This document shows positions 1 to 24,963 of a stretch of 24,963 bases of DNA, one piece after another. Source of the stretch: a virus. Taxonomy: Duplodnaviria; Caudoviricetes. The stretch is from positions 1 to 24,963 of the IMG/VR virus record IMGVR_UViG_3300035661_000315; one strand, written 5' to 3'. The position numbers were made by a program, and so were the translations under genes. Position 1 is the first letter of the stretch; each line of letters begins with the position of its first letter. The notes beneath the pieces were generated by a model, which saw nothing but the letters and a program-made list of their open reading frames with translations, did no database searches and was not told the DNA's origin.

Positions 1-1365
1 TTAGATTTTGACACTAATTTTTTAAGATTATATTTTAGTTATGGAAGAACTGGAAAAAATTTATATCCAGGATCTAAAGTTAGCGTTAATGTATTAAAAT
101 CATCTGGATCTTTAGGCAATGACATTACATCCATTGAAATAGAAGATGAATTGTTAAAAGAAAATCTAGTTTTAGAAACTGGTTCTGCACCTATAATGGT
201 TTCAGTAGGTTCAGATGAAGAATCTAATGAGAGCATAAAAATAAATGCTCCAGTTTTTTACAACACTGCAAACCGAGCAGTTACTGCTAGAGATTACCAA
301 GCTATATGTGAAAGACGAACTGAAATACAAAGATGTGCTGTTTGGGGTGGGGAACAAAAAATAGAAAAAGAAATTGGAAACGTCTATTTATCATTCTTGT
401 CAGCTGTAACCGCACAATTTTTAGATAAATTTAATCATGATAATTATAATAATGTTTATAGATTAGAGAAAACGGATCTATATGACCAAAATGGTGTAGC
501 TTTAGAACCAGATTCAGCTTCTTATTATGACACCAATTTTTACTTGACAGAAACTAATATTTCTGATATAATTAAGTACTTAGAACGTTATAAAATAATG
601 ACTATGAGTTTGATTCATAGAAACCCAGTCTTTATAGATGTTGATTACAAAATAAAAGTTATGAGATATTTGACTGACAGAAAAAATACTCAACAAGCTA
701 TATTTAATGTAATTAATTCTTATTTTAAATCTGATATGAATGAGTTCAATGTTGAATATTTTAATTCTAACATAATTAGAATGGTTGATAATCAATTAGG
801 TAATATATCTGGAGTTGAAATTGATGCTGAATTTTCAATAAATTTAAGCTCAGGAAATTTCATTAAAGTTAATGACAATTACATGTTTCAATTTTATTTA
901 GAATTTCCATTTGAAGACTTATATGATAATACCGTGCAAAAATTAGTTATTCCAGAAAACTTGCCAAATATAGACACTGTAGATTTTATTAAAAGCTCTA
1001 CAAACTCTGTAGATCATTCATTAGTTGTAGACTTTACTAGAATAAAACATTCCATTGATGTTACTGTTCCATATGAAATAAATGAAATTTCTGAGTTATC
1101 AAATTTAGTAGTTTTGCCTATAGTTTTTGCAGGTAAAGATGTTGGTATGTATATCATTAGAAATTCTGATTTAGATTCTAATAATTACATTAGAGTTGAC
1201 TTATGGATAAATAATGGAGAAAATGATAATAGCGTTTTTGCTAATTCTACATTATTAAAGAGCTATTTTTCACAACCACAAAAAATAAGATTAGCTAATA
1301 AAACAGACAATTTTAGATTTATGAGAAACAGTCTTCCAAGATTAAATAGCGTTGAATTTTTATAA
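1..1365 (+). CDS. gp6: Baseplate wedge subunit, T4 gp6-like (5'-truncated by window edge)
   Basis: Frame is open from base 1 (LDFDTNFLRLYFSYGRTGK...), so the tracked start at 151 is internal. Motifs 'ESNESIKINAP', 'NRAVTARDY' and 'VWGGE...GNVYLS' are typical of gp6/baseplate-J proteins. Confidence 0.88.
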   Translation, partial: LDFDTNFLRLYFSYGRTGKNLYPGSKVSVNVLKSSGSLGNDITSIEIEDELLKENLVLETGSAPIMVSVGSDEESNESIKINAPVFYNTANRAVTARDYQAICERRTEIQRCAVWGGEQKIEKEIGNVYLSFLSAVTAQFLDKFNHDNYNNVYRLEKTDLYDQNGVALEPDSASYYDTNFYLTETNISDIIKYLERYKIMTMSLIHRNPVFIDVDYKIKVMRYLTDRKNTQQAIFNVINSYFKSDMNEFNVEYFNSNIIRMVDNQLGNISGVEIDAEFSINLSSGNFIKVNDNYMFQFYLEFPFEDLYDNTVQKLVIPENLPNIDTVDFIKSSTNSVDHSLVVDFTRIKHSIDVTVPYEINEISELSNLVVLPIVFAGKDVGMYIIRNSDLDSNNYIRVDLWINNGENDNSVFANSTLLKSYFSQPQKIRLANKTDNFRFMRNSLPRLNSVEFL

Positions 1366-1376
1366 GGGGGAATTAA

Positions 1377-3545
1377 ATGACAAGAGAATTAGAAGTAGTC
1401 TTAAATGCATTAGTTCCAGATCATATAAAAGAAAATAATCCAGTAGTTTCTGAATTATTTAGAATATTTCTTGAATTTATTAATGAAACTTCATACGCCA
1501 AAGTTTCTAATCTATCAAATCTAGTAACTGCAATTCAAGAAGATGAAGCTGAAGATAAATCATCATTCAGTTATTATCCAGTTAACAAAAGAGAAAATAT
1601 AGAATTAAAAATGGCATTCGTAAATCTTTTTACTAATAATTTAAAAGATTTTTATGAAGTCATGAAAAATGATAAAGAAATAGACTCTAAATTAGAACAA
1701 TATGCAAGATTACTAGGTCTAGAAAAATCTGCATTGTATGATTTAACCAAGTTAAATGTAAACATTGATGAAGAAGTTATATCATGTTCTAAAAATTTAG
1801 CTCAAACAAAAGGTACAAATATACCATTTGATTTTTTATGTAACTTAATTGAAAATGAACAATTAGATCCTGGTATAGCGCCAATTGGAGATATAAAGGT
1901 TTTTGACCACAAAAACCCAGATACTGGAGAAGCTGAAGTATTGAAATATGAAGTAGAATCTTCTCTTCATAATGTAGTGTTCAATAAAGCTATAAAACCT
2001 TTGGTACATCCAGTTGGATTTGAAGTGATTTACACTAGAGTATTGAAATTATTAATTTCTGATTATTTCAACCTTAATGTAGAAAATTACGGATATAATG
2101 TTGTAGTAAAACAACAAAATGGAAGAACTTATAAATGGACTGATGTTTTAGATGCTTCTGGAAATGTAACTAATCAATCTATAAAAACATTCTCTTCTAA
2201 TATGAATGAATATGGAATAGAAGAATTGGACATACGTTTTATGTCCGGAGAACGTTTATATAGAATAGCTAATGGAGACCTGATTTATTATGATGTAAAC
2301 GGAACACCTCATAAATGGCCTAAAAAATATTATGATGTAGAGTATGCTTTCCGTAAAAGAATAACCGTTTTGACTAAAGATGTTAAAATAGATCATCATT
2401 GGAGCTATTGGACAGATGCATATGAAGTTTCTCATCGAAATGGAACTACTGTTATTGAATTTGTTAGAGATTATACCGAAAAAGTAGATCATATAGATGA
2501 TACTAAATCTTTAGAAGATGTCAAAGAATATACAGAGCCAATTTTAGTTACACATAATTCTATATTCAGACCAGAAGAATTTCCAGAGCCAACCGAATCA
2601 AAAACATTAGATATGACTAAATATATTTGGATGAATAATCCTAAATACATTGGAGTAGGTCCAAATGTTGGGACATTCAAATTAGGTGATCCAGTAAAAA
2701 TTAATGAAGATGAAGAGCAGTTCTGGGTAGATATGGATTATTATATCAAGTACTATCAAAAAGCTCTTGATGATGTAAAAGATGAATTATTAAAAAATAA
2801 AGATTTGTTATTCACTTATTCAACTAGAATTGGTAGACGTCGAATAGGAAGATGGTTAGGCGGTTCGGATCCAAGAAAAAAAGAAGATACCAGAGACGTC
2901 CCGAATTTGACAGGTGCTGCATTAAGAGCAAAAATAAGCTCATTGAAAAATGATATTTTTAGCAATGAAACAGATATAAAAACTATTGAAGATGCATTAT
3001 CCAAAGTTTATAGCGGCAGAGAAGAGTTTTACTTCATTGTAGAAGGGGAAACGTTAAAAGATGATTATATATTAAGTGAAAACATTGAAAAAACCGATAA
3101 TCATTTTTTAACAGACACTGGTCATATCACGGATGAATTGGTATCAACTACGATGTTGATTGATATGTCAAATGCAGATGGTATGACTTTAGGTTTAGAT
3201 GCTTTAGGTTCTAAACCTTTAGGATATGAAGATTCATTAGACACAGAAGATGGAGCTGGGATTTTCACTTATGTTAAAAATCAAGATGGTTCATTTTCTT
3301 TAGTTGATTATTTGAGCTTCATTGGTGATGCTATTACCTTGGACTCTGAAATTATTAGCGATTATAAAAGAATGATTTCTGAAATAGATTTAGATATCAC
3401 AGATATAACTATGAGAATAAATGAAATAGTTGGAATTTGGGGAGTATATGAACGAACCAAACTTCGATTGGAACGTGATGAAATGATAAAAACTAAACAA
3501 GCTATTCAAACAGAGTTAAATAATATCTTAAATAAATACAATTAA
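1377..3545 (+). CDS. Baseplate wedge subunit, T4 gp7-like (722 aa)
   Basis: Directly follows gp6, with RBS AAGGGGG. N-terminal 'P..I.E..P...E.F..F.E', 'KGT...F' and 'IKPLVHPVGF' motifs of gp7-like wedge proteins. Confidence 0.7.
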   Translation: MTRELEVVLNALVPDHIKENNPVVSELFRIFLEFINETSYAKVSNLSNLVTAIQEDEAEDKSSFSYYPVNKRENIELKMAFVNLFTNNLKDFYEVMKNDKEIDSKLEQYARLLGLEKSALYDLTKLNVNIDEEVISCSKNLAQTKGTNIPFDFLCNLIENEQLDPGIAPIGDIKVFDHKNPDTGEAEVLKYEVESSLHNVVFNKAIKPLVHPVGFEVIYTRVLKLLISDYFNLNVENYGYNVVVKQQNGRTYKWTDVLDASGNVTNQSIKTFSSNMNEYGIEELDIRFMSGERLYRIANGDLIYYDVNGTPHKWPKKYYDVEYAFRKRITVLTKDVKIDHHWSYWTDAYEVSHRNGTTVIEFVRDYTEKVDHIDDTKSLEDVKEYTEPILVTHNSIFRPEEFPEPTESKTLDMTKYIWMNNPKYIGVGPNVGTFKLGDPVKINEDEEQFWVDMDYYIKYYQKALDDVKDELLKNKDLLFTYSTRIGRRRIGRWLGGSDPRKKEDTRDVPNLTGAALRAKISSLKNDIFSNETDIKTIEDALSKVYSGREEFYFIVEGETLKDDYILSENIEKTDNHFLTDTGHITDELVSTTMLIDMSNADGMTLGLDALGSKPLGYEDSLDTEDGAGIFTYVKNQDGSFSLVDYLSFIGDAITLDSEIISDYKRMISEIDLDITDITMRINEIVGIWGVYERTKLRLERDEMIKTKQAIQTELNNILNKYN
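3531..3538 (+). promoter_or_regulatory. Possible T4-type late promoter (AATAAATA variant)
   Basis: One mismatch to TATAAATA, about 30 nt upstream of the 3567 start. AT-rich background lowers confidence. Confidence 0.35.
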
Positions 3546-3566
3546 TTAATTAAAAGGAAACTATAA

Positions 3567-4184
3567 ATGTTATCAGATAAAATTCAATTTCAAGGACATT
3601 TTACAGTCCAAGCATATAATGAAAAAGATGAATTGATAGAAGAATATTCTGAAAAGAATCTAATCATGGACGCAGCTAGAAAAAATATGGCTGAATTAAT
3701 TGCTGGATTAGCTGTAGGAAAAGTCATCAATCGTTTCATTTTAGGAACTAGAGGACATGTAGGAACTGATTTATTGTCTCCTAAAGTAGTTGGTGGAGCA
3801 TATACTGAAGGTAGCTTCGATTCTTCTAAAACAAGATTGTATTCAGAAGAAGCTCCAGGTGGTACTCCTTACTGGTACGTAGATTTTATTCCAAATCCAT
3901 TGGGTGGAAATGCTACAGTTCAAAGTGTAGTTAATACAGTAAATGGTTCAGAAACCACTTCAGATGTAGTTGTTAATATTGGCGTTTCTGGAAAAGAAAC
4001 TACTTATACAATTACAGTTCCTGTAACTAGTGCAAACAATCCAGCAGGTCCAGTTGCTTACACAGAAGCAGGATTAGTATCAGTTGCTGGTGGAGATGTT
4101 GATTTGTTTTCAATGAAATGTTTCCCAGCAAGAGTTAAGGAAGATACTGTAAAATTAGTAATTGTTTGGAAAATTATATTTTAA
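3567..4184 (+). CDS. Baseplate/tail-fibre attachment structural protein (205 aa)
   Basis: 'NLIMD.AR..MA.L', 'GT.G', 'TEAGL', 'LFS...FP...K......I.W.I.F' pattern resembles the baseplate-binding N-terminal fold of P2 gpH-like proteins. RBS AAGGA. Confidence 0.6.
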   Translation: MLSDKIQFQGHFTVQAYNEKDELIEEYSEKNLIMDAARKNMAELIAGLAVGKVINRFILGTRGHVGTDLLSPKVVGGAYTEGSFDSSKTRLYSEEAPGGTPYWYVDFIPNPLGGNATVQSVVNTVNGSETTSDVVVNIGVSGKETTYTITVPVTSANNPAGPVAYTEAGLVSVAGGDVDLFSMKCFPARVKEDTVKLVIVWKIIF

Positions 4185-4185
4185 A

Positions 4186-4207
4186 TTAAGCATATATATG
4201 TTATAAT
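4186..4207 (+). promoter_or_regulatory. Host sigma70-type extended -10 promoter of the endonuclease gene
   Basis: TTAAG-N8-TG-T-TATAAT, same spacing as the promoters at 23441 and 23914. Confidence 0.7.
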
Positions 4208-4230
4208 AATAAAAAGATTATAACATATAT
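4194..4230 (+). promoter_or_regulatory. 14-bp perfect inverted repeat covering the endonuclease translation start
   Basis: ATATATGTTATAAT (4194-4207) pairs with ATTATAACATATAT (4217-4230). The ATG is at 4229-4231. Confidence 0.7.
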
Positions 4231-5857
4231 GGATAGATTAGAATTATTAAAACAATTTTACCCAGATGGTGACATTTCTAAAAGATGTACCCAAGACACA
4301 TCTAAATATACTACATTTGAGATGGAGTTAAAAAATCTAACTCCATTTCTCCCTAACAATACCCCCTCACGTACTAGATTATTTTATATAAAATTAGATT
4401 TACACGAACCACAATTTTGCAATAATCCCTCGTGCAATAATCTAGTTTCACCTGATAGAAATAACAAATTCAAAACATATTGCTCAAATGAATGTCAGCG
4501 CACTTGTACCAATAATCTATTAAAATCAAATTCAAAGAAACACGAAGAATCCATTTTAAGAAAAGAATCTAATGTATGTAGATATTGCGGAAAACAATTA
4601 GTTTATGTTAGAAAAGAAAATAAGCACAGATGTACTAATTTTTTGTGTAAGGTTATTGAAAAATATTCACTTGATAGGAGTTTTCTTGAGATTGATAAGG
4701 TTAGTTCAAAATATCTACATAATTTATTGGATTTATTGAATATACCATATAATAAATCTTTAAATATATCTGAATTAAAATATTGCCTGAAAAATAATTT
4801 AACTACCCCTCCCGAGGGTTTTACAACTGAACATTTATATATTAAACAACAAGCTTTTATAGATAGACAGAAAAATAAACTACTAGATCACAATATATTG
4901 CTATCTAATAATTTTTTTCCTTATGAACTTCATTGCCAAACTTGCAAAAATGTATTTACTCATTCATTAAAGAATGTAACCTATAATCCATGCAAGATGT
5001 GTAATCCAAAACCATACGGGACATCGTATGCTGAATTAGAAGTTAAAGAATTTATAGAATCTTTAGGTTTTAGAACTGAAGCTAAAAGATTGCCAGGTGT
5101 AAATGAAATAGATATTTTTATACCTGAGTTAAATATAGGTTTTGAATATAATGGATTATATTGGCATTCAGAATCTATGGGAAAAGACAAAAATTACCAT
5201 TTAAACAAACAGAAAATAAGTGAAGAATTGGGAATAACATTATTTCATATATTTGAACATCATTGGTTGAATAAACAAGAAATAGTTAAATATAATTAAG
5301 TCTAAATTAAAAAAATTATCTACAAAATGTTATGCCCGTCAAGTCACTATAAAAGAAATACCTAATAATATCAAAAACGAATTTTTAGAAAATAATCATA
5401 TCCAAGGAAAAGATATATCATCTGTAAAGTTAGGGGCTTATTTAAAAGATGAGCTGGTGTCCGTAATGACATTCAAGAAATCCTCATATAAATCCGGAGA
5501 GATTGAACTATCTAGATTTTGCACTTTATTAGATTTCCATATCCCAGGAATGTTTAGTAAATTTTTATCATATTTTAAATTAAATTATGAATCAGAAAAT
5601 ATAATATCTTATGCTGATATATCTAGAAATCCTGGGAAAAAAGTTTATGAGGAGTTTTCTAAGAAATCGGAAATAACTCCTCCATCTTATTGGTATTTTA
5701 AAGATGGAGAGGTTTTTCATAGATCTACATTTATGAAACATAAACTAAAAAAAATTACTTGAAGTGTTTGATTCTGAGTTAACGGAATATGAAAATATGC
5801 TAAATAATGGATATGGATAGATATTGGGATTGTGGCACTATAAAATATTTCCTATAA
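4229..5857 (+). pseudogene. Hef-like homing endonuclease (Zn-ribbon N-terminus, Vsr/DUF559-like nuclease, C-terminal domain) with three frameshifts
   Basis: Cys pairs (CNNPSC, YCSNEC, CRYCG, CQTC, CKMC) and nuclease motif 'EIDIFIPELNIGFEYNGLYWHS'. Homology continues after shifts at ~5291 (IIKSKLKK...YARQ...NHIQG...ELSRFC...ISYAD), ~5754 (A8 run; LLEVFDSELTEYENM) and ~5815 (DRYWDCG...FL*), ending TAA 5855-5857. Merges tracked ORFs 4229..5299 and 5457..5762. Confidence 0.85.
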
Positions 5858-5860
5858 ATA
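5853..5860 (+). promoter_or_regulatory. T4-type late promoter TATAAATA
   Basis: Perfect consensus 25 nt upstream of the fibre gene at 5886. Confidence 0.7.
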
Positions 5861-5885
5861 TATTAATTAGATAATAGGAAAAATA

Positions 5886-6941
5886 ATGCCGATTAACATA
5901 TCTCTTTTAAAAGAAGGCGATAAACGCCCAGACAATTTCAACACTCCTCTTATTCAGCTCAATCAAGGAAAAGAAGATAGAATTCCTTTTCCGGAAAAAT
6001 CCGGGCTAGTTTTAACTTCAGATATTAATGGTAATAAAACCTGGATTGAAAACATTAAATTAGGGAATACTAGCTCTACTGCTTTTAGAGGAGATTATGG
6101 TCAGATTGCATTCAATCATAGCCAATTACCTCACGATTATTATGCAAAAACTGGTGGCAAGATAACTGGTGATGTTGAAATAACCGGAACATTAACATTG
6201 AGTACCACAAATAAAATTCAAGCTGTATCTGCTGATACTGTAGTAACATCTAATGGGTTTTTGAAAGTGGTTGGATTAGGAATAAAATTAGATTCACCTA
6301 CGAATGATTTTACAATTCGTCCATATAATGGCGTAAATACTAAAGGAGTAGGTTTATACATCAACTCTGATTTATTTAGTTTCGGTAAATGGCAAGAAGG
6401 TCAAGGACCTCAAGATGAAATGGTTTTATTTTCTAGTATGCCTAAAGTTTATATCGGTGACCAAGTTAGAGCTCAAAACATTTCAGCACCTATAATTACT
6501 GCAGGTACATCTCAATTGGATAGTACTGGATTATCTATAGGGGGGCATAAAGTTATTGATTCTTCAGGAACAATATCAGGGGCTAATATTGATTTAGTTG
6601 CAGATTATGAATCTCCGTGGATATATGTATCTGGTGGTAATACTTTTTCAATACCACATAATTTAGGAATTAGACCTCGTTTTTATCAAATAGTTTTTTC
6701 ACATGATAATTCAAATTCAGATACTAAACAAGTGTTTACTATACCACATATTCAAACAACTGCTAATAATTATTGGTGGTATTGGTGGTACGGTTGGAAT
6801 GGTTATGGCGCCAATTGTTATACATTGGTAGAGTCTTACGATAATATACATTACTGGATAAGAACGGGAGATGGTGGAGTTTATACGAACGCAAACAATC
6901 GTTATAGTTCAGGTTATGTAAAAATAATGTTTTGGAAATAA
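5886..6941 (+). CDS. Tail fibre / receptor-binding protein (351 aa)
   Basis: Fibre motifs 'LGNTSSTAFRGDYG..A..HS', 'KTGGKITGDVEITG' and 'IGGHKVIDSSG'. C-terminal beta domain 'YESPW...F.IPHNLGIRP...GYVKIMFWK'. Followed by a chaperone-like gene. Confidence 0.75.
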   Translation: MPINISLLKEGDKRPDNFNTPLIQLNQGKEDRIPFPEKSGLVLTSDINGNKTWIENIKLGNTSSTAFRGDYGQIAFNHSQLPHDYYAKTGGKITGDVEITGTLTLSTTNKIQAVSADTVVTSNGFLKVVGLGIKLDSPTNDFTIRPYNGVNTKGVGLYINSDLFSFGKWQEGQGPQDEMVLFSSMPKVYIGDQVRAQNISAPIITAGTSQLDSTGLSIGGHKVIDSSGTISGANIDLVADYESPWIYVSGGNTFSIPHNLGIRPRFYQIVFSHDNSNSDTKQVFTIPHIQTTANNYWWYWWYGWNGYGANCYTLVESYDNIHYWIRTGDGGVYTNANNRYSSGYVKIMFWK

Positions 6942-6950
6942 GGAGAAAAT

Positions 6951-7310
6951 ATGTACATTTATTATAAACCAAATGGTGACATAGTTTCTATGGCAGAAAT
7001 TGAAATTGTAGTTGACGGAGCAAAACAATTAAAAATTGATGAGGAAATAGATCCTCGTGATTATATAGTAATTAATGATGAACTACAAAAAAGATCTATA
7101 CAGTTGCAAACAGTGACCGTAAATGAAGAATTGAAACCTTTAGATGAAAATACAATTTTCTTGAATGCTACAGATTATAAAGTAATAAAATATCGAGATC
7201 AATTGGATTTGGGAATAACTCCAGATTTAACAGAATCGGAATATATTGCATTGTTACAAAAAAGACAAGATGCCAGAAATGCAATATCTGCAAGTAAGGA
7301 GATTAAATAA
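6951..7310 (+). CDS. Tail fibre assembly/chaperone-like protein
   Basis: C-terminal 'FLNATDYKVIKYRDQ......L...EY..L...RQ.AR..I' motif typical of fibre chaperones. Located immediately after the fibre gene. Confidence 0.7.
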   Translation: MYIYYKPNGDIVSMAEIEIVVDGAKQLKIDEEIDPRDYIVINDELQKRSIQLQTVTVNEELKPLDENTIFLNATDYKVIKYRDQLDLGITPDLTESEYIALLQKRQDARNAISASKEIK

Positions 7311-8938
7311 TGACTAGATATTTAACTACAGAAGCTGAGTTCATATCACTATTGGCAAAAAATGGTGAATGGGCTTCAGAACAAAACATAAACAAATCTA
7401 TCCTTGTTTTGAAAAATGAACAACTTGATATGAACCGAAGAATGAATTTAATCTTCGGGGAACGTCCAGCTGAGTGGTCGGAAACCACTGAATATTATTT
7501 AGGGGATTTAATTCAATTTTCAGGAATATATTATGTTTGTGTAAAAGATAACACAGGTAGACAACCCGATTTTAATCCAGAAGAATGGGAAATTGTGCCC
7601 ATTGATATTGATGCAGACCAAATAGCATATAATAGATATATCATACAAGATAAAGATCCACAAACAGAAGATGATACTATTTGGACTTTAAAGCAATTAC
7701 AAAATCAAATCCTTTATACTGAAAGACCTGCAAATGTTTTTGCTGCTATAAATGGTTTAGATAGATTAAAAGCAAATATAAATGGAAATCCACAAGAGTT
7801 ATTTTTAGTTAAAGACAGTGATAATGCATTATCTGCAGTAACTCGACAGTGGGCTTTGGTTCAACTGGATACAAGAGCTGCTGTAAATGGAAGCAATCTT
7901 ATAAATTTTAATGTTGCGGTTCCAACAGCAAGCACACATGCTACTCCTAAATCATATGTAGATGATTTAGGAAAAGATTTTGATAATAAATTGTTAAATT
8001 ATGCAGCTATAAATGGAAACAGTTCTAAAGTATTTAATGTATCTACTCCAGTTTTAGCTACACACGCTGCAACTAAAGGATATGTAGATACAGAGCTTCA
8101 AAATGTTATAGCAAATGGAAGCAATAATATTATTAAAAAAATTGATAAAGTTATAGTGGCAGGACAAGAAGCTAGTACATCAGTTGGTGTGACTATGGAA
8201 TCTGGAAAAGTTATGATTTATTCTGGATCTGTTTTGATGTATGAAGGTGTGGATTATACATTAAGCGGAAGCGTTATTATTTGGACAACTAATCGTTTCA
8301 TAGGTGAGCGAATAACTATTTTGTTTTTAGAAGAGGGTGCATTAACTGCAATTTTAGATCCAATTTATGTTAAACAAACTGGCGATGAAATGTCGGGTAT
8401 TTTGAAATGTTCAGTATTACCAACAACAGATTCAGATTTAACTAATAAACAATATGTAGATTCAACCCAAACAAAATCTAATACTTACACCGATAATAAA
8501 ATAGCTGAAGTTAATAATTTCTTAGTTCCTCCCGGTGGTATTATATCTTTTTCAGGTACAGCTATAGAGTTAGCTAACTTGGCTCCATATTGGTATCTTT
8601 GTGATGGCTCTAATCAAACACCGGACCTTAGAGGTAGATTTATTTTAGGTGAAGGATTCATAGGTGCTGATAATTTTGTTTTTGGGCAAGCCGGTGGAAG
8701 TGTAAATAAAAACATTTCTGTAGACAATTTACCTCCCCATAATCATGAATTGTTAATGGGGCAAGAAGGACCTAGCGCGCATAATGCACCTGATGGATAT
8801 GATGAATTGACACTCAAACCGGTTACTCCTGGAGTTTCTGGAAATAAGACTGTTGTAAATACAACAGGTGCAGGACAACCAATCAATATAATGCCACCAT
8901 ATTATGTTCTTTCATATATTATGAGATCTAAATCTTAA
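7310..8938 (+). CDS. Tail fibre protein with N-terminal CBM5/12-like module and C-terminal tail-collar domain (542 aa)
   Basis: 'EWSETTEYYLGDLI.F.G.YY.C......P...PEEWE' module, repeated 'A.NG.....FNV..P...THA..K.YVD' units, and collar 'PPGGIISFSG...WYLCDG...TPDLRGRFILG...LPPHNH...NIMPPYYVLSYIMR'. Confidence 0.85.
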   Translation: MTRYLTTEAEFISLLAKNGEWASEQNINKSILVLKNEQLDMNRRMNLIFGERPAEWSETTEYYLGDLIQFSGIYYVCVKDNTGRQPDFNPEEWEIVPIDIDADQIAYNRYIIQDKDPQTEDDTIWTLKQLQNQILYTERPANVFAAINGLDRLKANINGNPQELFLVKDSDNALSAVTRQWALVQLDTRAAVNGSNLINFNVAVPTASTHATPKSYVDDLGKDFDNKLLNYAAINGNSSKVFNVSTPVLATHAATKGYVDTELQNVIANGSNNIIKKIDKVIVAGQEASTSVGVTMESGKVMIYSGSVLMYEGVDYTLSGSVIIWTTNRFIGERITILFLEEGALTAILDPIYVKQTGDEMSGILKCSVLPTTDSDLTNKQYVDSTQTKSNTYTDNKIAEVNNFLVPPGGIISFSGTAIELANLAPYWYLCDGSNQTPDLRGRFILGEGFIGADNFVFGQAGGSVNKNISVDNLPPHNHELLMGQEGPSAHNAPDGYDELTLKPVTPGVSGNKTVVNTTGAGQPINIMPPYYVLSYIMRSKS

Positions 8939-8947
8939 GGAGAAAAT

Positions 8948-9406
8948 ATGCCAACAAAAGCTAAATTAGAAAGGGTAGAGCAGCCAGATCTATCTGGATA
9001 TTTAACTACTGACCATTATAATCAGCTAGTTTCTATGATAAACGGAGCAAATGCTGCGGCTGCTCAGGCAGCCCAAGAGGCATCGAGGGCAGCTAGAGCA
9101 GCCGACGTAAAATACGGAACTGTCTCATCGGTAGGTCAATTAACCCCCGGAACTTATTCACACAATTTGGCTGCAATCACTGGTACAAGCGGTCCTGATT
9201 GGGTTTACTCAATGATAGTCACTTCTACTGGATCAACCGAAGCTACTCAAGGATATTCAAATACTGTAGTTGGAAATCCATCGTTTTCTTCACAGGTTTT
9301 CGGATCTACTGGAATCGTTACAATAACAGCTACAGCCGCTACAGGTTATAGAGCAAGACAAGCCTCATTATCTTATACAATTGCAGTTACTGCAAGACAC
9401 CCATAA
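8948..9406 (+). CDS. Short fibre-like/structural protein, Ala-rich helix plus Ser/Thr/Gly-rich beta domain (152 aa)
   Basis: RBS AAGGAG. Compositionally virion-like. No recognised family. Confidence 0.5.
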   Translation: MPTKAKLERVEQPDLSGYLTTDHYNQLVSMINGANAAAAQAAQEASRAARAADVKYGTVSSVGQLTPGTYSHNLAAITGTSGPDWVYSMIVTSTGSTEATQGYSNTVVGNPSFSSQVFGSTGIVTITATAATGYRARQASLSYTIAVTARHP

Positions 9407-9415
9407 AGGAAAATA

Positions 9416-10393
9416 ATGTTCAGTGTTGGATATACATCAGGAATTTCAGAAATTTTTGATATAATAGGTTATGATTTAGTCAATGATGTTTATTTCTCAA
9501 TAAATCATCATTTAACTAATTCTGCTAGAATTCAGGAATTCTCTCAAGAAATGCTTAATGAATTGATAAAAATTAAGTTCAATAATGTGAAGTTACATTT
9601 AGTAATGAATGGTTACACATACAATCAGCAAATTTATTTGGACGAAAATGTAGATGCTTTGATAAATATTATCGGAATGTTACCTATAGATATTTTAACA
9701 ATTAATAACACCATTTTATTGAAAGAGTTAAAAAATCGAGGATTATCAGAAAATATTGAAATAAAAAATTCTGTTAATAATAAATTAAAAACCTTAGAAG
9801 ATGTCATTACATATCATACATTTTTCAATATAAATTCTATTATGTTAGATAGATCTTTAAATAGAAATGAAGATGAATTATTAAAAATAATTGATTATTG
9901 TAAACTTAATAACATTAAAACTACTATTTTGTTAAATGAAGGTTGTATTCCAAATTGTCCTTATAAATCAGCATGTGATGAAAGCATTTCAAATAATCTT
10001 AATTCTGTTGTAAACAAAATTTCCAGATTGTCATGTGGAGGGGATTTTGATCTTAATCCATCTATAACATTAAAATCACCATTTGTAATTCCAGGTACTT
10101 TAAATAAATATAAAGATATGGGAGTAGATTATTTTAAAATAGCTTGTAGAGGAAAACCATTAAATGAAGTTTTTGATAGAATAAAAGCTTACTTTTTTGA
10201 TAACTTAAATATAAGTATTTTTAATTTAGTAGATACTAACCCAAACGGAATTTACAAAAGAATATTCACTCATCATTTAAATGACCATAATTTCTATGAG
10301 AAAACAAGAAATTGTAAAAATAAATGTCATGAATGTAATTATTGTGATATAATATATAAAACTATAGCTAAGGAAGTTTTGAAAAATGATTAA
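9416..10393 (+). CDS. Peptidase-U32-family (UbiU/TrhP/RlhA superfamily) Fe-S protein
   Basis: 'I.LDRSLNR....L..I', 'LLNEGC..NCP...AC', 'GVDYFKIACRGK' (cf. U32 LKIEGR.K) and a C-terminal CxxxCxxCxxC (CKNKCHECNYC). Confidence 0.75.
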   Translation: MFSVGYTSGISEIFDIIGYDLVNDVYFSINHHLTNSARIQEFSQEMLNELIKIKFNNVKLHLVMNGYTYNQQIYLDENVDALINIIGMLPIDILTINNTILLKELKNRGLSENIEIKNSVNNKLKTLEDVITYHTFFNINSIMLDRSLNRNEDELLKIIDYCKLNNIKTTILLNEGCIPNCPYKSACDESISNNLNSVVNKISRLSCGGDFDLNPSITLKSPFVIPGTLNKYKDMGVDYFKIACRGKPLNEVFDRIKAYFFDNLNISIFNLVDTNPNGIYKRIFTHHLNDHNFYEKTRNCKNKCHECNYCDIIYKTIAKEVLKND

Positions 10394-11027
10394 ACATTAT
10401 TTAACCCAAGAAGAAAGAAATGCATATCAAAAAATATTTGATAAAAACAAAATGGAGGTTTTCTCTAAATACGATACTGAAAAATTCTTGACTTTATTGA
10501 TTGATGCTAAATCTAATATAGTTAAAGGGTATCATTATTCAGATTATGCATTAGAAGATATTAATGTTCCGAATATGGTAGCAGTTCATTTGGGAAAAGT
10601 AGATTATGACACTTACAGACTAGCTGTTATGTGTATAGATGATTTTTTAGATAGTTTTCCAGTTTATGATTTTGATAAAAAAGTTTTAGGTTTGGTTAGA
10701 ATAGATATATCTGGTTCTAATTGTTTTTTCAATGAACTAACTTCTAAATGGAGTTTAAATGAAGGGGAAACTGTTTATAAATTTAACTACTTTATAGACG
10801 ACCCTATTGATAGTATAAAACATTATGAAAACATTTATATAAAAATGCAAGATAAAACTCCAGAAAATGCAGAGATAAACGGAAAAGTTAAATTAAAAAT
10901 AAATTTATCTGAGAGAGGAAGCTTCACTATTAAGAACAATAAAGGTTCTGAACAGACTTTCAAATTAAAAGCTACATTGGCCAGTGAAGATTCTATTTGG
11001 TTAGTTAAATATATTACGGTGAATTAA
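10386..11027 (+). CDS. Hypothetical protein, translationally coupled to the U32 gene (213 aa)
   Basis: Start overlaps the U32 stop region. Uninterrupted ORF. No recognised motif. Confidence 0.7.
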   Translation: MIKHYLTQEERNAYQKIFDKNKMEVFSKYDTEKFLTLLIDAKSNIVKGYHYSDYALEDINVPNMVAVHLGKVDYDTYRLAVMCIDDFLDSFPVYDFDKKVLGLVRIDISGSNCFFNELTSKWSLNEGETVYKFNYFIDDPIDSIKHYENIYIKMQDKTPENAEINGKVKLKINLSERGSFTIKNNKGSEQTFKLKATLASEDSIWLVKYITVN

Positions 11028-11040
11028 TATAATAAGTTAG

Positions 11041-11070
11041 AAAGGGTTCAACTTCCCTTTATATTCTTTT
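11041..11070 (+). terminator. Weak possible terminator between convergent genes
   Basis: AAAGGG-N8-CCCTTT followed by ATATTCTTTT. Short stem. Confidence 0.3.
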
Positions 11071-11152
11071 AATCTAGTTAGAGCGATTATTACATTAATG
11101 ATAAAAATGCATCGGATAAAAATTATAACCGAATACATTCCTTAATATTATC

Positions 11153-12862
11153 TTAATCAAAATTACTATCTGTATATGAATCATTATTTTCTCTATATGA
11201 ATTCCAGTCTTCAAATTCATTTTTGTAGACTGAATCATCAATATCATCAAAAGAACCAAATGCAAACATTTCTTCAAATGTAGCATCTTCCTCATCTTCT
11301 TCTGAATCAGAAAACATATTATCAATGAATTTCTTTTGGTCATCCATATTTTTAATATCCATAATAGGAGCAAATGAAATTGCTAATGCCATTATTAAAT
11401 CATCATGATATCCATCATCGGCTTGATATTTTCCATTTATTTTTAGAAAATGGAAAAGTTCTTCTATAGTTTCTTTATCATTTAAAACCAACCTATCATT
11501 TTCAAGAAACGTTTTTAACATACTTAATATTACTTTTCTGGACTTTCCTGAAGTTCTGAATCCATAATATCTTTTAGCTTTTCCATCTTTACCAGGTTTG
11601 TCTTTATAAACGTTGTCATAATCATAAGTTTCTGTGACTGTGTCTACTAATGATTGTCCGGCACCTTCATTATTTTCTACAACTAAAAAGGCATTATTAT
11701 ATTCTCTACATAGCTCAGTTAATGGGCCAGCGAGCTTTAAATAACTTATATCTAAATTAGCCGCTGCTACTTGCACAAATGGAAATTTAGTTACGTCTAT
11801 CATTTGAATTGCTATTTTGTCTATACCATCTTTAGCACTATCCACAGAACATATGTATTTGTGAGAAGGTTCGGGCTCTTTATAAACTCTTAACTCATCG
11901 ACATTATTGTTTTTATATAGAACTGGTGTTGAAATTATTCTTTGAAGACATTGATGAGAAACTAATGTATCCGCAGATCCACTAAATTTACAACCATAAT
12001 TTTGCTCAAAAAATGTTAGTCCTTTATCTGCTATAATATTTTTACGCCACGTTTCGTCTCTACCAGGTACTTCATTCCATTCCATTTCTGTTAATGTATA
12101 TCCATTAACATTTAATCGGCTTCCTTGAACTAAGTCATAGAAGTGGTTCATACCTTTAGGTGTACTAGAAATGATTATCTGTGAGTTTTCAATAGCCTCT
12201 ACAGTAGGGAATACGGAGTCTTCAAATTCTTTCCATATGGTCGGTCTAATAAACGCTGTTTCATCTATGTATAACATTCCTAATGAGAAACCACGAAATG
12301 AATCCCCATTTGTCGCACTGGTTAAAATCCTTACGCCATTTTCAAATTCAATAGTTTTCTTATTCCATGTTGTTACTCCAGCCATAAGCCAAATAGGTAA
12401 ATTGATAAAAATATTTTTTATTTTATCCAAAACTTCTACAGCCATACCTTGTTTGTTTGCAGCTATTCCTATAGTCATATCTTTTGAAAATAACGCTTTC
12501 CATAGAAGGTAAGTGGCAATAGTAACTGTTTTCCCAGATTGTCTACCAAACAAGACTATATTACGCTTTGAATTTAACAAATCGACTTCTAATCTTCTTT
12601 GATATTCACGTGGCTCTGGTCTATCATAACCTTTTTTAGTTAAAATTATACAATAGTTAGCTCTAAAATATTGATAACTATTAGCACATTTTATTATTTC
12701 TTCAATATGCGGCTGAGTTAATTGTAATTGTGTAAATGATGGTTTTAATGTTCTAACGCCATTAAATGAAATTCTATTTCCAAAAGCATCTAAATAATAA
12801 CCTTCATGATCTTTGGGTAATTCTAATGATGTTATCAGTTTATCAATGTCTTTTAATCTCAT
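11153..12862 (-). CDS. gp17: Terminase large subunit, T4 gp17-like
   Basis: Walker A 'GRQSGKT', 'SFRG', Walker B 'LYIDETAF', 'SSTPKGMNHFY', nuclease 'VENN..G' and 'HDDLIMALA'. Acidic C-terminal tail. Confidence 0.96.
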   Translation of the reverse strand: MRLKDIDKLITSLELPKDHEGYYLDAFGNRISFNGVRTLKPSFTQLQLTQPHIEEIIKCANSYQYFRANYCIILTKKGYDRPEPREYQRRLEVDLLNSKRNIVLFGRQSGKTVTIATYLLWKALFSKDMTIGIAANKQGMAVEVLDKIKNIFINLPIWLMAGVTTWNKKTIEFENGVRILTSATNGDSFRGFSLGMLYIDETAFIRPTIWKEFEDSVFPTVEAIENSQIIISSTPKGMNHFYDLVQGSRLNVNGYTLTEMEWNEVPGRDETWRKNIIADKGLTFFEQNYGCKFSGSADTLVSHQCLQRIISTPVLYKNNNVDELRVYKEPEPSHKYICSVDSAKDGIDKIAIQMIDVTKFPFVQVAAANLDISYLKLAGPLTELCREYNNAFLVVENNEGAGQSLVDTVTETYDYDNVYKDKPGKDGKAKRYYGFRTSGKSRKVILSMLKTFLENDRLVLNDKETIEELFHFLKINGKYQADDGYHDDLIMALAISFAPIMDIKNMDDQKKFIDNMFSDSEEDEEDATFEEMFAFGSFDDIDDSVYKNEFEDWNSYRENNDSYTDSNFD

Positions 12863-12872
12863 AAAACTCCTT

Positions 12873-12880
12873 TATAAATA
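12873..12880 (+). promoter_or_regulatory. T4-type late promoter TATAAATA (portal operon)
   Basis: Perfect consensus upstream of portal RBS AAGGA and ATG 12914. Confidence 0.75.
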
Positions 12881-12892
12881 AATGAAACATTA

Positions 12893-12900
12893 TATTTATA
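12893..12900 (-). promoter_or_regulatory. T4-type late promoter TATAAATA (terminase)
   Basis: TATTTATA on the plus strand, upstream of terminase RBS AAGGAG and ATG 12862. Confidence 0.75.
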
Positions 12901-12913
12901 AAAAGGATAAAAG

Positions 12914-14479
12914 ATGGGAACTCTCTACGAATCGTTGAAGAAAACCTTTATACCTAAACCTGAAGATCAAAAGAGTTTAACTGATTATGATACGGACCCA
13001 TTAGTAATATCACAAACATTTAGCAAAAATTTTACAGCCGAAATATCTCCAACTATAGGATTTTTTGATGGAGATGATAAAAATTATGATAGATCTAATC
13101 AAGATTTAATGATGTCTGCTTTGGCAGAACAACGCAGATATATTGAAACGTTTAGAGATATTGTTACACATCCAGACGTTTCCGCAGCTGTTTCTGAAAT
13201 AATGAATGAAATTGTATTTACTACAGGAAATGAATCATTAGTTAAAATTAATTTTTCTGACGCTAAAATGACAGAAGGTACTAAAAAAATGATTACTGAT
13301 GCATTTGAAGAAATGTCCAGATTGTTACGTTTCGATTCTAATGCTTATAATTTAATATCTCAATGGTTTATAGATGGACAATTAAATATTCAAACAATCT
13401 ATGATAATTCGGATTTATCTAAAGGAATAGTAAAATTAAATATTTTGTCTCCTTTAGATTTATATTTCGACAAAGCAAATAATGAATGGCTTTATATGAT
13501 AGAAGAAACAGATCAATTCACTGGATTTGTTTCTCAATCAAAGTCTAAAATAAGATTTAAAATAGATGAAGTATTTAAAATAGATAGTGGGATTTACATA
13601 GAACCTAGCTTTAAGAAAAACCGTATGGGATCTGAAAAGTTGATTTTGAGTGAGTTATATACAGCAATAAAACCAGCAAATCAACTTAAAACTGTAGAAG
13701 ACATGCTTATTCCTATGAGATTCAGCCGTTCAATTTCAAGACGAGTTTTTAATGTAGACGTAGGTGATTTAAATCCTCAACGTGCAGAACAAGCGTTAGA
13801 GAAAATAAAACAAAACTTCAAGTATAAAAAGTTTTATGATATTGAAAAAGGTACAATTAGTAACCAAAATCATGTAACTACATTGGTTGAAGATTATTGG
13901 TTCCCTAATAGATCTGGAGGAAGGGGCACGACCGTAGAAACATTGGATGAGACTGGAAACCTTGGTGAATTGGGTGATGTAATGTATTTTAAGAAAAAAT
14001 TATACACAGCGTTAAAAATTCCTATGTCTCGAATTAACAATGAAATAGAAGGAAATTCAGCTGAATTTGATTTTAGCTCTACTAGCGTTCAAAGAGATGA
14101 AGTTAAATTCTTTGCATATACACAAAGACTAAGACGTAAATTTTTATCTTTATTTGAAGAGCTTATGTATAGACATTTATTGTCTCAAGGTAAAGTTACT
14201 AACCAAGAGTGGAATGAAATTTATGATAGTTTTACTTTATATTTTAGTAAAGAAAATACATTTATTCAAAATCTAGAAAGTGAAATGTTTAATAAAAAAA
14301 TCGAAGCGTATAATAATGTTTCTGATTTAATAGGAAAAGTATTCCCAGTAGAATTTACATTCAAAAATATTTTGAAATTATCTGACGAAGATATAAAAGC
14401 TATGGGTGAACAAATAGAGAAAGAGAAAAAAGACCCACGTTATGCAGCTTTTTATAAAACTGATGAAGGCAATTTTTAA
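12914..14479 (+). CDS. gp20: Portal vertex protein, T4 gp20-like
   Basis: 'AIKPANQLK..ED', 'R.SR...RRVF.VDVG.L', 'EDYWFP.R.GGRGT.V.TL', 'YF.KKLY.AL.IP.SR' and 'RDEVKF'. Confidence 0.96.
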   Translation: MGTLYESLKKTFIPKPEDQKSLTDYDTDPLVISQTFSKNFTAEISPTIGFFDGDDKNYDRSNQDLMMSALAEQRRYIETFRDIVTHPDVSAAVSEIMNEIVFTTGNESLVKINFSDAKMTEGTKKMITDAFEEMSRLLRFDSNAYNLISQWFIDGQLNIQTIYDNSDLSKGIVKLNILSPLDLYFDKANNEWLYMIEETDQFTGFVSQSKSKIRFKIDEVFKIDSGIYIEPSFKKNRMGSEKLILSELYTAIKPANQLKTVEDMLIPMRFSRSISRRVFNVDVGDLNPQRAEQALEKIKQNFKYKKFYDIEKGTISNQNHVTTLVEDYWFPNRSGGRGTTVETLDETGNLGELGDVMYFKKKLYTALKIPMSRINNEIEGNSAEFDFSSTSVQRDEVKFFAYTQRLRRKFLSLFEELMYRHLLSQGKVTNQEWNEIYDSFTLYFSKENTFIQNLESEMFNKKIEAYNNVSDLIGKVFPVEFTFKNILKLSDEDIKAMGEQIEKEKKDPRYAAFYKTDEGNF

Positions 14480-14530
14480 AGATTTCTAAAAAACATAAAT
14501 AAATATGAATAAAAACAGAAAGGTTTAAAA

Positions 14531-14758
14531 ATGGCGGAATTGTCAACAGACATTTTAGATCAAGCACATGATGGTAAATTTACCGATTTTGCTCAGACAG
14601 TAAAAGCAGTGTTAGATCAAAAAGTAAAAACACACCCTTATATTAAGGACAAAAAAGAAGAGCTCGATAACTTTTCAAGAATTAAAGATATCTTCGCACA
14701 GATAGACAAACGAACTTATCTTGACAAGGAACCGGAGCCAAAATCTTCTGAGGAATAA
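14531..14758 (+). CDS. Small prohead-core protein candidate (position of T4 gp67/gp68)
   Basis: 75-aa ORF with RBS AAGG between portal and protease. Function inferred from synteny only. Confidence 0.55.
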   Translation: MAELSTDILDQAHDGKFTDFAQTVKAVLDQKVKTHPYIKDKKEELDNFSRIKDIFAQIDKRTYLDKEPEPKSSEE

Positions 14759-14761
14759 AGA

Positions 14762-15442
14762 ATGAAACTTATTTTAGAGCAAGCTGTCCCGTTAGACGGG
14801 TATTGCGTAGAAGAACTTAATGAGTCTTCTAATGTAAGAAAGAAGTCATATTTTGTAGAAGGTGTTTTTTCGACAGCTAACGTGCAAAACGCTAACAAAC
14901 GAATTTACCCTTCCAATATATGGAGACGTGAAGTTCAAAGATATCAATCAGTTATTAAAAATAATGGTTTAGAAACGCTTGGTGAATGGCAACATCCACC
15001 AAGAACTACAATTGATCCAATGAAGGCAGTCATCAAAATTGTTGAACTGCGTATGGAAGGTGATTTTGTTTACGGAAAAGCTAAATTATTAGATAATCCA
15101 GAATCAAATAGATTAAAAAATCTTATAGATGAAGGAATTAAAATTGGTATTAGTTCACGTGGAGTTGGATCTGTAGGGAGTGGTGGTATAGTTGAAGATT
15201 TCAAATTAATCACATATGACCTAGTAGATAACCCAAGTAACCCTGGTAGTTACTTAAATGGTTTAGCAGAGTCTCTTATTGTAGAGAATGGTATAGTACA
15301 AGATTTTGATTATTCAATATCAGAATCCGGAGATATTGAAAAAGTGACAATATGTAGCGAAAGCGGTTGTACTTTAGAAAATAAATCACTTGTACAAGAG
15401 TGTGCTAAAAATAAATTTGAAGAATTGTTTAAATCATTTTAA
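14762..15442 (+). CDS. gp21: Prohead core protease, T4 gp21-like
   Basis: 'EGVF......N.N.RIYP', 'LGE..HP', 'GISSRG.GS' and 'TYDLV.NPS'. Confidence 0.95.
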   Translation: MKLILEQAVPLDGYCVEELNESSNVRKKSYFVEGVFSTANVQNANKRIYPSNIWRREVQRYQSVIKNNGLETLGEWQHPPRTTIDPMKAVIKIVELRMEGDFVYGKAKLLDNPESNRLKNLIDEGIKIGISSRGVGSVGSGGIVEDFKLITYDLVDNPSNPGSYLNGLAESLIVENGIVQDFDYSISESGDIEKVTICSESGCTLENKSLVQECAKNKFEELFKSF

Positions 15443-15478
15443 TAAATAAAATTGTAATTATTAACAAAGGGATTAGAT

Positions 15479-16207
15479 ATGGAAAAAATTCTAAGTAAAC
15501 TTGACGAAGCTGTTTTTACAGACGAGTTGAAAGCCGAAATTTCTGAATCTTTTAACGCTGCTGTTGATGCGAAAGTTGAGACATTAGTTGCTGAAAAAGT
15601 AGCTGCAATCGTTGAAGAAAAAGAAACTGAAATCACAGAAAAATTCATGACAGAAGCAAAAGAATATAAAGAAAAATTGCTTGAAAACCTAGATGAATTT
15701 TTGAGTCTTATCGCTGAAGAATACATCAGTGAAAATAAAATCACTATCGAAGAAAGTGTACAAGGTGAAAAACTTGAATCATTGTTAGAAGGCTTTAACG
15801 CATTGTTAATAGCTGGTGGCGTTGAAATCAAACAAATCGCTGAGAATCTTGATGATACTGAAATGAAAGCTCAAATTGCTGAAAGCACTGCAAAAATTGA
15901 TGCACTAGTTGTTGAAAATTTGGATTTGAAAAAACAAAAAGCAGAACTTTTGAAAATGGGTCTTATCGCTGAAGTTAAAGAAGGATTAAGTGTTATTCAA
16001 AAAGAAAAATTTGACAAATTGGCTGCAATCGTAGAATTCAATTCTTCTGATGCTAGTGGATATTTGAAAAAATTAGAAACTTTGAGAGAGAGTGTAACTG
16101 CAGCAAAAGTTGAAGAAACACATACACATACACCAATTGTTGAAAACAAAGAACCAGAAGGTTCTGTATTACCTGCTTCAGTTGCAGATAGTTCACGTTT
16201 TTTCTAA
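15479..16207 (+). CDS. gp22: Prohead core scaffold, T4 gp22-like
   Basis: Glu/Lys/Ala-rich coiled coil with 'F.AAV..KV', 'LD.FL....EEY..EN' and 'GLS..QKEKF..L'. Lies between gp21 and gp23. AATAAATA at 15441-15448 upstream. Confidence 0.85.
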   Translation: MEKILSKLDEAVFTDELKAEISESFNAAVDAKVETLVAEKVAAIVEEKETEITEKFMTEAKEYKEKLLENLDEFLSLIAEEYISENKITIEESVQGEKLESLLEGFNALLIAGGVEIKQIAENLDDTEMKAQIAESTAKIDALVVENLDLKKQKAELLKMGLIAEVKEGLSVIQKEKFDKLAAIVEFNSSDASGYLKKLETLRESVTAAKVEETHTHTPIVENKEPEGSVLPASVADSSRFF

Positions 16208-16209
16208 AA

Positions 16210-16217
16210 TATAAATA
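16210..16217 (+). promoter_or_regulatory. T4-type late promoter TATAAATA (major capsid)
   Basis: Perfect consensus upstream of RBS AAGGA and ATG 16249. Confidence 0.8.
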
Positions 16218-16248
16218 AATCAAATCAATTAACAAAGGAATTTAAGTT

Positions 16249-17553
16249 ATGGATTTCAATCTTACTGAAAAATTTGAAAAGCAATTGTTGAGTGAAAACT
16301 ACTCATCAATCAGCAAAAAAGATATGTCTACTATGGCAGTTATTCTTGAACAACAAGAAAAAGCTATTAGCGATATGTTGAAAGAAGGTACACAAGCTGC
16401 TGACGTAGCAGGATTTACAAAAATCCTTATGCCTTTAGTTCGTCGTGTTTACCCTAATTTGATCGCTAACGAAATCGCTGGTGTTCAACCGTTGAATGGA
16501 CCAACTGGTTTCATTTATTCAATGACAAGTCGTTATACTGGTAATAGTATCAACAAAATCGCTCCAAGTAATAAAAAACAAATTCTTGTAGTTGCAGTTG
16601 CAGATGATGCAAAAGTTATTGTTGGCGGAGACGTTCTTTACAAAGAAACTGATGGTAATGTTGTAAAAGTTCTTTGGGCTGGCACAACTAAAGCTCAAGG
16701 TGATGTAATTTTTACAGACGTTCATGTTTTAGATACTTATACGAATGAAGCTACTTTTAACAAAGTACTTAAAGGTTATACTGGATCATATTCAACAGCG
16801 GATGGTGAGATTCTTGGCGACGACATGAACGAAATCGGATTTGAACTTTCTCGTAAAACTGTTGAAGCTCGTACACGTAAATTGAAAGGTAAATATACCC
16901 TTGAAATGTACCAAGATTTGAAATCTCAACATGGTATGAATGCAGATGAAGAACTTATGGGAATCATGAGTTATGAAATGCAAGCAGAGATTGACCGTGA
17001 GATCATTTCTAAAGTTAACAATACAGCACGTGTAGTAGCAGATGCTGCAATTGGTGGTTATGACGGTCGTTGGGAAATTGAACGTTACAGAATGTTGGCA
17101 ATTAAACTTGCTGATGAAAGTTCAAAAATCAATCGTTTGACTCGTCGTGGTGCAGGTAACACATTGTTAGTGTCTCCTAAAGTATCAGTTGCTCTTGAAG
17201 CACTTGGTGGATTCAGTGCAGCTGCAATTCAATCAACTGTAGATGGTATGTCAACTGCAGTAGCAGGAACATTTGATGGACGTTATAAAGTTGTTGTTGA
17301 TACATTCGCAGCAAGCGATTATGCAACTATCCTTTACAAAGGTCAAGATCGTCGTGATTCAGCTGTATTCTTCAGCCCATATGTACCAGCGTCATTCCAA
17401 CGTGTTACATTGCAAGAATCAGGTCAACCAGCAATCATCTTGTCACAACGTTACGCTTTGGATACAACTCCATTGAACCCAGAAAATTACATCGCAACAT
17501 TCGGTGTTAATTTTGCAACCGTAGCAGCAGGTAAAACATCTCCTTTAGCGTAA
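16249..17553 (+). CDS. gp23: Major capsid protein, T4 gp23-like
   Basis: 'LVRRVYPNLIA.EI.GVQP..GPTG.I', 'VEA.TRKLK..YT.E..QDLK..HG..A..EL', 'EIDREII', 'TRRGAGN' and 'PYVP'. Confidence 0.97.
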   Translation: MDFNLTEKFEKQLLSENYSSISKKDMSTMAVILEQQEKAISDMLKEGTQAADVAGFTKILMPLVRRVYPNLIANEIAGVQPLNGPTGFIYSMTSRYTGNSINKIAPSNKKQILVVAVADDAKVIVGGDVLYKETDGNVVKVLWAGTTKAQGDVIFTDVHVLDTYTNEATFNKVLKGYTGSYSTADGEILGDDMNEIGFELSRKTVEARTRKLKGKYTLEMYQDLKSQHGMNADEELMGIMSYEMQAEIDREIISKVNNTARVVADAAIGGYDGRWEIERYRMLAIKLADESSKINRLTRRGAGNTLLVSPKVSVALEALGGFSAAAIQSTVDGMSTAVAGTFDGRYKVVVDTFAASDYATILYKGQDRRDSAVFFSPYVPASFQRVTLQESGQPAIILSQRYALDTTPLNPENYIATFGVNFATVAAGKTSPLA

Positions 17554-17576
17554 GCTAAAGGTTTTACCTTTTATTT
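17529..17576 (+). terminator. Hairpin enclosing the gp23 stop codon, followed by a U-rich tract
   Basis: CCTTTAGC-GTAA-GCTAAAGG (17542-17561) with outer stem AGGTAAAA/TTTTACCT, then TTTATTT. Confidence 0.55.
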
Positions 17577-17610
17577 AGGTCCTTGATGATTTTTTCATCG
17601 GGACCTTTTT
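17577..17610 (+). terminator. Rho-independent terminator after gp23
   Basis: AGGTCC(TT)GATGA-loop-TCATCGGGACCT followed by a T run. Confidence 0.85.
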
Positions 17611-17645
17611 CCATCTAAGATAGAACTTTAGATTTATGAATATTG

Positions 17646-17654
17646 TGTTATAAT
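17646..17654 (+). promoter_or_regulatory. Extended -10 promoter-like element in the intergenic region
   Basis: TG-T-TATAAT followed by AACATAAT, as at 23454-23470, but lacking the exact upstream TTAAG. Confidence 0.45.
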
Positions 17655-17861
17655 AACATAATTTTGATTAATTTAAATTGAAGATAAAAGAACTAAAATA
17701 GTTCTTTATTTTTTGATAAGGTAATGATGAGTTGGGGAACATATATTTTAATGAGGAAAGATTAAAGCATTTTATTATGTTCATAAATAAACCTTTCATT
17801 TCTTTTATAATAGGGTTTTCATTTATAATATTGTTGATAATAAATGTACTTACTTATGATT

Positions 17862-17990
17862 TTACAGAAAATTATTTGAATTATCTTTTATATTACTTTC
17901 TTTAAAAAATAATATATTATCTTAAATTTTATCTAACCCTAAGGCAGATGTATCATTAAATGTTACTAATGATTGTTTTATATAACTCAT
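17862..17990 (-). pseudogene. Relic of a fourth propeller-protein paralogue (N-terminal domain only)
   Basis: Reads MSYIKQSLVTFNDTSALGLDKI*DNILFFKESN..., aligning with MSFERQSLVVFKDESSTGINFV (21389) and VFKDETSTGLDKI (19069). Starts with the same ATGA stop/start overlap. In-frame TAA at 17922-17924. Confidence 0.75.
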
Positions 17991-19069
17991 AATGATGCTC
18001 CTGCTAGGTAATATCTAGCTGTACCTACATTAGTTTCTGCTTGAACTAAAGTAGCTGTTGAAGATAATAGAGTAGCTGTTTTCACAGCTACGTGAGAGCT
18101 AGTTCCCGTATCTCCACCATAGAATAATGCATTAGTTCCTACATTAGCTCCTGCTAATTCATATCTAGCTGAACCTATATTGGTTTCTGCTTGAACTAAA
18201 GTAGCTGTTGGTGATAATAGAGTCGTGGTAGATATTATGTTATTGCCATATCCACCGTAGAATAAAGCATTAGTTCCCACGTTAGATCCTGATAATCCAT
18301 ATCTAGCTGTACCTATATTGGTTTCTGCTTGAACTAAAGTAGCTGTTGAAGATAATAGAGTAGCTGTTGGTATAGCTCCTGAAAGGGCAAATCCACCGTA
18401 GAATAAAGCATTAGTTCCTACATTAGCTCCTGATAATCCATATCTAGCTACACCTACATTTGTTTCGGCTTGCACTAATGTAGCTGTTGAAGATAATAGA
18501 GTAGCTGTGGAAACAGCTGTTGTTGAACCCCATCCAGCATAAAATAAAGCATTTGTACCTACTTTTGCTCCTGCTACTTCACGTCTAGCTGTACCTACAT
18601 TTGTTTCTGCCTGAACCAAAGTAGCGGTTGGTGATAATAAAGTAGCTGTGGAAACAGCTGTTGTTGATATCCACCCACCGTAGAATAAAGCATTAGTTCC
18701 CACGTTAGATCCTGATAATCCATATCTAGCTGTACCTATATTGGTTTCTGCTTGAACTAAAGTAGCTGTTGAAGATAATAGAGTCGTGGTAGCCACAACG
18801 GTTGATATCCACCCCCCATAGAACAAAGCTTTGGTAAAAGAGGTTGTTACCTTAAATGTATAAGGTAATAATCCAGTAGCTGAACCAACTTGTGTGCTAC
18901 TAGTGACTCCAACTTTACTAACACATTGATATAGTAATTTGTTGGATTTAATAGCGACAATCTCTCCTACTGGAATCTTATCTAACCCAGTTGAAGTTTC
19001 ATCCTTAAACACCCATATAGGGTTTCTGGTAAATCCAGAAATTTGAGACTGAGACTGTGATGCCCCCAT
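17987..19069 (-). CDS. Six-bladed Kelch-like beta-propeller protein A (360 aa)
   Basis: Short N-terminal domain plus six 46-49 aa repeats ALFYGG-[variable]-TATLLSxTATLVQAETNxGTAR-[variable]-GANVGTN. Hydrophobic-GG and R spacing is Kelch-like. Confidence 0.8.
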   Translation of the reverse strand: MGASQSQSQISGFTRNPIWVFKDETSTGLDKIPVGEIVAIKSNKLLYQCVSKVGVTSSTQVGSATGLLPYTFKVTTSFTKALFYGGWISTVVATTTLLSSTATLVQAETNIGTARYGLSGSNVGTNALFYGGWISTTAVSTATLLSPTATLVQAETNVGTARREVAGAKVGTNALFYAGWGSTTAVSTATLLSSTATLVQAETNVGVARYGLSGANVGTNALFYGGFALSGAIPTATLLSSTATLVQAETNIGTARYGLSGSNVGTNALFYGGYGNNIISTTTLLSPTATLVQAETNIGSARYELAGANVGTNALFYGGDTGTSSHVAVKTATLLSSTATLVQAETNVGTARYYLAGASL

Positions 19070-19081
19070 ATTATATCCTTG

Positions 19082-19597
19082 TTAATTAAGTGTGTATTTA
19101 GCCCATAGAGCTGTTTGAGCCTTTCCAGCGAGTGTCAAAGCTTGTTTAATCTCTCCACCTGAAACATTAAATACTTTATTATCTGCTAATTTCCAATCAA
19201 TGGTTCCTGTATCACCAATAATCATATAGGCTCTTGCCATACGATCTTGAGATACTTCATCAGCATCATAAACATGATCTTCAACTTTTACTGTTAAGTT
19301 ATCTAGTTCTTTTTGACGCAAATCTTTCAATATTGATTCAACCCAAGCATCCGTTAAAAAATATCCATTAATAGGGCTATATATGTTATAAAATGTATTT
19401 TCGGGAACATTCAAAATTTCAGCACATTCTTTTGGGGTAACATCTTCATTAGATAGACCAATGTATTGACTTGCGTCTGGTTCAAATTGCCCAATTGCTA
19501 TAATTTGAACATTAGTTCTTGTATCCGTATTAGACATTGGGTCAAATTTCCCAAATAGAGTTTCTGAATCTTTCGCTAGCCATGTTACGAGTTTCAT
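19082..19597 (-). CDS. DUF4376-like domain protein (fibre-associated)
   Basis: C-terminal 'V.V....YDADE.SQ.RM........I.WKLADN....V....I..AL..A......LW'. Confidence 0.7.
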   Translation of the reverse strand: MKLVTWLAKDSETLFGKFDPMSNTDTRTNVQIIAIGQFEPDASQYIGLSNEDVTPKECAEILNVPENTFYNIYSPINGYFLTDAWVESILKDLRQKELDNLTVKVEDHVYDADEVSQDRMARAYMIIGDTGTIDWKLADNKVFNVSGGEIKQALTLAGKAQTALWAKYTLN

Positions 19598-19599
19598 TT

Positions 19600-20238
19600 T
19601 TAGTTTCCTTGTGTTAGTAATTTGGTTATACTTAGAGTCTCTTGAACACTTAGTGGTATGTTATTAAGGTTAATACCATTTGCTATTAAATTAGCTTTGT
19701 TCTCATCAGTATCAGGTAGCATCATTGCTGTGGCTGTATTTAACAACTGTACACGCATTTGAGGTATTCTCATAGCTTCTTCAGCGGTTGCTTGAGAAAT
19801 ACCTAAGGTTCTTGCCACTTGTTCTGTTTCAATTTTTTTAAGGTTTCTTAAATAAACCTCTGTTTCCATATTTATTTGGTACATTTCATCATCTGATTTA
19901 CCTTCTATACGAGACTGTTCAGCAATTGATGCTAATTCCGCTTCATACTTTAACAAGAAAGCAAGTTCATCATCAAGCTTTTTATAACCATCTGTTTGCT
20001 GTTCTTGATGAGCTTCAAATTCTTCTAACTCTGCTTGAGCAAATAATCTTTCTGATTCTTTAGTAGCTTCTTGAACTTTAGCAATGTATGCTTGATGTTT
20101 TAGTTCTTGTGTAGTTTGTAATTTTTTTGCAATTTTTCTATCCTCAATAAAATTACGAACTATTCTTAATCTCTCCCAAATTGTCTCTCCATTAATAAGG
20201 TTAAGATATGCATATTGTGAATTTACTTGTGATGCCAT
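19600..20238 (-). CDS. Hypothetical helical/coiled-coil protein (212 aa)
   Basis: Intact Glu/Gln/Lys-rich helical ORF with its own late promoter at 20268-20275. Confidence 0.75.
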   Translation of the reverse strand: MASQVNSQYAYLNLINGETIWERLRIVRNFIEDRKIAKKLQTTQELKHQAYIAKVQEATKESERLFAQAELEEFEAHQEQQTDGYKKLDDELAFLLKYEAELASIAEQSRIEGKSDDEMYQINMETEVYLRNLKKIETEQVARTLGISQATAEEAMRIPQMRVQLLNTATAMMLPDTDENKANLIANGINLNNIPLSVQETLSITKLLTQGN

Positions 20239-20267
20239 TTTTACTCTTCTTTCATATTATATTTTAA

Positions 20268-20275
20268 TATTTATA
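20268..20275 (-). promoter_or_regulatory. T4-type late promoter TATAAATA
   Basis: TATTTATA on the plus strand, overlapping the stop of propeller B, 30 nt upstream of ATG 20238. Confidence 0.7.
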
Positions 20276-21389
20276 AACTAGATCCTGCGAGTCCATGTCT
20301 AGGTGTACTACCTATATTAGTTTCTGCTTGAACTAAAGTAGCTGTTGGCGATAATAATGTAGCAGTATTTAATTTAACACTATTAGCCCCAGCATAATAT
20401 AAAGCATTTGTACCTACGTTAGCTCCTGCTGGTCCAAGTCTAGTAGAACCAACATTTGATTCAGCTTGTACCAAAGTAGCTGTTGATGATAACAGTGTTG
20501 CTGTATTTAAGTATGAACCATTATACCCACCGTAGAATAAAGCATTCGTACCAACATTAGCTCCAGCAGTATATGACCGTGCTGTGCCAACATTTGATTC
20601 CGCTTGTACCAAAGTAGCTGTTGATGATAACAGTGTTGCTGTATTAAAATATGAACCATTTGTTCCACCATAAAATAATACATTTGTACCAACATTGGCT
20701 CCACCCGTTCCAGTTCTCACTGTTCCTACAGTTGACTCAGCTTGAACCAATGAACCAGTAGGTGTCAATATTGTTGCCGTATTCTTATATCCAGAATTGT
20801 ACCCAGCATAGAATAGTGCATTTGTACCAACATTTGCTCCAGATATATAACTTCTTCCTGACCCAACAGTAGACTCAGCTTGAACCAATGTCGCAGTTGG
20901 TGATAATAATGTAACTGTGTTGTAATAATAAGAATTATCTGTTCCGCCATAAAATAATGCATTTGTACCAACATTGGCTCCTGCTACGCCAAATTTTGCT
21001 GTACCTACTGAAGTTTCTGCTTGAACTAAAGTAGCCGTTGAAGATAACAATGTGGTTGTTGATACACTTGTTGGTGAACTATCTATCCCATTATGAAATA
21101 AAGCTTTGGTAAAACTAGTTGACGTTGTTGTAGTAGTTGTTGTCGTTGTTGTCGTTGTTGTCGTTGTTGTCGTTGTTGGTGGAGCAGGAATAACTCCAGT
21201 TATTAAAATTAAATTTGCACCTGAAATTGCTTGTGCTATGGTGGTATTGGTAGTGATATTAGTTGAATTAACTTTAATATACATATATCCAGTTGAGTTC
21301 ACAAATACAAATCTATTATTTGCAACAAAGTTTATTCCAGTTGATGACTCATCTTTAAAAACAACAAGAGACTGTCTTTCAAAACTCAT
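20271..21389 (-). CDS. Six-bladed Kelch-like beta-propeller protein B with poly-Thr linker (372 aa)
   Basis: Same N-terminal domain and six repeats as protein A. PP-T18-STS linker. Confidence 0.8.
   Translation of the reverse strand: MSFERQSLVVFKDESSTGINFVANNRFVFVNSTGYMYIKVNSTNITTNTTIAQAISGANLILITGVIPAPPTTTTTTTTTTTTTTTTTTSTSFTKALFHNGIDSSPTSVSTTTLLSSTATLVQAETSVGTAKFGVAGANVGTNALFYGGTDNSYYYNTVTLLSPTATLVQAESTVGSGRSYISGANVGTNALFYAGYNSGYKNTATILTPTGSLVQAESTVGTVRTGTGGANVGTNVLFYGGTNGSYFNTATLLSSTATLVQAESNVGTARSYTAGANVGTNALFYGGYNGSYLNTATLLSSTATLVQAESNVGSTRLGPAGANVGTNALYYAGANSVKLNTATLLSPTATLVQAETNIGSTPRHGLAGSSL
21123..21176 (-). repeat. Thr-codon tandem repeat (18 Thr)
   Basis: Four perfect copies of TGTCGTTGT at 21141-21176 plus degenerate copies. 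Confidence 0.9.
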
Positions 21390-22429
21390 ATTAATGCTCC
21401 TCCTAAGTAATGACGGCCTGATGTTCCAACATTAGTCTCTGGCTGTACTAATGTTGCGGTAGGTGATAGTAGTGTAGTAGTATTGATAAATGTTGTTGAT
21501 GCATCATTACACCCAGCATAAAATAGGGCATTTGTACCAACATTAACTCCAGAATTTGACCATTTTACTGATCCAACACTTGTTTCAGCTTGTAATAAAA
21601 CAGCCGTCGGTGATAACAAAGTAGTTGTATTGAGAACAGTGGGCCAGATTTGTATTCCACCATAAAATAAAGCATTCGTACCAACATTTGCTCCTGCTAG
21701 GCCAAATCTAGCTGTACCTATATTAGTAGACTGAGATACTAAGACGCCCAATGGAGATACTACAGAAGCTGTATTATAGCTTCCATAATTAGCTCCACCA
21801 TAAAATAAAGCATTTGTACCTACGTTAGCTCCAGCTAATGAGTACATAGATGTTCCAAGATTTGTTTCAGCTTGAACTAATGTAGCTGTTGGTGATAGTA
21901 ATGTTACGGTATCTACCCCATAATAGCTTGAATCAACGGCACCACCGTAAAATAAAGCATTTGTACCAACCTTAGCCCCAGCTGGGGTAGCCCTAGCTGT
22001 ACCTACATTAGTCTCTGATTGTACTAAATTAATTGTTGGTGATAATAAAGTAGTGGTAGATACATATGTTGTAGTATATCCACCATAAAATAAAGCATTT
22101 GTACCTACGTTAGCTCCAGCTAATCCATATCTAGCTGTACCTACACTCTTTTCAGCTTGAACTAATGTAGCCGTTGCTGATAGCATGGTAGCTAAATTTA
22201 GATTTATATTATTACTACCGCCATAAAACAATGCTCCACTTATAACAAGACTAGCGATTAATACTTTACCTACTACATCACAAAATTGTGTAGTAGATGA
22301 TACGTTTGTTTTATTTGTTAATAAAAAAATATCACCAGTATCTTTATTTAATATTAATGAATTAATAGGAATTACATCTATGCCGGTTGATGTACAATTT
22401 TTTACTACTACTATTGAATTTTCATACAT
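21386..22429 (-). CDS. Six-bladed Kelch-like beta-propeller protein C (347 aa)
   Basis: Same architecture and six repeats. ATGA overlap with protein B. Confidence 0.8.
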   Translation of the reverse strand: MYENSIVVVKNCTSTGIDVIPINSLILNKDTGDIFLLTNKTNVSSTTQFCDVVGKVLIASLVISGALFYGGSNNINLNLATMLSATATLVQAEKSVGTARYGLAGANVGTNALFYGGYTTTYVSTTTLLSPTINLVQSETNVGTARATPAGAKVGTNALFYGGAVDSSYYGVDTVTLLSPTATLVQAETNLGTSMYSLAGANVGTNALFYGGANYGSYNTASVVSPLGVLVSQSTNIGTARFGLAGANVGTNALFYGGIQIWPTVLNTTTLLSPTAVLLQAETSVGSVKWSNSGVNVGTNALFYAGCNDASTTFINTTTLLSPTATLVQPETNVGTSGRHYLGGALI

Positions 22430-22438
22430 TAATAATCC

Positions 22439-22768
22439 TTATGCAATTACTACAGTTTCGTTAAGAACCCTAGCATCTAAAAAGGTTATTGATGTTGCAC
22501 CAGGTGTGAATGTATAACTCAAATCTTTTGTTTGAAGAACACCGTTTAGATAAACCATTGGGTCAACTAAAACTGCACCAGCATTAAATACAGTTTGTCC
22601 GTCTGTTGCTACGAATTTGTATTTAGTTGTACTTACGCCTGATAAAGCATTCATAACGAATTCTGTAGTAGCTAATTTAAGTGAACTATCCCCTTTAGTA
22701 GCTGTAGGTGCTGTTGGAATAGATGTAAAATTAGTTACACCCATTGTAGAATTTAAAACTGTAGTCAT
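22439..22768 (-). CDS. Small virion structural/fibre-like protein (109 aa)
   Basis: Fibre motif 'PTAPTA..GD.S..LATTEFV' plus 'F.ATDGQTVF...VYLNGVLQ...Y......ITF' beta module. Confidence 0.65.
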   Translation of the reverse strand: MTTVLNSTMGVTNFTSIPTAPTATKGDSSLKLATTEFVMNALSGVSTTKYKFVATDGQTVFNAGAVLVDPMVYLNGVLQTKDLSYTFTPGATSITFLDARVLNETVVIA

Positions 22769-22779
22769 TATTTATCTCC

Positions 22780-23409
22780 TTATCCTAAATCTCCAAATAC
22801 AGAATCTCTAGGAGCTGTATATGTTGTAGTTTCTACTTCTTGTTCTTCTTTCTGACCGTTAAAGACGGAATCTAAATTTGAAAAATCATACTCACTAGGA
22901 TCTACAATTTCTGGAACCTTGTCTGATGGTTTATAATTGTATATGTTACATTTTAACATTAATACATTTTTTCCGTTATTTGATGTGAATATATTGCTCA
23001 ACCCGGGAACTTCATCTTCAACACCTGTTACTTCAAATAATTTTCCTCTAGGAGTTTTTATAATATCTCCCACTGATTGAAATGCATTTTTAAAATCGGT
23101 TAAGTCATATATGTCTTTAAATGTTTCTGTGCTTACAATCAAATTAATCGTATCCGTAATCTGCATACCAAACTTGCTAAATAAATCACCAGCGTTGTCA
23201 AATGCTTCTACATTCTCTGGATACATCATAATTGAAAAAACATTATTGGGATTAGATTCTTTGTATGTATATTCTTGAAAAACAGTATTTTTGCCTTTAT
23301 TGGTTATCTTGAAATAACTCAATTGGACGCCATATATATCAATTAATTCTTTAGATTGGTTTCGATGTAATATATATTCATTGGTTTTATTATTCAAGTT
23401 CCAAGCCAT
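22780..23409 (-). CDS. gp14: Neck protein, T4 gp14-like
   Basis: 'E.I.IYG....Y', 'F...GDLFSKFG.QI.D...L.VS...F', 'GD.I', 'LFEV..VE' and 'LKC..Y.Y'. Confidence 0.85.
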   Translation of the reverse strand: MAWNLNNKTNEYILHRNQSKELIDIYGVQLSYFKITNKGKNTVFQEYTYKESNPNNVFSIMMYPENVEAFDNAGDLFSKFGMQITDTINLIVSTETFKDIYDLTDFKNAFQSVGDIIKTPRGKLFEVTGVEDEVPGLSNIFTSNNGKNVLMLKCNIYNYKPSDKVPEIVDPSEYDFSNLDSVFNGQKEEQEVETTTYTAPRDSVFGDLG

Positions 23410-23427
23410 ACTCCCTCCTTTTTGTTT

Positions 23428-23435
23428 TATTTATA
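23428..23435 (-). promoter_or_regulatory. T4-type late promoter TATAAATA (gp14/propeller operon)
   Basis: TATTTATA on the plus strand, upstream of RBS AAGGAGG and ATG 23409. Confidence 0.75.
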
Positions 23436-23440
23436 AGATT

Positions 23441-23462
23441 TTAAGGTAAGTGCTGATATAAT
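23441..23462 (+). promoter_or_regulatory. Host sigma70-type early promoter
   Basis: TTAAG-N8-TG-A-TATAAT. Confidence 0.75.
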
Positions 23463-23491
23463 AACATAATTTAAAATAAGAAGGAAACAAA

Positions 23492-23878
23492 ATGTTAACA
23501 GCGACATTGGATAATACAAGATTTAAACACTTTCAATTTGAAGGTAATAAAGGCGGTGTCACCTTGGGATGGATGTACAATGATGATTCATTGTTTCTGG
23601 CATGTTCAGTCTGCTCAAGCAAAGATATGTTTTCAAAAAAAGTAGGACGTGAACTTGTATTAGAACGTTTAAATGAAGAAGTAAATGAAAACACAAGCAA
23701 GTTCAGCGCTACAATTTCTTTAGAAGAAATAAAAGAATATTTGGCAAACAATATTGATTTGTCGTTTCCAACACTTACTAAGAATAAAGCCTTAGACGTT
23801 ATTGAACAATTGGAATTGAAAGATCTTAACTATAATTTGTATGCTAAAATTGCAACGGACGTATTTTTCAAACAATAA
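23492..23878 (+). CDS. Hypothetical early protein (128 aa) with C-x3-D-x-F-x4-G-R motif
   Basis: RBS AAGGA and its own early promoter. Sequence 'GGVTL...ACSVCSSKDMFSKKVGRELVLERL'. Confidence 0.75.
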   Translation: MLTATLDNTRFKHFQFEGNKGGVTLGWMYNDDSLFLACSVCSSKDMFSKKVGRELVLERLNEEVNENTSKFSATISLEEIKEYLANNIDLSFPTLTKNKALDVIEQLELKDLNYNLYAKIATDVFFKQ

Positions 23879-23913
23879 ATAAAAGAAAAAGATTTGTATC
23901 ATTTAATGTTATT

Positions 23914-23935
23914 TTAAGGTAACATATGATATAAT
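23914..23935 (+). promoter_or_regulatory. Host sigma70-type promoter of the leader ORF/tRNA array
   Basis: TTAAG-N8-TG-A-TATAAT, near-duplicate of 23441-23462. Confidence 0.75.
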
Positions 23936-23969
23936 AACAACATATAAAAAGAAACATAGGAGAAACAAA

Positions 23970-24095
23970 ATGATTTACACAATGTACTCAACAGTAAATG
24001 TAATATCATATACATCAGTAAACACATCTGATTATACCTATGCCTACTCTATTTCTGAAACGGATGCGATTGCATCGGAGACAGATATTATCTAA
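23970..24095 (+). CDS. 41-aa leader ORF upstream of the tRNA array (not in ORF track)
   Basis: RBS AGGAG at 23958-23962. Translates as MIYTMYSTVNVISYTSVNTSDYTYAYSISETDAIASETDII*. Confidence 0.65.
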   Translation: MIYTMYSTVNVISYTSVNTSDYTYAYSISETDAIASETDII

Positions 24096-24256
24096 TCTGA
24101 AAGTCATTTATGTCTTTCAGAAATGAAAGACATTGAATGAATCCTCAGTCCATTCGGACAAATTCAATCAATTATTTCATTTTAAGTACAATATAACGCG
24201 AGTTTATTGTGTTCTGAATTAGCAGTCTTTTACGAGAGTTTACTTAAAACTTCTCA
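24096..24256 (+). ncRNA. Structured RNA element/leader between leader ORF and first tRNA
   Basis: ATGTCTTTCA-GAAA-TGAAAGACAT, competing TCTGAAAG/CTTTCAGA, GTCC-ATTC-GGAC, ACAATA.AAC-GCGA-GTT.TATTGT, and a UACG-capped stem. Confidence 0.45.
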
Positions 24257-24262
24257 AAGAAT

Positions 24263-24351
24263 GGTCAGTTAATCAACACTAACTGGATAGGTGCACCGGC
24301 TGTAACCCGGTTTCGTAAGGACTCTTGGTTCGACTCCAAGACTGACCACCA
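24263..24351 (+). tRNA. trnY: tRNA-Tyr(GTA), atypical D region
   Basis: Acceptor GGTCAGT/ACTGACC-A-CCA, anticodon arm ACCGG-CTGTAAC-CCGGT, long variable arm, T arm CTTGG-TTCGACT-CCAAG. Confidence 0.85.
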
Positions 24352-24361
24352 ATTGTTAAAT

Positions 24362-24437
24362 GACACTATGGAGAAATAGGTTATCTTATATCCCTTTCAA
24401 GGATATGTTACGGGTTCGAGCCCCGTTAGTGTTACCA
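24362..24437 (+). tRNA. trnE: tRNA-Glu(TTC)
   Basis: GACACTA/TAGTGTT-A-CCA, TATCC-CTTTCAA-GGATA, ACGGG-TTCGAGC-CCCGT. Confidence 0.9.
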
Positions 24438-24449
24438 AAAATTTAAAAT

Positions 24450-24521
24450 GGTCTCATCGTATAGTGGTTATTATATGTGGTTGTCAGCCATGAGATCGGG
24501 GTTCAATTCCCCGTGGGACCG
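24450..24521 (+). tRNA. trnD: tRNA-Asp(GTC), no encoded CCA
   Basis: GGTCTCA/TGGGACC-G, TGTGG-TTGTCAG-CCATG, CGGGG-TTCAATT-CCCCG. Confidence 0.85.
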
Positions 24522-24570
24522 GACGTTCAAGAATTAGCTTTCACGTAGCGAACGTTGTAAGTACCTTAAA

Positions 24571-24677
24571 TGGGAAACTAATAATTCAATGTTGAAATAA
24601 GAAAATAAAGAAAAAGAATCTTTTCCTGAATATGAAAAAATTTAGGTTGTCTTAAGGGTCGTAAAAATGAAATTTAA
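24571..24677 (+). pseudogene. Possible decayed 3' end of a Seg-like homing endonuclease
   Basis: With several frameshifts reads W.TNN..VE.KKIKK.ESFPEYEK.LGCLKGRK.MKF, resembling the W..NG..NK.......Y...GW..GR tail of phage Seg-like endonucleases. Confidence 0.4.
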
Positions 24678-24681
24678 AAAT

Positions 24682-24758
24682 GGGGAATTAGTATATTAGG
24701 TTGATTACTCTACGCTTGCAACGTAGGAAGACGGGAGCGTAACCCGTATTCTCCACCA
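24682..24758 (+). tRNA. trnA: tRNA-Ala(TGC)
   Basis: GGGGAAT/ATTCTCC-A-CCA with the G3:U70 identity pair, CTACG-CTTGCAA-CGTAG, non-canonical T loop AGCGTAA. Confidence 0.88.
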
Positions 24759-24769
24759 ATAATTTAAAT

Positions 24770-24844
24770 GATCTTGTAGCTCAGAGGCAGAGTGCTCCGT
24801 TGTCAGCGGAAGGGTCGGGATTTCAAAATTCCTCAAGATCGCCA
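24770..24844 (+). tRNA. trnD: tRNA-Asp(GTC), second copy
   Basis: GATCTTG/CAAGATC-G-CCA, TCCG-TTGTCAG-CGGA, weak T arm GGGAT-TTCAAAA-TTCCT. Confidence 0.8.
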
Positions 24845-24852
24845 AAACAAAT

Positions 24853-24926
24853 AGTTCTATAGCTCAATGGCAGAGTAATCCCTTGATAAGGGATAGACGA
24901 AGGGTCAGTACCTTCTAGAACTACCA
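24853..24926 (+). tRNA. trnI: tRNA-Ile(GAT)
   Basis: AGTTCTA/TAGAACT-A-CCA, ATCCC-TTGATAA-GGGAT, GAAGG-GTCAGTA-CCTTC. Confidence 0.88.
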
Positions 24927-24931
24927 AACAT

Positions 24932-24963
24932 GGGCAATTGGCAGAAATGGAATAATTGCACTA
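24932..24963 (+). tRNA. tRNA, truncated by window end (isotype unknown)
   Basis: GGGCAAT-TG-GCA-GAAATGGAATAAT-TGC-A-CTA gives the 5' acceptor strand and D arm, with the same spacing as the preceding tRNAs. Confidence 0.65.

Follow-up and report, generated by a model that had tools for sequence, protein, structure and literature searches.

A short open reading frame (ORF) and the RNA directly behind it very probably constitute a translation-sensing leader for a block of phage tRNA genes, located at the 3' end of the 24,963-nucleotide stretch of viral DNA analysed here (hereafter the window). The coupling of a codon-matched leader to a two-state RNA, which lay at the core of the original prediction of a leader-peptide attenuator ahead of the tRNA array, is borne out by a second unit in the same phage, by the orthologous units of another phage, by variation among strains and by base changes that preserve pairing. 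The arrangement is real and conserved, a variant of ribosome-mediated attenuation with phage tRNA blocks as its target and an inferred output step. We put the chances at about even that finishing the ORF leads to a Rho-dependent stop and that slow decoding leads to read-through into the tRNA block, both the output and the direction being putative.

The window covers head and tail genes of a T4-like phage, with identified terminase, portal, major head and head-closure genes, and its capsid protein is 48–51% identical to those of Vibrio phage Va1 (51%) and Campylobacter CP220-type phages. It is identical, across the 7372 bases compared, to three IMG/VR contigs that run past its end; positions beyond that end are given in the coordinates of a window-type phage contig, L001. 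The comparisons sampled two independent phage lineages, i.e. the window phage and a relative (L010/L014) with a capsid 79% identical to it, plus near strains in the form of contigs, which were used for strain variants only; the anchoring of helices was manual. A Campylobacterota bacterium is the likely host, and the three best of five genome hits for a small c-type cytochrome encoded by the related phage (L017 16064–16339) are from Sulfurospirillum, Arcobacteraceae and Campylobacter, all Campylobacterota. The window also carries, on its minus strand, three paralogous repeat proteins in which an ALFYGG-type unit recurs (17987–19069, 20271–21389 and 21386–22429), one of them with a poly-Thr run, which probably belong to the fibres or the baseplate. 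The motif TTAAG-N10-12-TATAAT precedes many genes and tRNA blocks in the window phage and its relatives, and is similar to the -35/-10 promoter words described for C. jejuni, with a shorter spacer in the phage (PMC3824568).

The leader opens with one copy of this recurrent promoter motif, an extended -10 form reading TTAAG-N11-TATAAT (23914..23935, + strand); that pattern has three sites in the window versus none for a reversed-pattern control. A scan for E. coli sigma-70 promoters does not list the site, and its count was at chance level (23 vs. 24). A Shine-Dalgarno sequence, AGGAGA (23958..23963, + strand), stands 6 nt ahead of the ATG, within 11 nt that are identical in the relative, and is followed by leader ORF 1 with its 41 codons (23970..24095, + strand), which is listed as a gene in the protein collection; the relative conserves the whole promoter, ribosome binding site (RBS) and short-ORF arrangement. 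These elements lie where the original prediction had placed them, and the peptide composition is as it described: 10 amino-acid types, six Tyr, six Ile, and no Lys, Leu or Phe, with 15 of the last 21 codons specifying Tyr, Glu, Asp, Ala or Ile, a figure that rises to 21 of 21 once Ser and Thr are included. A search of cultured phages gave no match to the leader, the 17 records hit being tRNA-length pieces; PHROG holds no family for either window-type leader peptide; and at the Rfam gathering score only tRNAs pass in 23400–24963 and L001 6300–12384, leaving the leader without a family.

Block 1 starts, all on the + strand, with tRNA-Tyr (GTA; 24267..24351), tRNA-Glu (TTC; 24362..24437), tRNA-Asp (GTC; 24449..24522), tRNA-Ala (TGC; 24682..24758), a second tRNA-Asp (GTC; 24770..24844), tRNA-Ile (GAT; 24853..24926) and the 5' part of tRNA-Ser (TGA; 24932..24963), which is truncated by the window end. 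The array does continue beyond the window, as had been suspected: the identical contigs add Thr, Tyr, Ile, Met, Ile(TAT) and Tyr past the tRNA-Ser, for 13 genes in total (Tyr x3, Glu, Asp x2, Ala, Ile(GAT) x2, Ile(TAT), Ser(TGA), Thr and Met), 11 of which were called by default ARAGORN and two by relaxed calls plus Rfam. Farther on, at L001 9412–10945, there is a second unit with promoter, RBS, leader, switchable hairpin and tRNA block, in which a promoter at 9412 and an RBS precede a 47-codon ORF (9500–9643) rich in Asn, Leu, Gln and Val, followed by 12 tRNA genes (Asn x2, Val, Cys, Gly x2, Leu x4, Gln and Trp). The relative has both units in the same places, with a 45-codon ORF before Tyr, Glu, Ala, Asp, Ile, Ser and Thr genes, and a 56-codon ORF before Asn, Gln, Leu, Gly, Val, Cys-like, Ser(GCT) and Trp genes (unit 2 at L014 17255–20533).

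Several other features were noted in and around these blocks. A conserved tRNA-shaped RNA, called by neither ARAGORN nor Rfam, closes block 1 in both phages (L001 ~9250–9332, L014 17013–17096); that of the relative adopts a cloverleaf in which a loop of 13 nt replaces the anticodon loop, and the RNA is possibly a decoy. An unusual tRNA-Ser(GCT) with an atypical T arm, missed by default ARAGORN, is common to two distant phages (L014 20268–20358, L019 ~6725–6810). The tRNA blocks of both phages are immediately followed by an RNase H-like DUF458 gene (L001 11116–11568, L014 20566–21024), which is also found near the arrays of L019 and Va1. Insertions within the blocks include a 295-aa gene of unknown function (L001 7911–8798) and HNH-like ORFs, recognized by eye (L014 17860–18692 and 19520–20293), and in near strains the tRNA blocks are rearranged while the leader ahead of them is unchanged. 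Repeats with a CAGCAA core in hairpins occur near orphan tRNAs (L006 341–4142, minus strand, five elements; L017 11808–17039, at least five) and have no Rfam match at the gathering score. Finally, long ORF-free, GC-richer stretches, which are candidate unlisted non-coding RNAs, lie behind promoters or ahead of tRNA-Arg (L006 ~1900–2800, minus strand; L001 11840–11990 and L017 8580–8720, the L001/L017 stretch being shared and conserved by the two phages).

Each leader matches the block behind it. Codons decoded by the leader's own block number 35 of 40 and 33 of 46 in units 1 and 2 of the window phage, and 37 of 44 and 43 of 55 in the relative, where 18.3, 15.7, 19.4 and 19.7, respectively, would be expected (the ORF 1 expectation was computed from 24 window genes). 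The last 23 codons of ORF 1 all match, and its remaining five non-matching codons belong to block 2, so that none belongs to neither block (8.0 expected); in ORF 2, 11 codons belong to block 1. Among gene windows of equal length drawn from the 24 window genes, none of 6404 reaches 35 matches (maximum 30), and none of 6260 reaches the ORF 2 score. The match is specific to the reading frame, since frames +1 and +2 of ORF 1 give 12 of 39 block matches each, with three and two stops. Swapping between blocks gave p = 5e-9 for the window phage and p = 6e-12 for the relative, where the isotype set of the relative's block 2 leaves out an Ile(TAT)-like gene whose acceptor stem is broken. Because relaxed ARAGORN misread genes of the relative (a Val(TAC) gene was placed in another register, and a second Asn and a degenerate Cys gene were missed), the swap test was rerun with default-ARAGORN isotypes only, giving p = 1e-8 and 2e-9. 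Random isotype sets equalled the score of unit 1 in 7 of 100,000 draws, and when the phage's own isotypes were re-dealt between blocks the joint score was reached 19 and 22 times per 100,000.

The correspondence appears to reach the level of the codon box. Six of the nine Ser codons in the relative's ORF 2 are AGY, and its block 2 carries tRNA-Ser(GCT), which was not found in the scanned 25 kb of the window-type phage; in the other three leaders, whose blocks are without this tRNA, 2 of 21 Ser codons are AGY (p = 0.003). This Ser-AGY link, read from sequence comparison, rests on one gain or loss event. A corresponding link between ATA codons and tRNA-Ile(TAT) was dropped, the numbers (1 of 6 vs. 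0 of 6 Ile codons) being too small, and codon diversity within ORF 1 was not above background (21 vs. 18.4, p = 0.09). Two near-strain changes speak against block tuning, namely an Ile to Asn replacement (one of four non-synonymous ORF 1 changes) and an inserted Ile codon in ORF 2, both of which leave the own-block set.

The two peptides differ in how well they are conserved. Peptide 1 is only 31% identical across the two phages, versus 64% for the neighbouring head-closure protein, and keeps its composition; its homologue P0012 has 38 of 44 residues in the set, including 27 of the last 28. The ORF 2 peptides, of which three further homologues were collected (P0013–P0015), are 64–82% identical with invariant positions, a conservation that exceeds what a pure codon gauge would need and leaves room for a peptide role. 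A reading in which the peptides themselves act, through nascent-chain stalling or as small proteins, or in which the ORF is a constitutive ribosome-loaded leader with hairpins that serve processing and with tRNA levels unsensed, would account for this ORF 2 family and for the calling of all five leaders as genes. We consider it improbable: ORF 1 retains composition at 31% identity, the leader peptides lack a PHROG family, and neither the block-specific composition nor the link between Ser-AGY codons and tRNA-Ser(GCT) is predicted by it.

Variation in the near strains respects the frame. ORF 1 has up to five substitutions (four non-synonymous, i.e. Thr to Ile twice, Val to Ala and the Ile to Asn change above, and one synonymous) and a 3-nt in-frame insertion, and the ORF 2 insertion is also of 3 nt; the listed indels outside both ORFs are of 1–2 nt, and the leaders stay in frame across 3-nt indels and changes of length, which suggests that they are translated. 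The 136 nt after the ORF 1 stop (to 24231) have a single substitution, at 24145, in an unpaired bulge. Between the window phage and the relative, 33 of 33 base pairs in five motif-anchored helices are kept, with seven double and two single changes, a count that leaves out two rows of five pairs each for the middle 3:4 stem; that stem is present in both phages in a shifted register, and one of five pairs is broken in the positionally homologous register. Short ORFs and hairpins are common in AT-rich intergenic DNA, and 30 ORFs of at least 20 aa lie in the last 2 kb of the window; nevertheless, a chance coincidence of the two is scarcely credible here, given four leaders in two phages that each match their own block, frames that survive 3-nt indels, and pairs that covary. 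Searches for more distant copies returned few sequences. The 17-nt tRNA-Tyr pattern gave eight hits in viral contigs, five from the two known phages and three chance hits without a tRNA; the head-closure protein alignment had no matches in metagenome or genome contigs; of 22 metagenome hits to a degenerate helix 1:2 pattern, none had an ORF followed by an array; and the ORF 2 alignment retrieved only the known relative from viral contigs. Four of five more distant phage records, and three of four loci in a further set, were without tRNAs.

Downstream of the stop, four RNA segments (all + strand) can pair in alternative ways. Segment 1 (24096..24103), directly 3' of the stop, pairs with segment 2 in what we call state A and is masked by a ribosome on the last codons; segment 2 with its 5' extension (24104..24121) pairs with segment 1 in state A or with segment 3 (24122..24142) in state B, and segment 3 pairs with segment 4 in state A. 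An unpaired CCUCA bulge and a 4-bp apical hairpin (24143..24159) are present in both states. Segment 4, a C/U-rich tract (24160..24185), is buried in state A and freed in state B, and is a candidate Rho loading or nuclease site; the spacer hairpins between the switch and the first tRNA (24187..24260) are not switched by the ribosome. Compensatory changes are spread over these helices: helix 1:2 keeps 8 of 8 pairs in the relative (two double changes), the 2:3 core 9 of 9 (two double), the 2:3 extension 5 of 5 (one single) and the apical hairpin 4 of 4 (two double). Helices 1:2 (24096–24103/24114–24121, -9.6 kcal/mol) and 2:3 (24110–24119/24124–24133, -11.3 kcal/mol) exist as originally described, the latter extending in state B to a hairpin of 24104–24140. 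The 3:4 register first proposed (24132–24138 with 24162–24168) is complementary, but its probability is at most 0.01 in every ensemble; the populated 3:4 structure is a 60-nt hairpin (24122–24181, -15.2 kcal/mol) whose bottom stem buries the U-rich tract. Leader features exceed chance (z = -3.41), and none of 1000 dinucleotide shuffles folds as well as the post-stop 90-mer. The region 24141–24185 has a C/G ratio of 3.3 and 60% pyrimidine, with a YC count in the top 0.3% of coding windows; the freed tract of the relative has a C/G ratio of 4.0, and the tract is 60–63% pyrimidine in the two phages.

Folding with ribosome-masked segments predicts a switch governed by ribosome position. With a ribosome 3–8 codons upstream, helix 1:2 and the long 3:4 hairpin form (~0.9); a ribosome still farther upstream, or none at all, gives a mixed ensemble (1:2 at 0.17–0.72; 0.38–0.65 for the window sequence without a ribosome); and with the ribosome on the last 1–2 codons or the stop, the extended 2:3 hairpin reaches ~0.93, while the unpaired fraction of 24160–24185 goes from 0.37–0.39 in state A to 0.76–0.89 in state B. 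The relative has the same switch in a less sharp form (2:3 at 0.61–0.88; tract unpaired 0.36–0.40 to 0.55–0.62), with state B at the stop only 0.62–0.64 and lost when the ribosome edge is set at +12. At transcript lengths 24140–24172 the 2:3 hairpin stands at 0.93–0.94 with or without a ribosome, so the switch discriminates only once segment 4 has been made. In unit 2, the probability of the strong post-stop hairpin climbs from 0.02 to 1.0 when the ribosome approaches the last codons of the ORF (transcript to L001 9714), and the unit 2 switch of the relative is less clean. State-dependent pairing of segment 4 with the first tRNA was considered as well, and was not seen in folding.

Two more distant phages carry leaders of similar build. 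In Va1, an unannotated 53-codon ORF with 19 amino-acid types (MK387337.2 ~189329–189651; L074 9330–9652) has an end that pairs over 19 bp with the 5' arm of a U7-tailed hairpin, in the manner of an antiterminator and a terminator, ahead of a tRNA-Met-like gene and a near-complete tRNA array; in the folding model this arm is released when a ribosome occupies the last four codons. The element is 97.6–100% identical in six cultured Vibrio phages, and a further promoter-like site, seen by eye, lies between it and the main array. The distant phage L019 has the same promoter style, then a 46-codon leader with 17 amino acids and a 20-tRNA array (4369–4661 for the leader region); a long terminator-like hairpin spans its leader stop, and elsewhere in the same phage (19651–20109) a GOLLD RNA (191 bits) adjoins a second tRNA group. 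Because near-complete arrays follow, neither of these leaders can test codon matching. In folding models, the unit 2 hairpin and the Va1 analogue support a direction in which slow decoding turns the block on, while the L019 hairpin hints at the opposite, in that a finishing ribosome would block it.

How the two states are read out is the point on which alternatives divide. The attenuator layout originally proposed is partly upheld: mutually exclusive 1:2, 2:3 and 3:4 helices are real and conserved, whereas the classical wiring is not there. A trp-type attenuator, in which an intrinsic 3:4 terminator ends transcription and stalling frees 2:3, is therefore improbable, and ranks above only a chance origin, in spite of its matching topology. 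Segment 1 lies outside the ORF, so stalling at control codons cannot mask it; the 3:4 register it relied on is unpopulated; and terminator-like sites are absent from window positions 20000–24963 and from the + strand of either window-type leader, in line with the caveat, attached to the prediction from the start, that 3:4 is not a textbook terminator. Since 2:3 stands at 0.93–0.94 while the U tract is transcribed, an intrinsic 3:4 terminator is unlikely, the upper 3:4 stem at length 24172 amounting to at most 0.05 in the window phage and at most 0.23 in the relative. The ribosome-position switch itself was recovered, but its direction is the reverse of trp, phe and his. Keeping the classical labels (3:4 stop, 2:3 go) yields an inverted attenuator, in which finishing the ORF gives a 2:3 antiterminator and the block is made only if its amino acids are chargeable, avoiding uncharged tRNA and a stringent response. 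The L019 hairpin overlapping the leader stop and a 9/10 U run 3' of the upper 3:4 stem in the relative are consistent with this scheme; we give it only a slim chance, with the upper 3:4 stem so rarely formed during U-tract transcription in both phages, 3:4 stems that are A-U-rich, and Va1 and unit 2 pointing the opposite way.

The claim that stalling switches the tRNA supply on would hold only with 2:3 as the off state, read out by way of Rho or of processing. In our preferred mechanism, the leader ORF, whose amino acids are those of the tRNA block that follows, would act as a sensor of ribosome speed. On completing the ORF, a ribosome would cover segment 1, the extended 2:3 hairpin would form, and 24160–24185 would be left single-stranded; this state B would load Rho, and, in the manner of Salmonella mgtA and corA, transcription would halt before the tRNA block or soon after entering it. 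Were Tyr, Ser, Thr, Ile, Asp, Glu or Ala tRNAs scarce, cleaved or poorly charged, the ribosome would be delayed and state A favoured, which would bury the tract, so that transcription would reach the block and the missing tRNAs would be supplied. Unit 2 would apply the same logic to Asn, Leu, Gln, Val, Gly, Cys and Trp. Rho was chosen as the output because the tract is C/U-rich, the likely host is of the runaway type, and mgtA and corA upstream ORFs (uORFs) unmask a Rho site. Campylobacterota are counted among the bacteria with runaway transcription, and in B. subtilis, which was the runaway species examined in that source, Rho terminates RNA rich in C and U (PMC13323073). Against this mechanism, the exposed tract of ~45 nt is short for a Rho site.

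Runaway transcription also weakens ribosome-polymerase coupling, which favours a post-transcriptional output from the same sensor: the exposed AU/C-rich strand would be cut by an endonuclease, or a stalled ribosome would shield the 5' end from 5'-3' decay, so that tRNA maturation, and not synthesis, would be tuned. No coupling is needed for this, which suits a runaway host; the states differ only after segment 4 exists, and the full leader is still switchable; and the leaders lack terminator-like sites. A 5'-3' RNase J occurs in Campylobacterota, and stalled ribosomes protect RNA. On the other hand, cutting the leader would not obviously destroy tRNAs that are cut out anyway, and the Va1 analogue ends in a U7-tailed hairpin, i.e. 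a transcription signal. We regard this processing output as unlikely, though more probable than any other alternative. As for the Rho-gated mechanism in its fullest form, it is conceivable, at somewhat less than even odds, that Campylobacterota phages use a multi-channel tRNA gauge, with a terminator-less, Rho-gated leader per block that mirrors its codons and is retuned down to the codon box as a tRNA is gained by the block (Ser-AGY alongside tRNA-Ser(GCT)), such that only the matching block would be transcribed upon loss of host tRNAs to a defence nuclease or starvation.

Among known systems, the nearest are the Salmonella mgtA and corA leaders, where a Rho site becomes accessible if the uORF is translated efficiently and stays masked if the ribosome stalls (PMC12360218). 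As described there, mgtA (mgtL), corA (corL) and the tufB leader share with the phage a short ORF, a leader refolded by translation, a Rho-resistant fold upon stalling and no need of an intrinsic terminator. Unlike them, the phage leader is a sensor of ~40 codons for 7–8 amino acids that mirrors a tRNA block, it targets phage tRNA genes through two parallel units with complementary codon sets, and its involvement of Rho is a supposition. Amino-acid operon attenuators likewise have a promoter, RBS, short ORF rich in cognate codons and mutually exclusive 1:2/2:3/3:4 helices, and in pheL a ribosome at the stop favours the 3:4 terminator; relative to that account, segment 1 of the phage follows the stop, finishing favours 2:3, a hairpin plus U run is absent, and tRNAs rather than biosynthetic enzymes are controlled (PMC3082878). 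Because two defining tests fail (segment 1 placement and intrinsic terminator), we do not file it as a classical attenuator. The thr and ilv leaders are multivalent. At about even odds, the phage leader combines uORF attenuation of the mgtA/corA type with the multivalent codon reading of the amino-acid leaders. In Anabaena, the trn operon is a silent tRNA array that translational stress turns on via TrcR, and differs in that, in the scheme reported, a ribbon-helix-helix repressor acts at initiation on the whole array without a codon-matched leader (PMC10272220). Leader-ORF control of tRNA arrays was not found in full-text searches of open-access literature; subscription papers or supplements could hold a case.

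Why phages carry tRNA arrays has been an open question for more than 50 years, and phage tRNAs have been proposed as a counter-defence to tRNA nucleases (PMC10264068). That proposal offers a purpose for on-demand supply, and, as set out there, concerns tRNA sequence and choice, not expression control (PMC10264068). A leader that mirrors its block implies that the tRNAs would be a regulated, on-demand response to the loss of specific tRNAs, beyond codon-usage padding, and the model accounts for arrays that are sorted into isotype blocks. It would add tRNA genes to the amino-acid and ion genes under ribosome-mediated attenuation, and would place such control in a phylum thought to lack tight transcription-translation coupling. 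The question of why phages carry tRNA arrays could be addressed with a small reporter, and the Va1 analogue is a counterpart in a cultured phage.
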